A stretch of DNA of 64,000 bases from assembly GCA_034422655.1 (NCBI GenBank), contig DAOUJN010000039.1:16937-80936 (forward strand), in the 5' to 3' direction. The notes under the pieces are model-generated. The model was given only the letters and a program-made list of their open reading frames with translations. It was not told the DNA's origin and made no database searches. A program made the position numbers and the translations under genes. The first letter of the stretch is position 1. Every line of letters starts with the position of its first letter. This document shows, piece after piece, positions 1 to 64,000 of this stretch. This DNA comes from Dehalococcoidia bacterium (GTDB lineage Bacteria; Chloroflexota; Dehalococcoidia; Lucifugimonadales; UBA3495).

Positions 1-169
1 CCACCAGCGCCCACGGGTCCAGGGTGATGATGTGGTCCAGCCGGGCCTTCAGCCACGCCAGAAAATCGGGGTCAACTATGTCGTCGTGGTGGGCGGCCAG
101 CCCCAGCAGCAGAGCGGAAACCTCGCCCCCTAGGCCCTTGACCGGCACCCACAAACCCGCGCCAATCAT
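1..169 (-). CDS. hypothetical protein, N-terminal fragment (gene continues past the left edge)
   Basis: My own minus-strand translation. ATG at 169-167 follows a G-rich RBS, and the frame is open to position 1 (MIGAGLWVPVKGLGGEVSALLLGLAAHHDDIVDPDFLAWLKARLDHIITLDPWALV...). GC3 is high. I recognise no family. Confidence 0.3.
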   Translation of the reverse strand, partial: MIGAGLWVPVKGLGGEVSALLLGLAAHHDDIVDPDFLAWLKARLDHIITLDPWALV

Positions 170-214
170 CGCAAGCCCCCGTCACCCCAAGCCCGGCGGC
201 AGAGAATCCCGGGG

Positions 215-1588
215 CTAGTCGCCGGCCGCCGGCATGGCCGCCGGTTCCACCGCCTGGTACCGGGACGAGTACTTTTTCTCCTTGATGGCAAAGGCGAACA
301 CCGAAGCCGGGAACAGCATCAGCCCCGCTATCAGGAAGGGGACCGTGTAGGAACCCGTCAGGTCGAACAGTTCCCCCGCCACCCAGATGCTGATGAAACT
401 GCCAAACGCATGAATCATGAAGGCCACGCCGGAAATGGTTCCCAGCGCCCGCACGCCGTAAACGTCGGCAATCAGCGCCGTGGTCAACGGAGCGGTGGCA
501 ATCCAGGAAATCCCGGCCACGATTGCGAAGATAAGCAGCGCTCCGGCGCCCAGGCCGAATAATTCAACGCCGGCCAGCATCAGCATGTAAGCGGACCCCC
601 GCACGAAGTAGACCACCGCCAGCATGTTCTTCCGGCTGAACTTGTCCGACAGGATGCCGGCGCCGATGCTGCCCACCACGTTCAGGCCCATCATCAGGGC
701 AAAGATGAAAGAGGCCAACAGGGCCCCATTCATCTGGAACCAGGCTACAGAGACCTGAGAGTCTTCCGTCAGGCCCAGCGAGTTCGCAAAGGGAAGGAAG
801 TGTACGGACAGCACCGCGGTGGTATATCCGCAGGCAAAGTAGGCAATGGTCATCTGCCAGATGGGCATGGAGCGGAAGGACTGCGCCCACCGGTCCGTAT
901 CCAGCATCCCCGCTATCCGGTTTAAGCCGGAACCGGAAGCTGTGCCCGCCGGCTCTTCGTCGCCGTCCGGGCTTAGCCCCATGTCCTTAGGGTCGTCCTT
1001 GAGGAAGAAGAAGGCCAGCGGCACCGACAGGGCCAGCACCGCCACGCCAAATGCCACCCAGGTTATCCGCCAGTTGGTGGACTGGAGCAGGTACATGCCC
1101 AGGGGGACCAGGAGGAGGCCGCCGGCCGACAGCCCGGACGCGTTCAGCCCCACCACCGTGGCGCGCCGCCGCCGGAACCAGCGGGAAAGCAGGGTCCCGG
1201 TGTTGTTCAGCGACATCCCGCTCAGGGCAATGGACGAGACCACGCCGAACATGAAAATGAGGAAGAGGTAGTGGAAGGTGAGGCTCAGCGCCACGGTCGC
1301 CACGCCGAACACGGCGATGCTGGCCACGATAATCTTCCGGCCGCCGAACCGGTCCAGCAACTGGCCCATGAAGGGCTGGGTGATGCCGTTGACCAGGAAA
1401 CCCAGGGCCGCCGCGAAGGAAATCGTCCCCCGGCTCCACTCGAACTCTTCGCTCATCGGGAGGACGAATATGCCGAAGCTGTTGCGGGCCCCGTTGGTAA
1501 CGAACGCTACGAAGATGCAGGTGGCAACGATGTACCAGCCATAGAACACCGGTTTCCGCCGCCTGGCGCCGTCGTCTGCCGTCATCAT
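215..1588 (-). CDS. MFS transporter (oxalate/formate antiporter-like)
   Basis: 457-aa ORF that is hydrophobic throughout, consistent with about 12 TM segments. The N-terminus FYGWYIVATCIFVAF is typical of OFA-type MFS. It is a paralog of 24219-25691. Confidence 0.85.
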   Translation of the reverse strand: MMTADDGARRRKPVFYGWYIVATCIFVAFVTNGARNSFGIFVLPMSEEFEWSRGTISFAAALGFLVNGITQPFMGQLLDRFGGRKIIVASIAVFGVATVALSLTFHYLFLIFMFGVVSSIALSGMSLNNTGTLLSRWFRRRRATVVGLNASGLSAGGLLLVPLGMYLLQSTNWRITWVAFGVAVLALSVPLAFFFLKDDPKDMGLSPDGDEEPAGTASGSGLNRIAGMLDTDRWAQSFRSMPIWQMTIAYFACGYTTAVLSVHFLPFANSLGLTEDSQVSVAWFQMNGALLASFIFALMMGLNVVGSIGAGILSDKFSRKNMLAVVYFVRGSAYMLMLAGVELFGLGAGALLIFAIVAGISWIATAPLTTALIADVYGVRALGTISGVAFMIHAFGSFISIWVAGELFDLTGSYTVPFLIAGLMLFPASVFAFAIKEKKYSSRYQAVEPAAMPAAGD

Positions 1589-1679
1589 TACCGCCAGCTA
1601 TAAGGCTAAAGGCCAAGTATACACCCTTTGGAAAGAGTATTAGTTTTCCGCCAATTTATGGTATTGCCACCAATTGTTA

Positions 1680-1708
1680 TTGACTTGTTAATAGTTTTAA
1701 CATAACAT
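1680..1708 (+). promoter_or_regulatory. candidate sigma70-type promoter (TTGACT-N17-TAACAT)
   Basis: Read directly in the AT-rich divergent intergenic region, about 80 nt upstream of the 1787 start. Confidence 0.35.
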
Positions 1709-1786
1709 TAATAACTCTACCCATCCTCGTGCTTTCGGTTGCCTTATAATCCAGGCATAAGCCAAATCGGAAGCAGGAGAAGCAAT

Positions 1787-2782
1787 ATGAGCGCGGCAAA
1801 GACCATCTACGTCGGTATGCACGACGGCGTCTGTGCGGTCACCAGCGATGACGGCGGCAAGTCGTGGCAGCAGGGTCCGGTCACTTCCCTGCCCCACGCC
1901 GCGGCCAGGCTGGCGGCCAGCCCCGTAAAGCCCGGCCGGGCCTACCTGGCGGCCTACGAGGCGGGCGTTTACCGCACCGATGACGGGGGGAAGACCTGGA
2001 CTCACCTGGACTCGTACCCTTCCGACTACGCCCACAGCGTGCTGGCCCACCCCGCCGAAGGGGACACTCTCTTTGTGGGCAGCGAACCGGCCACGGTGTA
2101 CCGCTCCGGAAACGGCGGCGGTACCTGGGCGGAACTGGAAGGCTTCACCCAGGTGCCCGAGTCGGTGGACTGGGGCTTTCACGCCCCCACCCGCGATTCC
2201 CACGTCCGGGACCTGCGGGTCGCCCCCGACGACCCCGACCGGCTCTACGCCGGCATTGAAGTGGGCGGGATGGTCCGTTCCGGCGACGGTGGCAGGAGCT
2301 GGCAGCAACTGCCGGGACTTAACGATGACATTCACTGCGTGGCCCTTAGCGACGACCGGCCCGGCAGCGTTTACGTCGCCACCGCCCGGGCTCCCTACCG
2401 TTCCAGCGACGGGGGCAGCAACTGGGAGCTGATTAACGACGGTCTCGACCGGCGGTACACGCTCCACATCGCTCCGGCTCCCGACGACGCCAGCCTGGTG
2501 CTGGTAACCGTGTCGGAGAACGCGCGGCGGCTCAATCCCCTGTTCTACCGCTCCACCAACGGCGGCGACAGCTGGCAACTGGTGGAGGACGTGGGCCAGG
2601 GCACGGAGCCCGAGGAAATGGTCGTCGCCTTTGAATGGGACCCGTCGGAACCCAACCGGGTTTATGCCGGCGCCGACGGGGGCCAACTCTTCCAGAGCGC
2701 CGACCGGGGCGTAACCTGGGAGGAACTGCCGGTACGTCTCCCATCGGTAGCGGTGGGGGCCCTGGCCGTAGGCCGCAATTAG
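1787..2782 (+). CDS. BNR/Asp-box repeat beta-propeller protein
   Basis: Seven SxDxGxTW-type Asp-boxes (DDGGKSW, DDGGKTW, GNGGGTW, GDGGRSW, SDGGSNW, TNGGDSW, ADRGVTW). AGGAGA RBS lies 6 nt before the ATG at 1787. The track ORF starts earlier, at 1739. Confidence 0.8.
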   Translation: MSAAKTIYVGMHDGVCAVTSDDGGKSWQQGPVTSLPHAAARLAASPVKPGRAYLAAYEAGVYRTDDGGKTWTHLDSYPSDYAHSVLAHPAEGDTLFVGSEPATVYRSGNGGGTWAELEGFTQVPESVDWGFHAPTRDSHVRDLRVAPDDPDRLYAGIEVGGMVRSGDGGRSWQQLPGLNDDIHCVALSDDRPGSVYVATARAPYRSSDGGSNWELINDGLDRRYTLHIAPAPDDASLVLVTVSENARRLNPLFYRSTNGGDSWQLVEDVGQGTEPEEMVVAFEWDPSEPNRVYAGADGGQLFQSADRGVTWEELPVRLPSVAVGALAVGRN

Positions 2783-2909
2783 GGCATCAACGGGACCGCG
2801 AGTCCCAGCCGTCTGTGCGGGCACCACAGCCAGCGTATGAAGTAGCCGTTTTCGGCTACGCCCCACAGGCGGGGGCAATCCTATTCTCTAAAAGGGGGGG
2901 ACTTGCCTT

Positions 2910-3641
2910 ATGCTTCGATTCGCTGAAGAACTGTTGCTGTTGTTGCTGGAGGACCAGGGGGGCAAGTTTGCGCTCCTGCCCGACCGGTCCCAGGATTACG
3001 CGCTGGCCGCCAGCGTCCTGATGGACCTGACGCTGGAGGGCCGCATCGATACCGACCTGGAGCGGTTGGTTCTCATCGATTCCACGCCCACGGGCGACGA
3101 CCTGCTGGACCCGGTACTGGCCGACATCGCCAGCGGTGGCGACCACAACGTCCACTACTGGCTGGAAAGGACCACCGACCATGCCCGGGTCATCGGGGAG
3201 AAGGCCCTGGCCCGCCTGGTCTCCAGGAAGATTGTGGACCGGCGGGGGACCGACTACCACTGGGTTTTCCGGTTCGACTGGGCCTCCCGCAAGTGGCACC
3301 AGTCCCGGCTCTATCCCGTCATCGACGGCGAGGCCAGGCAGGAAGTCAAGGTCCGCATAATGGCCGAACTGTTTGAGGGGGACATACCCGACCCGCGCGA
3401 CGTGATGATTATCAGCCTGGCCGACGCCTGCGGTGTCTTCCCGATTCTGCTGACGCCCGCCGAACTGGAACGGGCCGCACCCCGCATCGGTCTGCTGCGC
3501 CGCATGGAGGCGCTGAGCCGGGGCGTGTTCAAGCTGGTCAGCGAGGTCCAGGCCCGTGAAGATGTCCAGGCCCAGGAAAGGGAAGACCGGCAGCTGGCCT
3601 CCACCGGGCGTGCCCTGGAACGGGCCGTTGCCGCCACCTGA
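2910..3641 (+). CDS. GPP34/GOLPH3-family protein
   Basis: The N-terminus LRFAEELLLLLLEDQGGKF...ALAASVLMDLTLEGRI is characteristic of the GPP34 family. A poly-G RBS lies upstream. Confidence 0.7.
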   Translation: MLRFAEELLLLLLEDQGGKFALLPDRSQDYALAASVLMDLTLEGRIDTDLERLVLIDSTPTGDDLLDPVLADIASGGDHNVHYWLERTTDHARVIGEKALARLVSRKIVDRRGTDYHWVFRFDWASRKWHQSRLYPVIDGEARQEVKVRIMAELFEGDIPDPRDVMIISLADACGVFPILLTPAELERAAPRIGLLRRMEALSRGVFKLVSEVQAREDVQAQEREDRQLASTGRALERAVAAT

Positions 3642-3810
3642 CCCCAGGGCCGGAACCACTCCCCGGCCTTACCGGGCGAAAGTCCCAAAAGTTAACGGGC
3701 TGCCAACTGGCAGCCCGATGGTCATTCCACTATTGTTTCGCCGCTCCCCGTCTTGCCGGCGCCGGCGTGCCCTGAATGGGGCAAACCGGGCAGCGGTTTC
3801 GGGAAATCCC

Positions 3811-4239
3811 CTACTTCCCCGCCATGCAGTTCACGCAATTGACGTAGAACTCGAACTTGTGCCCCACGATTTCACCGGGGATCTGTTCACTGAGCGCCCG
3901 CATCAGGTTTTCGATGTTGGTGGCCCGGAATTCGCCCACGTTGCCGCATTTCACGCAGATGGTGTGGTGGTGGTGCTCAACGCTGGACAGGCTGTACCTG
4001 GGCGCCCCGTCAAGCATATTGAGGCGGCACAGCACCCCCGCGTTCAGCAGCAGCTTGACGGTCCTGAACACGGTGGCCCGGCCCACCTGGGGCAGTTCGC
4101 TGCTGATTTCCTCGGCGGTGAACCCTTCCGTCTTACCCTCCAGCAACTCGACAATGGCCCGCCGGGGAGCCGTGGTCCGATAACCCCGGTTTTCCAGGAT
4201 GGACATTATTTCAGTGCGGGTAGTCAGTGGCGCCGTCAT
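3811..4239 (-). CDS. Fur-family metalloregulator (Zur-like)
   Basis: Winged-helix N-terminal region (RTTAPRRAIVELL) and C-terminal HHHHTICVKCG...CVNC metal sites. It is divergent from a metal ABC operon. The start is uncertain: the ORF extends to 4305, and 4206 is an alternative ATG. Confidence 0.8.
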   Translation of the reverse strand: MTAPLTTRTEIMSILENRGYRTTAPRRAIVELLEGKTEGFTAEEISSELPQVGRATVFRTVKLLLNAGVLCRLNMLDGAPRYSLSSVEHHHHTICVKCGNVGEFRATNIENLMRALSEQIPGEIVGHKFEFYVNCVNCMAGK

Positions 4240-4351
4240 TGCACTTTTCACGCTGCCTGCCGCGAATTTGGCCCCGGCAGGCTCCCCATTGGCTGATATT
4301 AGCAACCGCCATATCTACCGTCAACTACTCTGCATTGCAAGGTATTCTCAG

Positions 4352-4393
4352 GTATCAATCAAATTTGATACTCCCATTCGTCCTATGTATAAT
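4352..4393 (+). promoter_or_regulatory. palindromic operator (GTATCAA-N6-TTGATAC) overlapping a TTGATA-N17-TATAAT promoter
   Basis: Inverted repeat at 4352-4371. The -35 is at 4365-4370 and the -10 at 4388-4393. It sits between the Fur-family gene and the metal ABC genes. Confidence 0.5.
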
Positions 4394-4558
4394 CGGCTGC
4401 GGCCCAACAACAATCTTCCGACCGTCATGCTTGCCCGAATGCCCTTATTTTCGATACCGAATCCCTGCTCTGCGCCTTGTTCCCCTCGCCGTTGCGGATG
4501 CCGAATCAGTAAGGCTATCTGTTCCGGAACCGGCGCAACCTGACCCAGGAGAACGCCT

Positions 4559-5335
4559 GTGAATACCCAGCCAGGCATAACCGTTACCGACCTTACCGTG
4601 GAACGGGACGGCTACCGCGCCCTGTTTAACGTCAACTTTCACATAGGGCCGGGGAACCTGGTGGGGGTTGTTGGCCCCAACGGCGCCGGCAAGAGTACCC
4701 TGTTTGACGCCATTGTGGGCGTTCTCCCGCCGGCCCGGGGCAGGGTGGAACTCCAGGGCATCGGCGCGCGCCGTGGCGGCCTGGCCTACGTGCCCCAGCG
4801 CGACAACATCAACCTGCGCTTTCCCGCCACCGTCCACGACGTGGTGATGATGGGCCGCTACTGCCACGTGGGCCTTTTTCGAGGCGTGTCACGGAAGGAC
4901 CGGGCAATAGTCCAGGCCTGCCTGGAAAGGGTGGGCCTGTGGGAACGGCGCGACGCCCTGATCGAGGAGAACTCCGGCGGGCAGCGCCAGCGGGTATTCA
5001 TCGCCCGCGCCCTGGCCCAGGAAGCCGGAATCGTCCTGCTGGATGAGGCCTTCAGCGGCGTGGACGTGGGCGCCCAGGAGGGCATCATCCAGGTGCTCCA
5101 AACCCTGCGGGACGAGGGCAAGGTGGTGATGCTGGCTTTCCACGACCTTACCAACCTGGCAGGGCGCTTCGACCAGATTATCTGCATCAACCGCCACATT
5201 TGCGCCTTTGGCCCGCCCGCCGAGGCCTTCACTCCCGAGGTGCTGGAGGAGCTGTACGGTTCCCATGGCATGGTGATGGCCCACACCCACCCCGGCGGGG
5301 AGACCCACATCGCCACCCACGTGCGCAATGATTGA
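4559..5335 (+). CDS. metal (Zn/Mn-type) ABC transporter ATP-binding protein
   Basis: Walker A GPNGAGKST, signature LSGGQRQR-like (NSGGQRQR) and Walker B IVLLDEAF. GTG start after an AGGAG RBS. Confidence 0.85.
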   Translation: MNTQPGITVTDLTVERDGYRALFNVNFHIGPGNLVGVVGPNGAGKSTLFDAIVGVLPPARGRVELQGIGARRGGLAYVPQRDNINLRFPATVHDVVMMGRYCHVGLFRGVSRKDRAIVQACLERVGLWERRDALIEENSGGQRQRVFIARALAQEAGIVLLDEAFSGVDVGAQEGIIQVLQTLRDEGKVVMLAFHDLTNLAGRFDQIICINRHICAFGPPAEAFTPEVLEELYGSHGMVMAHTHPGGETHIATHVRND

Positions 5336-6170
5336 TTTAATTTTCGACCCCTTTCAGTACTCCTTCATGCTGCGGGCCCTGATCGTGTCCGCATTGGTGG
5401 GGTTCCTGCTGCCCGTGGTTGGCGCCTACATCATCACCCGGGGCCGCGCCTTCATGACCGACGCGCTGGCCCATTCCCTGGTGGCCCCCGTGGCCGTGGC
5501 GTCGCTGCTGGGCTTTACCTCCTACATAACCGCCGTCCCCGGGGGCATCGCCATCGCCATGCTGATGGGCTTCCTGAGCCGCCAGACGGGGATCAGCGAC
5601 GATACCTCCATCGGCGTGGTCTTCGCCGGCATATTTGCCCTGGGGCTTATCATTCTCTCCATCAGCGTGAACGTAAACCCGGGCCGGGCCGTCAACATCG
5701 AGGACCTGCTGCTGGGCCAGGTGCTGGCGGTGACTCAGACCGACGTCCTGATATCGTTGGTGCTTACGGTGGCGGTGGTGGCGGGCGTCTTCCTGTTCCA
5801 CCGGCACCTGGTTTACACGACCTTTGACCCCGTATCCGCCCGGGTGGCCGGGGTTAAGACCTCGCTGGTCGAGTATCTGCTGTTGGCCCTGCTGGCCGTG
5901 GTAATCGTCATTGGCCTGTCCGCCGCCGGCATCGTCCTGGTAATCGCCATGCTGGTCATTCCCTCTGCCGCCGCCTACCTCCTCGCTCGCAGGTTCACGG
6001 GAGTCATGCTCCTGGGCGCCGTGATTGGGGTGGTTTCCACCGTCATTGGGTTGTACCTTTCCTACTATGCCAACTGGCCCTCGGGCCCGTCCATGGCGAC
6101 GGTGGCGTTCCTGATTTTCGGCATCGCCACCATCCGCAAGCGGGCCTTCCCCGTCAAGTCCGACGAATAG
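5328..6170 (+). CDS. metal ABC transporter permease (ABC-3 family)
   Basis: 280-aa polytopic membrane protein. Its start overlaps the stop of the ATPase gene. Length and hydrophobicity pattern fit ZnuB/MntB-type permeases. Confidence 0.85.
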   Translation: MIDLIFDPFQYSFMLRALIVSALVGFLLPVVGAYIITRGRAFMTDALAHSLVAPVAVASLLGFTSYITAVPGGIAIAMLMGFLSRQTGISDDTSIGVVFAGIFALGLIILSISVNVNPGRAVNIEDLLLGQVLAVTQTDVLISLVLTVAVVAGVFLFHRHLVYTTFDPVSARVAGVKTSLVEYLLLALLAVVIVIGLSAAGIVLVIAMLVIPSAAAYLLARRFTGVMLLGAVIGVVSTVIGLYLSYYANWPSGPSMATVAFLIFGIATIRKRAFPVKSDE

Positions 6171-6273
6171 CCGGGCTAGTCTCCTTGCCCTGTTCAGTTA
6201 CCGCGGCCCAGGTGTTATCATTTTGTCTCTCTCCCCCGCCGGGGGCGGTATTCTGGACATTGCAGGTGCAGCT

Positions 6274-7026
6274 ATGCGATTGGAAGGCAAGGTTGCGTTT
6301 ATCAGCGGCGGCGCCCGGGGCATGGGCGCCGCCGAGGTCCGCCTGTTCAGCGCGGAAGGGGCCAGCGTTGCCTTCGGCGACGTGCTGGAAGAGGAGGGCC
6401 GGGCCCTGGAGGCTGAGCTTGCCGAAGGCGGCGGTCAGGCCCTGTTCCTGCCCCTCGACGTCACCAGCGCCGAGCAGTGGCAGGCCGCCATTGATGCCGC
6501 CGTCGCCCGGTTCGGCAAGCTGGATGTCCTGGTCAATAACGCCGGCGTCCGCGGCGCCGGCCTGGTCGAGGACATCTCCGGCGACGAATGGGACCGGGTG
6601 CTGGACATCAACGCCAAGGGCACCTTCCTGGGTACCCGGGCGGCCCTGCCGGCCCTCCGCGACAACGGAGGCGGCTCCATCGTCAACATTTCGTCCCAGC
6701 TGGGCATAGTTGGCGTGGACAACAGCGGCCCCCAGTACCAGGCCTCCAAGGGCGCGGTGCGCATCTTTACCAAGGCCACCGCCATCCAGTACGCCAGGGA
6801 AGGCATTCGCGCCAACTCCGTCCACCCCGGCCCCATCGCCACCCCCATGACCGAGGGCGGGCGCGCCGACCCCGACCGGTACCGGACCACCGTCTCCCGC
6901 ATACCCCTGGGCCGGTACGGCGAACCCGAAGACGTGGCCTACGGAGTCCTCTTCCTGGCCTCCGACGAGTCCTCCTTCATGACCGGCAGCGAACTGGTAA
7001 TAGACGGCGGCTGGACCGCCCAGTAG
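6274..7026 (+). CDS. SDR family oxidoreductase
   Basis: GKVAFISGGARGMG cofactor motif, NNAG, and YxxxK (YQASK). Start chosen at MRLEGK; the track ORF starts at 6223. Confidence 0.9.
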   Translation: MRLEGKVAFISGGARGMGAAEVRLFSAEGASVAFGDVLEEEGRALEAELAEGGGQALFLPLDVTSAEQWQAAIDAAVARFGKLDVLVNNAGVRGAGLVEDISGDEWDRVLDINAKGTFLGTRAALPALRDNGGGSIVNISSQLGIVGVDNSGPQYQASKGAVRIFTKATAIQYAREGIRANSVHPGPIATPMTEGGRADPDRYRTTVSRIPLGRYGEPEDVAYGVLFLASDESSFMTGSELVIDGGWTAQ

Positions 7027-7116
7027 GAGGGGCCGCAACCCCCGCTACCCCACCCCGTTTTTGTGTTAGGATAGGCGGAAGGCGCCCCATTCCACCCATT
7101 ACCGGAGGCTTGTGCC

Positions 7117-7458
7117 ATGCAGATAGTACGGGTTTACGCTGGCGACGACGGCGAGTCCCACTTCGAGGACCTGACCGTTGAGCAGTTTGCCGAAATAGTT
7201 AATCGATTCGGGTCCGGCGACATTACCCTGAACGCCCGTCCCTCCCCCAGCTTCTCCGACTACCACACCGCGCCGCGCCGCCAGTACGTGATGAACCTGG
7301 CCGGCATTGCCGAGTTTGAGACCGCCGACGGGACCGTCCGCCGCCTGAACCCCGGCGACGTGCTGATTGCCGAGGACGTTACAGGCCACGGCCACATCGC
7401 CCGCAGCATCGGCGACGAGTTCCGGGTATCCCTGGCCGTCCCCCTGGCCGAGGGGTAG
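7117..7458 (+). CDS. cupin-like small protein
   Basis: 113 aa with a beta-rich pattern and a GDVLIAEDVTGHGH segment resembling a cupin barrel. GGAGG RBS. Confidence 0.55.
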   Translation: MQIVRVYAGDDGESHFEDLTVEQFAEIVNRFGSGDITLNARPSPSFSDYHTAPRRQYVMNLAGIAEFETADGTVRRLNPGDVLIAEDVTGHGHIARSIGDEFRVSLAVPLAEG

Positions 7459-7467
7459 GGGCAAGCC

Positions 7468-7740
7468 ATGGCGGAAATGGACAACGACGAATTTATACGG
7501 CGCATCCGCGAGAAAATCGAACGCCTGACCGAGGGTGCCGTCGATCTGCGGGTGGACGTGGAGGACGTGAACCGGCTGCAGGTTGACCTGGGCCAGGGAG
7601 TCCCCCGGGTAACCCTGGGCGCCAACATCTACCGCTATTCCGGGTTTGCCCGCATGAGCGTGGAATACGCCGTGGCCTCCATCCGGGAGCGGCGGGACCT
7701 GGAACCCCTGGAGTTCCATCTGCTGCTGGCCCGCAACTGA
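7468..7740 (+). CDS. hypothetical protein
   Basis: 90-aa ORF co-oriented with and 9 nt downstream of the cupin gene. Codon bias matches the neighbours. No family recognised. Confidence 0.45.
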   Translation: MAEMDNDEFIRRIREKIERLTEGAVDLRVDVEDVNRLQVDLGQGVPRVTLGANIYRYSGFARMSVEYAVASIRERRDLEPLEFHLLLARN

Positions 7741-7767
7741 CCGGGCCGCAGCATAGCCTAATCCCCC

Positions 7768-8211
7768 ATGAGCCAGGAAGGTCAGGAACCCCAGCCACCA
7801 CAGCCGAAGCAAGAGGAGGGCCCGGCGCCGGGCCCTCCTGATGAATTACGGCCCTGGTATTACCAGTACTGGTTTCTCCACCCCATGATCGTCTTCTGGC
7901 CCCTTTGGCCCGTGCTGATAATCCGCTCCCCGTGGCACAACGGGCTGATCATGGGCTCCCTGGCGTGGGCCTGGCTGATCATCGGCGGCTACCTGGCCTT
8001 CGTGCGGCTGCAGGCCGGCGGCACCGTCGCGCTCAGCACCGTGGCCATTGCCGCGCCCGGCCTGATCTTCACCTTCATCACCCAGGTACACTGGACCCTG
8101 AACCGCCGCCGCATCCTGAACCCGCCCGCGGCTTCGGCGAACGCCGGCGCTCCTGACCACGCACCCGCCGCCAGGTCCCGCCGCGCCCGTCGCCGTCGCC
8201 GCCGCCGGTAA
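7768..8211 (+). CDS. small membrane protein with poly-Arg C-terminal tail
   Basis: About three hydrophobic segments, then RSRRARRRRRRR at the C-terminus. Co-oriented with the two upstream small genes. Confidence 0.5.
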   Translation: MSQEGQEPQPPQPKQEEGPAPGPPDELRPWYYQYWFLHPMIVFWPLWPVLIIRSPWHNGLIMGSLAWAWLIIGGYLAFVRLQAGGTVALSTVAIAAPGLIFTFITQVHWTLNRRRILNPPAASANAGAPDHAPAARSRRARRRRRRR

Positions 8212-8228
8212 TGATCTTTTCAAGAATT

Positions 8229-8251
8229 CCTTCCCCCTTGACGGGGGAAGG
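8229..8251. terminator. 9-bp GC hairpin between convergent genes (also repeat-like)
   Basis: CCTTCCCCC-TTGAC-GGGGGAAGG. The adjacent AGGTCAGGATGGGGGTG recurs inverted at 60513-60529. Confidence 0.3.
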
Positions 8252-8282
8252 TCAGGATGGGGGTGATGGCTTCCGCGGAAGC

Positions 8283-8858
8283 CTACCCCCTGCCGTCCTG
8301 GAAGGGCGGGCGGTCAAACACCCGCTGGACTATGGGCACAAAGAACTCCAGGGGCAGGGACTCGTACTCCGGGTCAAAGGACGACTGGTCCCAGCGGTGG
8401 CAGAAGTCCACCGTGTCCTGGTACCAAGGATGGTCCCGGTAGGCGTCCCGGGCGTTGCGGTCGCCGCCGGTGTGGTGGGCGTAGTAGTAACTCTGGAAGA
8501 GGCCGTGGTGCAGCACTATCCAGTAGGTGCGCTCCGATACGTAGGGCCGCAGCACCGCCGCCGCCAGTTCGCTGTGGTTGTAGGGGGCAATCATGTCTCC
8601 GATGTCGTGGAGCAGCGCTGCCACCACCATCTCATCCTCGGCCCCGTCCCGGTGGGCCCGGGTGGCGCACTGCAGCGAATGTTCCAGCCGATCCACCTGG
8701 TAGCCTGACAGCGACCCCGACAGGCCCAGCAGCATGGTCAGCACCCGGTCCGCCGTGCCCTTCGCGAATTCAGCCTCCAGTCCCTCCAGCAGTTCGTAGT
8801 CTTCCCTGGTTCCCTCTGCCATGCTGGTGAAGGCAACCACTTCTCCCGTGTCCGACAT
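8283..8858 (-). CDS. HD-domain protein, PhnZ/MIOX-like (COG4341-type) putative di-iron oxygenase
   Basis: Motifs LEHSLQCA, LLHDIGD, HSELAA, VLHH and CHRWDQSSFDP. The size (191 aa) matches PhnZ-type HD proteins. Confidence 0.7.
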   Translation of the reverse strand: MSDTGEVVAFTSMAEGTREDYELLEGLEAEFAKGTADRVLTMLLGLSGSLSGYQVDRLEHSLQCATRAHRDGAEDEMVVAALLHDIGDMIAPYNHSELAAAVLRPYVSERTYWIVLHHGLFQSYYYAHHTGGDRNARDAYRDHPWYQDTVDFCHRWDQSSFDPEYESLPLEFFVPIVQRVFDRPPFQDGRG

Positions 8859-8959
8859 CTCAATACTCCGCTCCCCGGCAATGGGTCAATCAATACGTGT
8901 AGAATAGGCTTCAATTCTACCACCCCGGTTTCCACTCCGGGATTCCAGGAGGCTGGCCA

Positions 8960-9847
8960 ATGGCAGAGTCCAGGAGGCTGGACGGACGCGTCGCCCTCAT
9001 CACCGGCGGTGGCCGCGGCATCGGACGGGCCATTGCCCGGGCCTTTGCGGCCGAGGGGGCCAGGCTGGCGCTGGTCTCCCGCACCGCCGCCGAACTGGAG
9101 GAAACGGCGCAACTGGTCCAGGAGCAACACGGCGCCGAAGCCATCACCCTGGTCGCCGACGTTTCCGACCGGGGAGAGGTGGAGCGGGCCGTGGCCCAAA
9201 CCCTGGAGCGCTATGGCGTTATCGACGTCCTGGTCAACAACGCCGGCAACATCGGGCCGGTGAATACGGCCTGGAACTGCGACCCGGAGGAATGGGCCCA
9301 AACCATTGCCATCCACCTGATGGGCGTGTTCTACGGCTGTCGCGCCGTCCTGCCCCACATGCTGGAACGGGGGCAGGGTCGGATCGTCAACATGTCCGGC
9401 GTGGGCGGCCCCAACACCACGGCCTACGACGCGGCCAAGACGGCCATAGTCAACTTCACCGAAAACCTGGCCCTGGAACTGGAGGACACGCCCATAACCG
9501 TCAACGCCATCAGCCCCGGCTCCATCCACACCAGGATGTGGGAGGAGACCCGGGACCTGTCCCTGGCCATCGGCGATATGGCTACCTACCGGCGGGGCGT
9601 CCAGGTAACCTCGGGCCAGGGAGCGTCCATCGAACGGGCGGCGGAACTGGCCGTCTTCCTGGGCAGCGACGCCTGCGGCGCCCTGTCGGGCCGCCTGATC
9701 CGGGCCTTCGCCGACCGCTTCGAGGACTTCCCCGCCAGGGTGAACGAAATCATGGCCTCGGAAGCCTACCAGTTGCGCCGGGTTGACCCCGCCCGCCCCT
9801 TCCCCACGTCCCAGTCCTACCCGGACTTGCCGCTGGAAAAGCCTTGA
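8960..9847 (+). CDS. SDR family oxidoreductase
   Basis: GRVALITGGGRGIG, NNAG, and YDAAK (YxxxK). AGGAGG RBS. Confidence 0.9.
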   Translation: MAESRRLDGRVALITGGGRGIGRAIARAFAAEGARLALVSRTAAELEETAQLVQEQHGAEAITLVADVSDRGEVERAVAQTLERYGVIDVLVNNAGNIGPVNTAWNCDPEEWAQTIAIHLMGVFYGCRAVLPHMLERGQGRIVNMSGVGGPNTTAYDAAKTAIVNFTENLALELEDTPITVNAISPGSIHTRMWEETRDLSLAIGDMATYRRGVQVTSGQGASIERAAELAVFLGSDACGALSGRLIRAFADRFEDFPARVNEIMASEAYQLRRVDPARPFPTSQSYPDLPLEKP

Positions 9848-9855
9848 CCGTTCCC

Positions 9856-9980
9856 CAGCATTGCAAACATGGGCTGGGGTTCAACCGTCATTCCGGCGAA
9901 AGCCGGAATCCAGAAGGGTTGCGAACAGTCAACCGGAAAGCACAAGGAAGGCCCTGGATTCCGGCTTTCGCCGGAATGAC
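9856..9980. repeat. dispersed repeat copy containing an inverted pair of GTCATTCCGGCGAAAGCCGGAATCCAG units
   Basis: The units at 9887-9913 and 9954-9980 are reverse complements. The leading 54 nt (CAGCATTGCAAACATGGGCTGGGGTTCAACCGTCATTCCGGCGAAAGCCGGAAT) recurs at 23036-23092. Confidence 0.8.
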
Positions 9981-9983
9981 GAC

Positions 9984-10616
9984 TCATCTATGGCGACGGC
10001 CTACCAGTTCAACCAACCCTTCCAGCGCCACCCGCCAGCGCTTCCGCATTTGTTCCCGCTCCTCCAGGCTGGACAGCCGCTCCTGGTGAAACCTGACGGA
10101 AGAGTTGGCGCCCGCCGGTGTGATGGTAACCTGCAGCGTGGATGGGCCCGCCAGTTCCGGGGTGTGCCAGGTGAGCCTTACCCGCTGTCCCACTACCACC
10201 GAGCGAATTTCGCCCCACGCTCCTTCTCCCGTGCGGTACTCCTCGCCTTTCCGGAAGGCCAGGTCGTCCACCTCGCCCAGCCAGAGAGTGCGCCCCGGTC
10301 CTTCCATCACCAGGCTCCAGGCTGCTTCGGGGGGAATGGGCAGCGTCTTCTGGACGCCAACCTGGTAGCCGCCCGCTGAAGTCTGGCCCACCACCCGCAG
10401 CCCGCGGGCCTGCTCGTAGCCTATGGCCACCGACTGCTGCCACCAGCCATTTTCCAGGCTTCCCGGCCCGGCCAGGACCGCGACAATCCCCTTGTGGTCC
10501 AGTTCCTGCGCGCCCAGGTCGTCCAGGAAGCGCAGCCAGGCGGCCCAGTCCCGGCCGGTCCCCTTGGTTACCGCCGCGTCGGACACGCCGTTTAGCCGGT
10601 TCTCTTCGGTTGACAT
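9984..10616 (-). CDS. SRPBCC (AHSA1-like) domain protein with DUF4287-like N-terminus
   Basis: The N-terminal segment GRDWAAWLRFLD...HKGIVAVL resembles DUF4287. The C-terminal 140 aa has an AHSA1/START-like pattern. This rests on recognition only. Confidence 0.65.
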   Translation of the reverse strand: MSTEENRLNGVSDAAVTKGTGRDWAAWLRFLDDLGAQELDHKGIVAVLAGPGSLENGWWQQSVAIGYEQARGLRVVGQTSAGGYQVGVQKTLPIPPEAAWSLVMEGPGRTLWLGEVDDLAFRKGEEYRTGEGAWGEIRSVVVGQRVRLTWHTPELAGPSTLQVTITPAGANSSVRFHQERLSSLEEREQMRKRWRVALEGLVELVGRRHR

Positions 10617-10771
10617 TGTTGCCTCCGCCGTGCCGATTCGGCGATATACTATAGGACGACGGGGCGGGACTGTCGCCCATCCCCCGGGGCCGGCGCCCCA
10701 TAATTCAGCGCCCCGGTTTCTACCCCGCCGGGGTCAAATCTTCGTTCTACCCATAATAAGGAGACCTGCAA

Positions 10772-11665
10772 ATGCCTGACAACAAGCGTATGACCACCAG
10801 GCTCAAGGAACTGTTTGAACGACCGGAAATCTTCGTCCTGGCCGGCGGCATGAACGCCATGGGCGCCAGGATGGCGGAAGTGGCGGGCTACGAAGCCTTC
10901 TATATGTCCGGGGGCAACACCTCCGCCCAGCTTATGGGCCTGACCGAGGGCGGCACCAGCATGCGCGACATGGTGGACAACGCCCGCCGCATCGTAAACA
11001 CGGTGGATATCCCCGTCTTCTGCGATATGGACACCGGTTACGGCGACGCCATCCAGGTTTACGATACCGTGAAGGAATACATCCGGGCCGGCATCGCCGG
11101 CGCCCACCTGGAAGACCAGACCTACCCGCCCAAGTCCGGCCCGCGCCGCCGCTGCGTTTCCATCGAGGAAATGGTCGGCAAGCTCCGGGCCGCCATGGAC
11201 GCCAAGCTGGAGTTCGACCCGGACTTCGTCATCGTCGCCCGGTGCGACTTCGGCGGAGTTCCCGGCTCCACCTTCGAGGGGGTGATGGAACGCTGCCTGG
11301 CCTACAAGAGCCAGTCCGGCGCCGACGTCATCTGCCCGGCCGTCCAGTCCTGGGAGGAAAACGTGGAGGCCATCCGCCGCATCCCCGGCCCGGTGCTGCC
11401 CCTGTTCACCCACGGCAGCCAGACCCACCCAACACTGCAGGAACTGCAGGATGCCGGAGCCTCCGCCGCATGGTATCCGGCCCTGACCACCATGGCCGGC
11501 CTCCAGGCGTCCTGGGACTTCCTGCACGACTTCCAGCAACGGGGCACCGAGGCCATCGACGAATTCCTGGCCACGGCCGCCCAGAGCCGTTGGGGCGTCG
11601 CCACCAACGGCGCCATCCTGGGAGCCCAGCGCATCCGGGAAATGGAGGACAAGTACCTGCCGTAA
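10772..11665 (+). CDS. isocitrate lyase/PEP mutase superfamily protein
   Basis: FCDMDTGYGD and GAHLEDQ motifs of the ICL/PEPM superfamily. AAGGAG RBS. Confidence 0.8.
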   Translation: MPDNKRMTTRLKELFERPEIFVLAGGMNAMGARMAEVAGYEAFYMSGGNTSAQLMGLTEGGTSMRDMVDNARRIVNTVDIPVFCDMDTGYGDAIQVYDTVKEYIRAGIAGAHLEDQTYPPKSGPRRRCVSIEEMVGKLRAAMDAKLEFDPDFVIVARCDFGGVPGSTFEGVMERCLAYKSQSGADVICPAVQSWEENVEAIRRIPGPVLPLFTHGSQTHPTLQELQDAGASAAWYPALTTMAGLQASWDFLHDFQQRGTEAIDEFLATAAQSRWGVATNGAILGAQRIREMEDKYLP

Positions 11666-11719
11666 GGCCGCTCCGTAGAAATGGCAGAGGGCTGGAGGAG
11701 CGTCGGTGATCTGTGGTAT

Positions 11720-12604
11720 TCAGTGGTACGGGTTGAATGGACTGGCCCGCATCGCCGCCAGCCCCTCCGCCAGGCCAGGGTGTTCCAGTCCCAGCCGCCT
11801 CATAGTCAGCTGGCAGTCCAACCCCAACCGGTTGGGACTGCCAGGGTCGCCCTCGGCCGGCAGCACCAGCCCCGGGTGCAGGCCAAATTCGGCGGCCACC
11901 GTCCGGGCAAAATCGTACATGCTGACCCAGTCCCGCCCGGCCACGTGGTGAATGCCGGGCCGGAACTCTTCCACCAGCCGGGCAATGCCGTCCACCAGGT
12001 GCTCCACGTAGACCGGACTCCGCATCACACCGGTCCCGCCGTGCCAGGTCTCGCCCCTTTGCAGCCGCTCAACCAGCACGGGGACAAAATTCCGGCGTCC
12101 CAGCGCCGGCCACCCGTAAACAATGCTGGTGCGCAGGCTGGCCCCGCAGGCGTCCAGTTCGGCCACCGCCCGTTCCGCCTCTCGCTTGGTACCGCCGTAG
12201 TGGGTTGTCGGGTTTGGCGGGTCGTCTTCGCGGTAAAACCCCTGCCTGCCGTCAAATACGTACTCGGTGGAGACGAACAGCAGGCGCGCCCCGGTGGACA
12301 GGCAAAGGTTGACCAGCTGGGAAGTGGCTCCGACGTTGACCGCGGTTGCCGCTGCCTGCTCCCTTTCACACGCACCCACGTCCGCCATGGCGGCCAGGTG
12401 GACCACCATGTCCGGGCGTATCATGCTGACCGCCTTGTCCAGCCCCACCGCATCGGTCAGCTCAACCCGGTACCAGTGGTTGCGGTCGTCCGCCGGGGGT
12501 CGGGAACGGTAAGAGCAATAGGTTTCCACGCCGGGCAGCGTACCCAGCCGCCCCGCCAGGTAGCGGCCAATGAACCCGCTGGCCCCGATTACCAGGACAC
12601 GCAA
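11720..12604 (-). CDS. NAD(P)-dependent sugar reductase/epimerase, RmlD-like
   Basis: VLVIGASGFIG Rossmann motif, STEYVFDG and YGGTK (YxxxK). TTG start after an AAGGTGG RBS. Confidence 0.8.
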   Translation of the reverse strand: MRVLVIGASGFIGRYLAGRLGTLPGVETYCSYRSRPPADDRNHWYRVELTDAVGLDKAVSMIRPDMVVHLAAMADVGACEREQAAATAVNVGATSQLVNLCLSTGARLLFVSTEYVFDGRQGFYREDDPPNPTTHYGGTKREAERAVAELDACGASLRTSIVYGWPALGRRNFVPVLVERLQRGETWHGGTGVMRSPVYVEHLVDGIARLVEEFRPGIHHVAGRDWVSMYDFARTVAAEFGLHPGLVLPAEGDPGSPNRLGLDCQLTMRRLGLEHPGLAEGLAAMRASPFNPYH

Positions 12605-12615
12605 GGCAGGCCACC
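12565..12615. repeat. direct repeat, copy 1 (native RBS and first 13 codons of the RmlD-like gene)
   Basis: 51 nt with 2 mismatches against 13979-14029, aligned by eye. Confidence 0.85.
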
Positions 12616-12705
12616 TTTTCGCGACGCCAGGGAAAGTCTGAACAAGTCCCTACCTCCTTGATTGGGGGCAAGTTAGAATGGGGGTTTAGTCAAAGGTGAC
12701 TTGAA

Positions 12706-13935
12706 TCACTCGGTCAAAACCCCTATTGTCCCCCCTGAAAGCGCACTGTTCATCATGGGCCCCAAATCCTCAAATGCCTGACCTTCCTCAGCCTGGCAGG
12801 CAACTTCCAAAACTGCCCCCTTGGGGGTGCTGATTGTTTCAATTTGCCAGGAGTCAGCGCAAACCTCAGTCAAGTACAACATAGTATGGAAGTCAGACGG
12901 TTCAGAAGGGTTGAACCGGAGCGCGAGTTCCGCCGCATCCTTTTGAGCCTCCGTCAAATCTGCATACCACAGTGAAAAAGCGATTCGCTTGAGGCCAGGA
13001 GACGGACGGCTGAACACCGCGCTCAACGCCTCCCATCTGCCCATCTTACCCCATTCATCCGGCCGCTCCAGCGGACTTGCCAGCCCCATCTCTTCCTGTC
13101 CGCGCACAGACTGGCGGTCCAGGATCGCCGCAAAGTGGGGGTCTGGAGCGATGGAAGCCAGATCGCCAAAGGCCGCATGGTCCATGAGGGAGGGGGTCTC
13201 TCCAGCCCGTGCTGACAGGAGTTCCTGCATCCTCTCCTCAGTCGGCGCGGTAATTAAGCTCCGCTCCTGAACCAGCAGATTCCGCATTTTCCTGTCGAGC
13301 ATTACCTGCGAGACCCAGTCAGGCTTCGGCCTGACATCTTCGGGCAAGGTCAAGTATTCGGCGCCCAGGTGACTGCGCCTCTCGTATCCAAAGTCAAGCA
13401 GCTTCTGGGTAACTCTTGCGGGGTCGAATCTCCCCAGCAACATTTGAACGTTGAATCTACCCAGCAGTATGTTGACCTCGGCATCCCTCTGGGGATTAGC
13501 GCCCGTCTCGGCCATGGCTGCTGTATCCCAGGCGCCAAAGCCAAAGGTATCGTCCCAGTCGGGGGATGAATACCTCATCGAGTGGCTGATCGAGATACCG
13601 GGGATGCCCGCGCGAGCATCCCAATAGGCCTGCTGTTGTTCGGGAGTCCACGATTCCCATTCCTCCCTCGTCCTGGCGGGTTGTATGTCCTCCAGCGCAA
13701 CGGCGAGCGCGGGGTTTGCGAACCACACGCCGGAATCAGCGACGCTGGCCGGCAACACCGCCATGACGTCAACCAGCCAATCAATCTCCTCCGGCTCCAA
13801 GGGCGCAAGGGTGCTTTCGGCCGTTGGCTGGGGTGCCGGAACCGGAGAGCCACCTTCCGGATCCTCCCCCGTGCAGGCGAAACCGGCGAAAGTCGATATG
13901 AACAACAAGAACACTGACATTAGAGCTGTTTTCAT
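12706..13935 (-). CDS. secreted protein / possible lipoprotein, function unknown
   Basis: Signal peptide MKTALMSVFLLFISTFAGFAC followed by a Pro-rich linker. The segment is AT-richer than its flanks. No family recognised. Confidence 0.7.
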   Translation of the reverse strand: MKTALMSVFLLFISTFAGFACTGEDPEGGSPVPAPQPTAESTLAPLEPEEIDWLVDVMAVLPASVADSGVWFANPALAVALEDIQPARTREEWESWTPEQQQAYWDARAGIPGISISHSMRYSSPDWDDTFGFGAWDTAAMAETGANPQRDAEVNILLGRFNVQMLLGRFDPARVTQKLLDFGYERRSHLGAEYLTLPEDVRPKPDWVSQVMLDRKMRNLLVQERSLITAPTEERMQELLSARAGETPSLMDHAAFGDLASIAPDPHFAAILDRQSVRGQEEMGLASPLERPDEWGKMGRWEALSAVFSRPSPGLKRIAFSLWYADLTEAQKDAAELALRFNPSEPSDFHTMLYLTEVCADSWQIETISTPKGAVLEVACQAEEGQAFEDLGPMMNSALSGGTIGVLTE

Positions 13936-13978
13936 TTCTCACCTGAATCCAGATAGGGCCAGCCCCCACCGAGAGGCC

Positions 13979-14029
13979 GGCCAATAAACCCGCTGGCCCC
14001 GATTACCAGGACACGCAAGGCAGTCCACC
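13979..14029. repeat. direct repeat, copy 2 (duplicated 5' end of the RmlD-like gene)
   Basis: On the minus strand it encodes TTG-RVLVIGASGFIG. It continues as a 28-codon ORF whose TGA (13934-13932) overlaps the ATG (13935-13933) of the downstream gene. Confidence 0.85.
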
Positions 14030-14063
14030 CCCTGGGAACTTGCGCTCATACATGGGTGCCGGA

Positions 14064-14855
14064 TTACCTGCTGCCGGCCGACCGGCCGCCGTCCACCATG
14101 TACACGCCGCCGGTGCAGAAGCTGCTGTCGTCGCTGGCCAGGAACAGCATCATCCTGGCAACCTCCTCCGGGTTGCCGTACCGGCGCAGGGGGATTCTCT
14201 GGGCGTAAGACTGCCTGGCCGTCTCAACGGTTATGTCGGCGTCGTCCATGGCGGCCACCCGCTGCTCCTCGATGGACCGCATCATGCGCGTCTCGATGGG
14301 TGCGGGGTTGACCGTATTGACCCGTATCCCGTGGGGCGCGCACTCCAGGGCGGCCACCCGCATCAGCCCGATTACCGCGTGCTTGCTGGTGTTATAGGCC
14401 GACATTTCCGTTGTGCCGCCAATGCCGGCAGTGGACGACGTGATTACAATGCTGCCGCCGCCCCGCGCCTGCATCGCCGGCACCGCATACTTTATCCCCA
14501 GCATAACGCCCCGCACGTTAACCGCGATGACCCGGTCGAAGACTTCGATGGGATATTCGGGTATGGTCGCCAGGGTGCCCTCAATGCCCGCGTTGGCCAA
14601 CAGCGCATCCACGCCGCCCCACCGGTTCACCGCCGCGTCGATGTAGGCCTGGCTCTGGCCGGGGTCGGTTACGTCGGCCACCGAGTAGCTGGCCCGGTCC
14701 TCGCCAATGTCGGCGGCCAGTTCCCGCAGCGCCTCTTCGTCCAGGTCAACCAGCGCCACCCGCGCTCCCTCTTCGGCAAAAAGCCGCGACGCCGCCCGGC
14801 CAATGCCGCCGGTAGCCCCCGTAATTACCGCCACTTTTCCATCCAGCCGAGCCAT
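14064..14855 (-). CDS. SDR family oxidoreductase
   Basis: GKVAVITGATGGIG, NAG, and YNTSK (YxxxK). Confidence 0.9.
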   Translation of the reverse strand: MARLDGKVAVITGATGGIGRAASRLFAEEGARVALVDLDEEALRELAADIGEDRASYSVADVTDPGQSQAYIDAAVNRWGGVDALLANAGIEGTLATIPEYPIEVFDRVIAVNVRGVMLGIKYAVPAMQARGGGSIVITSSTAGIGGTTEMSAYNTSKHAVIGLMRVAALECAPHGIRVNTVNPAPIETRMMRSIEEQRVAAMDDADITVETARQSYAQRIPLRRYGNPEEVARMMLFLASDDSSFCTGGVYMVDGGRSAGSR

Positions 14856-14940
14856 GTCATACCTCCCTGCCGGTCTAAGTTAAGGGTTTGTTGGTATGGG
14901 TTTTACCATCCGACGGGCTGGCAAGGCAAGAGTGCCACCC

Positions 14941-14967
14941 GTAGGGCGCACGGCCATGCGCCCCTAC
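14941..14967. repeat. GTAGGG...CCCCTAC palindromic hairpin (REP-like)
   Basis: GTAGGGCGCACGGCCATGCGCCCCTAC in a divergent intergenic region. Confidence 0.6.
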
Positions 14968-15054
14968 ACGCCACCGCTTCATTCCGGACCTGCGCTGCCT
15001 CCGCCCACTTCCGTGCTATAATCCGCTCAAAATTCGGTTCCCCAGGAGAGACTT

Positions 15055-16503
15055 ATGGGACTGAAAAGACTGCTTATGAAACCCCTTTCCGGCTATCCCG
15101 GCGGTTACAGGCACATGCGGCGCGGCACCCAGGGCTTTGACCAGACGCCGCCCTTCCGCGTGCCCGAAGACCCCGACGACCGTCGCAGCCGTATGCCGCC
15201 CCTGGGCTTTCGGGAGTACTGGTATCCGGCCCTGCCCGCCAAAGACGTGAAGAAGGGCCAGCCCGAGATGCTGCGGATGCTGGGCACCGACGTGGTCTTC
15301 TTCCGCGACCAGAACGACGAGGTGCAGGCCCTGCTGGACTGGTGTCCCCACCGCTCGGTGTACCTGTCCATGGGCCGCTGCTACTTCCCCGGTTTCGTTA
15401 CCTGTCCCTACCACGGCGCCACATTCGATGGCGACGGCAATTGCGTCGCCTTCCTCACCGAGGGCCCCGAGTCCAAGATGGTGGGCGCCCCGGGGATGAA
15501 GGCCCGCAAGTTCCCCACCGTCACCATCAAGGGCCTGGTCTTCGTGTGGATGGGCGACGGCGAGCCGGTGGACCCCCAGGAGGACATCCCTCCGGAAATG
15601 TTCGAGGAGCACAATATCCACCGGCCCGTGTTCTCCATGTTCGACTGCAACTGGGTGCTGGTGCTGGAAAACACCATGGACGCCCACAACGCCTTCATGG
15701 TCCACCGCAACGCCATCCGCATCCTGAAGAGCCGCCTGGGCGGTCGTCCCCGCACGCCCCTGGGCTACCGGGTCAACCTGGTCAACAACAAGAACGTCCA
15801 CTACCAGCCGGGCCGGGGCAAGTCCAGCGTGGAGCGCTACTACTACGACGAGGACGGCAACATCCCCTACCAGATGTACTACCCCGGCGTGGACGGCGTC
15901 TGGCCCAAGACCAAATGGCGTTTGGCGTGGACCTGGATTTTCGATCGCAAGGCCCGCAAGACCGGCCAGGCTCCCGGCCGGGTCCGCCCGCCCCAGGCCG
16001 ATACCAACGGCGTCAACGAATGGAACGGCACCCGCCTGCCGGGCATGTCGCGCACCGGCGGCAACAACGCCTTCTTCCGCAGCACCCGCTGGGCCGTGCC
16101 CGTGGAGGACGGCCTGACCCGCATGGTGTACTTGAACGTGGAACGTTACGGCAAGAAGCCCGGCGCCCTCCGCAAGCTGTGGAGTTCCGTGTCCTGGCCC
16201 TATCGCAACTGGGAGCTGAATTTCAACTTCCGGAACCAGGACTACGACGCGGAGAAGTACGTGCAGTACGACTTCCCCGAGTACCTCTCCTCCACCGACT
16301 CGGTGGTGGTGGCCATGCGCCGCCTCTTCGTTGAGCACAACCGCGACGTGCAGCGCCGCCGCGCCCGGGAAGAGGAACTGCCCGAAAAGCCTGAGGAAAC
16401 CCTGGCCGAGCAGATGGTTCGCGAAGGCGACGCCCGCGTAGCCGAAACCAGCGAAACCTTCGACATAGACCGCCTGCAGGAGGAACTGCTGCGGCGGGTT
16501 TAA
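15055..16503 (+). CDS. Rieske [2Fe-2S] domain oxygenase (ring-hydroxylating alpha-subunit-like)
   Basis: CPHRSV...CPYHGATF Rieske motif (CxH...CxxH), followed by a large catalytic domain. AGGAGA RBS. Confidence 0.85.
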   Translation: MGLKRLLMKPLSGYPGGYRHMRRGTQGFDQTPPFRVPEDPDDRRSRMPPLGFREYWYPALPAKDVKKGQPEMLRMLGTDVVFFRDQNDEVQALLDWCPHRSVYLSMGRCYFPGFVTCPYHGATFDGDGNCVAFLTEGPESKMVGAPGMKARKFPTVTIKGLVFVWMGDGEPVDPQEDIPPEMFEEHNIHRPVFSMFDCNWVLVLENTMDAHNAFMVHRNAIRILKSRLGGRPRTPLGYRVNLVNNKNVHYQPGRGKSSVERYYYDEDGNIPYQMYYPGVDGVWPKTKWRLAWTWIFDRKARKTGQAPGRVRPPQADTNGVNEWNGTRLPGMSRTGGNNAFFRSTRWAVPVEDGLTRMVYLNVERYGKKPGALRKLWSSVSWPYRNWELNFNFRNQDYDAEKYVQYDFPEYLSSTDSVVVAMRRLFVEHNRDVQRRRAREEELPEKPEETLAEQMVREGDARVAETSETFDIDRLQEELLRRV

Positions 16504-16538
16504 TTTCAGGAATGGAGAAACAGTTTAAAGGGTAACAA

Positions 16539-18956
16539 ATGGACAATAGGGAACTCTGCTGGAAACTTCTTCGTGCGGATAGCGAGGAAGAAGTTCAAAA
16601 GACCTTGAGGGACGTCGGATATTGGAATGATTCATTTGTCTGGCGTCCCTATGGGGACCTAGAGAACAATTACGGCACGATAGGGAACCAGCAAGGGGAA
16701 GCGGTTGCGGCCCTGGTTGAAAAAATTGTCAATTCCATAGATGCCAGGCTGATGAATGAATGCTTGGCTCGTGGTGAATCCCCTGAGTCTTCCGACGCTC
16801 CCCAATCAATCCACGAGGCCGTTTACCGATACTTCGGAGAAGGTGGTACCTTTGATCCGGATAGAAGTGGCCGTCTTTCCAACTGGCCCGACAGGAAGCT
16901 CAACGATGAAGGCGACTACATAACCATCACTGCAACGGGCCGCCGTCCTGAGTCCCGGAGAAGTACCGCTGCCCACCCGAGCTTGACCATTGCCGATCGT
17001 GGTGAGGGACAAACTCCCGACGATTTTCCTAACACTTTCTTGTCGCTCCATAGGAGCAACAAGGTTAGAATCAACTTTGTTCAAGGTAAATTCAACATGG
17101 GTGCGACCGGCGCCCTCCCCTATTGCAGCGAGCGCAACAATTTCCAACTGATTGTCTCTAAAAGAAACTCTGCCATTCTGAAGGGCGACGAATCTTGCCG
17201 GGCTTCAGAGTGGGGCTTTACCATGGTTCGACGAAAAGATCCCTCGTCAGACTCCCGCAGCTCTGTTTTCGAGTACTTGGCGCCCGTAGGGGCCACGGAT
17301 TCTAAGCGTGGGCAGGTACTCTCCTTTCCCGCAAACGACTTCCCTATTTTCCCTGACCGGCAGGGTCAACCTTATTCCCGAGGGTCTTCTTTCGGTACCT
17401 TGATCAAGCTGTATGAGTACCGCTGGCAGGGAACTTCTTCCAGCATCATTATGCCTGGGGATGGTAATGGCCTGATTCGCCGCATTGAACTGGCATTGGC
17501 TGAGCCTGCGCTTCCGGTGAAGCTGTACGAATGTCGAAACTATCAAGGTAATGAAGTGTTTAGGAGCGTCAGGGGGATACTCACTGACTTGGAGAGAAAC
17601 AGAGATGACATAGAAGAAGGCTTTCCGCAAAGCATGGATTTGTCAGTGGCTCAACAGAGGCTCAAAGCTACAATATATGCCTTCAAGCCGGGCGCATACC
17701 GTAGCCACAGAACGAACAGGCATGGTGTTTTATTCCTCTATAACGGCCAAATGCACGCTTCGTACACAACCAGGTTCTTCCAAAGACAAAGCGTAAGGAA
17801 GAGCTACCTTGCCAACGACTTGCTGGTTTTGGTGGACTGCAGCAACATCCAGCGGCGAGAATTTGAAGACTTGTTCATGAATAGCCGGGACCGTTTGAGA
17901 AGCGATTCCAAGCTCTCTGTGGAGATGGAGAAGAAATTGGAAGACTTTCTGCTCCACGACGAAACGCTTCGATCTCTGGAAAAACAGAGACATGATGCTG
18001 CAATTGTGGGCAAGGAGGATGAGGCCAGTAGAGAAGAACTACTAAAGGAAATTTTGGCTAGCAATCCTGAAATTTCTAGGTATCTCCTGGAAGGCGCTCT
18101 GCTCACTAGGGTTGGAAGAGGACCCCGCAATAATCACAAAGGCCAATTTGAGGGGAGGCAATTCCCCAGTTTCTTCGAGCCCAACCGCCTGGAATGGAAT
18201 GTTGGACTCGGTAAGAAAGCTCAATTGCAGTTCCAGACCGACGCCGAAAATAGCTATTTTACTCGCAGCGTCTCGCCAGGAAGCTGGTCAATAACAGCTT
18301 CTGACTCAGGCGACTGGACCAACTTCTGGGATCGTACAGGGCCCAAAGATGGAACAGCGAGATTCTATTGGGATACATCTGCCTTGCCGCCTGGATTATT
18401 GAAACCGGGAGCCAGCTTCGAATTTACTTTAGCAGTACGTGACGAATCTAGAGTTGATCCCCTTCAGAGTTCAATAAAGGTAAATATAACCGAACCAATT
18501 GACGGCAACGGCGGGGGCCAAAGAAATAAAACGGAAAAGGGAACGGAAGCGGTAGCTTCTCCAAACATAATTCCTGTTTACGAAGCCGAGTGGTTAACAC
18601 ATCCTTTAGGTTCGTTCAGCAGCGAAACAGCGTGTCGTATATCCACAGACCCTTCTGCCACTGTGGAACGAGAGGCCTGGGACTTCTATGTAAACGTGGA
18701 CAATGAACATATCCATCATTATTCGCGGACCAAGAATTGCCCCTTGGAGGCGGCTAGGAACGCATTCACAACCGCCGTGGTATTCATGGCTCTGGCACTG
18801 ATTCGTGGTGCGTCGCTTGGGGCATCATCAGACGGAGAAAGCGTGAATCATTCAGATGATTTGCCCGGCTATGTGTCTCAGGTTACCCAGTTTGTTGGTC
18901 CCGTCCTTTTGCCGGTTATTGACAACCTCGGTCTGCTAGGTACAGACTATCAATAG
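16539..18956 (+). CDS. GHKL/Bergerat-fold ATPase domain protein, 805 aa (MORC/HATPase_c_3-like N-terminus, unknown C-terminal two thirds)
   Basis: N-box EKIVNSIDA (aa 61-69), G1 DRGEG (aa 153-157) and G2 GKFNMGATG (aa 183-191). It is a single long ORF in a clearly AT-richer segment. Confidence 0.75.
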   Translation: MDNRELCWKLLRADSEEEVQKTLRDVGYWNDSFVWRPYGDLENNYGTIGNQQGEAVAALVEKIVNSIDARLMNECLARGESPESSDAPQSIHEAVYRYFGEGGTFDPDRSGRLSNWPDRKLNDEGDYITITATGRRPESRRSTAAHPSLTIADRGEGQTPDDFPNTFLSLHRSNKVRINFVQGKFNMGATGALPYCSERNNFQLIVSKRNSAILKGDESCRASEWGFTMVRRKDPSSDSRSSVFEYLAPVGATDSKRGQVLSFPANDFPIFPDRQGQPYSRGSSFGTLIKLYEYRWQGTSSSIIMPGDGNGLIRRIELALAEPALPVKLYECRNYQGNEVFRSVRGILTDLERNRDDIEEGFPQSMDLSVAQQRLKATIYAFKPGAYRSHRTNRHGVLFLYNGQMHASYTTRFFQRQSVRKSYLANDLLVLVDCSNIQRREFEDLFMNSRDRLRSDSKLSVEMEKKLEDFLLHDETLRSLEKQRHDAAIVGKEDEASREELLKEILASNPEISRYLLEGALLTRVGRGPRNNHKGQFEGRQFPSFFEPNRLEWNVGLGKKAQLQFQTDAENSYFTRSVSPGSWSITASDSGDWTNFWDRTGPKDGTARFYWDTSALPPGLLKPGASFEFTLAVRDESRVDPLQSSIKVNITEPIDGNGGGQRNKTEKGTEAVASPNIIPVYEAEWLTHPLGSFSSETACRISTDPSATVEREAWDFYVNVDNEHIHHYSRTKNCPLEAARNAFTTAVVFMALALIRGASLGASSDGESVNHSDDLPGYVSQVTQFVGPVLLPVIDNLGLLGTDYQ

Positions 18957-19026
18957 CAGTGGCCTACTAGCCCTTGAACCTATACCCTCCTCTTTGCCCT
19001 TCTTTCTGCCCGAGGTTCTTCCATCC

Positions 19027-20637
19027 ATGTCCGCCAACGCCATCTGGATTCTCTGTGTTTTCATTGCCTACTTTGTGGTCCTCATTGGCATTGCCATAGT
19101 CCGCTCCCGGCACATGGACGATATGTCCGACTACGTGCTGGGCGGCCGCAAGATGGGCTACGTTACCTCTGCCCTCAGCGCCGCCTCTTCGGCCACCAGC
19201 GGCTGGACGATGCTGGTTCTGCCGGCCCTGGCCTTTGCCGCCGGGATGATGCACCTGTGGACTGTCGCCAGCATTATCCTCGGCCACTGGTTTGCCTGGA
19301 CCATCCTGGCCCGGCGGATCCGCCGCTATAGCCTGGCAGCGGAAAACTCGTTGACCCTTCCCGAGTTCCTGGAGAATCGCTTCGGCGATACCAGCGGCCT
19401 GCTGCGCACCCTGTCGGGAGTGATAGGGATTTACTTCATCACCCTGTACGTCTGTTCCGGCCTTATCGCCGGGGCCAAGCTGCTGGAGGTCGTCTTCGGA
19501 TTAGACCAGATGGGAAATGGCCATAATATCGGCGTACTGGTCTCCCTGGTTGCCGTCGTGTCCTACACCTTCATCGGCGGCTTCCTGGCCGTGTCCCGCA
19601 CCGACGTTTTCCAGTCCCTGATTATGCTGGCCGGTTTCACCATCATTCCGGTTACCTTGATTCTCACCGTGAACAATCCCTTCCAGGGCCTGGAAACCAC
19701 CGCGCCCGGCTTCTGGAATCCCTTCACCGACCAGGACGATACCCAGCTGGGCTTCCTGTTCTTCATCTCGTCCCTCGGCTGGGGACTGGGCGCCTTTGGG
19801 GCGCACCGCATAATATCCCGCTTCATGGCCGTCCAGCGGGAAGGCGACATCCAGCGCAGCCGCAACGTGGGCTCAGTGTGGGTGGTGCTGGTCTTTCTCT
19901 TCGCCCTGCTCATGGGCCTGGTGGCGGCCCCGGCCCTGCTGGACCGCGGCATAATGCTGCCCGACGCGGAGAAGCTCTACCTGGTGGTAGCCGATACCTT
20001 CTTCCACCCCATAATCGCCGGCCTCCTTCTCACTGCGGTCATCGCCGCCGTCATGAGCACCGCCGACTCCCAGTTGCTGCTGGCTTCAGCCATAGCCACC
20101 GACGACCTGCCCATGATCAAGCGAATCACCTACTCCATGCGCACCCAGTCCCGGGTCTGGATGGGCCGCGGCATGCTGCTGCTGGTAGGCATCATTGCGG
20201 CGGTCATATCCATAGTCTCTCCCGAGTCGGTTTTCGCCCTGGTCTCCCTGGCATGGGGAGGTATGGGCGCCGCCTTTGGACCCGCCCTGATTCTTGGGCT
20301 CTACTGGCGCCGCTTCAATCGCTGGGGGGCGTTGGCCGCCGTGGCCGCCGGGTCAATAGTCTCCACCTGGTGGTGGCTGGCCGGCCTGAGCTACGAGAAG
20401 TACACTACCGTGGCCGACCTGCTGGGCTTCAGGGCCACCGTGGACCAGATGGAGGCGCTGGGGGTCTGGCAGATAAACCCCGGTGTGCCCGGCTTCGTCG
20501 CCGCCGTGATTTGCGCCGTTGCCGCCACGTTATTGACGGCGCCGCCGCCGGAAGAAGTTACCGAGCTATACGACCGGGTGAACGGTCCCAATTGGGTGGA
20601 GGAAGATCAGGCCGCCAGCCAGCCCCGGCCAGCCTAG
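19027..20637 (+). CDS. sodium:solute symporter family transporter (PutP-like)
   Basis: Polytopic protein with an SSS-type N-terminus ([10 protein letters not shown]...[11 protein letters not shown]). Start chosen at MSANAI; the track ORF starts at 18994. Confidence 0.85.
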
Positions 20638-21965
20638 CCCCGTTGGCGTGTCCCCGAATGCCGGTTGGCCGGAATGGGCAGCCCCAGGTTCCCGTGCAGC
20701 GTGTCGGCTTCGTACTCGGTGCGGAAGATACCCCGCTCCTTCAGGAGGGGGACCACCATCTCCAGGAAGTCGGTGAACCCCACCGGCAGCACCGAGTTGT
20801 TCACCATGAACCCGTCGGCGGCCCCGCCCTCGAGCCATGCCTGCATGGTATCCGCCACCTGTGTCGCCGTGCCGATGAACCTGTGCTTGGGGGTGGTGGC
20901 CCGTAACGCCACCTGGCGCAGGGTTAAATTCTCCTCCCGTGCCGTCTGCTTTATGCGGTCGGTGGCGCTTTCCCACCCGTTGCGCCCGTAGTCCCCCAGG
21001 TCGGGGAAGGGTTCGTCCAGCTCAAACTGGGTAAAGTCCAAGTCGTCGAAGTACCGGCCCAGGTAATTCAGCGCGTCCCCGATGCTCACCAGGTCCACTA
21101 TCTCCCGGTACTTCCGGTCCGCTTCCGTCTCCGTATGCCCCACGATGGGCGCGCAACCGGGCAGTATCAGCACTTCCTCCGCTTTCCGCCCGAACTCCGC
21201 GGCTCTCCCCTTAACGTCGTCATAAAAGTCCCGGGCCGCCTCCAGGCTGGGCTGTCCCGTGAAAATAACGTCGGCGTGGCGGGCGGCAAAACTGCGGCCG
21301 GCTTCCGACGAACCCGCCTGGATGAGCACCGGTCTCCCCTGCCTTGAACGCCCAATGTTCAGCGGCCCCTGTACCGAGTAGAACCGGCCCGTGTGGTTGA
21401 CGCGGTGCATCTTCTCCGGCTCGAAGAACACCCCCTCCTCCTTGTCGAACACGAAAGCGTCGTCTTCCCATGAGTCCCACAGGCCCTTGGTCACCTCCAG
21501 GAACTCGTGGGCCATCTCGTAGCGCAGGTCGTGGGCGGGATGCTCCGGCTTGCTGTAGTTAAGGGCCGAACCCTCCAGCGGCGAGGTGACGATATTCCAG
21601 CCGGCCCGCCCGCCGCTGATGTGGTCGATGGACATGAACTGCCGCGCCACGGTGAAGGGCTCGCTGTAGGTCGTGGACAGGGTGGCCGCCACCCCAATGT
21701 GCGTCGTGTCCATGGCCAGCGCGGCCAGCAGGGTCAGGGGCTCGAACCGGTTCAGGAATATGGGGTGCGACTTCTCGCTGATATACAGCCCGTCGCCGAA
21801 GAAGACGAAGTCCAGCTTGGCCTCCTCCGCCCTGCGGGTCAGGTCCCGGTAATACTCCAGGTTTATCGGCCCGTCCGGCACGGCCTGCGGGTGCCGCCAG
21901 GACGCCATGTTGCTGCCCGTCCCCGAGAAAAAGGCCCCCAGCCGCAGCTTGCGCTCCCTTGTCAT
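20634..21965 (-). CDS. LLM-class flavin-dependent monooxygenase, NtaA/SnaA/DszA family
   Basis: [20 protein letters not shown]..., with family-typical length and motifs. ATG at 21965 overlaps the TGA of the upstream LLM gene (ATGA). Confidence 0.9.
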
Positions 21966-23014
21966 CTCCGGTCCTCCCCCGCAGTGTTTCCCCCTTTGCA
22001 CATCATCGCTTCGGCAAGCAGCCTGTACGAATTGAGGCGGCTGGGGAAATGGTCTATGGCGGTAACGATGAACACCTCGTCCACGCCATACTCCCGCCCC
22101 ATCGCCAGCAGCCTCTCTCTCACCCGCCCCGGCGAACCGAAAATCACGTTGGCCGGCTGGACTTCGTAGCTGAATTCCTCCCCCGATTGCCGGCCGAATT
22201 CCTTCGCTGCCTCCTCGGAAAAGACGGTGAAGCTGCGCCCGCTGGCCAGCCGGATTCTCACCACGCGGATCGCCCGCGCGTAACCCTCCGCCTCCCCGTC
22301 CGTTTCCGCGACTATTACCGGCAGCGCCAGCATCGCCTGGGGCCGGTGGTTGGGAACGCCGGAGGAGAGGTCGTGGTAAGTATCTATGGCCCGCCGCATC
22401 TCCCCCTCGTCGCCGTTCAGGAACATGGCGAAGACGTAGGGCAGGCCGTGGGCTGCCGCCATCTCCCCGCTGGCGGCGGTGGTGCCCAGCAGGAACAGGT
22501 CCGCCGGCTGGGGCGGCAGCGGGGATGCGGTCACTCCGTTGCCGCCGCTGCTGTCGGCTGTGCGTCCCGCCAGGAATCGTCTCAGTTCGACCAGCTTGTC
22601 TTCCAGGGATATGGCCGCCGACCCATTTACCGGCTGGGGCCGCAGCGCCTGGGTCGTGCGGGGCATTCCTCCCGGGCCTCGCCCAATGCCCAGGTCAACC
22701 CTCCCCGGCGCCAGCGACGCCAGCACGTTGAAGTTCTCGGCCACCTTGTAGGGACTGTAGTGTTGCAGCATGACGCCGCCGGAACCAACGCGGATGCGGT
22801 CCGTTCGGGCCAGCAGGTGGGAGACCAGTACCTCCGGGGACGACCCCATGATCCGGTTCGAGCCGTGATGCTCGGCAACCCAGAACCGATTGTAACCCCA
22901 CCGTTCGGCTCGCTGCGCCAGTTCGATGGTGTGCTGCAGTGCCAGCGTGGCCGGTTCCCCTTCGGCCGCGGGGCTCTGGTCCAGAACGCTCAATTTCAGC
23001 ACTGTTTCTGCCAT
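21962..23014 (-). CDS. LLM-class flavin-dependent oxidoreductase (luciferase-like)
   Basis: LSVLDQSP...[20 protein letters not shown] is typical of luciferase-like monooxygenases. Confidence 0.9.
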
Positions 23015-23035
23015 GATGCGGCGCTAATAATTCAA

Positions 23036-23092
23036 CAGCATTGCAATGATGTGCTGGGGTTTAACCGTCATTCCGGCGAAAGCCGGAATGAC
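23036..23092. repeat. dispersed repeat copy (CAGCATTGCAA...GTCATTCCGGCGAAAGCCGGAATGAC)
   Basis: Near-identical to 9856-9909. The hairpin core is complete here. Confidence 0.8.
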
Positions 23093-23244
23093 GATAGAGG
23101 CTTAATGGTCTTCATTTCAAGTCTGTTGGACTGTTCGTTGTTCCCGCCGGTGGCCGGATTACCCACGGTGGTGGGGCCGCTTTTCAGTTTGGCCGAATTC
23201 TAACACAGGCGGCGCGGGAGGAAATGGGATAAGTATCCCGTCCC

Positions 23245-23589
23245 TCAGGCCGGAGGGTTCCGCTCCCCGCTGCGGCCCCGGGCCAGGAAGCCCATTTCGT
23301 GTACGTGGTCCGCCATTTCCACCGCCTGCGTGGAGCCTTCGCCCCGCAGTCTCAAGGTCATGACGTGTGCCGTGTTATACACCGACATCGGGTACGCCAG
23401 CATGAACGCCCTGGCCCCGCTTATCCCCATCATGGCCTCGTATGGTTCGCGGAACACCGATATCATAAACCGCTCGTATTCCTGCCGGTTTCTCACCTGC
23501 CCAACGGGATACCTGTGTTCCACCGTCAAACCGTTGGTCAAAACCACGGTCATAACTACCACGTCAACGGGTTGGCGTTCAATGGTCAT
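23245..23589 (-). CDS. hypothetical protein
   Basis: Start set at MTIERQ. The upstream part of the track ORF (to 23709) reads through a known-type intergenic repeat (VSLSNHERVLRQAQDER). No family recognised. Confidence 0.4.
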   Translation of the reverse strand: MTIERQPVDVVVMTVVLTNGLTVEHRYPVGQVRNRQEYERFMISVFREPYEAMMGISGARAFMLAYPMSVYNTAHVMTLRLRGEGSTQAVEMADHVHEMGFLARGRSGERNPPA

Positions 23590-23816
23590 TTCGCGACTCC
23601 CCTGTTCATCCTGCACCGACCAGGGCCTTTCCAAAGTTGTGCGATTGAAGTCCATCCGCTCGTCCTGGGCCTGTCGAAGGACGCGCTCGTGGTTCGACAG
23701 GCTCACCATGAGCGGGATGTGTGGCGCTCCGGAAAGGCACTGGGACCCGTCAATTACGCTTTGGTGAAGCCGTCGAGCGGTCGGATAGGCATGGTGGCGC
23801 GGCTTGGGAATGGTGG

Positions 23817-24089
23817 CTATTCCTCTGCCTCTGCCACTCGCGCCGGTTCGTTGATCGTCGTCGCCGAGCGGCTGCCCCGCGTGTTGGCCCAGTAGGCGAC
23901 TACGATCAGCGCCGGCATAGCGAGGATGATTATCCCGATGATGATGACCACCGTGAGCTCGGTGAACCCCAGTGTGCCCAGCAGAATGTGGCTCAGGGCG
24001 GTCATTATCCAGTCCAACAGCGTGGGGTCGGCCTCTCCGTGATGGAGGCCAACGGACAGGAGAACCACGCTCAAAAACGCGCCCATCAT
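23817..24089 (-). CDS. small membrane protein (two hydrophobic segments)
   Basis: 90-aa ORF with strong GC3 bias. The competing plus-strand ORF is an antisense artefact. No family recognised. Confidence 0.4.
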   Translation of the reverse strand: MMGAFLSVVLLSVGLHHGEADPTLLDWIMTALSHILLGTLGFTELTVVIIIGIIILAMPALIVVAYWANTRGSRSATTINEPARVAEAEE

Positions 24090-24171
24090 CTTTGCCTTTT
24101 GCCGTTAACGCTCATATTGCGGAACGAGCGGTTCCAGAGGGGCCGGCTGGGCCATGAAACTTTGCTCTCTA

Positions 24172-24200
24172 GCAGGGGCAGGTTTCAAACCTGCCCCTAC
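24172..24200. repeat. REP-like hairpin variant (AGGGGCAGGTTTCAAACCTGCCCCT)
   Basis: Lies immediately downstream of the MFS stop codon. Same architecture as 52386-52414 and 60650-60678. Confidence 0.7.
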
Positions 24201-24218
24201 CTGTCCAATTCTCTGGGC

Positions 24219-25691
24219 TTAGTACGCCCGCGTTCCGCCTCCGGCGCCCGCGCCGGCCGTGGCCAATTGCGGCGCCGGAGCGGTGTTGTACCGTCCCGAA
24301 TAGTGGTACTCGTTGATGCTGAAGGCCATGATGGTCGCCGGAATCAGCGTCAAGCCCGCGATCAGGAACGGCCAGAAATAGCTCTCGTTGAACCAGACGT
24401 AGGCGTATCCGGCGAACTGGATGCTGAAGAACGACCCGATCTGGTGCGCGAAGAACACCCATCCGCTGATCGTCCCCAATGCCCGGAACCCGTACACGTC
24501 CGCGGTCAGCGTGGATGTCAGCGGCACGCTGGCGACCCAGGACATTCCCGACAGCAGCGCGAACATGATCAGCCCCAGCATCCCGTGCCCGAACAGCGGC
24601 AGGAACACCAGGCACATGAACGCCACCCCGCGCGTCGCGTACACCGCCGCCAGCACGTTCTTGCGCCGCATGCGGTCTCCCAGGAACCCGGTGATGATGA
24701 CGCCGGCTGCGTTCAGGCCGGTCATCACGCCGAACACCAGCCCCGCAAAAACTTTTTCGTCCCAAACGCCGCCCAGGAAGTTCACCTGCGCCGGCAGCAC
24801 GTCCTCTGCGTATGGAATGAAGTGGATGCTCAACAGCCCGGTGGTGATGCCGCACACCACGTAGGCGCCGGAGAGTTGCCACATCGGCGCCGTCTTGAAG
24901 CACTTGCGCCAACTGTCCACCTCGTAGGCTCCCGTGGCCCTCTGCACTGGCGCGCCTCCGCTGTAAACCGGGGGGTCGGGATCGCCGTCCGGGTTCAGAC
25001 CCATCTCCGCCGGGCTCGGCCGGAGGAAGAACACCGCCAGTGGCGCGGCTGCGAATACCACAACCATGCCCAGCAGGAACCACACTGTCCGCCAGCCCGC
25101 CAGCGCGGTGTCGCCCCACATGATGCCCGACGAGTCAATCACGCCCATCAGGTACGCCGCGAACGGGATGGTCAAAAGGCCGCCGATGGACGTTCCGCAG
25201 GCCGCGAGAGCCGTGGCCTTGCTGCGCTTGCGCCGGAACCACCGCACCACCAGCGCCAGCATGTTGGTGATCGACGCCGCGCTCAGGCAGGTGTTCACAA
25301 CGATGGAAAACACTACGATAAACCAGAGCAGGTCCAGCGGTATGTTCACAAATCCCAGGGGAAGAGTGGCCTCAAGATCCTTGATGAACGCCAGGCTCAT
25401 TGTCGCCAGGCCCATGATCACCAGCCCGAAGCCAAACACCGTGCGCGGTCCATACTTGTCGAACAGAGCACCCATGATGGGCTGCATCGCGCCGTTGAGC
25501 AGGAACCCGATGGAACCCACCCACGAGATATCGGCCCGGTTCCAGCCGAACGTCGGCTCCATCTCGGTTACGAACAGGCCGAACCCCTGGCGTCCCGGAA
25601 TGGACAGGAACGCCACGAAGAAGCAGGTTGCGACGATGTACCATCCGAAGTACAGCGACCCGCCCACTTGCGCTGCGGATTTGGTAGTCAT
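24219..25691 (-). CDS. MFS transporter (oxalate/formate antiporter-like)
   Basis: YFGWYIVATCFFVAF N-terminus and a polytopic profile. Paralog of 215-1588. Start set at MTTKSAAQ; the track ORF extends to 25742. Confidence 0.85.
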   Translation of the reverse strand: MTTKSAAQVGGSLYFGWYIVATCFFVAFLSIPGRQGFGLFVTEMEPTFGWNRADISWVGSIGFLLNGAMQPIMGALFDKYGPRTVFGFGLVIMGLATMSLAFIKDLEATLPLGFVNIPLDLLWFIVVFSIVVNTCLSAASITNMLALVVRWFRRKRSKATALAACGTSIGGLLTIPFAAYLMGVIDSSGIMWGDTALAGWRTVWFLLGMVVVFAAAPLAVFFLRPSPAEMGLNPDGDPDPPVYSGGAPVQRATGAYEVDSWRKCFKTAPMWQLSGAYVVCGITTGLLSIHFIPYAEDVLPAQVNFLGGVWDEKVFAGLVFGVMTGLNAAGVIITGFLGDRMRRKNVLAAVYATRGVAFMCLVFLPLFGHGMLGLIMFALLSGMSWVASVPLTSTLTADVYGFRALGTISGWVFFAHQIGSFFSIQFAGYAYVWFNESYFWPFLIAGLTLIPATIMAFSINEYHYSGRYNTAPAPQLATAGAGAGGGTRAY

Positions 25692-25834
25692 AGGCCCCCT
25701 TGTTGCGCCGGTTCCGTGTTCAAATCCCGGCAACCGGCACACGTCTGCAATAATATCAGCCCGCCGCTATCGCCGCCACCGCCGATATATCCTGTAACAG
25801 TCCAGAGTCAGGGGGAACCGGCTGCCCCCAGTCC

Positions 25835-25862
25835 CGTATTTCCGGCGAAAGCGGGAATCCAG
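25835..25862. repeat. degenerate copy of the CCGGCGAAAGC(C/G)GGAATCCAG repeat core
   Basis: CGTATTTCCGGCGAAAGCGGGAATCCAG compared by eye with 9887-9913. Confidence 0.6.
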
Positions 25863-26146
25863 GAAGGCAAATGAACCTGCGCAGTTAACCCATTTAGGGC
25901 TTTTATGCTAAACTACTGGGAACATTCTTATCTATGTGGCAGTTTCTTGTTGAGTACAGCCTCCTTTTCTCCTCCGGCAGTGCTCCAACTCCGAGGGATT
26001 TGGTCCATAGTTCGGGCGTTGCCGCCTGCTCCACAAGTGGCGCATCCCGTTAATCGTTAACGTTCCTGACTGTATCGCGGTGATTGAGCTTCGTTGAAGT
26101 CTTGTAACTTCGGCTGGATTGTAAATTTAGAAGGAAGAAGCTAGCG

Positions 26147-28045
26147 ATGGCAACCCAACCCACAACTTCACCGCATCCGCCGAACCTGTCTTCCTTCCTG
26201 ACGGCTTCCCACGAGTGGCTGGGTGAAGACTACGCCGCCCTCGTGGTCAAGCAGGTGCTCGACGCTCGCGAGCAGGTCCCCGCCGAGGTCAAGCGCGCCC
26301 TGGATGCCTCCATTCGAAGCAGCGGCGTGCGGGTCCCCGGGGCCCAGTTCCAGCACAAGGACGTTGAGGACGCCCCCACCCATCATCTCCAGTCGCCCGT
26401 CCTCCGGAAAATGCACTCCTCCGACGAACTGACCGAGGCCGTGCTGCGGGCCTGGGTCGCCATCCAGGGCGACCTTTACGAGAGTGTCGTTCAGCACCTC
26501 CAGTGGAACGATGAACCCACCTACGGCCCCGACCGCAAGGAAATGAGCTTCCGCGGTTTCTGGGACGCTCGCGACTGGCAGACCAACTTCAACCAGTTCC
26601 TGGCAGACCGTACGGGCTTCGACCGCAATGACGTGGGGCTGATGCTCTGGTACGTCTCCGGCAAGCTTCCCCCGCCCATCTCCGAAGTTGAAGACCCCCT
26701 GGAGCGGGTGGACTTCGAACGCTGGAAGGAGCTACTTACGGCCCTGCGCCCCGACGCCCCCCAGTGGGAGCAGGCCCTGGAATTTGCCGCGGCCATCGGG
26801 GACATAGTAATTGAAAAGGAACAGCAGCGGGCCAGGGATGCCGTCAACCAGTTGAGGACCAAGGTTGAAGACATCTGGATAGAGTATTCCGACGAGCTGG
26901 TTTACCTGGAAAAGAACATCGGGCAGTGGGGCGCGGCCAGGAACATCCGGCCCGAGGTAGCCCTGGATACTCTGGCCCGGGTGATCAACCTCGAGTCGCT
27001 GCTGGACCAGTATCGCCCCATCAGGGACCAGGCCCAGAGCAGGAGTGTCGAGTCCTCCCGGGCCGGTCGCCGCGCCGAACTGGAGGCGGAGATTATTTCC
27101 ACCGTCACCGAACTGGAACCCGTCTTTGACCCCAACTCAAATCCCACGCCGCCGCAGTCCGATTTTGCCATAGATATCGGCTCCCTGGATTGCGAAGCGG
27201 CCGACGACCAGGAAGAGCCGGGAGACATGCCTCCTGTCCTGGCGGACATTGGGGACATGGAAGCCGCCGACGAGTGCGATGACCTGGCGCCCCTGGACCT
27301 GGTGGCTCTTGAGCCTGCTTCCGACGCCTTTGCCGGGGCCGCCGACGCCTTGCCCCCGTCCTCCGATCTATTGACAGACCTCCCCGAGTCCCTGGCTCCG
27401 CCCCCCGAAACCCTGGGCCTCGAAACTCCCCAGGTCCAGTCTCCTGACGTCAACGTCACCATTCTGGCCGGCCTGCAATCCCTGCGGCAGGACCTGGAAC
27501 AACTGAAGGAGCAACTGTCCACCACCGGCGGCAACGCCGATGCAGCCCAGGAAACCGTAGTATCAGAAGACGGCTTGACCCTGGAGGCTGCCGTTGATGC
27601 GCCGGGCATGGGCCTGGCAGCGGCGGTGGCCCAGGCCGTGGAGCGGTATTCCAGGCAGTTGATTTTCCGGCTTAACCCCGAGTCCCTGGTGGACGGCAAT
27701 CCCTTCGAGGACCCCCAGTCCGTGTCCGATGCCCTGGAATGGTTGGCTACCGCCTACTACGTCGCCCGCCATGGGGACCTGAACCCCGCCCAGCTGAACG
27801 ACTCCCTTTACCGTGCCTGCCGGTGGAAGTATTCCAGCAGCCAGCACGACCGGACCTTCTTCCAGTCCGAAGGACAGTACCGCATGCTGGTCAATGGCCG
27901 GGCCTATTTTCTCAATGAGACCATCGGCAAGGGCGTGGGCGACGACCCGGTGAATACCATCCGCATCGCCTTTTACTGGGACCGCCAGCGCGAGCGGGTC
28001 GTCATTGGCTACATCGGCCAGCACCGGCAGTCCCCGGCGTCCTGA
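26147..28045 (+). CDS. hypothetical protein, 632 aa
   Basis: Long ORF with host-like composition and a GAAGGAAG RBS. It has a helical N-terminal half, an acidic/Pro-rich low-complexity core and a distinct C-terminal domain. No family recognised. Confidence 0.75.
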   Translation: MATQPTTSPHPPNLSSFLTASHEWLGEDYAALVVKQVLDAREQVPAEVKRALDASIRSSGVRVPGAQFQHKDVEDAPTHHLQSPVLRKMHSSDELTEAVLRAWVAIQGDLYESVVQHLQWNDEPTYGPDRKEMSFRGFWDARDWQTNFNQFLADRTGFDRNDVGLMLWYVSGKLPPPISEVEDPLERVDFERWKELLTALRPDAPQWEQALEFAAAIGDIVIEKEQQRARDAVNQLRTKVEDIWIEYSDELVYLEKNIGQWGAARNIRPEVALDTLARVINLESLLDQYRPIRDQAQSRSVESSRAGRRAELEAEIISTVTELEPVFDPNSNPTPPQSDFAIDIGSLDCEAADDQEEPGDMPPVLADIGDMEAADECDDLAPLDLVALEPASDAFAGAADALPPSSDLLTDLPESLAPPPETLGLETPQVQSPDVNVTILAGLQSLRQDLEQLKEQLSTTGGNADAAQETVVSEDGLTLEAAVDAPGMGLAAAVAQAVERYSRQLIFRLNPESLVDGNPFEDPQSVSDALEWLATAYYVARHGDLNPAQLNDSLYRACRWKYSSSQHDRTFFQSEGQYRMLVNGRAYFLNETIGKGVGDDPVNTIRIAFYWDRQRERVVIGYIGQHRQSPAS

Positions 28046-28050
28046 CCCCG

Positions 28051-28614
28051 TCACCACAACTCCCCTCCCGCGCGCCACTCCGCCGACAGCGATTGGGTCG
28101 GGTCCAGCATCGGCGTCCGCGGCAGCCGCAGTATCATCACCCGCTCTTCCGGCGTGGCAATCAGCGCCGCAGGTTCCGACGCCGACGTCTCTACCGGCCT
28201 TATGAAGAGCGGCCCCTGCCAGTATTCCCACCCCAGGTGACCGTAAAGTCCCGTATCTGCCGGGCACAGCGCGGCCAGGTCGTACTCCCCCCTGACAGCC
28301 TCCTCGGCCAGCCTCCGCATTATGGACGCCCCAATTCCCCGGTTCCGGTAACCCTCCGCCGTCGCCACCAACTCCACGTACGCCGTGCGCAGCAGCGGCC
28401 CCACCCCCGCCTGCAGCCATCGCGTGACTATCATGCCGTGGCCGACCAGCGCCTCTCCCGCCCACGCCAGCACGTGCAAGTCGGCGCTGTAGGCGGCAAA
28501 AAGGTGGGACACGTCCTCGCCGTACGCCTCGTTGCACAGCCGGAGAATCTCCTCCCTGCCCGCACCGTCCAGCCAGTCAGGCTCTACCACGTCTATGTGA
28601 AATTCCCTTAGCAT
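28051..28614 (-). CDS. GNAT N-acetyltransferase, aminoglycoside 2'-N-acetyltransferase (AAC(2'))-like
   Basis: GNAT core YRNRGIGASIMRRL and a C-terminal AEWRAGGELW, resembling the CDWRAGDVW end of AAC(2')-I enzymes. Start at MLREF; the track ORF extends to 28641. Confidence 0.75.
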   Translation of the reverse strand: MLREFHIDVVEPDWLDGAGREEILRLCNEAYGEDVSHLFAAYSADLHVLAWAGEALVGHGMIVTRWLQAGVGPLLRTAYVELVATAEGYRNRGIGASIMRRLAEEAVRGEYDLAALCPADTGLYGHLGWEYWQGPLFIRPVETSASEPAALIATPEERVMILRLPRTPMLDPTQSLSAEWRAGGELW

Positions 28615-28694
28615 CGGAACAAAAGAGAACCCCCGCGCCACTTACATCGGCGCGGGGGCCAGGTCACGTATCTTGCTGACTGTGGGGCGGCAGC

Positions 28695-29741
28695 CTACAG
28701 GCGGGCCCCGTCGTACATCCCCACGAAGTAGGGAGGTATCTTCCGGTAAATCTGGATCCGGTTCCGCTGCGAGTCGACGATGAACAGCCGGTCGTTTTCG
28801 TCAATCTCAACGCCGATGGGCCCGCGGAGGAACTTCTCCCGCTCCAGGCCCTGGGCGATCTCCCGCTGGAGCTTCATATCCGGGTTGGCGTCCAGCTTGG
28901 TGATGCCCCACTTGGACAGGGTGGCGTCGCCCATGATGACCGAGATGAACAGCCCGTTGCTGTCCAGCACCTGCACCCGGTCATTGTCCCAGTCGGCCAC
29001 GTAGATGATGCCGTCCTTGTCCACTGCCACGCCGGTGGGCCGCTTGAACTCGCCCTCCCCGCTGCCCGTGGAACCCATCGCCATCAGGAAGTTGCCGTCG
29101 GCATCGAACTTCTGGACCCGGTCGTTGCGCCAGTCGGCAATGAATATGCTGCCTTCCTGGTCAATGTCGATGCCCCAGGGCATGTTCAGTTGCCCGTTGC
29201 CGCTGCCGAAGCTGCCGAAGGAGGAAATATACTGTCCATCCTTGGTGTACTTCTGGACCCGGTTATTGCCCGTGTCCACCAGCACCACGTTCCCGTCGGC
29301 GTCAAAGTGGATGCCCGAGGGCTGGTTGAACTGGCCCTCGCCGTCGCCCGCCACGCCCCAGGAACCCAGCCAGTCGCCGTCCTTGGAGAATATGGCGACC
29401 CGGTTGAGCCACTCATCGGTGATGTAAAGGTTTTCGTCGCCGTCCAGGGCGATGTCCGTGGGCCAGACCAGCGAACCGTCGGAGGCGTTCTCGCCCGTGT
29501 CCATCAGGTCGCCGCCCAGGCGCCCGCCGTTGCCGATCTCGCCGATGTAGTCCTCGTCCACCGTGCAGACGGTGATGCGCTTGGAATCGGCCCGGTAGTC
29601 GTAGGCCCGGTTGACAACGTACATCACGTTGTCCGCTCCCAGGGCCAGGGAGACGGGATTCTTGAAGCCCGGTCCGGCCTCTTCGCCCCGTCCGATGGTG
29701 TGGGTGTAACGGTAGGTTACACCTTGAACTTGCGTTGTCAT
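28695..29741 (-). CDS. NHL-repeat beta-propeller protein
   Basis: Six repeats of the type G.G.GQFN.P.GI..D..G.I.VAD..N.RVQ.F. Confidence 0.85.
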   Translation of the reverse strand: MTTQVQGVTYRYTHTIGRGEEAGPGFKNPVSLALGADNVMYVVNRAYDYRADSKRITVCTVDEDYIGEIGNGGRLGGDLMDTGENASDGSLVWPTDIALDGDENLYITDEWLNRVAIFSKDGDWLGSWGVAGDGEGQFNQPSGIHFDADGNVVLVDTGNNRVQKYTKDGQYISSFGSFGSGNGQLNMPWGIDIDQEGSIFIADWRNDRVQKFDADGNFLMAMGSTGSGEGEFKRPTGVAVDKDGIIYVADWDNDRVQVLDSNGLFISVIMGDATLSKWGITKLDANPDMKLQREIAQGLEREKFLRGPIGVEIDENDRLFIVDSQRNRIQIYRKIPPYFVGMYDGARL

Positions 29742-29805
29742 TCTCCTCTCCGCCAGGCAAGTTGAAGAGAGCGCCGGTTAAGGCGCTCTCCCTGGTGCCC
29801 TGGTC

Positions 29806-30945
29806 TTACTTCTTGATGAAGTCCATCTTCTCGAAGCTGCCGTTCACGATGGGCTTGGCTTCAAGGCCGAACCAGTCTTCCAGGATGGTCGTGTACAGGC
29901 CCCGGAAGTCGTTGTTGAAGTGCAGGTCGCCGTCCAGCAGCTTGTCCTCTTCCAGGGACGGATACTCGCCGTACAGGCCGCCCTTAACGCAGTCGCCGAT
30001 GATGTACGCGGCGCCGCCCGAACCGTGGTCCGTGCCCGATCCGTTGTCATGGACCCGGCGCCCGAACTCGGTGAATACCAGCAGCATCACGTTGTCGGAT
30101 TCGTTGTGCTCCTTCAGGTCCTGGTAGAAGTCGTTTACCGTGCGGGAAACGTTCGCCACCAGGTTGGCGTGAGCCGTCAACTGCGTGGCGTGGGTGTCGA
30201 AGCTGTTGTACGGGGCCGTGGTGTACAGCACCCGCGTGCCCAGCCCGGCGCAATGCACCTGCGCGATGTTGCGCATGTACTGGCCGATGGAGCTGTCGTT
30301 GTATTCGATGCTCGAAGTGTACTGGGCGGGAGCGGTGGCCAGGATGTCGGCGCCCTTCAGCGCGTCCATGCCCGTCTGCGACAGGTAGTCAACCACCGGG
30401 CCGTGGCCCATGGCCGGCGAATACATGCGGGCGAAAATGTCCAGGGCTTCCGACCGCTGCTCTTCCGCCTCAATGGTGGTCAGCACGCCGTAGCTCTCCA
30501 GGTTGCCCACCGAGGCCACCGGAACGCCGGCGGCTACCATGGCCCGGGGAAGGCCCCGGCCGAAGTTAACGCCGGTCAGCACGTTTTCCTTGTTGGGGTC
30601 CAGTTCCTTTATGGCCCGGCCCAGCCAGCCCTCGTCGGCGATCTTTTCCGGCTCGCAGGTGTGCCAGATGTCCATGGACCGGAAGTGGGACCGGTTGGGT
30701 ACCGGGTAACCCACGCCCTGGATCACCGCCACCTTGCCCTCGTCGTAGAGAGCCTTGAACTCGGGCATGTTGGGGTTGATGCCCAGCTCGTCGTTGATGG
30801 GCATTACCTGGTCCACGGGAATGTGAACGTTGGGCCGGTTGTCCATGTACAGCGGGTTCGTGTACGGGACGAAGGTATTCATGAAGTCGTTGCCGCCGGA
30901 TAGCTGAAGAACTACCAGGACCGGATCTTTCTTGGTGCTGGTCAT
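29806..30945 (-). CDS. DUF1501 domain protein (sulfatase-fold)
   Basis: VLVVLQLSGGNDFMNT and FTEFGRRV...GTDHG motifs are typical of DUF1501. It lies directly downstream of a DUF1800 gene, the usual pairing. Confidence 0.85.
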   Translation of the reverse strand: MTSTKKDPVLVVLQLSGGNDFMNTFVPYTNPLYMDNRPNVHIPVDQVMPINDELGINPNMPEFKALYDEGKVAVIQGVGYPVPNRSHFRSMDIWHTCEPEKIADEGWLGRAIKELDPNKENVLTGVNFGRGLPRAMVAAGVPVASVGNLESYGVLTTIEAEEQRSEALDIFARMYSPAMGHGPVVDYLSQTGMDALKGADILATAPAQYTSSIEYNDSSIGQYMRNIAQVHCAGLGTRVLYTTAPYNSFDTHATQLTAHANLVANVSRTVNDFYQDLKEHNESDNVMLLVFTEFGRRVHDNGSGTDHGSGGAAYIIGDCVKGGLYGEYPSLEEDKLLDGDLHFNNDFRGLYTTILEDWFGLEAKPIVNGSFEKMDFIKK

Positions 30946-31052
30946 ATCTCCTCCTCTATGGTTGTTTTTCGAGCTTATTTTGTTTCCGGCTTCCTGGCTT
31001 CTTGTTCCCGATTGACCGGGCAGGAAGCCGGTGGATTCCTTTCTTATCGCCC

Positions 31053-32462
31053 TTAGGCGAACTGGTACTCCTGGGTGGCCACGATCAACTGCAGCAACTG
31101 GCTCACCTGGCTGGTGAATTCCTCGCTATCGGTCTTGAGTTCCCCTGCCTTCACTGCCTGGTTCAGGAACAGTTCGCGGGTTTCCGGCATCAGGGAGTAA
31201 CCGCCCAGCAGTTCCAGGCAGCCGTCCAGCAGGTCGTCGGCGGAGATTACGTCGCCGCGGGAAGCCAGGCGGGAAACAATGTCCTGGATGCCGGGGGCGT
31301 CCATCCTGCCCATCTCGCCGGCCGCGAAGTTGACCCGCTCCACCAGGGTGCCGCTGTCAATCCACTCCTTGCCCGTGTGCCAGCCTTCCACCGTCGGAGG
31401 GTTCAGCAGGTCCTGGCCCATGTAGCGAATCTGCAGGGCCGGGTCGTAGAACCGGGGCTTCGGGGTCTCGAAGTCGCCCACGATCCGCAGCGTGCCGCAC
31501 ACCACTTCGGAGGGGTTCTTCACCTTGGCGAACCGGGCGTTCTTGAAGCTGTCGGAATTGAACAGCACCCGCAACATCGACCGGATTTCATACCCGGAGC
31601 GGAAGTACTCGTCTTCCAGGGCCTTGATCAGTTCCGGGTCCAGGGGCGGCGTGTGCTGCCAGGCGGGGACCTGCGGCTCGTCGGCCACGAAGAAGTTGTA
31701 AAGGTGGCGGGCGACGAAGCGCGCGGTGGCCGGCTGCTTGCAGATGATGCGGACCACGTCGTCCCCGTTCCAGTTCCCGGTCTCGCCCAGGAAGGTCTTG
31801 TCGTCTTCAATGTGGTCGAACTTGTTGTAAAGGAACCGGTTGGCGTAGCTGCCGTACGGGTACCTCGGGATGGCGTTGGCGATGGTCCAGCCGGTAAACG
31901 CCTGGGCGCAGGCCTTTACGTCGTCTTCGCTGTAGTTGGCCTCGCCGTCCATGCCCACGCCCATGGAGAACAGCTCCAGCAACTCGCGGCCCCAGTTCTC
32001 GTTCACCGCTTCCTTGTGGCTCAGCTGGTTGTCCAGGTAGTAGAGCATTGCCGGGTCGGTGGACAGGTACATCAGCAAGTTTTCGAAATTGCCCATTCCG
32101 TGGGCCCGGAAGTTGTTCAGCTCCAGCAGAATCTGGCGGGCGCGCATGCACTTGGAGTCGCCCACGCAGAAAATTCCGTGCCAGAACAGGCATATCTTTT
32201 CTTCCAACTGCCGGGGGGAGTTGACCATGCGGTAGGTCCAGTACCCCTGGTTAGCCAGAACGCCGTTCATATCCCGCCAACCGTGCATGTAACGGTTCAT
32301 CACGTCCATCTGCAGGTCGGGCTGTTCTTCGGGATGGAGCAGTTCTTCCACGGTGGCCTCGTAACCCTTGGCCGCCCGCTGTTCCAGCTCCTCGTAAGAC
32401 GCGCCAAACCCCGCCCGGCGCATGAGGTGTGCCATCAACATAATGTCGTTGCTATCTGCCAT
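31053..32462 (-). CDS. DUF1800 domain protein
   Basis: LMAHLMRRAGFGASYEELE is typical of DUF1800. Start set at MADSND (GAAGGAG RBS). The track ORF extends to 32882 through intergenic repeats. Confidence 0.8.
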   Translation of the reverse strand: MADSNDIMLMAHLMRRAGFGASYEELEQRAAKGYEATVEELLHPEEQPDLQMDVMNRYMHGWRDMNGVLANQGYWTYRMVNSPRQLEEKICLFWHGIFCVGDSKCMRARQILLELNNFRAHGMGNFENLLMYLSTDPAMLYYLDNQLSHKEAVNENWGRELLELFSMGVGMDGEANYSEDDVKACAQAFTGWTIANAIPRYPYGSYANRFLYNKFDHIEDDKTFLGETGNWNGDDVVRIICKQPATARFVARHLYNFFVADEPQVPAWQHTPPLDPELIKALEDEYFRSGYEIRSMLRVLFNSDSFKNARFAKVKNPSEVVCGTLRIVGDFETPKPRFYDPALQIRYMGQDLLNPPTVEGWHTGKEWIDSGTLVERVNFAAGEMGRMDAPGIQDIVSRLASRGDVISADDLLDGCLELLGGYSLMPETRELFLNQAVKAGELKTDSEEFTSQVSQLLQLIVATQEYQFA

Positions 32463-32815
32463 ACCTTCTACTCCTTCTCTCAGTTTCTTCCGGTTCATCA
32501 GCCCCAACCGCGTCGGACAAACAAAGCCGACAGATACAGTTGGGCTGATGCGAGAGCTTCGCCTAAGGTGGCAACTGCTTTCTGCCGGTATATGTGCACT
32601 GGGATTATAATAGTTGCCGGCGCAATTGTCCAATAGTGGTCTGACTTTTCTCCCACCTTTAACAAGGCCTTTACCAAAGCCCTCTCGTGAAACCCACTGC
32701 CCCCTTCGTGCGTGGCCCAACTCCCTACTCCCAATTCTTAAATCTTGACTCTTAATTCCTGACACTCCCCCCTTGCCACCATAAAACCATGACTTACCCA
32801 AAACCCCACCCCTTC

Positions 32816-32858
32816 GTAGGGGCAGACCTGGGTGTCTGCCCTGGCAAGGGGCTACCCC
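32816..32858. repeat. REP-like palindrome (GTAGGGGCAGACCTGGGTGTCTGCCC...GGGGCTAC)
   Basis: Inner stem GGCAGAC/GTCTGCC with GTAGGGG-type ends. Sits in a divergent intergenic region. Confidence 0.55.
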
Positions 32859-32860
32859 CC

Positions 32861-32890
32861 AAATGGGCCAAAATGGAACCAAATGGAACG
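32861..32890 (+). repeat. three tandem AAATGG(G/A)(C/A)C(C/G) units
   Basis: AAATGGGCC AAAATGGAACC AAATGGAACG. The last 19 nt match the reverse complement of 40138-40156 at 18 of 19 positions. Confidence 0.7.
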
Positions 32891-32963
32891 AAAATTAAGA
32901 AAATCCCCATCGGTGAGTATTCGTCCGCCGCGGTGGATCAGTGGAAAGACGAAACCCGTACGG

Positions 32964-32992
32964 TTGACACAATTCTGGTTTCCCCGTAGGCT
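32964..32992 (+). promoter_or_regulatory. candidate promoter (TTGACA-N17-TAGGCT)
   Basis: Read directly, about 57 nt upstream of the 33049 start. Confidence 0.35.
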
Positions 32993-33048
32993 GAATGCCG
33001 GTTCACATAGGGCCTGATTCTCGACATCAACAATGGAGGCGGTTTTCC

Positions 33049-34017
33049 ATGCGCAGCATCGACATTCACGCCCACATAACTCCCGAGAACTGCCTGAAGG
33101 CCATGCGCGAGGGGACCGGATATTACGCCCTCAGCCCCCGGCAGGTGGCCGGCAGGTACCGGGGCTATACACCCAGGGGAATGTGGGGCCCCGAGGAGCG
33201 TATCCAGGACATGGACTCCCTGGGCGTGGACATTCACGTCCTGTCCACCCACTCCTTCCTTTACTGCTATGACGGCGACCTCGATACCGTTGTGGCCATG
33301 GACCGCGAGTGCAACGACTACGTTGCCGGCTTGATCAAACAGTATCCAGATCGCTTTTCCGGCCTGGCCAACCTGCCCATGCAGGACATGGCCGCCTCGG
33401 TTGCCGAACTGGAACGCTCGGTTAACGACCTGGGCCTGAAGGGCGCCATGATCGGCGATAACGTCAACGGCAAGACCTACGACAACCCCGAGTTCTTCCC
33501 CCTGTGGGACGCCGCGCAACAACTGGGAGCGGTAATGCTGATCCACCAGGACGGCCCCACGGTGGTCAGCCCCAGGAATGAGAACTACCACCTGTCCAAC
33601 ACCATCGGTAACCTGGCCGATCGGGCAGTTACCTTCGCTTCCTTCGTTTTCGGCGGCGTCATGGACCAGTTTCCTGACCTGCGCGTCTGCCTCTGCCACG
33701 GCGGGGGCTATGCCTGCTACGGCATCGGCCGCATGGACCGGGGCTGGCAGGTCCGCTCCGAAGCCCGGGTCAACATCAACCGGCCGCCCAGCGAATACCT
33801 GCGCAGCTTCTACTACGACTGCCTGACCCACAGCGAGGAGGACTTGAGGTACCTGATCGACTGCGTGGGCGTTGACCGGGTGTTGTTCGGCACCGACTGG
33901 CCGGCCGACATGCAGATTGACTGGCCCGTATCGTGGATTCTCGGCCTCCGGAGCCTCTCCCGGGACGAGAAGGAAGCTATCCTCTGGAAGAACCTTGAAG
34001 CCTTGCTGGGGCTATAG
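33049..34017 (+). CDS. amidohydrolase-2 family protein (ACMSD-like decarboxylase/hydrolase)
   Basis: MRSIDIHAHI N-terminus, LIHQDG, CHGGG and FGTDWP motifs. Confidence 0.85.
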   Translation: MRSIDIHAHITPENCLKAMREGTGYYALSPRQVAGRYRGYTPRGMWGPEERIQDMDSLGVDIHVLSTHSFLYCYDGDLDTVVAMDRECNDYVAGLIKQYPDRFSGLANLPMQDMAASVAELERSVNDLGLKGAMIGDNVNGKTYDNPEFFPLWDAAQQLGAVMLIHQDGPTVVSPRNENYHLSNTIGNLADRAVTFASFVFGGVMDQFPDLRVCLCHGGGYACYGIGRMDRGWQVRSEARVNINRPPSEYLRSFYYDCLTHSEEDLRYLIDCVGVDRVLFGTDWPADMQIDWPVSWILGLRSLSRDEKEAILWKNLEALLGL

Positions 34018-34197
34018 GGTCCGCCGCCCTTCTTGGCCCGAAATATTGATAATGGCTAATTGCGGTCAGTCAGCCCGTCCCACATACGGGCCCCTTTTCT
34101 GGCCCATTCTCGTAAAAAGCGGGAATTGTCAGCCAAGGCTTGCAAAGTTACAATGTATCGACGTTGATTACATAACATTTCTGTCATGGAGGGAAAA

Positions 34198-35205
34198 ATG
34201 GGTTTTGGGAGTAGTGGAGGGGTGAAGGTGCCTCGGTTGCCCGTAATACTAATCTATCTGACCATTAGCTGCGTCGTCTTGTTGGCCTTGGGGGCTTGTG
34301 GAGGAGAGGACCCCACTCCGGTCCCGCCGCCCGCTCCCGCTCCGGTCATTGTCCAACCGCCTCCCCAGCCGTTGCCCACTCTGCCGCCTCTTCCAACTGA
34401 AGAACCGGCTGAGCCAGTGGTGCAGGCCCCTGTGGCCACCCCGCTGGTGGTGGTGCCTGGCGGCCGGTTCGGCAGCCGCGCTCAGCCGACGGACACGCCG
34501 CCTCCGCCGCCTACCGAAGAGCCCACGGCCACGCCGGAACCAACGCCGGAACCCACGGCCACGCCTCTGCCCAGGCCTACGCCCACCGTCGTGATTAAGC
34601 CCAACACGCCCACCGAAACGCCCGTACCCGTCAGGAATCCGTCCATCAGCGTCACTCCTGGCAGCGGGCAGCCCGGAACGGGTGTCACCGTGGCCGGCAC
34701 AGACTTCGAACCCGGCACGCCCGTTGGCGCGGTGAGCTTTGGCGGGACCAGCGCTGCTCCCTCGCCGCCCGTTACCGTCGACTCCCTGGGCAGTTTCTTT
34801 GCCACCATCGTCGTGCCCGACGTGACCGCCGGCAACTACAACGTAACCCTGTCCGTGGGCTCGGACTCCGCTACGGCCGGTTTCAATGTCGTGGCGGCGC
34901 CTTCCGGCCCCGTGGTGCCGGCCGGCTCACCGATCATCAATACCCTGTCGCCCCTGGCCGGCAACCTGCAATGGGTGGCCTACTTCGACAACGCCACCAA
35001 GAGCTGGTCGCTGTATGACCCTACGGGGACTTTCACCCCGGGGCTGCTGCCCTTCTTCCTTAGCCCGCCCACCGATGTCAGCGCCTATTCGCCTCTGACT
35101 TCGTTGAATACCGACCTCTCATACCATTGGAACCTGGATCGGGCAGCTACAGTGAAGATAGGTGGCAAGGACTACGATTTCCAGGCAGGATACAGTGTGA
35201 AGTAA
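34198..35205 (+). CDS. Pro/Thr-rich lipoprotein with an Ig-like (IPT/TIG-type) domain
   Basis: Signal peptide with lipobox LALGAC, a long PT-rich linker, then SISVTPGSGQPGTGVTVAGTDFEPGTPV. GGAGGG RBS before the ATG at 34198. Confidence 0.7.
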   Translation: MGFGSSGGVKVPRLPVILIYLTISCVVLLALGACGGEDPTPVPPPAPAPVIVQPPPQPLPTLPPLPTEEPAEPVVQAPVATPLVVVPGGRFGSRAQPTDTPPPPPTEEPTATPEPTPEPTATPLPRPTPTVVIKPNTPTETPVPVRNPSISVTPGSGQPGTGVTVAGTDFEPGTPVGAVSFGGTSAAPSPPVTVDSLGSFFATIVVPDVTAGNYNVTLSVGSDSATAGFNVVAAPSGPVVPAGSPIINTLSPLAGNLQWVAYFDNATKSWSLYDPTGTFTPGLLPFFLSPPTDVSAYSPLTSLNTDLSYHWNLDRAATVKIGGKDYDFQAGYSVK

Positions 35206-35241
35206 TCCGCTGGCCCTCATCGGCTGGGTTGCCAAACAAAA

Positions 35242-35275
35242 AGCGGGACAGGTCCCTTGTTCAGGACCTGTCCCG
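35242..35275. terminator. bidirectional intrinsic terminator hairpin
   Basis: GCGGGACAGGTCC-8 nt loop-GGACCTGTCCCGC, with an A-run upstream. Lies between convergent genes. Confidence 0.55.
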
Positions 35276-35312
35276 CAAGTGTCTTGAAGCGGCGCTGCTG
35301 GGGCGTTTCCCT

Positions 35313-35789
35313 CTAACCGGAGATAACCTGCTCTTCGATGGCCCGCTTCCGCAGGTAGGCATTCTTCTCAATATGGTCTCGGAGGGTGATCAGGCCCGAC
35401 TCCACCAGGTAGGACACCAGTTTGTCGGCCGCTTCTCCCTGCTCCGACTGGGCCAGCAGTTCGCCGACCTTGTCCCGCAGTTGCCGCAGCGACCAGGCCA
35501 CCTGCTCTCCCACGGTGCCCAGCCCGTCGGGGAAGTCCACGTGGGAATTGCCGGGTGTCCCCAGCCGGTCGTAGCCGCCCGTATGCCAGTGGCCCCGGTC
35601 GGCGTGGCAGTCGAACCGCAGCACCTCTTCGTTGCCCACGTTCACGCCAATGGTTGGCCCGCCGCAACTCTGGCCCTGGATGGACAGGATGCGCAGGGGC
35701 CACACGTAAGCCGTCACCTGCCCGTCGGCGGACAGGGGTACGTGCAGCTCCTCTCCCCAGTATGCTTCTCCCATGCGCTTGGTTGCCAT
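35313..35789 (-). CDS. hypothetical protein
   Basis: 158-aa ORF with host-like codon bias. The overlapping alternatives are Arg/Pro-rich artefacts. No family recognised. Confidence 0.6.
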   Translation of the reverse strand: MATKRMGEAYWGEELHVPLSADGQVTAYVWPLRILSIQGQSCGGPTIGVNVGNEEVLRFDCHADRGHWHTGGYDRLGTPGNSHVDFPDGLGTVGEQVAWSLRQLRDKVGELLAQSEQGEAADKLVSYLVESGLITLRDHIEKNAYLRKRAIEEQVISG

Positions 35790-35832
35790 AGGTCATTCCT
35801 CCCGTCGGTTCTCAGGCTGCTCCTGGGACAGT

Positions 35833-36294
35833 TTACTCTCCCCTGGCGGCAGACTCCAGTGCTGCCAGGTCTATCCTCTCCATCCGCAACAGCGCGTCCA
35901 TCACCCGCTCCGGGTTGGCTTCCAGCAATGCCCCCAACTGAACGGGTACTATCTGCCACGACACCCCGAACCTGTCCCGCAGCCAGCCGCACTGCTCTTC
36001 GCCCCCTCCCGCCGACAGCCCTTCCCAGAAGTGGTCAATCTCCTCCTGGCTCTCGCAGTTGACCACGAAGGATATGGCCGGGGAGAACTGGTACAACGGT
36101 CCGCCGTCCAGCGCCGTGAACTCCTGCCCCGCCAGGACAAAGGACACGAGAGCGGCCCCCGTTGCGGGTCCACTCTCCAGCGGCGAACTGCTGACAATCC
36201 GCGACTCAGGGAACAGGGAGACGTACATTTCCGCCGCCGCCTGCGCCTGCCCGTCAAACCAGAGGAATGGTGTGATCTTCTGAACCTCTGCCAT
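35833..36294 (-). CDS. VOC-family protein (PhnB / 3-demethylubiquinone methyltransferase-like domain)
   Basis: ITPFLWFDGQAQAAAEMYVSLF...CGWLRDRFGVSWQIVP is typical of the PhnB-like VOC family. Confidence 0.85.
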   Translation of the reverse strand: MAEVQKITPFLWFDGQAQAAAEMYVSLFPESRIVSSSPLESGPATGAALVSFVLAGQEFTALDGGPLYQFSPAISFVVNCESQEEIDHFWEGLSAGGGEEQCGWLRDRFGVSWQIVPVQLGALLEANPERVMDALLRMERIDLAALESAARGE

Positions 36295-36299
36295 GGCGT

Positions 36300-36422
36300 C
36301 TAACCCTCACCCTCCTTAAGTTCATCAGGCATCCGGTCTTCGTCTATTGCCAGCGCCTCCCATATATGGCCGTCCAGGTCCGCCACCGGCAGGTTCAAGT
36401 AAATCTCGCGGTCTTTGCTCAT
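36300..36422 (-). pseudogene. 40-codon ORF resembling an internally deleted VOC/glyoxalase gene
   Basis: My own translation: MSKDREIYLNLPVADLDGHIWEALAIDEDRMPDELKEGEG. AGGAGG RBS 7 nt upstream, and the stop is 5 nt before the next gene. A VOC-like first strand is joined to the DGHxWE end motif. Confidence 0.3.
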
Positions 36423-36582
36423 AATTGGACCTCCTGGTGGATGCCTGGAATATAACCTGCCGGCTGTTTGGTGTCTATGCTGAGCCGTAGGGGGGTGCGA
36501 GACAGGCCTTTTGCGTAACCCTTCCAGCAGCCTTACAATGCGGTCGCAAGTTGACCTGCCGTTTGCACTCAGGAGGAATCAC

Positions 36583-38190
36583 ATGGCAAATGCCGCGGAA
36601 GCCAAAGCGACGGCCCTGGCCTGGATCGATGACCACCGGCAGTGGCTGTCCGATTTTCACCAGGAAATCTGGGGCTACGCCGAGCCGGCCTACCGGGAGT
36701 ACCTGTCGGCGGCAGCCTACGTGGAATTGCTGCGGCAGCATGGCTTCACCGTGGAGGAAGGGTCAGGGGACATGCCCACCGCCTTTTCGGCCGTCTGGGG
36801 ACAGGGAAGCCCCGTGCTGGCCACCTTCGCCGAATACGATGCCGTGCCGGGCAATTCCCAGCAGGCCGTCCCCTACCTGGCTCCCCGGGAAGGGCTGCAC
36901 CCCTGGGCGGCGGGGCATACGGACCCCCACTCGTCGCTGGGCGTGGCGGCGCTGGCGGGGATACTGGGAGCCAAGGCGGCCATGGAGGCCCACGGTCTCC
37001 CCGGCGCCCTGCGCATCTTCGGCGAACCGGCGGAGAAAATATGCGGGTCCAAGCCGGTTCACGCCGCCAAGGGTTACTATGACGACCTGGACGCCGCCGT
37101 GGTCTATCACCCTCATACCACCAACACCGTGGCGTGGGAGACCCAATGCGGTTCCTACTGGAGCGTCGTCTTCACCTTTGAGTGCCTGGAACCTGAGAGG
37201 TGGATGGACGCCAGCCTGCTGGCGGCGCCGGACCGACCCCATACCGTGGCGCGCTGCCCCGGGGCGCTGGACGCGGTGTGCCTGATGTATACCAACACCA
37301 AGTACACCAAGGAGGCCATGTTCCCGCATACGGGTACGTGGACTCTTAACGAATACATAATGGCCGGCGGCCAGTGCACCTCGGACAACCTGCCGCCGCG
37401 CATAGGCCAGATTCAATACGCCTGGCGGTCGCCGACCCTGGATATACAGGAACGCATCTACCAGGTGCTGGAACGCAATGCCCGCCACGCCGCCGAAGTT
37501 ACGGGTTGCGTGGTGACGCCCCGATGGGTGACCAAGACCCGGGTAGGACTGCCCAACCTGGCATTGGCCGATTTGACCTACCGAAACCTGGAACAGGTGG
37601 GGCCGCCGGCAATGAACGACAAGGCTCGGGGCTTCGCCTGCGCCATCCAGGAAAACCTGGGGCTGAGTCCCATGGACGAGCCCTTTACCGATGACAACCT
37701 GCGCCTGCAAACGCCGCAGGACTACGAAGCGGCCCAGCAGAGGAGCCTGCCACCGTGGCAGCACAACTTCACATCGGACGACTACGTGGAATACACCTGG
37801 CACGCTCCCACCGCCCGCCTGCACACGTCGCGGCCCCGGCTGCGGGCACCAGGACCCGGTTACTCCTACCCCATGTGGACGCTCAATGCCATGGGCGGAG
37901 TGCGGGACTGCATTGACCCAGGAATGTTCGTGGCGGGAAAGACCATCGCCGCCACATTGACCGACCTGCTTACCAGTCCCGAGGAGTTGCGGAAGGCCCA
38001 GGCCGAGTTTCGGGAGCGGAGCGGGGGCGGTGTTGGCGGGGACAAGTGGGTTGCCCCGCTGCTGCCGCCCGATTTCTCTCCCCCCGTGGACCTGCGCTGG
38101 CCCGAGTACGTGGAGACGGCGCGGGGCCGGGAATGGTGGATTCCCACGCCCACCCCGGAAGTCCCTTTCCCTTCGACCGGGGTAGGTTAG
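36583..38190 (+). CDS. M20-family amidohydrolase/peptidase (AbgB-like)
   Basis: The N-terminus WIDDHRQWLSDFHQEIWGYAEPAYREY...TAF resembles aminobenzoyl-glutamate utilization protein B. AGGAGG RBS before the ATG at 36583. Confidence 0.8.
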   Translation: MANAAEAKATALAWIDDHRQWLSDFHQEIWGYAEPAYREYLSAAAYVELLRQHGFTVEEGSGDMPTAFSAVWGQGSPVLATFAEYDAVPGNSQQAVPYLAPREGLHPWAAGHTDPHSSLGVAALAGILGAKAAMEAHGLPGALRIFGEPAEKICGSKPVHAAKGYYDDLDAAVVYHPHTTNTVAWETQCGSYWSVVFTFECLEPERWMDASLLAAPDRPHTVARCPGALDAVCLMYTNTKYTKEAMFPHTGTWTLNEYIMAGGQCTSDNLPPRIGQIQYAWRSPTLDIQERIYQVLERNARHAAEVTGCVVTPRWVTKTRVGLPNLALADLTYRNLEQVGPPAMNDKARGFACAIQENLGLSPMDEPFTDDNLRLQTPQDYEAAQQRSLPPWQHNFTSDDYVEYTWHAPTARLHTSRPRLRAPGPGYSYPMWTLNAMGGVRDCIDPGMFVAGKTIAATLTDLLTSPEELRKAQAEFRERSGGGVGGDKWVAPLLPPDFSPPVDLRWPEYVETARGREWWIPTPTPEVPFPSTGVG

Positions 38191-38381
38191 AGCCTGTCCT
38201 GAGCGCAGCCGAGGGGGTGAGGATGACTACCAACTCCCCCTATCGCCTCTGGAGTCGGGCCGGGAGTGAGGCCCACCCAAACTCGTCCAAAGTCGCCCCT
38301 ACATAGCATGGCAGTTACCTGGCTGGCCCTGCAACAATATTGTTCCCAAATTTACATACACGAGGACTGGGAGGTGCGGTA

Positions 38382-38810
38382 ATGCTGGGGACGGTTATCA
38401 AGGTTGTATTGTTGTCTTTGTGGCTGCCGCTAATGGTGCTGGCAGTCTCGGCGATCAGGTTTGGCCTGGGTTCGGTGGAAGATGTGCCCCGCGACCAGTT
38501 GGTTGGCCTGTTCGGTGTCGCCTGGCCGGCGGCCATCCCCTTAACCCTGGCCCTAGTGCTGCTGGCCCGCAGTTCCACCTCCGTGGCGTGGGTCATGGGC
38601 CTGATTCTGGTTGCGCTGACCGTGCCGGCCGTCATCGCCGCCGGGCTGCTTGGAACCTCCGGTATTCTCGGTACTGGCATAGTCCTGTCCCTGCCAGCCT
38701 GGATTGCCCTGCTAGTGGTTCGGCTGAAGAAAGGCGGCGGCAAGGGCAAGGGCAAGAGCGCGGCCAAAAAACCGGCAGCCAGCGCCTCCGCCCGCCCATC
38801 CCGCGCCTGA
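38382..38810 (+). CDS. small membrane protein with Lys/Gly-rich C-terminal tail
   Basis: Four hydrophobic segments, then KKGGGKGKGKSAAKK. GGAGG RBS before the ATG at 38382. Confidence 0.5.
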   Translation: MLGTVIKVVLLSLWLPLMVLAVSAIRFGLGSVEDVPRDQLVGLFGVAWPAAIPLTLALVLLARSSTSVAWVMGLILVALTVPAVIAAGLLGTSGILGTGIVLSLPAWIALLVVRLKKGGGKGKGKSAAKKPAASASARPSRA

Positions 38811-38908
38811 CCCGGAAATCACAAAGAGGAAAGAAACGGAGTTTCACGGAACATCTTCGTGAAACTCCACTTCCTCTGCCCCTCTGGTGCAAAAGGGCTT
38901 AATACAGC

Positions 38909-40024
38909 CTACCGGAACTCCGCCGCCGCAGGAAAGAGGGACAACAACGGAGACACCGTAGCTATGGAGTCGCGGTCAATGCTCTCCACTGTTGTCTTGC
39001 CGCACATGCCCATGGTCGCTTCAAGTTCATCCCGCAGCATGTCCAGCACTGACTTGACGCCTTCCTCGCCATCCACGGCCAGGCCCCAGAAGAGGGGACG
39101 GCCAATGAGGACGGCCCGCGCGCCCAAAGCCAGGGCCTTGAACACGTCCGAACCGCGCCGGATGCCGCCGTCCATGTAGACTTCTATCCCGCTATTGACC
39201 GCGTCCACCACCTCGGGAAGCACTTCGATGGTGGCAAAGGTGGTGTCGAGGTAACGGGTGCCGTGGTTGGACACGATCACCGCCTTTGCCCCGTGCTCTG
39301 CGGACTGGTAGCCATCCTCGGCGACCATGATGCCCTTAACCACCAGGGGAAGCCGGGTATTGGACGCCAGCCAGTCCAGGTCGTCGTAGGTGGCGGCGGG
39401 GTCGCGGATATCGTTGGCGCCGGAAGGAGCGTCCAGACCGAAGCTCCAGGTGCTGCCGCCCACGTTCAGCGCCGGATCGTAGTTGGGGGAAGCCGGCCCC
39501 TGGTAGTTGTTGCGGATGTTGCGTTCCCGCTTGGGCTTCACCTTGGCGTCCACCGTCAGGCACAGGGCCGAGTAGCCGGCCTCTTCGGCCCGCCGGGCCA
39601 TTTCCAGGGTAAGGCCCCGGTCTTTGAAGAAGTACTGTTGATACCAGATGGGCCCGGTGGCGGCTTCCGCCACCTGTTCCAGGGTCCGGGAGGCCTGGGC
39701 GCTCAACACCATGACGGTTCCCGCGGCGCCGGCGGCACGAGCGGTGGCCAACTCTGCCTCCGGGTGGGCGGCGCTGTGGTTGCCTGCCGGGTCGAGCATT
39801 ACCGGGAAGCTGATTTCCTGCCCCAGAACGGTGGTGGTCATGTCCCGATCGCTGATGTCCACCAGCATCCTGGGTTTCATAACAATGGAGTCGAGAACGG
39901 CGCGGGTGCGGCGCAGGGTAATTTCGTCGGTGGCCGCGCCGGCAATGAAATCGTACTCTCCCTGGCCCAACCTGCCCCTGGCTATTTCCTCGTATTCGTA
40001 AATGTTGACCGGCTTTGCATCCAT
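38909..40024 (-). CDS. FMN-dependent alpha-hydroxy-acid oxidase/dehydrogenase (glycolate/L-lactate oxidase-like)
   Basis: NIYEYEEIARGRL N-terminus, VSNHG and GGIRRGSDVFKALALGA motifs. Start set at MDAKPV. Confidence 0.9.
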   Translation of the reverse strand: MDAKPVNIYEYEEIARGRLGQGEYDFIAGAATDEITLRRTRAVLDSIVMKPRMLVDISDRDMTTTVLGQEISFPVMLDPAGNHSAAHPEAELATARAAGAAGTVMVLSAQASRTLEQVAEAATGPIWYQQYFFKDRGLTLEMARRAEEAGYSALCLTVDAKVKPKRERNIRNNYQGPASPNYDPALNVGGSTWSFGLDAPSGANDIRDPAATYDDLDWLASNTRLPLVVKGIMVAEDGYQSAEHGAKAVIVSNHGTRYLDTTFATIEVLPEVVDAVNSGIEVYMDGGIRRGSDVFKALALGARAVLIGRPLFWGLAVDGEEGVKSVLDMLRDELEATMGMCGKTTVESIDRDSIATVSPLLSLFPAAAEFR

Positions 40025-40137
40025 ATCATTGTCTCCCGATTTCGATTGGCGGAACTGTGGGGTAATACTATTACACACCGTCGCAATTAAACAAGGACGG
40101 CGCTGAGAGGGCACGAAGTTGGGATTTCTTGAATAAT

Positions 40138-40156
40138 CGTTCCATTTCGTTCCATT
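40138..40156 (-). repeat. tandem AATGGAACG units (reverse strand)
   Basis: The reverse complement AATGGAACGAAATGGAACG matches 32872-32890. It lies 114 nt upstream of the 40024 start, in the same orientation. Confidence 0.7.
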
Positions 40157-40394
40157 ATTGGGTTCTTCGGGGCCAAAGTCATGCCCTTATTTGGCGGCAT
40201 TGCATGTGATAAACACGACCTGGAGCGTCGGGCGGGTTCCGGTCTCGACCGGGCCGGCTGAAGCGCTGTGGCTTGTTTGCCAGGCGTTCGTTGCTGCCTG
40301 TTGCGGATTTCGTGAGGTCAACAACGCCAGTGAAAATATTGGTTTACTATCATCATCAGTAATGAAGATAATCTTAGTGAAATGACGCACAATG

Positions 40395-40423
40395 TTGACT
40401 AATGCCGCAAACTGTGAATAAAT
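40395..40423 (+). promoter_or_regulatory. candidate promoter (TTGACT-N17-ATAAAT)
   Basis: Read directly in the AT-rich region upstream of 40499. Confidence 0.4.
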
Positions 40424-40498
40424 GCGTCAAACAGGAGGAGAGTGAAGGGGAAATAATTCCCTTTCAGGTTGCTTAATATCACTCTAGCGGAGGGTATT

Positions 40499-40867
40499 AT
40501 GGTGACACAAACGAAACCGAAAGCCCTGCTAATCGGAAACTATCGGGGCAGGGCCGGCATAGTCCAGGCGCTGCGCGGTTCGGCATTCGACATACTCGAA
40601 GCCACCGAAGGCCGCCGGGGCATCAAGCACGTTCTGGAGGACTCACCCAGCGTGGTAATCATCAGCGGTTCAACCGGAGATGCCAGCCACCTGAACCTGC
40701 TTCGCGCCATTCGCTGCCTTACCTCGGTGCCCATTCTCGTCATCGGCTCGGGCCGGGAAACCTGCGCCAATGAATTCCTCTTCCACGGGGCCAGCGGCTT
40801 TGTGCCCTATTGTCGCCGCTTCGAAATGACCCCCGTCTACATAAACACCCTTTTGAGCCGAAACTAA
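40499..40867 (+). CDS. CheY-like receiver-fold protein, probably a pseudo-receiver
   Basis: Alternating beta/alpha pattern (KALLIGN...DILEA...VVIISG...PILVIGSG). I see no obvious phospho-acceptor Asp where DLVLLD would be. Confidence 0.55.
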   Translation: MVTQTKPKALLIGNYRGRAGIVQALRGSAFDILEATEGRRGIKHVLEDSPSVVIISGSTGDASHLNLLRAIRCLTSVPILVIGSGRETCANEFLFHGASGFVPYCRRFEMTPVYINTLLSRN

Positions 40868-40995
40868 ACGTTCCCAGGGCCAGACCGGCTATGAGCTTTG
40901 CCCCAAACGGGCTTCGCTCATTTCCTCCGGTTGCCCTGTGGATGGCTGTTATCGTGAACATGCTGGCGCCAACCTTTCCCAAGAGGAGGACTTAA

Positions 40996-41412
40996 ATGGA
41001 ACTGAAGATAGACAGCCGAAACTTTAACCTGGGGAGGCGGTTAGATTCCCTGGTTACCCGGAAAATGGAGCAGTCGCTGCGGCGCCTGCCGGCGGTTGAC
41101 GATGCCCGGGTGGAAATCATCCACGAACCAACCCGGGGTCGCCAGGAGCGTTACCTGGCCAAGCTGTCGTTCAACATCAGGGGTACCGTAATCCGGGCGG
41201 AACGCCGCGGCCCTTCGGCCCTGGCTGCGGTCCACAGCGCCGCGGGTTCCCTGGACAAGCTGGCAGCGCGTTTCAAGGGCCAGGTCTATCGCAGCCAGCG
41301 GACCCGCGACCACGTTTCCATAGGGCACCTGCAGGCAGACGAGGCTTTTGAACTGGACCGGGAGCTAGCGCGGGACCTTCTGCCTGAAGATGAAACCGCC
41401 CTGACCATTTAG
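40996..41412 (+). CDS. hpf: ribosome hibernation promoting factor (HPF/RaiA family)
   Basis: MELKIDSRNFNLGRRLDSLVTRKMEQSLRRL...AAVHSAAGSLDKL is typical of the sigma-54 modulation/HPF family. AGGAGG RBS. Confidence 0.85.
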   Translation: MELKIDSRNFNLGRRLDSLVTRKMEQSLRRLPAVDDARVEIIHEPTRGRQERYLAKLSFNIRGTVIRAERRGPSALAAVHSAAGSLDKLAARFKGQVYRSQRTRDHVSIGHLQADEAFELDRELARDLLPEDETALTI

Positions 41413-41554
41413 GTGACTACCGTTTAACATACAGGACGCCCAGTGTTGAAGGCAGGAAATTGCCAGGTCTGCGGCCGGCAAGGACAGGTAAGTGAGAATA
41501 TCGGCCCGCGTTGCCAGCATGGCGGCGGCGGGTACAGCGCTCAAAGGAGGGCTC

Positions 41555-42508
41555 ATGTATCAGAAGGTGTTGATTCCCCTGGACGGGTCGAAGGAAGCGG
41601 AAGAGGTGTTTCCCCTGGTGCAGAACGAACTCAACGAGGACGGGGAAGTAATCCTGGTGCAGGTTATTCCGCCGGCGCGTACCCAGAAGATTGGCGAGCA
41701 TATTATCCTGGCCAGCCAGCAGGAAGAGGCTGACCGGTCGGAGGCCATGGCCTACCTGAGATCGCTCGTGCGGCAGCAGGACTGGTCCGCCGACAACTGG
41801 AGGCTGCAGGTTGAAGTAGCGAATTCGGTGGCGGACGGAATAGTCCGGTTGGCCGACCGGGAGGCGGTTGACCTTATCGCCATGTACACTCACGACAGGA
41901 AACTTCTCGCCCGCCACGTAAAGCGTAGCATCGCGAGGGAGGTGCAACGCCGGGCATCGACGGAAGTTCGGGTGTTCGGCACCCGGGAGCTCCAGGAACT
42001 GGCTGCAGAAGCCACGGCAACGCCCAGCGAATTCCATGACGACGACAACCGGGTATTCAGGCAGATAGACGCGTTCGGAGACCTTTCGCCCGAGCAAATC
42101 GAAAAGGTGGTTGCCCTGGGGTCGCGGCGCAACGTGGAGGCCGGTGAGTTGCTGGGGACCGGCGGCGAACTGGGCGAGTTCATGTTTGTAATCCTGGAAG
42201 GGGAAGCCCATTTGACCACACATTCCGAGATTGGAGAAATCTCGGTAAGAATCGCCCGCCCCGGAGAGGCTTTCCCCCTGGCCGCCCTGCTGGGGTCCGG
42301 CACCTTGATAACTTCGGGGGAAGCGCTGACCGAAATGGAGGTGCTGGCTATTCCCAGGTCCGAACTGCTGATGCTCTGTTCGCGGGAACCGGAGATCGGG
42401 ATGAGGATTTACGCGTCGGTAGGCCGGCTGTTCTCCAACCGCTACGCCGAGACCCTGACCCATCTGACCATCAGCGCGGCGCGGGAACTGGAGCGGGGAG
42501 ATTCCTAG
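41555..42508 (+). CDS. universal stress protein (UspA) domain fused to a cyclic-nucleotide-binding domain
   Basis: MYQKVLIPLDGS...VDLIAMYTHD USP pattern, then FMFVILEGEA...RIARPGEAFPLAALLG cNMP-binding pattern. AAAGGAGG RBS. Confidence 0.85.
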   Translation: MYQKVLIPLDGSKEAEEVFPLVQNELNEDGEVILVQVIPPARTQKIGEHIILASQQEEADRSEAMAYLRSLVRQQDWSADNWRLQVEVANSVADGIVRLADREAVDLIAMYTHDRKLLARHVKRSIAREVQRRASTEVRVFGTRELQELAAEATATPSEFHDDDNRVFRQIDAFGDLSPEQIEKVVALGSRRNVEAGELLGTGGELGEFMFVILEGEAHLTTHSEIGEISVRIARPGEAFPLAALLGSGTLITSGEALTEMEVLAIPRSELLMLCSREPEIGMRIYASVGRLFSNRYAETLTHLTISAARELERGDS

Positions 42509-42606
42509 CCTAATTTTGGGGCGTTCCGGTGATATACTGTGGAACGGCCCGGCGGGAAGTGGGCGACAGGCCTGGCCCGCACGGCAAATATCACTTGTGA
42601 GAGACT

Positions 42607-42849
42607 TTGGGGGCGAAAACCTTGAGTGTGCATGCTTATATATTGTTGAATCTGGAACCGGCCAAGACCCAGTCGGCCATTGAGCGGCTGAAGAATTTAC
42701 CAGGCACTGCGGTGCAGGAGGTACTGGGCCCGTACGACGCGGTAATGGAGATCGAAGCCGACACGCAGGAGGACGTTACCGGAATGCTGCGCAATCGCAT
42801 CCGGCCGGTGGACGGGGTGACCAACACCGTTACCTGCATTTGGCTGTAG
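42607..42849 (+). CDS. stand-alone Lrp/AsnC-type ligand-binding (RAM) domain protein
   Basis: VHAYILLNLEPAKTQSAIERLKNLPGTAVQEVLGPYDAVMEIEADTQEDV. The start is uncertain: the choices are TTG at 42607 and downstream TTG/GTG codons. Confidence 0.6.
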   Translation: MGAKTLSVHAYILLNLEPAKTQSAIERLKNLPGTAVQEVLGPYDAVMEIEADTQEDVTGMLRNRIRPVDGVTNTVTCIWL

Positions 42850-42933
42850 CCCGCGACGGGAAGGCGGCAGGGTTAATTTTGCGGTCGAGGCGGCCTTCCC
42901 CTTGGGTCCAGATGTTTCCGAGGAGCTAGCTCA

Positions 42934-43257
42934 ATGTACGTGAGGATGGTTTGGGGGCACCTGCGTCCCGGCAGTTGGGAAGAGTACGATAAGTATTACC
43001 GCGAGAAGGTTTTCCCACTGAACGACAAGGTTGAAGGACTGGTAAGCCGGTCCGTCCTGCGGGGCATAGACGGTGAAGATGAGGCGGTCTCGCTCAGCGT
43101 CTGGGACACACAGGAGGACCTGGCGGCCTACGAGGCAAGCAACCTGCGCAAGCAGTTCGCGGATGACATCCAGAGGAACTATGCCACAAGCTGGAGCTAC
43201 ATTACCGGCGAGTACTGGGTGAGAACATTCGAGGTGGTAAACGTGACCAGGACGTAG
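42934..43257 (+). CDS. ABM (antibiotic biosynthesis monooxygenase)-like small protein
   Basis: 107 aa with the dimeric alpha+beta barrel pattern (MYVRMVWGHL...SLSVWDTQEDLAAYE). Confidence 0.6.
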   Translation: MYVRMVWGHLRPGSWEEYDKYYREKVFPLNDKVEGLVSRSVLRGIDGEDEAVSLSVWDTQEDLAAYEASNLRKQFADDIQRNYATSWSYITGEYWVRTFEVVNVTRT

Positions 43258-43290
43258 AGCGTCCTTATTTCACTTCGATAAACCCTTCCA

Positions 43291-43322
43291 GGCCCCGCGC
43301 AGATGGCGCGGGGCCTTTTTCT
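43291..43322 (+). terminator. rho-independent terminator
   Basis: GGCCCCGCGC-AGATG-GCGCGGGGCC followed by TTTTTCTT. Confidence 0.7.
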
Positions 43323-43600
43323 TGCGTGGCGCTGCACCAGAACGCAAGGTGATGTGGTGGCTCGGGTTACCCTGGCGCTCCAGAGCATAGTTAAATCCGC
43401 CGTCCCCTTTAGTAAATCGTACGGAATGAAAACTAGATACTACGAAATACGAAGCAATGATTTGATACTGCGCATATTCGAGAGTATGACCGCCAATAAA
43501 ATGTCTCTAAAGCCTTCAATTGTGCTATTATTGCCCCATCTCAGACCAGGGGCCCGGAGGGCCGGCAAATTTTTAATCTTTTGGTTTCAGGAGGTTAAAC

Positions 43601-45424
43601 ATGGCGTATCGATGGTCTTATTTGCCCAAGTTTATGGTCCTGCCAGGTGTATTGGCCATTCTCTTCATGGTGGCCTGCGGCTCGGCGGCGCCGGAGACGG
43701 TAGAGGTAATCCGGGAAGTTCCGGTTGAAAGAGAGGTAATCCGGGAAGTCGAGGTTGAGGTGCCCGTCGACCGGGAAGTAATCAGGGAAGTGCCCGTCGA
43801 GAAAACCGTGGTTGAAGAAAGGGTAAAGGAGGTCCAGGTGGACAAAATCCTGGTAGCCACGCCGACGCCGGCGCCGGCGCCGGAGGCTGCGGTGCAGTCG
43901 GAAGGCCACCTGCGCATAACCTATACCTCTATGGGGAGTGACGGCATATACCCCAAGGCCAGTAACGTTAACGCCGGCGGCAAGGACGTCAACTCGTCCA
44001 TGTACGACGTGGTGATTGGCTCCGATGCCCAGGGCGCGTTCAGCAAGGAGACCGGCCTGGCTAACGACTGGTCGGTATCTCCCGACGGAAAGGTGCACAC
44101 TGTCCACCTGCGACAGGGAGTGATGTTCCACAACAACACGGAGGTGACTTCCGAGGACGTAATATTCAGCGCACTGGAGGTCATGGAGGAAGACGCTCAG
44201 AATGCCTTTATCAATGAATTGACTCCCTTGTGGGAGAACTACGAGACTCCCGATGCCTATACGTGGGTGATCAATTGCCACACTCCGTGCCTGTATGCCC
44301 CGTGGATTTTCTCCGGAGTGCGCGGCACCGAAGGGATGATTGTTCCCAAGGCCCACTACGAGGCGATTGGCGAGGAAGAGTTTGCCAAGTCTCCCATCGG
44401 CAGTGGCCCTTACCAGTTTGTGGACCAGGTTCTGGGCGCCTCGGTGGCGGTAGAGTCCATTAACCGGCCCCACTTCCGTGGCGGCGCTGGCGGCAGCATA
44501 CCCAAGTACGCCCAGATAACCTTCCTGGGTGTGTCTGAAGAGACCACCCGCATTGCAATGCTTAAGTCGGGCCAGACCGACGTAATTGACGTCAGCCGGG
44601 AGCGGATAGCCCCGCTGGCCGATGACGGCTTTAACATCTTCTACAAGGAACGCGCCTTGCTCTCGGGGATGTACTTCTTCCAGCAGTGGGAAGAGGACAA
44701 CCCCTTCGGGGACATCCGGGTGCGGGAGGCTTTGAACAAGGCCATCAACCGGGACGCCATCCTGGAGCATATCTTCCTGGGCCGGGGCAGCACCACGCTG
44801 TACCCCATGGGCAGCTATGCAGCCGCCAGCGGCTATGATCCTGACCAGAGCTCCTACCCTTATGACCCGGACCGGTCCCGGCAGTTGCTGGCGGAAGCCG
44901 GGTACACGGAGGACAACCCGCTGGAGATAAAGCTGGCGATCTACTCCTTTGGCGGCATAGCGGAGTTCCCGAGGATGATCGAGGCCGTGGGCGCCGATTT
45001 TGAAGCGGTGGGGGTAAACGTCAATTTCCAACCCACCGAATACGGTACCCTGAGGAGCATGCGCCGGGCATGGAGCCTGGGTGGTGGCTGGGTTGGTCCA
45101 TGGGGAACCCATAACCGGGCGGCGCCGGCAGAGATTCTGAGCATCGTCAAGGTGCTGAAGCACTCCGACGCGCCTTACACAACCTATAAGAACCCGGAGT
45201 TCGACGCCATCATGAACCAGGCCTTCGCTTCCACGGACCCTGAAGAAGTGAAGACACTCATCGGCCAGATGCAGCAGCATCTTCTAGCCAACTATGATGG
45301 CATTCCTCTCTTTGAGGTGGATTCCTCCTTTGCCGCCATCCCGGAAATCACCTATTGGAACACCGGGAAGGACTCCTACGACAACAATGTGGACAGCCTC
45401 TTCTTCCCCGAATTGAGGTGGTAG
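43601..45424 (+). CDS. ABC transporter substrate-binding lipoprotein, peptide/nickel (family 5) type
   Basis: Lipobox LFMVAC, a repetitive tether, then an SBP_bac_5-like body (GSGPYQFV, ...). Followed by two DppB/C-type permease genes. Confidence 0.9.
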   Translation: MAYRWSYLPKFMVLPGVLAILFMVACGSAAPETVEVIREVPVEREVIREVEVEVPVDREVIREVPVEKTVVEERVKEVQVDKILVATPTPAPAPEAAVQSEGHLRITYTSMGSDGIYPKASNVNAGGKDVNSSMYDVVIGSDAQGAFSKETGLANDWSVSPDGKVHTVHLRQGVMFHNNTEVTSEDVIFSALEVMEEDAQNAFINELTPLWENYETPDAYTWVINCHTPCLYAPWIFSGVRGTEGMIVPKAHYEAIGEEEFAKSPIGSGPYQFVDQVLGASVAVESINRPHFRGGAGGSIPKYAQITFLGVSEETTRIAMLKSGQTDVIDVSRERIAPLADDGFNIFYKERALLSGMYFFQQWEEDNPFGDIRVREALNKAINRDAILEHIFLGRGSTTLYPMGSYAAASGYDPDQSSYPYDPDRSRQLLAEAGYTEDNPLEIKLAIYSFGGIAEFPRMIEAVGADFEAVGVNVNFQPTEYGTLRSMRRAWSLGGGWVGPWGTHNRAAPAEILSIVKVLKHSDAPYTTYKNPEFDAIMNQAFASTDPEEVKTLIGQMQQHLLANYDGIPLFEVDSSFAAIPEITYWNTGKDSYDNNVDSLFFPELRW

Positions 45425-45540
45425 GAGAATCCTGGTCAGCGGCACGGAAATGTCAGGGGCGGGTCCCGGGCCCGCCCCGGTAAACCCGACCCCGTGACCT
45501 TGCGGGGGACCTGCCAGCCGTCACCAATCAAGGACGGGTT

Positions 45541-46458
45541 ATGCAACGTTATATTGTAATGAGGGTGGGACAGTCGATAGTTGCCCTCATCATCCTGTCG
45601 ATGATCATATTTGCCCTGGGCCGCTTCACCGGAGACCCGATAATCCTCCTGTTGCCACAGGAAGCCAGCCAGGAAACTGAGGACGCTCTCCGCGCCCATT
45701 ACGGCCTGGACCAGCCCTGGCCCATTCAATACTGGAAGTTCATCAGCAATGCAGTCCAGTTCGATTTCGGCGATTCCATAAAGTCCAAGCGCCCGGTTAT
45801 GGACTTGATCGGGCCCAAGGTGATGAACTCGGTCCGGCTGGGCCTGGCGGGCATGGTTATCACGCTGATAATCGGCATACCGTTAGGTGTGCTGGCCGCA
45901 GTTAAACGTGACACCTTCTTTGACGGAGGGGCCAAGCTGATTGCCATTATGGGGCAGTCGCTGCCCCAGTTCTGGGTTGGCATCATGCTGATCCAGTTCT
46001 TCACGGTTCAGTTGGACCTGCTGCCGGCGGCGGGGACCGGGGGGATCAGCCACTATGTAATGCCCGCCTTCACGCTGGGGTGGTGGGTGGCAGCGGCAGT
46101 AATGCGGTTGCTGCGATCCAGCATGCTGGATGCTCTGGACGGCGAGTACATAAAGATGGCGCGCATCAAGGGCTTGCCGGAATACAAGATAGTATGGAAG
46201 CATACATTCAAGAACGCCCTGATTCCGGTGTTGACCTTCGCAGGCACCTACCTGGCCACCTTCATCACCGGCGCCATCCTGGTTGAAACGGTCTTTGCGT
46301 GGCCGGGACTGGGACGCCTGGTCTATGACTCCATCATTTGGCGCGACTTTCCGACGCTTCAGACGCTGGTAATGATGATAGCCGTTGTGGTCATTACGGT
46401 TAACCTGTTCGTGGACATAGCATACGCGTACATTGACCCCCGCATCAGGTACGACTAA
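45541..46458 (+). CDS. ABC transporter permease (DppB/OppB-like)
   Basis: MQRYIVMRVGQSIVALIILSMIIF N-terminus and an EAA-type loop (YIKMARIKGLPE). Confidence 0.9.
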   Translation: MQRYIVMRVGQSIVALIILSMIIFALGRFTGDPIILLLPQEASQETEDALRAHYGLDQPWPIQYWKFISNAVQFDFGDSIKSKRPVMDLIGPKVMNSVRLGLAGMVITLIIGIPLGVLAAVKRDTFFDGGAKLIAIMGQSLPQFWVGIMLIQFFTVQLDLLPAAGTGGISHYVMPAFTLGWWVAAAVMRLLRSSMLDALDGEYIKMARIKGLPEYKIVWKHTFKNALIPVLTFAGTYLATFITGAILVETVFAWPGLGRLVYDSIIWRDFPTLQTLVMMIAVVVITVNLFVDIAYAYIDPRIRYD

Positions 46459-46473
46459 GGAGGAGGGTTAACC

Positions 46474-47370
46474 TTGGCTACAACGATATCAACCCTGGCC
46501 AGAAGGCCCGCCCTCCGGGAAAGGAGCAGGCAGGCGGCAGAATCGCTGCGGCGGGCTCCGCTGATTCCGCTGGCGATCATCCTGATCGTCATCTTTACGG
46601 CCACCTTTGCGCCATTGCTGACACCCCATTCCACGACGCAGCCCTCTCTGGCCGACCGTCTCACCCCGCCGGTGTGGCAGGAGGGCGGCACCTGGGAGCA
46701 CCCCTTCGGAACCGATGCCCTGGGCCGCGACCTGGCCACACGGCTCATGTACGGTGGACGCGTATCCATGATGGTCGCAATCTTCACCCTTGCCATTGGA
46801 GGCGGGATAGGCACTGCCATTGGACTGGTATCCGGCTACTTCGGGGGACGGATAGACGCGGTGTTCATGCGCAGCGCGGACAGCACGCTGGCCTTCCCCA
46901 TCATCCTGTTTGCGATCCTGCTGGTGGTGGCGGTGGGCCCCAACATGGCCAACGTGGTCGTCGCCATTGCCCTGGTGCTGTGGGCCAGGTACGCCCGGGT
47001 GATACGGGGCGAGGTGCTGGCGCTCAGGGAGCGGGACTTCATCGCACGGGCGAGGGTGTCGGGCTGCTCGCACCTGCGGATACTGTTGTTCCACCTGTTC
47101 CCCAACACGGTGAATACCCTGCTGGTGCTGCTGACGCTGCAGGTGGGGTGGGTAATCATCGTTGAGGCGTCATTGAGCTTCCTGGGAGCGGGCATACCGC
47201 CGCCGACGCCGGCCTGGGGCAGCATGGTCTCGGACGGCAGGGAGTACGTGGACACGGCCTGGTGGGTGTCGGCCATTCCCGGCATTGCCATCATGCTGAC
47301 GGTGGTGGCCTTCAACCTGTTCGGGGACTGGCTGCGGGACACGCTGGACCCGAAGCTGCGGCAGGTGTAG
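46474..47370 (+). CDS. ABC transporter permease (DppC/OppC-like)
   Basis: GTDALGRDL motif and EAA loop (DFIARARVSGCS). TTG start after an AGGAGG RBS. Confidence 0.9.
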   Translation: MATTISTLARRPALRERSRQAAESLRRAPLIPLAIILIVIFTATFAPLLTPHSTTQPSLADRLTPPVWQEGGTWEHPFGTDALGRDLATRLMYGGRVSMMVAIFTLAIGGGIGTAIGLVSGYFGGRIDAVFMRSADSTLAFPIILFAILLVVAVGPNMANVVVAIALVLWARYARVIRGEVLALRERDFIARARVSGCSHLRILLFHLFPNTVNTLLVLLTLQVGWVIIVEASLSFLGAGIPPPTPAWGSMVSDGREYVDTAWWVSAIPGIAIMLTVVAFNLFGDWLRDTLDPKLRQV

Positions 47371-47426
47371 CACCGGGAATTCAGACATGGATGGACAGGA
47401 TTAACAGGATTTGGATTGACGTTTTG

Positions 47427-47459
47427 CGGGGCGGGTCATTGGGACCCGCCCCGTTTCTT
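47427..47459. terminator. intrinsic terminator hairpin between convergent genes
   Basis: CGGGGCGGGTC-ATTGG-GACCCGCCCCG followed by TTTCTT. Confidence 0.6.
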
Positions 47460-47481
47460 ATAGGAGAGGATTCCCAAGGGT

Positions 47482-47892
47482 TCAGGGAATCGGCCCGATA
47501 GTTACCAGGCCCTCCTCCCGCATATCAACGGTTAGACGGTAGTTTTCCAGCAGGGCCGTGCCCAGGAGAGGCCGATCGTTGTCGGTCTTGTATATCAAAA
47601 TGGGGCGAGAGAGGCCCAACCATTGCGCCAACGCACTAAAGGTGTCTGTTTCAATTACGCTGCCATCGGCCAGCTCCACTCGGCGGCTACCGTAAGGGGT
47701 CAGATCCAACTCTCGGATGATGTCTTCAGGTAGAGTGAGCCAACTGGAAAAACCGGTGTCGACGACAGCTTCGACCTCCTTAAACTCCCTTCTGCGGCCT
47801 GCTACGGAGATCGACACCTGCGCCTCAAGGATGTTGACTCCGCCCGCGGTACCGACCAGAATGACCTGGCCACTACTCGTCGGGAAAACCAT
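47482..47892 (-). CDS. retropepsin-like (clan AA) aspartic protease
   Basis: VVDTGFS catalytic D-T-G and LLGTALLENYRLTVD. Size and pattern resemble the bacterial/archaeal single-domain retropepsin-like family. Confidence 0.75.
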   Translation of the reverse strand: MVFPTSSGQVILVGTAGGVNILEAQVSISVAGRRREFKEVEAVVDTGFSSWLTLPEDIIRELDLTPYGSRRVELADGSVIETDTFSALAQWLGLSRPILIYKTDNDRPLLGTALLENYRLTVDMREEGLVTIGPIP

Positions 47893-48169
47893 GCGCCTGG
47901 TAATATTCCAGTGTCATTCTGTGACTAAACCTGGCTACACCGCCGCCGCCGATTCGGTCGCCCCAGGTAAGCGCCTGGGGCCGGCGCTCGAACATTCTGA
48001 GTGTAGCCGTCAGGTCGTCCGGGCCAACTTCGTAGTCGCCACTGAAGATGTCAATGACTACGACTTCGCCCCAGTGTTCGGCTTCCAGCTTTTCCCGTAG
48101 CTTCTCGTAAATGGCTTCTCCTTTGGTTGAAATCTCTGAAGGTGAAACTTTCGAGCTTTTTTCTGACAT
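47873..48169 (-). CDS. small protein partnered with the aspartic protease (antitoxin-like position)
   Basis: 98 aa from MSEKSSK. Its 3' end overlaps the protease start by 20 nt. The core EKLEAEHWGEVVVIDIFSGDYEVGPD resembles that of the 58737 protein. Confidence 0.55.
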   Translation of the reverse strand: MSEKSSKVSPSEISTKGEAIYEKLREKLEAEHWGEVVVIDIFSGDYEVGPDDLTATLRMFERRPQALTWGDRIGGGGVARFSHRMTLEYYQAHGFPDE

Positions 48170-48284
48170 GGGTTCACCTCTCAAGGTTTCACTGGCCGGC
48201 ATGAATCCATTATAACCTGATTGCATGCATTCCCCGTTTCCCGAATAGACGAAAGCCGTCTGCTGTCCCCAAGCCAGCGTGGAA

Positions 48285-49985
48285 CTAGTCATACCGCACT
48301 CGTTCGGAGGTGCTGGGGCCCCAGGGGGGTGGGGCTACTACGTCCCAGTCGGAGACCACGTCAACCACGGCGGGGCGGTTGGATGCCAGGGCTTCCTCGA
48401 TGGCGCCGGATATGTCGGCCGGGTCGGTTACGCGGATGCCGAAGCAGCCCATGGACTCGGCGACCTTGGCCAGGTCCACGTTGGTGAACTGCCACATGGC
48501 GTCGGCGCTCATACCGGGGTAGTTGGCGTTGACCACCCGCTCGTCGCCCACGCGGCACTGGTTCAGGGACATGTTGTCGTTGACCACGATGACGGCGTTG
48601 ATGCCGTAGCGGTTGGCCGTCTCCAGCTCGGAAACGTGGTACCAGAAGCCGCCGTCTCCGGTGAAGGCCACGACGGGCCGGTCGGGGAGGGCGCACTTGG
48701 CGCCCAGGGCGGCAGGCAATGCCCAGCCCAGGGAACCGGCGGCGCGCATGAATTCCTGTTCAGGGTGGTGCAGTTCGATGTAGGCGCCGGTCCAGATGCC
48801 CGAGTGGCCGGTGTCGGATACCAGCATGGCGTCGGAGGGCAGGTTGTCGGTAAATTCTTGGCAGATACGTTCGGGCCGGATGGGCTGGGCGTCGGAATGG
48901 AAGTCGGGAGCCACTTCGTCGCGGAATCCCTGGACAAGCTCCTGGGCCCGCTCCACCCACTCGGCACGGGAGACGGGCTCCAGGGCTTCCACCAGGCGGG
49001 AAACGGTGGCCTTGGCGTCGCCCTGGATGGCGACGGTGGTGGGGAAACTACGGCCCAGTTCCGACGGGTCGATGTCTATCTGGATTACCTTGCAGCCAGG
49101 AAGGGGAATGCGCCAGTCCAGGGTAACCTGGCTGCCGGTCTGGCTGCCGATGAAGATGGCGAGGTCGGACTCGGCCACCACCCGGTTGGCGCACCAGCGG
49201 GAGTAGGCGCCGCAGACCCCCACGGACAGGGGGTGGTTTTCGAGAATGGTGCCCTTGGCGTTAAGGGAGGTGGCCACCGGGATGTTGAGCATTTCGGCCA
49301 GCTTGACGACCTCTTCCTGGGCGCCGGAGGAGGTAACGCCGCCGCCGGCGACGATGACGGGCCGGCGGGACTCGGCCAGCACCTGGACGGTGCGCCGGAT
49401 CAGGTCGGGGCTGGGCTCCGGGCGCAAAGTGGAACGCTTCATGAAGTCCTCTTCAATGATGACGTCCATGTCGGCTTCACCGTTCTCGATGACCTCGGCC
49501 TGGATGCCCATGAAGTCCATGTGCACGGGCCCGGGCGCTCCGGAAGTGGCTTCGCGGAAGGCCTGGCGCAACAGGTGGGGCAGTTGTTCCACGGTGTCCA
49601 CGGCCACGCTGTACTTGGTGGTGGAGCTGAAGGGGCGGAAGTGGTCGATCTCCTGGTAGGAGTTGCGGTACTGGTGGGACAGGGGCCGGTGCCCGGTGAT
49701 GGCGATGACCGGAGAGAGGCCGAGGAAGGGGTCCTGCAGTCCCGCAGCCAGGTTAGCGGCGCCCACGGACTGGGCCATGCAGACAGCGGGGCCGTTGGAG
49801 GCCCGGGCGTAGCCGTCGGCCATGTAGACGGCCGCCTTTTCGCCGTGGGTGACGATGCGCTCAATACCCGCTATTTCCAGTTCCGCCAGAATGCGGCGGG
49901 CAATGGAAGGGACGTAGAAGACGTGGGTCAGGCCGTACCCCTTGAAAGTTTCCGCCACGAACCTGGCGCCGGTCATTCTTGGCAT
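48285..49985 (-). CDS. thiamine-diphosphate-dependent enzyme (acetolactate synthase large-subunit-like)
   Basis: GARFVAETFKGYGLTHVFYVP N-terminus and the ThDP motif GDGGFWY...NN. GGGAGG RBS before the ATG at 49985. Confidence 0.9.
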   Translation of the reverse strand: MPRMTGARFVAETFKGYGLTHVFYVPSIARRILAELEIAGIERIVTHGEKAAVYMADGYARASNGPAVCMAQSVGAANLAAGLQDPFLGLSPVIAITGHRPLSHQYRNSYQEIDHFRPFSSTTKYSVAVDTVEQLPHLLRQAFREATSGAPGPVHMDFMGIQAEVIENGEADMDVIIEEDFMKRSTLRPEPSPDLIRRTVQVLAESRRPVIVAGGGVTSSGAQEEVVKLAEMLNIPVATSLNAKGTILENHPLSVGVCGAYSRWCANRVVAESDLAIFIGSQTGSQVTLDWRIPLPGCKVIQIDIDPSELGRSFPTTVAIQGDAKATVSRLVEALEPVSRAEWVERAQELVQGFRDEVAPDFHSDAQPIRPERICQEFTDNLPSDAMLVSDTGHSGIWTGAYIELHHPEQEFMRAAGSLGWALPAALGAKCALPDRPVVAFTGDGGFWYHVSELETANRYGINAVIVVNDNMSLNQCRVGDERVVNANYPGMSADAMWQFTNVDLAKVAESMGCFGIRVTDPADISGAIEEALASNRPAVVDVVSDWDVVAPPPWGPSTSERVRYD

Positions 49986-50133
49986 AGGAAGACCTCCCTT
50001 GTGTTCCATCGGTTTGACGGCTGAACATTAGCACCATGCCCGTTGGCAGTCAACCGAAGCAAATTGACAAGGGCCGCTTGTTCTCATACAATCCAGCGCG
50101 CTTGAGCAAACTGGACATAATGAGGAGAAAGCA

Positions 50134-50907
50134 ATGCCGGAACTTAGCGTGCTGCTGCAGGGAAGCCCATTGCGGACCGACGTGGGGATAGTCGGATTCT
50201 GCTCGGTGGTGCTGATTGAAGGCGAGAAGCGCACCCTGGTGGACGTGGGCCACGTGGGAAGGCGCTCGGCGCTGGAGAATGCGCTGAGGGCCAGGGGCCT
50301 GACGCCGGAGGACATTGACATCACGGTTATGAGCCATGCTCACTGGGACCACAGCCAGAACTACGACCTGTTCCAGCACGCTCCGATGCTGGTGCACCCG
50401 CTGGAGCGCAAGTACGCGCACAAACCCCACCGCAACGACTGGGCCACGCCGGCGTGGTCGGGGGCGATGATCGAGTTCCAGCCCAAGATTGAAGAGGTGG
50501 AGGAGGGTCACGTCATCGAACCTGGCGTGACCCTGATGCACACGCCGGGCCATTCCCCGGGCAGCATTTCGGTGATGGTGGATACGCCGCAAGGGCTGAG
50601 CATCGTGTCGGGCGACGTGCTGCACTATTCCGCAGTGGCCCTTACCCGGAAGAATCCGCTGGTGTTCTGGAACGAGAAGGAGGCGACCCAGAGCATCGAC
50701 CGCATCGTTGAGCAGGCGGAGATCATTTACCCCGGGCACGACCGGGCATTTCACGTGGTAAACGGGGAGATTGAGTACCTGGAAGAGACGAAGATGACGG
50801 TGGCGGGCCTGGACCCGGAAGACCCCAACATTACCTTCGACTTTGCGCCGCGGCCGATATGGATTATGCCGGGGATTGAGGACCAGACGGTGGAGCGGCT
50901 GGGGTAA
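50134..50907 (+). CDS. MBL-fold metallo-hydrolase
   Basis: HAHWDH (HxHxDH) motif and a downstream HTPGHSPG. Confidence 0.85.
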   Translation: MPELSVLLQGSPLRTDVGIVGFCSVVLIEGEKRTLVDVGHVGRRSALENALRARGLTPEDIDITVMSHAHWDHSQNYDLFQHAPMLVHPLERKYAHKPHRNDWATPAWSGAMIEFQPKIEEVEEGHVIEPGVTLMHTPGHSPGSISVMVDTPQGLSIVSGDVLHYSAVALTRKNPLVFWNEKEATQSIDRIVEQAEIIYPGHDRAFHVVNGEIEYLEETKMTVAGLDPEDPNITFDFAPRPIWIMPGIEDQTVERLG

Positions 50908-51198
50908 CCCCCTTTACTCACGGCCTCTCTTTTTCAAGGTGTAAGCCCGCTGCTGGCCTCCCGGAGGCTCTGGATGTTTGGCTACTTACTTACCTTTTCG
51001 CTTCCAGAAGCTGTAAGCTCCGATGATGATTATGCCGATGATGCATAAAATAAACACCGGGTCGGTAAGCAGGTTACGTGTAAATTCAGAAGTGTCCACA
51101 ACCCTCACTCAACCGCTGCAGGGGCGCCATCGCCATCGTCAGCTAATCCCCAAGCCACCAATTAGTGAATACTCAGGCCTATTCGTGGTTAACCCCCG

Positions 51199-52278
51199 TT
51201 ACCTTCCCGACAGCTTCACCGGCTGGCCGGTTCGCGCGGCCTCTTCTATGGCCAGGGTTACTTCCACGGTGCGGCGGCCTTCCCGGACGGTGGTGTGGGA
51301 GCAGGGGGTGCCGGCGGCCAGGTGGTCGAGCCAGGAGCGGGTCTCGTTGGCGATGGGGCCCCAGTACTCGCCCATGGCCCAGTCGCCGGAGGAGTTGCTC
51401 TGCATGAACAGGGCGTCGACGTAGTGGTCGGGGACGTAGGCGTGGGGGACGCCCTTGTCGGTGAAGAGGAAGCTGTCCTTGTTGTCCATGTCTAGGACGA
51501 TTACGCCGTCCTCGCCCAGCACCTCGAAGCGGGCGCTTTGCCCATAGGTGGGATAGCGGGCCGGGAGGGCGTAGCAGATGCCCAGGTTGACCAGGGCGCC
51601 GTTTTCGAATGTGATGATGGCCCAGGTTACGTCGTGGATGTCGTGGCCCATTTCCTTGTAGAGGCCGTAGTTGCCCCGGGCGATGACCTCGGTGGGCCGC
51701 ACGTCGTCCAGGTACCAGCAGGCCATGTCCACGTAGTAGGTGAGAGCGTCCAGGACGGGCGTGGCCTCGGGGGAGCGCTTGAGAATCTCCATCATGTGGG
51801 CGCGGGAATTGTAGACTCGGGACTGGATGCCAAGGATACCGCCAAGGCGTCCCTGGGCCACCTGCTCCCGGGCCAGCATCCAGCGGCGGTCGTGGCGGCG
51901 GGAGTAGCCGATGCGCAGTTCGACGCCGGTGCGGTCCACGGCCTCGACAATCTTGTCGGTGTCGGCCAGGGTGAGGGCCAGGGGTTTTTCGACGAAGACG
52001 GGCTTGCCCAGTTCCAGGGCCTGGAGGATGGGTTCCACGTGTTCATGCTCGGGGGTAGAGATGACCACCGTATTGACCTGCGGGTCGGAGATGATGCGGT
52101 AGTTGTCGCTGGAGGTGAGGTCGGCGTTGACCTGCTGGCCGAGCATACCGGCCTTCTCCGGGTCAAGGTCGGACACGGCCAGGAACCGTACCGAGGGATG
52201 GCGGGAGGCCATGTTGGCGCGGAGGGTGCCAATGCGGCCTGAGCCAACTATGGCGACGCCGAGGTCCTGTTTTTGCAT
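51199..52278 (-). CDS. Gfo/Idh/MocA family oxidoreductase
   Basis: VAIVGSGRIG Rossmann motif and the VFVEKPLA (EKP) motif. Confidence 0.9.
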   Translation of the reverse strand: MQKQDLGVAIVGSGRIGTLRANMASRHPSVRFLAVSDLDPEKAGMLGQQVNADLTSSDNYRIISDPQVNTVVISTPEHEHVEPILQALELGKPVFVEKPLALTLADTDKIVEAVDRTGVELRIGYSRRHDRRWMLAREQVAQGRLGGILGIQSRVYNSRAHMMEILKRSPEATPVLDALTYYVDMACWYLDDVRPTEVIARGNYGLYKEMGHDIHDVTWAIITFENGALVNLGICYALPARYPTYGQSARFEVLGEDGVIVLDMDNKDSFLFTDKGVPHAYVPDHYVDALFMQSNSSGDWAMGEYWGPIANETRSWLDHLAAGTPCSHTTVREGRRTVEVTLAIEEAARTGQPVKLSGR

Positions 52279-52385
52279 GGGGTTAACTCCTGTTCACTCT
52301 TATCCACGAATATCCACGAATGTTCACCAATATTGGATAGGGTTCGCTGCGGAGCATTATCTGCCGGTGTTAATACCATTGCGAC

Positions 52386-52414
52386 GTAGGGGCGGGTTTC
52401 AAACCCGCCCCTAC
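52386..52414. repeat. REP-like perfect palindrome GTAGGGGCGGGTTTCAAACCCGCCCCTAC
   Basis: Identical 29-mer at 60650-60678. A variant is at 24172-24200. It lies just downstream of the thiC stop. Confidence 0.85.
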
Positions 52415-52446
52415 AATCCGATGCTGGGTATGCTACTGCCTGGCCT

Positions 52447-54380
<1,934 letters not shown>

Positions 54381-54410
54381 TCCAGATAGGTAGGTTGTTA
54401 AGTTGGGGGT

Positions 54411-54439
54411 ATTTTAGGGGCGGGGGTGGGGGATGTCAA
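54411..54439 (-). promoter_or_regulatory. candidate thiC promoter (TTGACA-N17-TAAAAT)
   Basis: The reverse complement reads TTGACA tcccccacccccgcccc TAAAAT. It ends about 30 nt upstream of the riboswitch. Confidence 0.5.
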
Positions 54440-54538
54440 TATTTTGGGCTGCAGTTCGATATGGGTAGGCAAACCGTGAGGAAACTCCGTAGGAGACGGC
54501 ATACTAGGAAGTTAATGGGAATAAGGGAAAACACCGAG

Positions 54539-55237
54539 TCAACCGAATAGGCCATTCAAAAAGGGTATTATGACATCTAACGCTCCGATGGCAGCTATTA
54601 TTCCAATGGCTATCGTGAGTACCATCAATGCTATTACTATTTTGTGGTAATCGAGTGATTGGCTATGTCGAAACGGATCGGACAGCGTCATATATTCTCG
54701 GACTGCAGACCCGTTCACCCTTTCATCAGATAAATTTGAAAACTCCTCCCAGTATAAGTCTGGTGCTGAGCGCAAGCTTTCATAGACTGATAGGAGTTCG
54801 GTGACTGCCAACTGTGTGTGAAAGACGTCTCTAAGCCGATTCAGTCTCCTTACTTTGACGAATGCACTCTCTGTTCTTTGCATTTCCACAAAGAAGCTTA
54901 GGTAAGATACTGAAAAGGCTAGCGTAGAAGTTGTGTGCAGTTGATCAAAACCAAAAGGCCATTTGCCAGTTATAAGGACTGTCGAAAAAAGAGCTCCTAA
55001 GATGGCCAACCCAGTGAATAGGACTATTACCGCTGCAGACACTGCGAACCAAACGTTCGAAACGGGTTGAAAAATTTGCTTTTCGACTCCCCACTTCCTG
55101 TATGTCGCACGGCTTCTATGAAAGACTAGGCGCACGATTAGCTGATATAAATGCTGACCGAAAAACCAATTATAGGCAAACATGAGCAGAAAGAGAAAAA
55201 CGACTATTGACCATTCAACGGAGCCAACATCCCTCAC
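54539..55237 (-). CDS. multi-pass membrane protein, function unknown
   Basis: 232 aa with a GTG start 7 nt after GGAGG. Hydrophobic segments at about aa 9-27, 61-89, 103-118 and 199-229, with a soluble helical insert at aa 120-198. This is the most AT-rich segment of the window. Confidence 0.7.
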   Translation of the reverse strand: MRDVGSVEWSIVVFLFLLMFAYNWFFGQHLYQLIVRLVFHRSRATYRKWGVEKQIFQPVSNVWFAVSAAVIVLFTGLAILGALFSTVLITGKWPFGFDQLHTTSTLAFSVSYLSFFVEMQRTESAFVKVRRLNRLRDVFHTQLAVTELLSVYESLRSAPDLYWEEFSNLSDERVNGSAVREYMTLSDPFRHSQSLDYHKIVIALMVLTIAIGIIAAIGALDVIIPFLNGLFG

Positions 55238-55304
55238 TTCCTTTCCTCCAGTTTTTGATTCTTGGATGGCTAAGTTAAACTATTCATCCAACCGATGTTG
55301 CTCT

Positions 55305-56804
55305 TCACCCCTGCCATATCCCCATTTCTCCTAATCTTTGCCTCAAATACGGCATATCCCTGTCGCCCTTAATTGCATTACATGTGTGGCACATCAGTTG
55401 CAGGTTCCCAACCGAGTCCAAACCGCCTCGGGAGCGGGGGGTAATGTGGTCAACGGTAAGTACGTGGAGGGGCAGTTCATACTGGCAGCCTGCACAGCGA
55501 CGTTGCTGGTTGGAATAGAGGAATTGCCTCTCAGATTGAGGACTGACTGGACTCAGCAGGTTCAAATCGGTGCGGGCCGGCGGCGAGGTCTCCGACCTCA
55601 TGGCTTGGCTCCAATCCTGCCAGGCCCTTCCGTTCCCATCATCTAGCGGTATCTGCAACTCACGTTTTGCGCGATTTCGCAGGGTTTCCACGGCCTGAGG
55701 CAAGATATCTATTCCTATCCATTCTCGCCCCAATTTTTCAGCAGCAATGCAGGCGGTGGCACAACCGCAGAAGGGGTCCAGTACCAGTTCGTTTTCGACT
55801 GAAGATGCACTAATTATTCTTTCTACCAGGGCTAACGGCTTCTGAGTTTTCCAACCTGTCCGTTCTCTAGATTGGGCCGATATTGGCCTGATATCAGTCC
55901 ACAGATTTGATGGAACTTGTCCCGGGTTGCTTGCCAGGTATCGTTTCAGCCGAGGCATGCCTTCCTTCTCGGGATAGTGGATCAAACCAGCTTTATCCAG
56001 AGCGTCCAATCTTTCAATCGGGCTTTCGATGAGGCGGTAGCCGGGGATGAAGTTTTCTTCAATCCATCTCGCATAGTTGCTGATATAAGGAATGGCCCAG
56101 TGCCGACCCGTTCTGTTTGGGTCATATCCCCTCCAAACGTGACTGCTTTGCCCTGTCCTCAGTTCGGCGGCAGTCAGGTCCCCGATTTGATATGCGCCCC
56201 GCTCGTCCTCATGCCGATAGAATCTGGCAACATAGTCAGAGTCCAGAGGCACACGTATGTTTCCAGGATTTATCCTAGCCCGGAGGCTGTAGAAAAGAAT
56301 GTTGTCGCACACATTTCCAAAACTGCGTGAATCGTTGTGAGCCGACGTCCGTTGCCAAGTGATTTGGCAGCGATAGGCCTGTTCGCCAAATAGCGCATCC
56401 ATGATGGCCTTCAAGTAATGGGATGCGTGAGGGTCGCAATGCAAGTAGATGCTGCCGGAGTTCTTTAGTATCCGGTGCATTTCAACGAGCCGGACGCTCA
56501 TGAAAGTGAGGTATCCGGCCATACTTTCGCCGTGGGCCAGCTTAGCGCCGTTAATCAGGTAAAACAGGGCGGGACGGCGATACTCAACCTCCTCGATCCA
56601 CTCCTGCTTCATATCATCCAGGGTCCAAACATCATCGAACTCGGCGCCGCGGGCTTCGCTGTCCAGGGGGGCGGCGTAGCTCTGGTTGGAGTTAAAGGGC
56701 GGGTCCAAGTAAATCAAGTCCACGCACTCGGAGTTGATGCCCCGGAGAATGTCGAGGTTATCGCCGGTAAATATGGTGCGGCTGGGTACGTTGCAGGCGG
56801 CCAT
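55305..56804 (-). CDS. beta-class N6/N4 DNA methyltransferase fused to a C-terminal HNH nuclease domain
   Basis: Positions use the numbering of the 510-aa track ORF. Motif IV is DPPF (aa 45-48), followed by TQKPLALVERII and motif I VLDPFCGCATA (aa 352-362). The HNH module is CAGC...DHITPRSRGG...NLQLMCHTCNAIKG (aa 448-491). Start set at ATG 56804; a TTG at 56837 is the alternative. Confidence 0.85.
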   Translation of the reverse strand: MAACNVPSRTIFTGDNLDILRGINSECVDLIYLDPPFNSNQSYAAPLDSEARGAEFDDVWTLDDMKQEWIEEVEYRRPALFYLINGAKLAHGESMAGYLTFMSVRLVEMHRILKNSGSIYLHCDPHASHYLKAIMDALFGEQAYRCQITWQRTSAHNDSRSFGNVCDNILFYSLRARINPGNIRVPLDSDYVARFYRHEDERGAYQIGDLTAAELRTGQSSHVWRGYDPNRTGRHWAIPYISNYARWIEENFIPGYRLIESPIERLDALDKAGLIHYPEKEGMPRLKRYLASNPGQVPSNLWTDIRPISAQSRERTGWKTQKPLALVERIISASSVENELVLDPFCGCATACIAAEKLGREWIGIDILPQAVETLRNRAKRELQIPLDDGNGRAWQDWSQAMRSETSPPARTDLNLLSPVSPQSERQFLYSNQQRRCAGCQYELPLHVLTVDHITPRSRGGLDSVGNLQLMCHTCNAIKGDRDMPYLRQRLGEMGIWQG

Positions 56805-56944
56805 TGGCAACTTCACCTGGGAGATTAAGGATGGCAAGGAAATGGTAGGGTTGACCCTGTTCGCCTGTCAATCGGAAAGTGTCAGCAGGGGCAGGGCGAC
56901 GTGTTGGATGGGTGGGTCCGAGTGCCCCGGGGCTGGGCGGCAAC

Positions 56945-58444
56945 CTAATCGTCCGCCGCGGCGGGACCATCAATAAGCCCTACGCTGGAGTCCAGGACCT
57001 CAAAGTTGAACTGCTGGGTGGGCGCGACGGCGCGGCGGGAGAGGATTATGACGGCGGTGAGGGCCGTGGAAATTACCAGCGCGGAGGCGAAGGACCAGAA
57101 CATCTGGCCGCCGGCGGGGGCGGTGAAAGCCCAGGGGGACAGGAGGTCGGGCCGGGGGTAAAAGAGGGCGCCGATTACGATGCCAACACCGCCGGCCACC
57201 ATGACTCCCCAGCCGGGCATGCGGCGGGAGTATAGGCCCACCAGCACGGGAATCGCCAGGGCTGCGCCCAGCAGGTCGGCGATGAGGAAGACGTAGAGAA
57301 CGCTGTGGCCCTGGGAGGCTACGATGATGGCGGGGATGGCAACGACTACCGTAATGGCCCGGGCCAGCAGCATGAGGGAGCCACGCTGGAGCCCGAAGCC
57401 GGCCAGGTCGGCGGCGACGCCGCTGGCGAGGCCGTTCATCAGGGTGTCCAGGGTGCTCATGGCCAGCATCAGGGCGCAAATGAGCATCAAGAAGTGCATC
57501 CACAGGGGGAAGACGTCGCTGGCCAGGGCGAACAGGGCGGCGGCCACTTTCGGGTAGCCGAAGGGTTCCACGGACTCGTTGCCCACGGCGGCAATGCCAG
57601 CCAGGCCCATGAGGAAGGTGAGGGGGATGGCTATGGCCACGGCGCCCCACAGGCTGCGGTTGAGGACCCGCTGGTCCTGCACCGTGTAAACGCGCTGCCA
57701 CATGCCGGGGTGGAAGGCGTTGGAGGTGACGATGCCGATTATCAGGACGATGGCGAAGAAGTAACTGCCCGGGGTGCTGGCTGACAGGAGACCGGCATTA
57801 CTGGCCTCAGACCAGGCGTCGGTGTTGCCCAGGAGGACGGCAGCAACGACCACCAGCAGGAGGAGGACGGGAATCAGGACCCAGAACTGGATGCGGTCGG
57901 TGTAGATGGAGGTGCGAAGCCCTCCGTAAGCGGTGTAAGCGATGACCACGATGCCAACGGCCAGGGCGGTGGCCCAGAGGGGCGAATCGGTCAGGTTGCT
58001 GACCGCAGCGGTGATGGCGGTGAGTTCGGCGGTGATGAAGATGCCCATGATGAAGATGATGGACAGGAAGATGGTTACGAAGGGCGCCACGCCGAAGCGG
58101 TGCCGGATGTATTCGGTTATGGAGTGTCCGTTGGGCATGACCTGTCGGATGCGGGGGCCGACGAACATGTACATGACGGGGATGCCGGCCATGCCGATGG
58201 CATAACCCACCAGGGCTATGATGCCGAAGTTGGCGCCGGTTTCGCCGGGGCTTAGAAGCACCCAGGTGCCGAACATGGAGGCCACCAGGGTGGCGATGCC
58301 CACGTTAACGGGCGCGTGGTTGCGGGAAACGGTGTAGTCCTCGACGCTCTGGCCGCGCCGTCGCCAGGAGTAGGTAATGCCCAGCACCAGGAAGGCGGCG
58401 CACACGATTATCAGGGTAATGATGCCAAGGTTGGTATCCAGCAT
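56945..58444 (-). CDS. sodium:solute symporter family transporter
   Basis: Polytopic 499-aa protein from MLDTNLGIITLII. The track ORF extends to 58849 through non-coding-looking sequence. Confidence 0.85.
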   Translation of the reverse strand: MLDTNLGIITLIIVCAAFLVLGITYSWRRRGQSVEDYTVSRNHAPVNVGIATLVASMFGTWVLLSPGETGANFGIIALVGYAIGMAGIPVMYMFVGPRIRQVMPNGHSITEYIRHRFGVAPFVTIFLSIIFIMGIFITAELTAITAAVSNLTDSPLWATALAVGIVVIAYTAYGGLRTSIYTDRIQFWVLIPVLLLLVVVAAVLLGNTDAWSEASNAGLLSASTPGSYFFAIVLIIGIVTSNAFHPGMWQRVYTVQDQRVLNRSLWGAVAIAIPLTFLMGLAGIAAVGNESVEPFGYPKVAAALFALASDVFPLWMHFLMLICALMLAMSTLDTLMNGLASGVAADLAGFGLQRGSLMLLARAITVVVAIPAIIVASQGHSVLYVFLIADLLGAALAIPVLVGLYSRRMPGWGVMVAGGVGIVIGALFYPRPDLLSPWAFTAPAGGQMFWSFASALVISTALTAVIILSRRAVAPTQQFNFEVLDSSVGLIDGPAAADD

Positions 58445-58736
58445 GTCCTGTCTCCCGGTTTTCCTGAATGCTACAACAGGGAAGTATAGAGGATACAGAA
58501 CACCGGCGGGTTTGTGAACCGCGGGGGGTAAGCCATTGCCATCGAAATGGTAGGCTCGTGGCAGCCACCGGGTGTTGTAGGCCATGTTCAAAACGAATAG
58601 CGGTTGGCCTTTTGCCTGCCGGTTGCATGGGAAGAAAGGGGAGACTAGGGGAAGGGGTTTAGTGACGTGGTGATAGTGAAGTTCGCTCAAATTTCCGTTA
58701 GAATCAGGGGCAGGAAGCAGATGTGGGGTATGAGAA

Positions 58737-59054
58737 ATGGCGGAGAAGATAGAGTACATATTTCCCAAGGAAGACGGCGTTGCGCTGGTGGACGGGTTGC
58801 CCAGGATTGTGGACCATGACGCCTGGGATAAAAGGATGGCCGAGTTCAAGAGGGACAGGCAATTCTACGGCGCTCACAAGAAGGAGCTTCTGGAGAAATA
58901 CCCCTATCATTGGGTGGCGATTTTCCGGGAAGAAGTGGTGGCGGTTGACCGCGACCGGTGCGCTATGGTCCGGAAACTTGACGAAATGGGGATACACAAG
59001 ACCCATGTTGTTATACATCTCTTGGATCCTGACCCTCCCACGCTCATCCTCTGA
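58737..59054 (+). CDS. small protein partnered with an aspartic protease (antitoxin-like position)
   Basis: 105 aa. The core LLEKYPYHWVAIFREEVVAVDRDRCAMVRKLDEMG resembles that of the 47873 protein. It ends 6 nt before the protease gene. Confidence 0.6.
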   Translation: MAEKIEYIFPKEDGVALVDGLPRIVDHDAWDKRMAEFKRDRQFYGAHKKELLEKYPYHWVAIFREEVVAVDRDRCAMVRKLDEMGIHKTHVVIHLLDPDPPTLIL

Positions 59055-59060
59055 AAGCCA

Positions 59061-59531
59061 ATGCCAATACAGGGATTCTTCGAGTCTGAGCACAATGACC
59101 CGCCGGCACCCTTTCTGGAAGGAATGATTTACTTTCCCAGGCTGGGAACGGGAGGGCTCCTTTCTTTCCTAATTGACACCGGCTCCGATCGCACTTTCTT
59201 ACCAAGGGACCCCGCGGAGGAATTGGGAATAGACTACCAAGAATTGGAAGGAAGAAGGCTTTCGGGTTTGCGCGGGGTGAGTGGGCCGGCCGGATACTAT
59301 CGGGAAGAAGCCTTGGTGTTATTCAATGACGATTCGGGGAAAGATATCATTTGCCGGCTGGTAGTGGGGCTTCAGGCCACTCGCGGAGGTGGTTCCGGCT
59401 GGGATGCACCTCCCCTGCTGGGGAGGGATTTCCTGAATTTGTGCGATTTGACGGTCAGCTTTGCGCAGGGCGCGGTGGAATTAGAGCCCATCAGAGTGGA
59501 TGGGAATTTTGTTGTAGATCCGATGGAGTGA
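59061..59531 (+). CDS. retropepsin-like (clan AA) aspartic protease
   Basis: LIDTGSD catalytic motif and LLGRDFLNLCDLTVSF. Second copy of the module at 47482-48169. Confidence 0.7.
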   Translation: MPIQGFFESEHNDPPAPFLEGMIYFPRLGTGGLLSFLIDTGSDRTFLPRDPAEELGIDYQELEGRRLSGLRGVSGPAGYYREEALVLFNDDSGKDIICRLVVGLQATRGGGSGWDAPPLLGRDFLNLCDLTVSFAQGAVELEPIRVDGNFVVDPME

Positions 59532-59604
59532 AGTGGGCGGCCACGAGGGCCGCTTCTGCGAACGATTGAATGGGCCTTCGGTCCCGCAGGGGGCGTTTAG
59601 TTTC

Positions 59605-59632
59605 TTGACAAGGGCTGTTGCCAAGCTACAAT
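59605..59632 (+). promoter_or_regulatory. candidate promoter (TTGACA-N16-TACAAT)
   Basis: Read directly, about 45 nt upstream of the 59676 start. Confidence 0.4.
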
Positions 59633-59675
59633 TCAGGCTGGGTACCCCATTCAGACTTTGCAAGGAGAAATGAAG

Positions 59676-60434
59676 ATGCCGTTCTACGAGAGAGGCGACG
59701 TCCGCATCTATTATGAAGAGCAGGGTTCCGGCTTTCCGCTGCTGCTGACGCCCGGCGGGGGCCTTAATTCCATAGCCGCCGGCTGGCCGAGGCAGGTGTT
59801 TGACGGGTTCGACACGTTCAAGAACGATTTCCGGTGCATCACCATGGACCAGCGCAACGCCAACGGCGGGCAGTCCACCGGTCCGGTGCAGGTGGAAGAC
59901 CCTTGGGGCGCGTTTGCCGACGACCAGTTGGGGCTGATGGACCACCTGGGTATCAACGAGTTCCTGTTCATCGGCTACTGCATCGGCGGGCCCTTTGCCA
60001 TGAAGCTGATTGAACGGGCGCCGGAACGGGTGCTGGCTGCCGTCCTGTGCCAGCCCGTGGGCCACTCGGACGCTACGCCGGATTCCATGTATGACTCCGG
60101 CGTGAATATCTGGGCGCCGGAACTGATGCAGAACCGGCCCGACGTTACCATGGAGATCGTGGAGCAGTACCTGCACAACCTGTACCGGGTGCAGCCCGAC
60201 TTCATGTACTGCGTCTCGCGGGATTTTGCCCGCCAGTGCCAGACGCCTATACTGGTAATGCCGGACGACACGCCCTCCCATTCCTACGAGGCGGCCATGG
60301 CAATGGCGGAGATAGCCCCCAAGGCCCAGGTAACGGCGTACCCCTGGAAGGAAGAACCTGGCATCAAGGCCAACACCATTGAGCAGGTACGGGAGTTCCT
60401 GAAGGCGCACCAGCCGGTGGCGGCTGCGGCGTAG
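59676..60434 (+). CDS. alpha/beta-hydrolase-fold protein
   Basis: YYEEQGSGFPLLLTPGGG entry strand and nucleophile elbow FIGYCIGG (Cys where Ser is usual). Start at MPFY, 8 nt after AAGGAG; the track ORF starts at 59658. Confidence 0.8.
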   Translation: MPFYERGDVRIYYEEQGSGFPLLLTPGGGLNSIAAGWPRQVFDGFDTFKNDFRCITMDQRNANGGQSTGPVQVEDPWGAFADDQLGLMDHLGINEFLFIGYCIGGPFAMKLIERAPERVLAAVLCQPVGHSDATPDSMYDSGVNIWAPELMQNRPDVTMEIVEQYLHNLYRVQPDFMYCVSRDFARQCQTPILVMPDDTPSHSYEAAMAMAEIAPKAQVTAYPWKEEPGIKANTIEQVREFLKAHQPVAAAA

Positions 60435-60462
60435 AGCTGCAGTCTATCCTCTGAAAAGGAAA

Positions 60463-60500
60463 AGTCCCCGGGGCATGATTTACGCCCCGGGGACTTTCTT
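60463..60500 (+). terminator. rho-independent terminator
   Basis: AGTCCCCGGGGC-9 nt loop-GCCCCGGGGACT followed by TTTCTT. Confidence 0.65.
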
Positions 60501-60649
60501 GTCTTGGGAATTGCCACCCCCATCCTGACCTCGTCCTATCAAGGGCTTATTACACCATACTTTCTGTGGCATATAGGCCAATCCAAGATTCAAGGCCCGC
60601 AACGTACCAAACTAGGTGGTGGAGCCTAGGGAGGGAGGCTGAGTATCAC

Positions 60650-60678
60650 GTAGGGGCGGGTTTCAAACCCGCCCCTAC
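60650..60678. repeat. REP-like perfect palindrome GTAGGGGCGGGTTTCAAACCCGCCCCTAC
   Basis: Identical to 52386-52414. Lies between convergent genes. Confidence 0.85.
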
Positions 60679-60744
60679 ACGGGTAAGCCACCTGAACTGT
60701 CATGCGATAAGCCCGTCAAGGGGGAAGGGACTCCCAGAAGTCGT

Positions 60745-61596
60745 TTACCTGATCAGCCGCTCGGCCATTCGCTCCAGTTGTTGGGACATTTCTGCTTCGG
60801 TGTCGCAGTGCTGGGGCCAGACGGAGACGCGTAAGGCGCCGGCGTTGAGGAAGTCGTCAACCTGCTGGCGGGTGGTTTCGGGGGGCTGGCCGAAGACGGA
60901 GATGGTGAGGGACTCGGGGGAACGGCCGTATTCGCCGGCAAGGGCGTCCAGTTGGTTGCGGCCGTTCTCGATCATCTCGGGGTTGGCGCGGTTGGGGAGC
61001 CAGCCGTCGGCCCAACGGGCGACGCGGCTCAGGACGTTGCGGGCGTTGCCGCCCAGCAGCACCGGCGGATGGGGCTTCTGGTACGGCTTGGGGTTCATGT
61101 ACACGGGAGGGAAGTCGTAGTATTTGCCGTGGAACTCGGCCTCATCCTTGGTCCACAGTTCCTTCAGGGCCAGCACGGCCTCGCGGGCCTGGGTCCAGCG
61201 GTGGTCGAAGTCGCCGCCCATCATGGTGGTCTCCTCGCGGTTCCAGCCGGCGCCTACGCCGAAGACAAAGCGGCCCTGGCTGTGCAGGTCCAGGACGGAA
61301 ATCTGCTTGGCCAGGATGAGGGGGTTGCGCTCGGGGACCAGGGTGATGCCGGTACAGAGCTTGATACGCTCGGTTACGGCGGCGGCCATGGCCAGTGCGA
61401 TGTAGGGCTCGGTGAAGTGGGCGTAGGTCCAGGGGATTTCACCGCCGGTGGCCGGAAAGGGGCTGTCGCTGTGGACCGGCAGGATGGGGTGTTCGTGGTA
61501 CCAGAGGGACTCGAAACCCAGTTCCTCGGCCTTGCGGGCGTAGAAGGCGGGGTCCAGGGTGTAGGCGGGCAGGGGGACTACCAATCCGACGGACAT
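60745..61596 (-). CDS. LLM-class F420-dependent oxidoreductase
   Basis: 283 aa. ELGFESLWYHEHP, GRFVFGVGAGWNREE and HPPVLLGG are typical of the small F420-dependent LLM subfamily. Confidence 0.85.
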   Translation of the reverse strand: MSVGLVVPLPAYTLDPAFYARKAEELGFESLWYHEHPILPVHSDSPFPATGGEIPWTYAHFTEPYIALAMAAAVTERIKLCTGITLVPERNPLILAKQISVLDLHSQGRFVFGVGAGWNREETTMMGGDFDHRWTQAREAVLALKELWTKDEAEFHGKYYDFPPVYMNPKPYQKPHPPVLLGGNARNVLSRVARWADGWLPNRANPEMIENGRNQLDALAGEYGRSPESLTISVFGQPPETTRQQVDDFLNAGALRVSVWPQHCDTEAEMSQQLERMAERLIR

Positions 61597-61624
61597 TGTG
61601 AATCTCCTACTCCAGGTTGGTGGG

Positions 61625-62503
61625 CTACGGGTTTATCACGCTGCTTTGGCGTTTGACGACGAAGGTTTCGCGGTTTTCGATGAAGTCTGTGACCACGTTA
61701 GCCACGGCCTGGGGGCGTTCGGCGGCGACCAGGTGGGCGGCGTCGTAGACCAGCGAAATGTGGCAGTTGGGGATGTTGGCCCGGTAGATGGAAGGGGCCT
61801 CGCGGGCAATCTGCCGGTCCCTGGCGCCGAAAACGGCCAGCGTGGGGCACTTTATTTCGGGGAGCCACTCCTCCAGTTCGGTGTCTGACTCCTTGGGCAG
61901 GAACTTGGGGGCCAGTTCCCAGCCGCCGGGCAGGTCCACGATGTTGGTCATGCGGTGGATGTCGGCAACCAGGCGGCGGGACCACCCGACCCAGTCCAGG
62001 TCGAACAGGTCGGCGGCGGTCCGGATTGCGTTGGGCGACAGCAGCACCAGGGATTCGGCCGGTTCCGGGTCCATGGGGGCGCGCAGGATGGTGCGGAGGG
62101 CCAGGTTGGCGCCCTGGGTGGCGCCCACCAGGTTGTAGGTGTCGCCGGCCAGGGCTTTGGCGGCCTCGCGGACGGCGGCCTCTGCGCCCTCCTCCTTGGG
62201 AAGATGGACGTGATAGTCCTCGTAGGCATCCGGGTTTCGCCGGTGAAACTCCCGCTCCTTTTCCCGCATATTTTCCACGTCGGCGGACTCAAACTCCAGG
62301 ATGAACAGGTGGAAATGCTGGCCCAGGATGTCGTAGAAATCGCGGTTGCCCCAGCGCATGGTCTCCAGGAACACGACGGGCAGGCCCTCGCCGGCCTCGC
62401 GGCAGTTCAGGAAGAACTGGCCCGCCTTGATGCGGTATTGCTTGAAGGGAATGGACGGCTGGTAGAAGACGCTGGACTCGTCGTAGAATTCGTAGTAATC
62501 CAT
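61625..62503 (-). CDS. alpha/beta-hydrolase-fold protein (atypical)
   Basis: Fold pattern with elbow LVGATQGAN (Thr where Ser is usual) and a C-terminal DAAHLVAAERP His motif. There is a large insertion after strand 3. Confidence 0.7.
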   Translation of the reverse strand: MDYYEFYDESSVFYQPSIPFKQYRIKAGQFFLNCREAGEGLPVVFLETMRWGNRDFYDILGQHFHLFILEFESADVENMREKEREFHRRNPDAYEDYHVHLPKEEGAEAAVREAAKALAGDTYNLVGATQGANLALRTILRAPMDPEPAESLVLLSPNAIRTAADLFDLDWVGWSRRLVADIHRMTNIVDLPGGWELAPKFLPKESDTELEEWLPEIKCPTLAVFGARDRQIAREAPSIYRANIPNCHISLVYDAAHLVAAERPQAVANVVTDFIENRETFVVKRQSSVINP

Positions 62504-62544
62504 ATTGTCGCGTTGGCGGCGTCCCCAGGGATGGGCGCTGCCGC

Positions 62545-63648
62545 CTAAAGCTCCTTTATCTGGGGCAGGACTTCCCTGCCGAAGAGTTCTAGCTCGTCCA
62601 TAACCTCGCCGTGGGTCAGGCCGGGCTGCTGGAAGAACAGGTCCACGACGCCCACGCCGCAGCGGTCATGGTATTCCTTTATCTTGTCGGCGACAGTGTC
62701 GGGGCTGCCCAGGAAGTTGAGACCCAGGGAGCGGCCCACCACGTCGCCCTGGGGACTGCCAGCCAGGATGCGGCGCAGGTCGAACTCCTCGCCGGAGCGG
62801 GCGGCCTGCACCACCTGGGCAACGGATCGGGAAATCTGGATGGCGGGGCGGGGCTGGCCGCCGGGCAGGGAGTGGAGCCAGTCCTGGGCCGCCTGGTCCG
62901 TCTGGGCCACGTAGATGTTGCCACGGAAGACGATGTCGTCGGAAGCGGGTTGCCAGCCGGCCTCGTTGCACCAGTTGACGTACTTCTCGGCGATGGGCTC
63001 CATCATTTCCACGGGAATGAAAGATACGCCCAGGCCCATGCCGTTCTCGGCGGCGTACCGGACGGTGTCGTCGCTGCGGGTGGCCATGATGCAAGGGGGC
63101 AGGGGTTGCTGGACGGGACGGGGCCACACGGAGACGGTGCGGAACTGGTAATAGCGGCCTTCCCAGGAGAAGGGCTGTTCCTCGGTCAGGGCCTTGCGGA
63201 TCAGGTCCATGCCCTCGAAGAGCATCTCCCGGCCCTCGGAGGGGTTGACGCCGTACACCTGGTCCTCGTTGGGGGTGCCGCGCAGGAAGCCCATGACCAG
63301 GCGGCCGTCGGAGATGTTGTCCAGCATGCCCATTTCCTCGGCGATGCGGACGGGGTTGTTCAAGGGCAGCAGGGGGCCCAGCATGGCCAACTTTACCTTC
63401 TTGCACCGCTCGGCCACGGCGGCGGCCATAACGGCGGGGTTGCCGGTGGCGATGCGGCCGGAATAGTGGTGCTCGGAGAAGCTGACCCACTCGAAGCCCA
63501 TCTCCTCAGCAAATTCGCATTCCTCAATGCCATCCCGGTAGCTCTGGACGGAAAGGCGGGGTTCGTGGCAGGCGGGAGGAATGGGCCAGGTTTCGGGGAA
63601 GAGGTGGCGGTCGGCGTAACCCATTGCGCCCAAATAGGATGCTTTCAT
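62545..63648 (-). CDS. LLM-class flavin-dependent oxidoreductase
   Basis: EEMGFEWVSFSEHH and a luciferase-like TIM-barrel pattern over 367 aa. Confidence 0.9.
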   Translation of the reverse strand: MKASYLGAMGYADRHLFPETWPIPPACHEPRLSVQSYRDGIEECEFAEEMGFEWVSFSEHHYSGRIATGNPAVMAAAVAERCKKVKLAMLGPLLPLNNPVRIAEEMGMLDNISDGRLVMGFLRGTPNEDQVYGVNPSEGREMLFEGMDLIRKALTEEQPFSWEGRYYQFRTVSVWPRPVQQPLPPCIMATRSDDTVRYAAENGMGLGVSFIPVEMMEPIAEKYVNWCNEAGWQPASDDIVFRGNIYVAQTDQAAQDWLHSLPGGQPRPAIQISRSVAQVVQAARSGEEFDLRRILAGSPQGDVVGRSLGLNFLGSPDTVADKIKEYHDRCGVGVVDLFFQQPGLTHGEVMDELELFGREVLPQIKEL

Positions 63649-63722
63649 AGTCCTCCCTGGTGGGTCGCCTGGGGCAGGTTTAGGGGTGTCCCGTAGTTGT
63701 GGTAAGCCTCTTTTGTAGCTGT

Positions 63723-63751
63723 AGTTTAGGGTTGGGGTAGGGGACTGTCAA
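63723..63751 (-). promoter_or_regulatory. candidate promoter (TTGACA-N17-TAAACT)
   Basis: The reverse complement reads TTGACA gtcccctaccccaaccc TAAACT, about 70 nt upstream of the 63648 start. Confidence 0.4.
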
Positions 63752-63830
63752 TCTTCATGCTCGCCCAAGCACGACTGAATTCTGATTTGCGAGCGCCGGT
63801 AAGCCTTGGCTCTGCAGGGGTGGTTTTCAA

Positions 63831-63908
63831 CACAGAGACGCAGAGAACGCAGAGATTCACAGAGATGCTCTGTGCGACTCCGTGTACTCAGTGCCTTTGC
63901 GGTTAAAG
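63831..63908. repeat. short-unit repeat (CAGAGACGCAGAGAACGCAGAGATTCACAGAG...) with an internal hairpin
   Basis: Tandem GCAGAGA-type units and the hairpin CACAGAG-ATG-CTCTGTG. The ORFs called across it look like repeat read-through. Confidence 0.4.
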
Positions 63909-64000
63909 GGCGCTTCAAAATGCAACCTTCCTGTAGTCCGGCCGCCAATGCTTGCCACCTGCTTCGGTGGTCTTCCGTTGACGGAGCGGGTTAGCCAAAT

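Follow-up and report, generated by a model that had tools for sequence, protein, structure and literature searches.

A probable DNA-surveillance clamp in a marine Dehalococcoidia lineage: a GHKL ATPase orphaned from a new restriction-modification-like module

What does a solitary ATPase gene of foreign composition do between two metabolic genes? The gene is an open reading frame of 805 aa with an ATG start (16539..18956, + strand), located in the 64-kb stretch of DNA analysed here, which we call the window. Its slot is bordered on the left by a Rieske/aromatic ring hydroxylase gene (15055..16503, +) and on the right by a sodium:solute symporter (SSF) gene (19027..20637, +), which are 87-96% and 81-93% identical, respectively, in sister genomes. 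The spacing is as tight as the initial annotation had described it, with 35 nt to the Rieske gene (16504..16538, +) and 70 nt to the SSF gene (18957..19026, +). No promoter-like or terminator-like sites were found in these spacers, and no direct or inverted repeats were found around the gene. Since the 35-nt spacer lacks a promoter-like site, the ATPase gene is probably co-transcribed with the Rieske gene. The lower GC content noticed earlier is real, but the figures given for it (40-48%) were too low. GC was 0.48-0.53 per 500-nt window, with a mean of 0.504 compared to 0.61 for the window and 0.62-0.68 for the flanks, and only 5 of 616 sliding 2.4-kb windows across the 64 kb had a GC as low as the ATPase gene. 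The GC3 of 0.53 likewise lay well below the 0.81-0.89 of the five nearest metabolic neighbours. The composition of the gene is therefore foreign, as first proposed.

The protein had been called a GHKL (Bergerat-fold) ATPase from three motifs that occur in order near its N-terminus. All domain coordinates below refer to the + strand. The motif columns were invariant in an alignment of 40 homologues of 40-84% identity: E61, K62, N65 and D68 in the N-box EKIVNSIDA (aa 61-69, nt 16719-16745), D153, G155, E156 and G157 in the G1 box DRGEG (aa 153-157, nt 16995-17009), and G183, K184, N186, M187, G188, T190 and G191 in the G2 box GKFNMGATG (aa 183-191, nt 17085-17111). A Foldseek search with the AF2 model of the full-length protein (pLDDT 77) placed ATPase fragments of ParE and GyrB at the top, together with Topo VI-B (E 1e-8 to 5e-6, probability 1.0), and the alignments to these GHKL+transducer fragments covered 427-534 columns. 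The predicted fold is a Bergerat alpha/beta sandwich with an S5-like transducer directly after it, and together with the invariant motifs it upholds the GHKL assignment. The narrower label, HATPase_c_3/MORC-type, is not established. No curated Pfam profile scored above threshold, HATPase_c_3 reaching 15.7 bits (E 0.016) against a cutoff of 25, and the nearest structures were topoisomerase ATPase domains rather than MORC or MutL. As neither HATPase_c nor HATPase_c_3 gave a match above the Pfam cutoff, membership of the GHKL superfamily rests on the motifs and the fold.

The model begins with an N-terminal extension (aa 1-55, 16539..16703) of two helices followed by a low-confidence loop, in which W29, W35, R36, D40 and G49-N-Q-Q52 are invariant. 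By analogy with the N-terminal arm of GyrB and MutL, this extension is probably a dimerisation strap. The GHKL ATP-binding domain (aa ~56-300, 16704..17438) is followed by the transducer (aa ~301-455, 17439..17903), which has invariant N402-G-Q404, H406 and S449-R-D-R452, and by a long helical linker (aa 456-539, 17904..18155) with pLDDT <50 at aa 492-534. The coiled-coil-like stretch proposed from the sequence corresponds to a helical segment of the model at aa 458-518. Beyond the linker, Foldseek on a C-terminal model identified an Ig-like beta-sandwich domain (aa ~540-652, 18156..18494), carrying an invariant T-D-A-E..Y-F-x-R loop (D568, Y573, F574, R576) and an invariant D635. A disordered, Gly-rich basic linker (aa ~653-674, 18495..18560) connects it to a C-terminal alpha/beta domain (aa 675-805, 18561..18953) with three strands, which end in an invariant D715-F-x-V-N719-x-D721-N722 motif, and then three long hydrophobic helices. 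The hydrophobic C-terminal end reported earlier is thus modelled as helical (aa 736-802). Foldseek found no structural match for the alpha/beta domain, and the model suggests that it is probably a constitutive dimerisation module.

The initial annotation had proposed looking for an effector domain in the full-length protein and, separately, in aa 220-805. Foldseek returned no nuclease fold for the full-length or the C-terminal model. For aa 535-805 (model pLDDT 83.6) it gave Ig-like sandwiches only, and there was no match to a PD-(D/E)xK, HNH, GIY-YIG, PLD or Toprim fold. No helicase or other effector domain was found in the protein using Pfam, NCBIfam, PADLOC, PDB sequence and Foldseek searches, and the PDB sequence searches gave no matches either with the single protein or with a family profile. 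A Toprim/Topo VIII reading, prompted by the ETDAE and VNVDN motifs, was rejected since these lie in the beta-sandwich and the alpha/beta tail, and neither the AF2 model nor Foldseek showed a Toprim or 5Y-CAP domain. A PD-(D/E)xK, HNH or GIY-YIG nuclease at aa 675-805 was also discarded, given the wrong motif order, the lack of an invariant His and the lack of a structural match.

The ATPase belongs to an undescribed family that spans bacteria from more than ten phyla. We found 3014 clusters at 50% identity, nearly all of them full length at 770-860 aa, more than 2633 word-indexed matches, and members in 455 species genomes from many phyla; the family is not covered by any Pfam, NCBIfam or PADLOC model. 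The expectation that a partner gene would normally be present proved correct. In 63 of 81 loci, a convergent gene of ~400 aa that matches Pfam N6_N4_Mtase lies directly downstream of the ATPase gene. The SPPY motif was present in 63/64 partner copies, and motif I is near the N-terminus, before motif IV. Outside the Dehalococcoidia orphan lineage, the methyltransferase adjoins the ATPase gene in 63 of 64 loci; in the reverse test on the best 80 of 533 methyltransferase loci, the ATPase gene was present in 79. A mirror-tree comparison of the two proteins gave r=0.65, a value reached by 0 of 999 Mantel permutations, indicating that the ATPase and the SPPY methyltransferase co-evolve.

A small variable gene is usually present upstream of the ATPase. 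It encodes an Mrr_N winged helix (15 loci), a PIN/MazE-like pair (10 loci) or one of two unannotated families (17 and 12 loci). A shared origin of the three upstream families was dismissed because hhalign found none, and PDB profile searches with the upstream families gave only non-significant winged-helix hints. No nuclease, helicase or effector was found among the conserved neighbours of the ATPase homologues. Distant relatives of the ATPase adjoin Ssp-like genes. The GC of the ATPase gene was below that of its flanks in nearly all loci, and integrase and transposase families were the most recurrent Pfam matches in the module flanks, an enrichment of mobile-element genes over the control flanks, where neither ranked at the top. 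The association with defence islands that had been proposed for scoring was not apparent from PADLOC. PADLOC matches showed no excess in homologue flanks (64 families/123 ORFs) over control flanks (99 families/113 ORFs), and because the control matched as many models, defence-island enrichment was dropped as evidence. PADLOC models also gave no match to the ATPase, its distant relatives or the upstream genes. A phage origin was rejected, since none of 50,697 phage records matched and IMG/VR gave only 5 loci.

The window copy is part of a marine Dehalococcoidia (SAR202-like) lineage that lost the methyltransferase, and most members lost the upstream gene too. With the exception of one locus (L053) and one truncated contig, all methyltransferase-less loci branch within the Dehalococcoidia portion of the tree. 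Neither the 64-kb window nor the +/-8 kb on the two sides of orphan loci contained a family-type methyltransferase, and none from orphan genomes was found among the best 80 of 533 methyltransferase loci. An ORF of 409 aa (12706-13935, -) was considered as the missing methylase and rejected for lack of similarity to the partner family. The methyltransferase-less state spans a lineage diverged to about 40% identity; the ATPase of the window clade occurs in only 10 species-level genomes. Of 142 positions that are conserved at >=95% in the members linked to a methyltransferase, the lineage retains 121, and it has 21 lineage-specific changes at such positions, including R350D, R442F and L498R. The dN/dS ratio was 0.089 between the orphan loci L016 and L017 and ranged from 0.03 to 0.16 per protein region, including the Ig-like and C-terminal parts; for the window copy and L008, dN was 0.127 and dS was saturated. 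These values indicate strong purifying selection on the orphan ATPase, with its catalytic residues kept. A reading of the window copy as a pseudogene or relic was rejected on the dN/dS of 0.089 and the conserved catalytic motifs.

The initial annotation had taken the gene for a tightly bounded insertion, which its distribution in relatives does not bear out. The Rieske-ATPase-SSF order recurs at 76% protein identity (L204), and at a second locus (L009) the ATPase has diverged as far as the flanking SSF gene (70% and 71% identity, respectively). In sister genomes, the slot contains only a ~45-80 nt remnant of the 3' end of the ATPase gene (18900..18956, +; L090, L098 and L095) or a PLD-nuclease/P-loop gene as replacement. 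Relatives whose flanking genes are 86-96% identical have deleted or replaced the ATPase in this way. Five other genomes have the gene between an M16 peptidase gene and the RNase PH gene, and one genome has two ATPase copies, both frameshifted, for which assembly errors are possible. A recent insertion with mobile-element boundaries was rejected, given the lack of flanking repeats, the synteny and the remnants. A long-standing occupant of a slot with gene turnover is the more fitting description.

Collectively, we consider with moderate confidence that the best explanation of the window copy is an ATPase that was orphaned from a new restriction-modification-like module and probably serves as a DNA-surveillance clamp. 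The family would supply the non-methylase part of a horizontally mobile module whose halves are obligately linked and co-evolve, arranged as a variable small DNA-binding gene or VapBC-like pair, the GHKL ATPase downstream of it and, in convergent orientation, the SPPY N4C/N6A-type DNA methyltransferase. By analogy with MutL, MORC and topoisomerase ATPase subunits, the C-terminal helices would hold the ATPase as a dimer, and ATP binding would shut an N-terminal gate so that DNA is entrapped or scanned. Self DNA would be marked by the methyltransferase in the full module. In the orphan lineage the clamp may serve DNA surveillance or defence as a dispensable factor, with no methylation involved or relying on marks that arise elsewhere. 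The dimeric clamp, its DNA substrate and a role in defence are putative, as would be any cleavage of DNA. The defence role first suggested for the solo copy is plausible and is not established, with no effector at aa 535-805 and no PADLOC model. It is unexpected for a restriction-like partner to outlive its methyltransferase if unmethylated DNA is attacked. A bolder but unlikely proposal is that the ATPase and the SPPY methyltransferase make up a hitherto unrecognised, nuclease-free methylation immunity, in which an ATP-gated clamp, working like a prokaryotic MORC, topologically entraps or silences unmethylated incoming DNA with no cutting. The orphans would then use the clamp without a methylase of their own, alone or by reading unlinked marks such as those of an MTase-HNH fusion encoded in the window.

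A self-sufficient single-gene defence protein, whose GHKL domain controls a novel effector site in its own C-terminal 270 residues, is possible, if on the doubtful side. Invariant polar residues are concentrated in the C-terminal domains, where D568, D635, D715, N719, D721 and N722 are a candidate metal site, and purifying selection covers every region of the orphan protein. VcSduA is a precedent for a GHKL domain controlling a fused nuclease (PMC12137116), and the sister slots in which a PLD-nuclease/P-loop gene replaces the ATPase are also consistent with this reading. However, the confident C-terminal model has no nuclease fold, and the region was blank in Pfam, NCBIfam, PADLOC and PDB sequence searches. 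Moreover, outside the orphan lineage the ATPase is essentially never found without the methyltransferase, which argues that the ancestral protein was not self-sufficient. Another reading is that the clamp was domesticated after methyltransferase loss for repair, recombination or nucleoid organisation. We regard such a housekeeping role as distinctly unlikely, given that the ATPase is dispensable in close relatives, that its clade is confined to so few species-level genomes, that its GC3 stays far below that of host genes and that one genome has two (possibly misassembled) frameshifted copies. The stable synteny of both gene arrangements, the co-divergence with the flanking SSF gene and a dN/dS of about 0.09 favour domestication, as do the 21 lineage-specific changes and the 35- and 70-nt gaps, which suggest operon-like expression with the metabolic genes. 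The comparison would be E. coli MutL, or the eukaryotic MORCs, which are thought to be of restriction-modification-associated ancestry.

We also weighed whether the clamp works in trans with unlinked methylation, for example that of the beta-class MTase-HNH fusion at 55305-56837 (-), and judged this very unlikely. Homologues of the fusion (58-80% identity) were found in 6/10 carriers of the window-clade ATPase compared to 1/30 sisters (Fisher p=3e-4), and in 4/7 compared to 1/18 when only long-read assemblies were counted (p=0.012), a comparison that ignores kinship and assembly completeness. No other stretch of the window has a GC as low as the ATPase and MTase-HNH loci, and in L018 a divergent beta-class MTase-Mrr-cat-like fusion lies 730 nt upstream of a second ATPase copy. 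Save for L018, however, the genes are never adjacent, being 0.3-1.5 Mb apart in closed genomes; the fusion is absent from 4/10 carriers and occurs in about 30 genomes without the ATPase; and its class differs from that of the SPPY partner. Finally, the ATPase may be a mere loader or activator of the methyltransferase, the orphan being a functionless relic nearing loss. The obligate, co-evolving linkage of the two genes fits such a role, as do the deletions and remnants in sister genomes, and ATPase-dependent methylation has a precedent in the AAA+ protein MtsA, which acts for MtsC in MANTIS (bioRxiv 10.64898/2026.09.23.753747). The strong purifying selection (dN/dS 0.089, with dS saturated at 78% identity), the intact catalytic motifs and the persistence of the methyltransferase-less state over such a deep divergence make this reading highly improbable.

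A prediction of 2008 derives the eukaryotic MORC chromatin silencers from GHKL+S5 ATPases linked to restriction-modification (PMC2292703), and the only experimentally tested bacterial type found in our literature search was VcSduA, which has a fused nuclease (PMC12137116). The family described here and its dedicated methyltransferase occur almost one-to-one, with no visible nuclease or helicase. Should the family prove to be a defence system, a minimal module of two genes would tell self from non-self through methylation, by a possibly non-nucleolytic mechanism, which would have a direct bearing on the reading of DNA marks by MORC-like clamps. As an orphaned surveillance clamp, the window lineage would offer a natural experiment on clamp function without the methylase. 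The function of the full module is open to testing in its cultured carriers, Aeoliella straminimaris ICT_H6.2 and Sphingopyxis flava R11H.

Among known systems, SspFGH, PbeABCD, MANTIS/Gao_RL, MADS, BREX and the HEF_HK two-component-like elements were rejected as matches, since their components differ and there was no PADLOC or Pfam match. PADLOC searches of the ATPase, its relatives and the upstream genes found no signature component of BREX, MANTIS or MADS (PglZ, BrxC, PglX; MtsA-D; Mad proteins). For the phosphorothioation modules SspFGH, SspE, PbeABCD and DndFGH, PADLOC showed no component homology when the Walker-A SspF, the FtsK-like SspH, the HKD-SF2 PbeA and the CxC ABC ATPase were sought, and the published descriptions of phosphorothioation-dependent restriction modules include no GHKL component (PMC8092258, PMC10853773). 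As in BREX and MANTIS/Gao_RL, a methyltransferase is obligately coupled to an ATPase and methylation self-marking is plausible (bioRxiv 10.64898/2026.09.23.753747), and as in BREX the core has no recognisable nuclease. In contrast to these systems, the core has two genes and no PglZ, BrxC, PglX, AAA+ or helicase-nuclease component. By classical Type II criteria, the family has a Type II-like methyltransferase partner and no identifiable nuclease domain, and the window copy has no adjacent methyltransferase.

The best structural matches to aa ~1-490, probably including the N-terminal strap, are the ParE/GyrB 43-kDa fragment and Topo VI-B. Unlike type II topoisomerases and Topo VIII, the ATPase lacks the Toprim and 5Y-CAP/winged-helix cleavage domains as well as a partner A subunit. 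VcSduA (Shedu type I-D, paraMORC3), a single-gene GHKL defence that has been validated by experiment (PMC12137116), resembles the ATPase in being one polypeptide with an N-terminal GHKL domain and a clamp-like middle, in its predicted dimeric action and in its ability to act as a stand-alone gene. It differs in its C-terminal DUF4263 PD-(D/E)xK nuclease, which is essential for defence and for which Pfam, PADLOC and Foldseek found no counterpart here, and in lacking the methylase pairing of the ATPase family. In the MutL-MutH-Dam system, too, a nuclease-less GHKL+transducer clamp is tied to methylation status and dimerises through its C-terminus, as predicted for the ATPase. However, the ATPase has no MutL C-terminal domain and no MutS or MutH partner, its methylase is genetically linked and module-specific, and the gene belongs to the mobile accessory genome and not to the core. 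Prokaryotic MORC and paraMORC1-5 are GHKL+S5 ATPases of restriction-modification systems (Iyer, Abhiman & Aravind 2008, PMC2292703). Unlike these, the ATPase scores below the HATPase_c_3 threshold, ends in an Ig-like domain and helical tail rather than a RecB-like, TIR or HxH domain, and has family neighbourhoods with one dedicated SPPY N6_N4-type methylase, no cytosine-5 methylase, and no SFII helicase, Vsr, HNH or restriction-endonuclease-fold nuclease. Like these, it has intact GHKL motifs followed by an S5/transducer domain, an arrangement proposed to be an ATP-driven DNA-manipulating engine, and a sporadic, laterally mobile distribution with methylase linkage, some subfamilies being stand-alone (PMC2292703). 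The methylase neighbourhood is a trait that the ATPase family shares with MORC and paraMORC, and that the window copy has lost.

The ATPase gene of this SAR202-like Dehalococcoidia metagenome scaffold is an 805-aa ORF with an ATG start on the forward strand (16539..18956), exactly where the initial annotation had placed it. It lies 35 nt from the stop of the upstream Rieske/ring-hydroxylase gene (16503) and 70 nt from the start of the downstream sodium:solute symporter (SSF) gene (19027), the gaps being as tight as had been claimed. No repeats, promoter-like or terminator-like sites were found bounding the gene, and it probably shares a transcript with its neighbours. GC content in 500-nt windows was 0.48-0.53 within the gene compared to 0.62-0.68 beyond it, the mean being 0.504 against 0.614 for the window. 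Equally low GC occurred in just 5 of 616 sliding 2.4-kb windows, and GC3 was 0.53 compared to 0.81-0.89 in the adjoining metabolic genes. The composition anomaly is real and strong, the 40-48% GC first reported being somewhat too low.

The three GHKL motifs that had been read from the sequence, EKIVNSIDA (aa 61-69), DRGEG (aa 153-157) and GKFNMGATG (aa 183-191), were all found, and their columns were invariant in an alignment of 40 homologues (40-84% identity). Pfam returned HATPase_c_3 alone, at 15.7 bits (E 0.016) where the cutoff is 25, and neither the single protein nor a family profile matched NCBIfam, PADLOC or PDB sequences. The ATPase was modelled with AlphaFold2 from the 40-sequence alignment (mean pLDDT 77, pTM 0.67). 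The best Foldseek matches of this model in the PDB were the two-domain ATPase fragments of type II topoisomerases, namely ParE (5j5p, E 1.5e-8), GyrB (3zkd, E 3e-7) and Topo VI-B (1z59, E 5e-6), aligned over 427-534 columns. Because these matches cover both domains, aa ~1-455 comprise a GHKL domain and a transducer (S5-like) domain, with a conserved extension at the N-terminal end. Beyond them, aa 458-518 form long helices, aa 540-720 are beta-rich and aa 723-802 are again helical. A second model of aa 535-805 only (pLDDT 83.6) resolved an Ig-like sandwich (aa ~545-651) that a disordered, basic Gly-rich linker joins to three strands ending in the invariant D715-F-x-V-N-x-D-N722, followed by three long hydrophobic C-terminal helices. 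The initial annotation had raised the prospect of an effector domain in this part of the protein. Foldseek of the second model returned Ig-like domains only (best E 1.4e-5) and no nuclease, Toprim or other catalytic fold. The models thus place an ATP-gated domain at the N-terminus and a helical module at the C-terminus, with a linker between them, an arrangement that would be that of dimeric GHKL clamps (MutL, MORC and Hsp90, for example).

A word-indexed search gave more than 2633 family matches, almost all of ~800-830 aa, unnamed and without Pfam domains. Among clusters at 50% identity, 3014 representatives matched at E<=1e-3, 1073 of them at E<=1e-30. The family was found in 455 species-level genomes of the Chloroflexota, Actinomycetota, Acidobacteriota, Planctomycetota, Verrucomicrobiota, Bacillota, Nitrospirota, Pseudomonadota and other phyla. 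To survey its neighbourhoods, all ORFs within 5 kb of the ATPase gene were clustered across 81 non-redundant loci. A gene of ~400 aa immediately adjoined the ATPase gene in 63 of these loci, nearly always on the downstream side in convergent orientation (median gap ~50 nt). Its product matched N6_N4_Mtase in Pfam (E 2e-14) and carries the AdoMet motif DPFxGGGT near the N-terminus and SPPY as motif IV (63 of 64 copies), identifying it at the sequence level as a DNA methyltransferase. Among (D/N/S)PP(Y/F) methyltransferases, SPPY is typical of N4-cytosine enzymes, and the predicted modification is m4C. In the reverse test, the ATPase gene stood beside the methyltransferase in 79 of the best 80 of 533 loci found with a methyltransferase profile, the sole exception being a 5-kb contig. 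A partner, the presence of which had been left as a question, is therefore normal in the family. Pairwise distances of the two proteins were correlated (r=0.65; 0 of 999 Mantel permutations as high): across the family, the ATPase and its dedicated methyltransferase are an obligate pair and co-evolve. No helicase or nuclease was found among the recurrent neighbours in the 81 loci.

The position upstream of the ATPase gene is occupied by one of several alternative genes on the same strand, often overlapping the ATPase start codon. These encode a ~200-aa protein with an Mrr_N winged helix (15 loci, E 6e-12), unannotated families of ~390 aa (17 loci) and ~210 aa (12 loci), or a toxin-antitoxin-like PIN and MazE-like pair (10 loci). 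No relationship was detectable among the three larger families, and comparison with the PDB gave only non-significant winged-helix hints. The pair consists of VapC-like PIN toxin and MazE/AbrB-like antitoxin genes directly upstream of the ATPase in methyltransferase-linked loci (for example L058 7567-7968 and L047 848-1093), the position being taken elsewhere by Mrr_N or unannotated genes.

Host GC ranges from ~31% to ~69%, and in nearly all loci the ATPase gene is lower in GC than its flanks. We compared 123 ORFs flanking 17 methyltransferase-linked modules with 113 flanking ORFs of unrelated SSF loci. The most recurrent Pfam families in the module flanks were mobile-element genes, namely rve (4 ORFs), Phage_integrase (3), IstB (2) and DDE transposases (2). 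An IS66 transposase and a phage terminase were matched once each, and PADLOC found TnsB and TniQ as well. The top families in the control flanks were all metabolic. The module thus sits in a mobile-element context. A defence-gene neighbourhood had also been considered at the outset. PADLOC matches in the module flanks included mREase_IV, DrmD, LmuA and DolB, but were not counted as enrichment because the control flanks matched more models (99 families compared to 64). The family was absent from 50,697 phage records and was represented in IMG/VR by 5 loci only.

The loci lacking the methyltransferase all fall in one Dehalococcoidia part of the tree, except for a truncated contig (L075) and a solo ATPase copy in a sponge-associated gammaproteobacterium (L053). 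The latter (L053 8001-10364), on a Candidatus Spongiisociaceae chromosome, has a GC of 0.41 compared to 0.65 in its flanks and looks like an independent, recent transfer of the ATPase gene alone. The Dehalococcoidia group consists of the window clade, L022, L023, L026 and L084. The window clade comprises the window locus (L003) and L008-L017, whose proteins are 63-78% identical to the window protein, closer metagenomic relatives reaching 76-84%, as well as a frameshifted second copy (L018) at 54%. The Mrr_N gene is still upstream in L023 and L084; the window clade has neither methyltransferase nor upstream partner. No methyltransferase of the family type was found in the 64-kb window or within 8 kb on either side of the orphan loci, and none of the best 80 of 533 methyltransferase loci came from an orphan genome. 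Over the window and these flanks, the window copy is an orphan. Of the 142 positions conserved in at least 95% of methyltransferase-linked members, the orphan keeps 121, those of every GHKL motif among them; at the other 21 it has substitutions, some of them charge reversals (R350D and R442F, for example). The dN/dS between L016 and L017 was 0.089, and the window and L008 differed by a dN of 0.127 with dS saturated. These values show that the orphan is under purifying selection, without decay. A decaying relic was rejected on the basis of this dN/dS and the conserved positions. In every genome of the lineage (window, L008-L017) the GC3 of the orphan gene is 0.1-0.35 below that of its neighbours, unameliorated despite long residence and co-divergence with the flanks. 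Closed chromosomes carrying the gene include OZ219748, OZ244879, OZ220464, OY760687, OY843611, OZ247430, OY761846, OY730475 and OY820591. The closed Dehalococcoidia genome OY843611.1 holds two ATPase copies, L015 8001-10411 and a second, 54% identical to the window protein, at L018 8001-10291 (+). Both are frameshifted, which may mean genuine pseudogenes or errors in the long-read assembly. Beside the latter copy lies a divergent methyltransferase gene of the beta class (L018 5542-7274, reverse strand), likewise frameshifted, whose product is fused at its C-terminus to an Mrr-cat-like part.

The initial annotation had described the gene as an insertion. We compared the Rieske-SSF slot in sister genomes via their SSF orthologues (81-93% identity). 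In L204 the order is that of the window (adh, Rieske, ATPase, SSF, luciferase, luciferase), with the ATPase 76% identical. In L090 and L098 the slot holds 590-710 nt, of which ~45 nt match the 3' end of the ATPase gene (window 18912-18950). In L095 it holds a 690-aa gene (3751-5820) followed by what is left of the ATPase gene, namely residues 779-804 at 61% identity. The same replacement gene, of ~650-680 aa, occupies L101 (3771-5810) and L102 (3854-5809), with no ATPase remnant detected, and a 5' remnant of it lies next to the ATPase remnant in L098. By Pfam, the product of the replacement gene combines an NgoFVII-like PLD (HKD) nuclease domain with a P-loop/SF3-like NTPase domain; its PADLOC matches, to ZacB and mad8, were weak. 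In L009, the ATPase and SSF genes are 70% and 71% identical to those of the window. From the shared synteny, the remnants and the co-divergence with the SSF gene, we conclude that the ATPase gene is an old resident of the slot, deleted or replaced in several relatives, rather than a new arrival. A fresh insertion was rejected on the basis of the L204 synteny, the remnants in L090, L095 and L098, the L009 co-divergence and the lack of bounding repeats.

Two other loci of lowered GC were observed in the window. A second minimum (~0.50) at 54539-56837 on the reverse strand contains two ORFs. One (55305-56837) encodes a 510-aa fusion of a beta-class N6_N4 methyltransferase with an HNH nuclease at its C-terminus, the other (54539-55237) a membrane-like product of 232 aa. 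The fusion had homologues in 6 of 10 window-clade ATPase genomes compared to 1 of 30 sister genomes (p=3e-4, uncorrected for phylogeny), and these never adjoin the ATPase gene. A 409-aa ORF at 12706-13935 on the reverse strand (GC 0.55-0.59) had no match in Pfam or PADLOC. It is missing at the syntenic place in the close relative L203, where the adh_short gene comes straight after the epimerase gene, indicating another indel of the region.

The ATPase may form a dimer held through its C-terminal helices that closes upon ATP binding, as do MutL, MORC, GyrB and Topo VI-B, and would act on DNA. Within a full module, self DNA would carry the mark of the methyltransferase, while the DNA-binding product of the small upstream gene could serve as a C-protein-like regulator or target the clamp. 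Since no nuclease is visible, several candidates are kept for the effector step: a metal site hidden within the C-terminal domains, a recruited host nuclease or non-nucleolytic entrapment. The gene is dispensable and is turned over at the slot. We lean slightly towards this picture as a whole, with the orphan as a dispensable DNA-surveillance or defence factor that no longer needs its cognate methylase.

The orphan could instead provide defence by itself, as a single gene with a novel effector, which we regard as unlikely. Domestication for a housekeeping DNA transaction, to be set beside both the purifying selection and the losses at the slot, is decidedly improbable. There is a slim chance that the ATPase works in trans with an unlinked methylase. 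That it is the relic of a methyltransferase-loader is hardly credible, the GHKL motifs being intact. Of the initial interpretation, the GHKL ATPase, the foreign composition and a partner usual in the family stand, while the defence role, like the mechanism, is one that we infer, the window itself holding the orphan alone.

Distant relatives of the ATPase (24-31% identity) are carried by plasmids. On plasmids of Devosia (L088), Ensifer (L089) and Hymenobacter (L196), relatives of 29-31% identity adjoin Ssp-like phosphorothioation genes (DUF4007, PAPS reductase, cysteine desulfurase), and may represent a restriction partner of Ssp modification not described before. Those of Devosia and Ensifer also adjoin a HATPase_c_3+HEF_HK+HATPase_c protein of 776-786 aa and an unannotated one of 635-680 aa. 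A Halogeometricum plasmid carries a relative beside a divergent DNA methyltransferase, and a Pontibacillus plasmid carries one solo. From these neighbours, the wider superfamily tends to accompany DNA-modification genes.

The family is large, unannotated and mechanistically puzzling, and its cultured carriers, among them Aeoliella straminimaris ICT_H6.2 (L081) and Sphingopyxis flava R11H (L086), allow direct tests. The SspFGH, PbeABCD, MANTIS, MADS, BREX and HEF_HK elements are systems different from the ATPase module. The only experimentally validated bacterial GHKL defence found in our literature search was VcSduA, which needs a fused DUF4263 nuclease (PMC12137116) that is missing from the window ATPase. 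Of the kinds already described, the nearest is the MORC/paraMORC radiation, whose GHKL+S5 ATPases belong to restriction-modification operons (PMC2292703). The family shares with it the GHKL+S5 core, the sporadic distribution and the methylase link, but differs in lacking the helicase and nuclease partners, in having its own dedicated SPPY methyltransferase, and in its Ig-like/helical C-terminus. Together, these comparisons identify a new, large paraMORC-like family that defines a two-gene methylase-coupled module, of which the window copy is an orphaned member.

Follow-up and report, generated by a model that had tools for sequence, protein, structure and literature searches.

The window analysed here, a 64,000-nucleotide stretch of a Dehalococcoidia bacterium genome (contig DAOUJN010000039.1), carries two co-oriented minus-strand genes, 67 nt apart, between the end of a symporter ORF (Pfam SSF) at 56945 and the leader of thiC (52447 to 54207, assigned by Pfam). 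The first gene encodes a fusion of a DNA methylase with an HNH nuclease, the second a 232-aa orphan helical membrane protein, referred to as C7. This arrangement agreed with a preliminary description of the locus. The thiC promoter and riboswitch (54272 to 54439) are the downstream boundary and lie outside the element. They consist of a promoter-like TTGACA-17-TAAAAT on the minus strand (54439 to 54411; 11/12 in the promoter scan) and a minus-strand TPP riboswitch (54272 to 54385; Rfam RF00059, 64.8 bits).

The mechanical minus-strand ORF of the fusion extends over 55305 to 56837 and would yield 510 aa from a TTG start. From its sequence context, the ATG at 56804 appears to be the likelier start, giving a gene at 55305 to 56804 and a protein of 499 aa, since the gene calls of homologs all come to about 499 aa and an RBS-like AGGTGA precedes this ATG by about 11 nt. 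No RBS-like sequence was found ahead of the TTG at 56837. C7 (54539 to 55237, minus strand) starts with GTG and has GGAGG 8–12 nt upstream of it. The earlier statement that each gene has its own RBS is thus right for C7 and for the ATG of the fusion, but not for the TTG. Ahead of this ATG lies a conserved leader of 83 nt (56805 to 56887, minus strand), recognized by DNA homology and by the promoter scan, with a promoter-like TTGACA-18-TACCAT at 56871–56842. Neither promoter nor terminator was detected in the 67-nt gap between the two genes in the window (55238 to 55304). This makes co-transcription plausible, and C7 is probably transcribed from the fusion promoter.

Both genes had a lower GC content than their flanks (0.62–0.68). 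In 300-nt windows the fusion gene ranged from 0.49 to 0.59 (about 54% overall) and C7 from 0.43 to 0.45. The AT-rich segment of the preliminary description is therefore real, but its 40–50% GC fits C7 alone. At GC3 the fusion (0.61) and C7 (0.44) lay below thiC, the symporter and the GFO gene (0.86–0.88). No flanking direct or inverted repeats and no target duplications were found that would mark an insertion at this locus. Neither restriction endonucleases nor specificity subunits were seen among the ORFs and Pfam matches directly beside the pair, and no Res helicase, integrase or transposase either.

The N-terminal part of the fusion is a beta-class N6/N4 DNA methyltransferase domain (55683 to 56723, minus strand), matching Pfam N6_N4_Mtase (PF01555) with E = 4.8e-37 and 128.5 bits at a cut-off of 26.7. 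Motif IV, DPPF (56694 to 56705, minus strand; residues 34–37), is followed by the recognition region and then by the AdoMet-binding FxGxG-type motif I, VLDPFCGCATA (55752 to 55784, minus strand; DPFCGCATA being residues 343–351), which is the beta-class order. Both motifs were invariant over 117 homologs. In the same alignment, residues 126–325 (approximately 55830 to 56429, minus strand) formed the most variable stretch of the protein, with a mean column identity of 0.55–0.73 versus 0.88–0.95 in the catalytic parts. This hypervariable middle region is presumed to be the target-recognition domain, and its combination with constant catalytic parts is the pattern one would expect for specificity-diversifying enzymes. 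The closest solved relatives of the methylase part were M.BceJIV, M.MboIIA, CcrM, RsrI and EcoP15I Mod. The fusion also matched the PADLOC models MTase_II and MTase_III and an orphan methyltransferase model; matches to the YhdJ-type (PRK11524) and CcrM adenine methyltransferases of NCBIfam were sub-threshold.

A Pro/Ser/Gln-rich linker of about 52 residues and of low conservation (55497 to 55652, minus strand) leads to the C-terminal HNH nuclease domain, CAGC...DH...GN...CHTCN..K (55359 to 55496, minus strand). This domain matched Pfam HNH (PF01844; E = 8e-10, 39.2 bits versus a cut-off of 21.4) and HNH_5 (PF14279; E = 1.4e-09, 38.2 bits versus 27.5). Both halves of the fusion lie above the Pfam gathering thresholds, and the protein described previously is real and intact. 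The catalytic set (the His of DH, an Asn and the final Asn) and two CxxC zinc-ligand pairs are all present. Among 56 homologs, C437, C440, H453, C475 and N476 were invariant and D452, N467, C472 and H473 were kept in at least 90%. By fold, the domain matched the Gme HNH nicking endonuclease, Cas9 HNH domains and McrA; it resembles nicking enzymes, phage HNH proteins and endonuclease VII. For the whole fusion AF2 gave a poor model (pLDDT 63.5, and below 50 in the linker), whose domain arrangement is unreliable and which was used solely for confirming these domain-level fold matches.

The AF2 model of C7 (pLDDT 80) is helical throughout; four of the helices are long and hydrophobic, and a helical insert is soluble. 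Its family is small (about 106 representative clusters) and has the motifs RKWGVE and ELLSxYExLxxAPxxFWEEY. No match was found in Pfam, NCBIfam, PADLOC or PHROG, and a fold search against PDB and BFVD gave nothing with E < 0.1, only noise made up mostly of BAR domains and ABC-transporter helices; its description as an orphan stands. The likeness to SLATT/2TM effectors suggested earlier found no backing in profile or fold comparison, Foldseek giving E ≥ 1.6 and TM-scores of 0.13–0.15 against SLATT entries. No Pfam or PADLOC family was common to the 47 C7 members aligned, an alignment too diverse for pattern-based scanning, and no relatives were found in JGI metagenome contigs or IMG/VR. One C7 gene has a Hachiman system on one side and an HNH_2 gene on the other.

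Related loci and the fusion family

The fusion occupies this thiC position in five related genomes as well (L081, L083, L037, L018 and L038), where the flanking proteins are 87–93% identical to those of the window. C7 is absent from all five. On the upstream side, DNA homology to four of them (L081, L037, L018 and L038) begins at 56884–56887, ahead of the fusion gene, independently of the sequence lying further upstream. On the downstream side, homology to the five loci stops at the fusion stop codon (55305–55308) and restarts at the thiC promoter (54441/54442; in L038 at 54395). These breaks delimit a strain-specific variable slot of 863 nt (54442 to 55304, without strand), in which C7 is the only gene; in the other genomes it measures 0.3–2.8 kb and has unrelated content. 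At the thiC locus this slot alone is specific to the window genome. This comparison does not support the earlier view that both genes entered the thiC leader together as an island, and the synteny evidence led us to reject a recent joint insertion of the pair. Among the thiC-locus relatives the fusions themselves were 63–86% identical versus 87–93% for the flanks; they have diverged faster than the flanking genes and incongruently with them.

The fusion family comprises more than 120 clusters at ≥ 60% identity in uncultured Dehalococcoidia. Judging solely from co-listed taxa named after Porifera, the source genomes seem to derive from sponge-type communities. Fusions occupy a wide variety of intergenic positions flanked by housekeeping genes, with a GC content 3–8 points below that of the flanks at nearly every locus. 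Several genomes hold two to three copies, tandem copies occur in L010 and L016, and frameshifted copies were seen at seven loci or more (L002, L034, L038 and L041 among them). The fusion can be present or absent cleanly as a unit: at one alaS-ruvX locus it is present in L001 and L008 and absent from L085. The preliminary description would have been refuted by a common phage or orphan methylase with a degenerate HNH; the fusion is indeed common, but its HNH is not degenerate.

No neighbour of the fusion is conserved. In the 125 ORFs that flank 44 of the fusion loci, each Pfam family occurred four times at most, and a Res helicase, a specificity subunit and a recurrent stand-alone endonuclease were all absent; the sole restriction-like family was Uma2 (3 of the 125 ORFs). 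We agree with the preliminary description that methylase and HNH in one chain, with neither Res helicase nor specificity subunit nearby, fit no canonical Type I–IV layout. Sister methylases 41–47% identical to the fusion over residues ~8–380 carry a PD-(D/E)XK Mrr_cat restriction-nuclease domain where the fusion has its HNH (L044, L047, L048, L049, L053 and L060). This exchange of nuclease modules on one methylase scaffold argues for the C-terminal domain as the arm that carries out restriction.

In the reference collections, the nearest relatives of the methylase part were phage and plasmid methylases without nuclease, at 37–40% identity. The phage collection matched the methylase part alone, over at most 77% of the fusion protein and without covering the HNH. 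A query made of motif I, linker and HNH gave no record with ≥ 80% coverage in the plasmid collection, so the 17 long-coverage plasmid matches would be without this linker-HNH tail. A scan of IMG/VR gave no match to the fusion. A prophage or plasmid origin was rejected, with no matches to the fusion in those collections and no phage genes at the loci. Cluster names of relatives go at most as far as 'site-specific DNA-methyltransferase (adenine-specific)', and literature searches on methylase-HNH fusions found no paper characterizing this architecture.

C7 lies directly 3' of a fusion in the window and in L001, L008 (two copies), L086, L019 and L013, which amounts to at least four genomic contexts. 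Wherever it adjoins a fusion it does so on the 3' side. Four of the seven C7 contexts sampled without the fusion as query likewise adjoin a fusion, again on that side. This repeated position is non-random, and pure chance does not explain it. In most cases, however, a full-length fusion has no C7 beside it (about 5 of 60 loci do), and the family HMM found no cryptic copies at the others. C7 also occurs without a fusion (L084, L085 and L088); in L085, at the alaS-ruvX locus mentioned above, C7 was kept and the fusion is missing. Two of six linked pairs are co-directional and four convergent. The linked fusions split over three separate lineages, each with closer relatives devoid of C7. The homolog search thus speaks against C7 as a conserved neighbour, neither co-occurrence nor co-orientation being conserved, and the proposed coupling of a methylase-nuclease module to a membrane effector is not supported by these loci.

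Discussion

We consider it somewhat better than an even bet (roughly 55%) that the fusion is a self-contained single-chain restriction-modification (R-M) enzyme, Type IIC-like in its logic, and C7 a separate, horizontally acquired accessory gene. The N-terminal beta-class methyltransferase would read a short DNA motif through its internal hypervariable recognition region and methylate the host copies of this motif, probably to m6A in view of the DPPF motif. The C-terminal HNH, on its flexible tether, would nick or cut DNA where this motif lacks methylation, or close by. A single tethered HNH provides one active site and may be restricted to nicking unless the protein dimerizes. With one reader shared by both activities, specificity may shift while self-protection is kept, which would account for the many paralogs that the family has come to comprise. 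The methylation and cleavage activities, their coupling to one motif and a defensive or selfish role are inferred, as is the co-transcription of C7. The fusion would travel and be lost as a one-gene unit carrying its own promoter, and C7 would happen to fill a recombination-prone slot at its 3' end without being a required partner.

The preliminary description favoured a two-gene defence system, in which the fusion tells self from non-self and C7 acts as a membrane-disrupting abortive-infection effector, an anchor or a regulator. The recurrence of C7 on the 3' side of fusions in at least four contexts and in four of seven independently sampled ones is in line with this proposal, as are the plausible co-transcription across the 67-nt gap in the window and the C7 gene between Hachiman and HNH_2; we estimate chance adjacency at below 1% per gene, given few fusion copies among about 3,500 genes per genome. 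The closest fusion orthologs (86%, 84%, 82% and 80% identity), however, have no C7, three of them at the same thiC locus. The low frequency of linkage, C7 genes living without a fusion, linked pairs scattered over three lineages and the lack of similarity of C7 to any PADLOC effector or to SLATT weigh further against it, and an operon is impossible for the four convergent pairs. We therefore regard a two-gene system as improbable. A looser connection, to which we give similarly little credence, would make the 3' flank of fusions a cargo-capture site, created by their own nuclease or by recombination that R-M provokes, and C7 a dedicated accessory modulating the enzymes or executing defence. 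As C7 would act in trans, either orientation would be tolerated, and the locus would then hold a loosely linked new defence pair together with a new class of single-chain HNH R-M enzymes.

The fusion may also be read as a selfish homing-type element, whose HNH would copy its own gene into fusion-less alleles while the methylase shields the carrier chromosome, defence being incidental. A single gene with its own promoter, cleanly present or absent between syntenic genomes, multiplied in several of them and spread over many intergenic sites with a GC3 far under that of the host would suit such an element. So would the divergence incongruent with the flanks, which suggests allele replacement, the rearrangements and the variable slot immediately adjoining the fusion, and the similarity of its HNH to phage HNH, endonuclease VII and nicking enzymes; one published account (PMC2853133) documents R-M units as mobile and tied to local rearrangements. 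The lack of flanking repeats or target duplications and the absence of the family from the viral contigs and phage records searched nevertheless make this reading doubtful. Furthermore, the combination of a hypervariable recognition region with an unchanging nuclease is more readily explained by diversifying restriction specificity than by homing to a single site, and the Mrr_cat-bearing sisters point to restriction-type nucleases. Homing and the single-chain R-M enzyme overlap, the difference being mainly one of emphasis, as R-M genes are themselves selfish. The protein might, on the other hand, be an orphan, regulatory or anti-restriction methyltransferase whose HNH acts solely in DNA binding, as a zinc finger or in repair, without restriction, and to which C7 is unrelated. 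Its nearest reference relatives without nuclease, the PADLOC orphan model, the sub-threshold YhdJ-type and CcrM matches and the stable position at thiC in six related genomes would agree with this. It seems quite unlikely to us, as conservation of the HNH His/Asn/Asn set and of both CxxC pairs is unexpected for a purely structural module, a catalytic-type Mrr_cat takes the place of the HNH in the sisters, and the expansion into paralogs with divergent recognition regions and frequent pseudogenes is atypical of regulatory orphans.

If the single-chain R-M enzyme is the right explanation, the family offers a large natural library of recognition-region variants, a possible source of new specificities for cutting or nicking. 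The massive amplification of a single-gene R-M unit in uncultured Dehalococcoidia would also bear on how foreign DNA is policed in symbiont-type genomes. The orphan status of the C7 family and the sharp limits of the slot beside the fusion stop codon pose smaller questions and do not amount to a demonstrated new system.

Comparison with known systems

SLATT/2TM abortive-infection effectors are likewise small, helical membrane proteins whose genes lie near defence genes. C7 differs from them by its four long hydrophobic helices, its conserved acidic/aromatic soluble motif and the lack of any HMM match.

By sequence and fold, the methylase part is best matched by Type III Mod subunits (EcoP15I, Mbo45V) and beta-class Type II methylases (M.BceJIV, M.MboIIA, M.RsrI, CcrM), which share the motif order IV-recognition-I. 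None of them, however, has a fused nuclease, and the adjacent Res helicase-nuclease gene of Type III R-M has no counterpart here, with no ResIII or helicase gene among the recurrent fusion neighbours or in the window flanks. The HNH part shares the beta-beta-alpha-metal fold, the Cys4 zinc site and the DH...N...N set with the Gme HNH nicking enzyme, McrA and Cas9 HNH. There the HNH stands alone or is joined to modification-reading or RNA-guided modules, not to a methyltransferase. KpnI and MnlI are HNH restriction endonucleases.

Type IIC/IIG enzymes such as MmeI, BpuSI and Eco57I combine, like the fusion, nuclease and methyltransferase in one polypeptide, and in these enzymes one recognition module serves both. 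Some of them act without a partner gene, and their families readily diversify specificity (PMC4081073). As far as genes alone tell, the fusion likewise has no conserved partner. Their typical architecture is an N-terminal PD-(D/E)XK followed by a gamma-class methylase, and all characterized members combine gamma- or alpha-class methylases with PD-(D/E)XK nucleases (PMC4081073). The fusion departs from this with a beta-class methylase containing an internal recognition region, a linker and a C-terminal HNH; it has no sequence homology to these enzymes past the generic methylase fold and lies outside the MmeI and BpuSI families. Closest in layout is BtgZI, an atypical Type IIC enzyme with an N-terminal methylase and a C-terminal nuclease in one chain (PMC4081073). 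The order of the domains is the same, but BtgZI joins an alpha-class methylase to a PD-(D/Q)XK nuclease, so that the Mrr_cat-bearing sisters come closer to it in nuclease type than does the fusion. The likeness to Type IIC is therefore one of architecture and not of homology, and at most the fusion may work like a Type IIC enzyme. If it does work as a one-protein R-M system, a beta-class methylase with a tethered HNH would join the combined Type IIC enzymes, which so far have been PD-(D/E)XK-based.

The gene pair and its flanks

The two minus-strand ORFs of the preliminary description were recovered at their claimed place, 67 nt apart. [quoted passage not shown] For the fusion, ATG at 56804 is more likely to be the start than TTG, giving 499 aa, since all close database homologs were called at about 499 aa and since AGGTGA lies about 11 nt upstream of this ATG, with nothing RBS-like ahead of TTG. 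With a strong GGAGG upstream of C7, each gene has its own RBS, as had been described. The class assignment held as well: the protein matched Pfam N6_N4_Mtase (E = 4.8e-37) and HNH (E = 8e-10), DPPF (56694..56705) stands ahead of VLDPFCGCATA (55752..55784), which is the beta-class motif order, and the HNH module CAGC...DH...GN...CHTCN spans 55359..55496.

The AT-rich character ascribed to the segment is genuine but uneven, with a GC of 0.44 for C7 (GC3 0.44) and 0.54 for the fusion (GC3 0.61) versus about 0.65 (GC3 0.86-0.88) for thiC, the symporter and the GFO gene. The flanks were as claimed: a sodium:solute symporter ORF ending at 56945 on one side and, on the other, a near-consensus promoter-like site (54439-54411) ahead of thiC (52447..54207) and a TPP riboswitch (54272..54385). 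Roughly the first 135-170 of the symporter's 634 residues (58340..58849, minus strand) fall outside the SSF match (residues 172-556) and are lower in GC (0.52-0.54), so that its true start is probably further downstream. At L018, a locus from another genome, a second TPP-riboswitch-like stretch (534-634), with 82% identity to the thiC riboswitch of the window, stands ahead of a homolog of this symporter (752-2203); the symporter may therefore carry thiamine or one of its precursors. Upstream of the window's own copy, no riboswitch was found. A second low-GC island (16539..18956, plus strand; GC 0.50 versus a window mean of 0.61) encodes an 805-aa protein without a match in Pfam or PADLOC, between genes for a Rieske oxygenase and another SSF symporter.

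Synteny at the thiC locus

The pair had been taken for a two-gene insertion at the thiC leader. Synteny showed that it is not a fresh insertion of this kind, as the fusion occupies the same locus in five related genomes (L081, L083, L037, L018 and L038), in the order luciferase-like and hydrolase genes, fusion, variable slot, thiC and GFO/IDH/MocA oxidoreductase. The flanking proteins share 87-93% amino-acid identity with those of the window and the fusions 63-86%. Fusion divergence is not congruent with that of the flanks: thiC is most similar in L038, whose fusion, a frameshifted copy, nevertheless diverges most. Homology to all five loci ends precisely at the stop codon of the fusion (55305-55308) and picks up again at 54441/54442 (54395 for L038), at or just inside the thiC promoter, so that only a slot of 863 nt (54442..55304), with C7 as its sole gene, is specific to the window. 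Slot content elsewhere is unrelated to it. In L038 it amounts to about 0.3 kb and lacks genes; L037 and L018 have 1.5-1.6 kb there, and L081 and L083 have 2.7-2.8 kb, with a hydrolase, HicB and a DUF5678/Asp-protease-like pair among the content. A 3.9-kb block (hydrolase, Asp-protease-like, DUF5678-like and symporter genes) stands in the window between the fusion and the luciferase-like gene, which directly adjoin each other elsewhere. Given the slot on one side and this block on the other, both sides of the fusion are, judged from these alignments, rearrangement-prone.

The DUF5678-like and retropepsin-like Asp_protease_2 genes (58737..59054 and 59061..59531, both plus strand) recur as a pair in variable slots by fusion genes (L081 10073-10992, L083 8782-9597, where it adjoins HicB, L018 7905-8528, L037 7934-8419 and L001 1020-1421). 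This looks like a mobile two-gene module, possibly of toxin-antitoxin type.

The fusion family

Protein searches returned more than 120 clusters of fusion homologs at 60-86% identity, about 500 aa long except for a few truncated entries such as P0083 (376 aa), and all but P0083 carry both PF01555 and PF01844. Scanning one genome per species gave 79 loci, most of them in MAGs of Dehalococcoidia and Chloroflexota; more distant ones come from MAGs of Gammaproteobacteria, Alphaproteobacteria, Rhodothermales and Cytophagales. Taxon names only, those of the co-listed Candidatus Poribacteria, Poriferihabitaceae and Porisulfidus, hint at circulation in sponge-type communities. Several genomes hold two or three dispersed copies (OY762444.1, OY282456.1, OZ241751.1, OZ251456.1), full-length paralogs stand in tandem at L010 (4440-5963 and 5989-7488) and L016 (8-1507 and 1520-3034), and copies at at least seven loci are split and apparently frameshifted. 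Phage records matched the methylase part only, the fusion being absent, plasmid records did not carry the combination of motif I, linker and HNH, and IMG/VR viral contigs contained no relative.

Over 117 homologs, mean column identity was about 0.9 both in the N-terminal catalytic part (residues 1-125) and around motif I (residues 326-375), and 0.55-0.73 in residues 126-325, which we take as the presumed target-recognition region. Little or no variation is seen at the zinc ligands of the HNH or at its catalytic residues (DH, N and CxxCN). From this contrast, purifying selection appears to act on both predicted activities, with diversification in the part that reads DNA.

The fusion is without a conserved partner gene. 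When the ORFs of all loci were clustered and 125 flanking ORFs from 44 loci scanned against Pfam, no family occurred more than four times; neighbours were mainly housekeeping enzymes and transporters. Res-type helicases and specificity subunits were absent from the 125, as were recurrent stand-alone restriction endonucleases; Uma2, a putative restriction endonuclease family, turned up in 3 of them. DNA comparison with the syntenic loci delimited the conserved unit to 55305..56887, that is the gene and an 83-nt leader holding a promoter-like TTGACA-18-TACCAT (56871-56842).

Arrays of 2-5 tandem Uma2-family (PF05685) genes adjoining a ~500-aa AAA_3/AAA_5-like ATPase lie 1-3 kb downstream of many fusion genes (L005-L009, L012, L013, L029, L001). 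In addition, L001 has AAA_15/AAA_21 and DUF4276 genes together, with a MazE-like gene close by.

The membrane protein and its linkage to the fusion

C7 proved to be a genuine family with the conserved motifs RKWGVE and ELLSxYExLxxAPxxFWEEY; an exhaustive profile search found 106 representative clusters (90 with E < 1e-10). The genes are always strongly AT-shifted (0.44-0.50 GC versus 0.59-0.71 for their hosts). The AF2 model (pLDDT 80) is all-helical, with four long hydrophobic helices, in line with the roughly four TM segments described, and a soluble helical insert of ~50 residues instead of 75. That the protein belongs to no assignable family was confirmed: the window copy had no match in Pfam, NCBIfam, PADLOC or PHROG, 47 members had no family in common, and Foldseek against PDB and BFVD gave nothing with E < 0.1. 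The suggested comparison with SLATT/2TM effectors gave no match, SLATT entries reaching only E >= 1.6 and TM-scores of 0.13-0.15. In two database entries, P0157 (431 aa) and P0231 (383 aa), C7 relatives are joined in frame to transposase-like N-terminal fragments, and P0231 ends in a tyrosine-recombinase-like tail, these assignments being by eye only; in some genomes, mobile elements have therefore interrupted C7 genes.

C7 lies directly 3' of the fusion in six loci, co-oriented in the window and L019 and convergent in L001, L008 (two copies), L086 and L013 (a fragment). Where C7 contexts were collected independently of the fusion, four of seven adjoin it, and we therefore take the association as real; the adjacency is far above chance, the chance level being our own estimate from the few fusion copies per genome. 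C7 also stands without an adjacent fusion, beside selB in L088, in what looks like a defence island in L084 (2796-9973, between a Hachiman HamA/HamB (DEAD-box) pair and a convergent 307-aa HNH_2 gene), and in L085, whose AAA-C7-ruvX-alaS locus is that of L001 and L008 but holds no fusion or remnant of one. Since the family HMM revealed no further copies in the fetched loci, C7 accompanies about 5 of 60 full-length fusions; these are spread over three separate lineages, each with closer relatives lacking C7.

Proposed mechanism and relation to known enzymes

We propose, with a probability of about 0.55, that the fusion is by itself a complete restriction-modification enzyme, similar to Type IIC. 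A motif would be read and methylated, probably to m6A as DPPF suggests, by the methylase and its recognition region, and the tethered HNH would nick or cut unmethylated DNA; the gene would act as a mobile, selfish single-gene unit, with C7 as cargo. The strongest comparative argument came from sister methylases with 41-47% identity over residues of about 8-380. In these proteins (matches at about 6000-7650 of each locus), from other Dehalococcoidia (L047, L049, L060), Acidobacteria (L048, L053) and Poribacteria (L044, whose match covers the methylase only), linker and HNH are replaced by a C-terminal Mrr_cat PD-(D/E)XK restriction-nuclease domain. The long C-terminal extensions of four loci (L054, L072, L075, L079) had no Pfam match. 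By these domain assignments, the nuclease module is exchanged on one methylase scaffold, and because such modules interchange we read the C-terminal domain as a restriction arm.

Were the HNH instead to serve mobility, the fusion would be a homing-type selfish element; mobility is common to both readings, and with the interchange of nucleases in mind we hold this one to be rather unlikely. That the protein is a regulatory or orphan methylase whose HNH is non-catalytic is improbable: the fusion is indeed common, but its HNH is not degenerate. The methylase-nuclease-membrane defence system of the preliminary description is not supported. The two genes do meet elsewhere, but variable orientation, frequent absence of C7 and its independent occurrence argue against an obligate or operonic partnership, as far as gene order can tell. 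In our reading, both are mobile accessory genes that build up in the same slots, which are prone to recombination; some loose functional link operating in trans is conceivable.

The solved structures related by sequence comprise only plain beta-class methylases and Type III Mod subunits. In a weak AF2 model of the fusion (pLDDT 63.5), the methylase part matched EcoP15I Mod, M.BceJIV, RsrI and MboIIA, and the tail the Gme HNH nicking enzyme, Cas9 HNH domains and McrA. Our literature search found no paper on a beta-class methylase followed by linker and HNH; this architecture, with its Mrr-bearing sisters, appears to be uncharacterised, as does the extent to which the family has expanded in these uncultured lineages. 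A combined restriction-modification enzyme is, in its parts and its logic, already known. Combined Type IIC enzymes mostly have an N-terminal PD-D/EXK domain and then a gamma-class methylase; in BtgZI, a known exception, an alpha-class methylase stands at the N-terminus and PD-(D/Q)XK at the C-terminus (PMC4081073). The architecture of the fusion matches neither the typical arrangement nor that of BtgZI.
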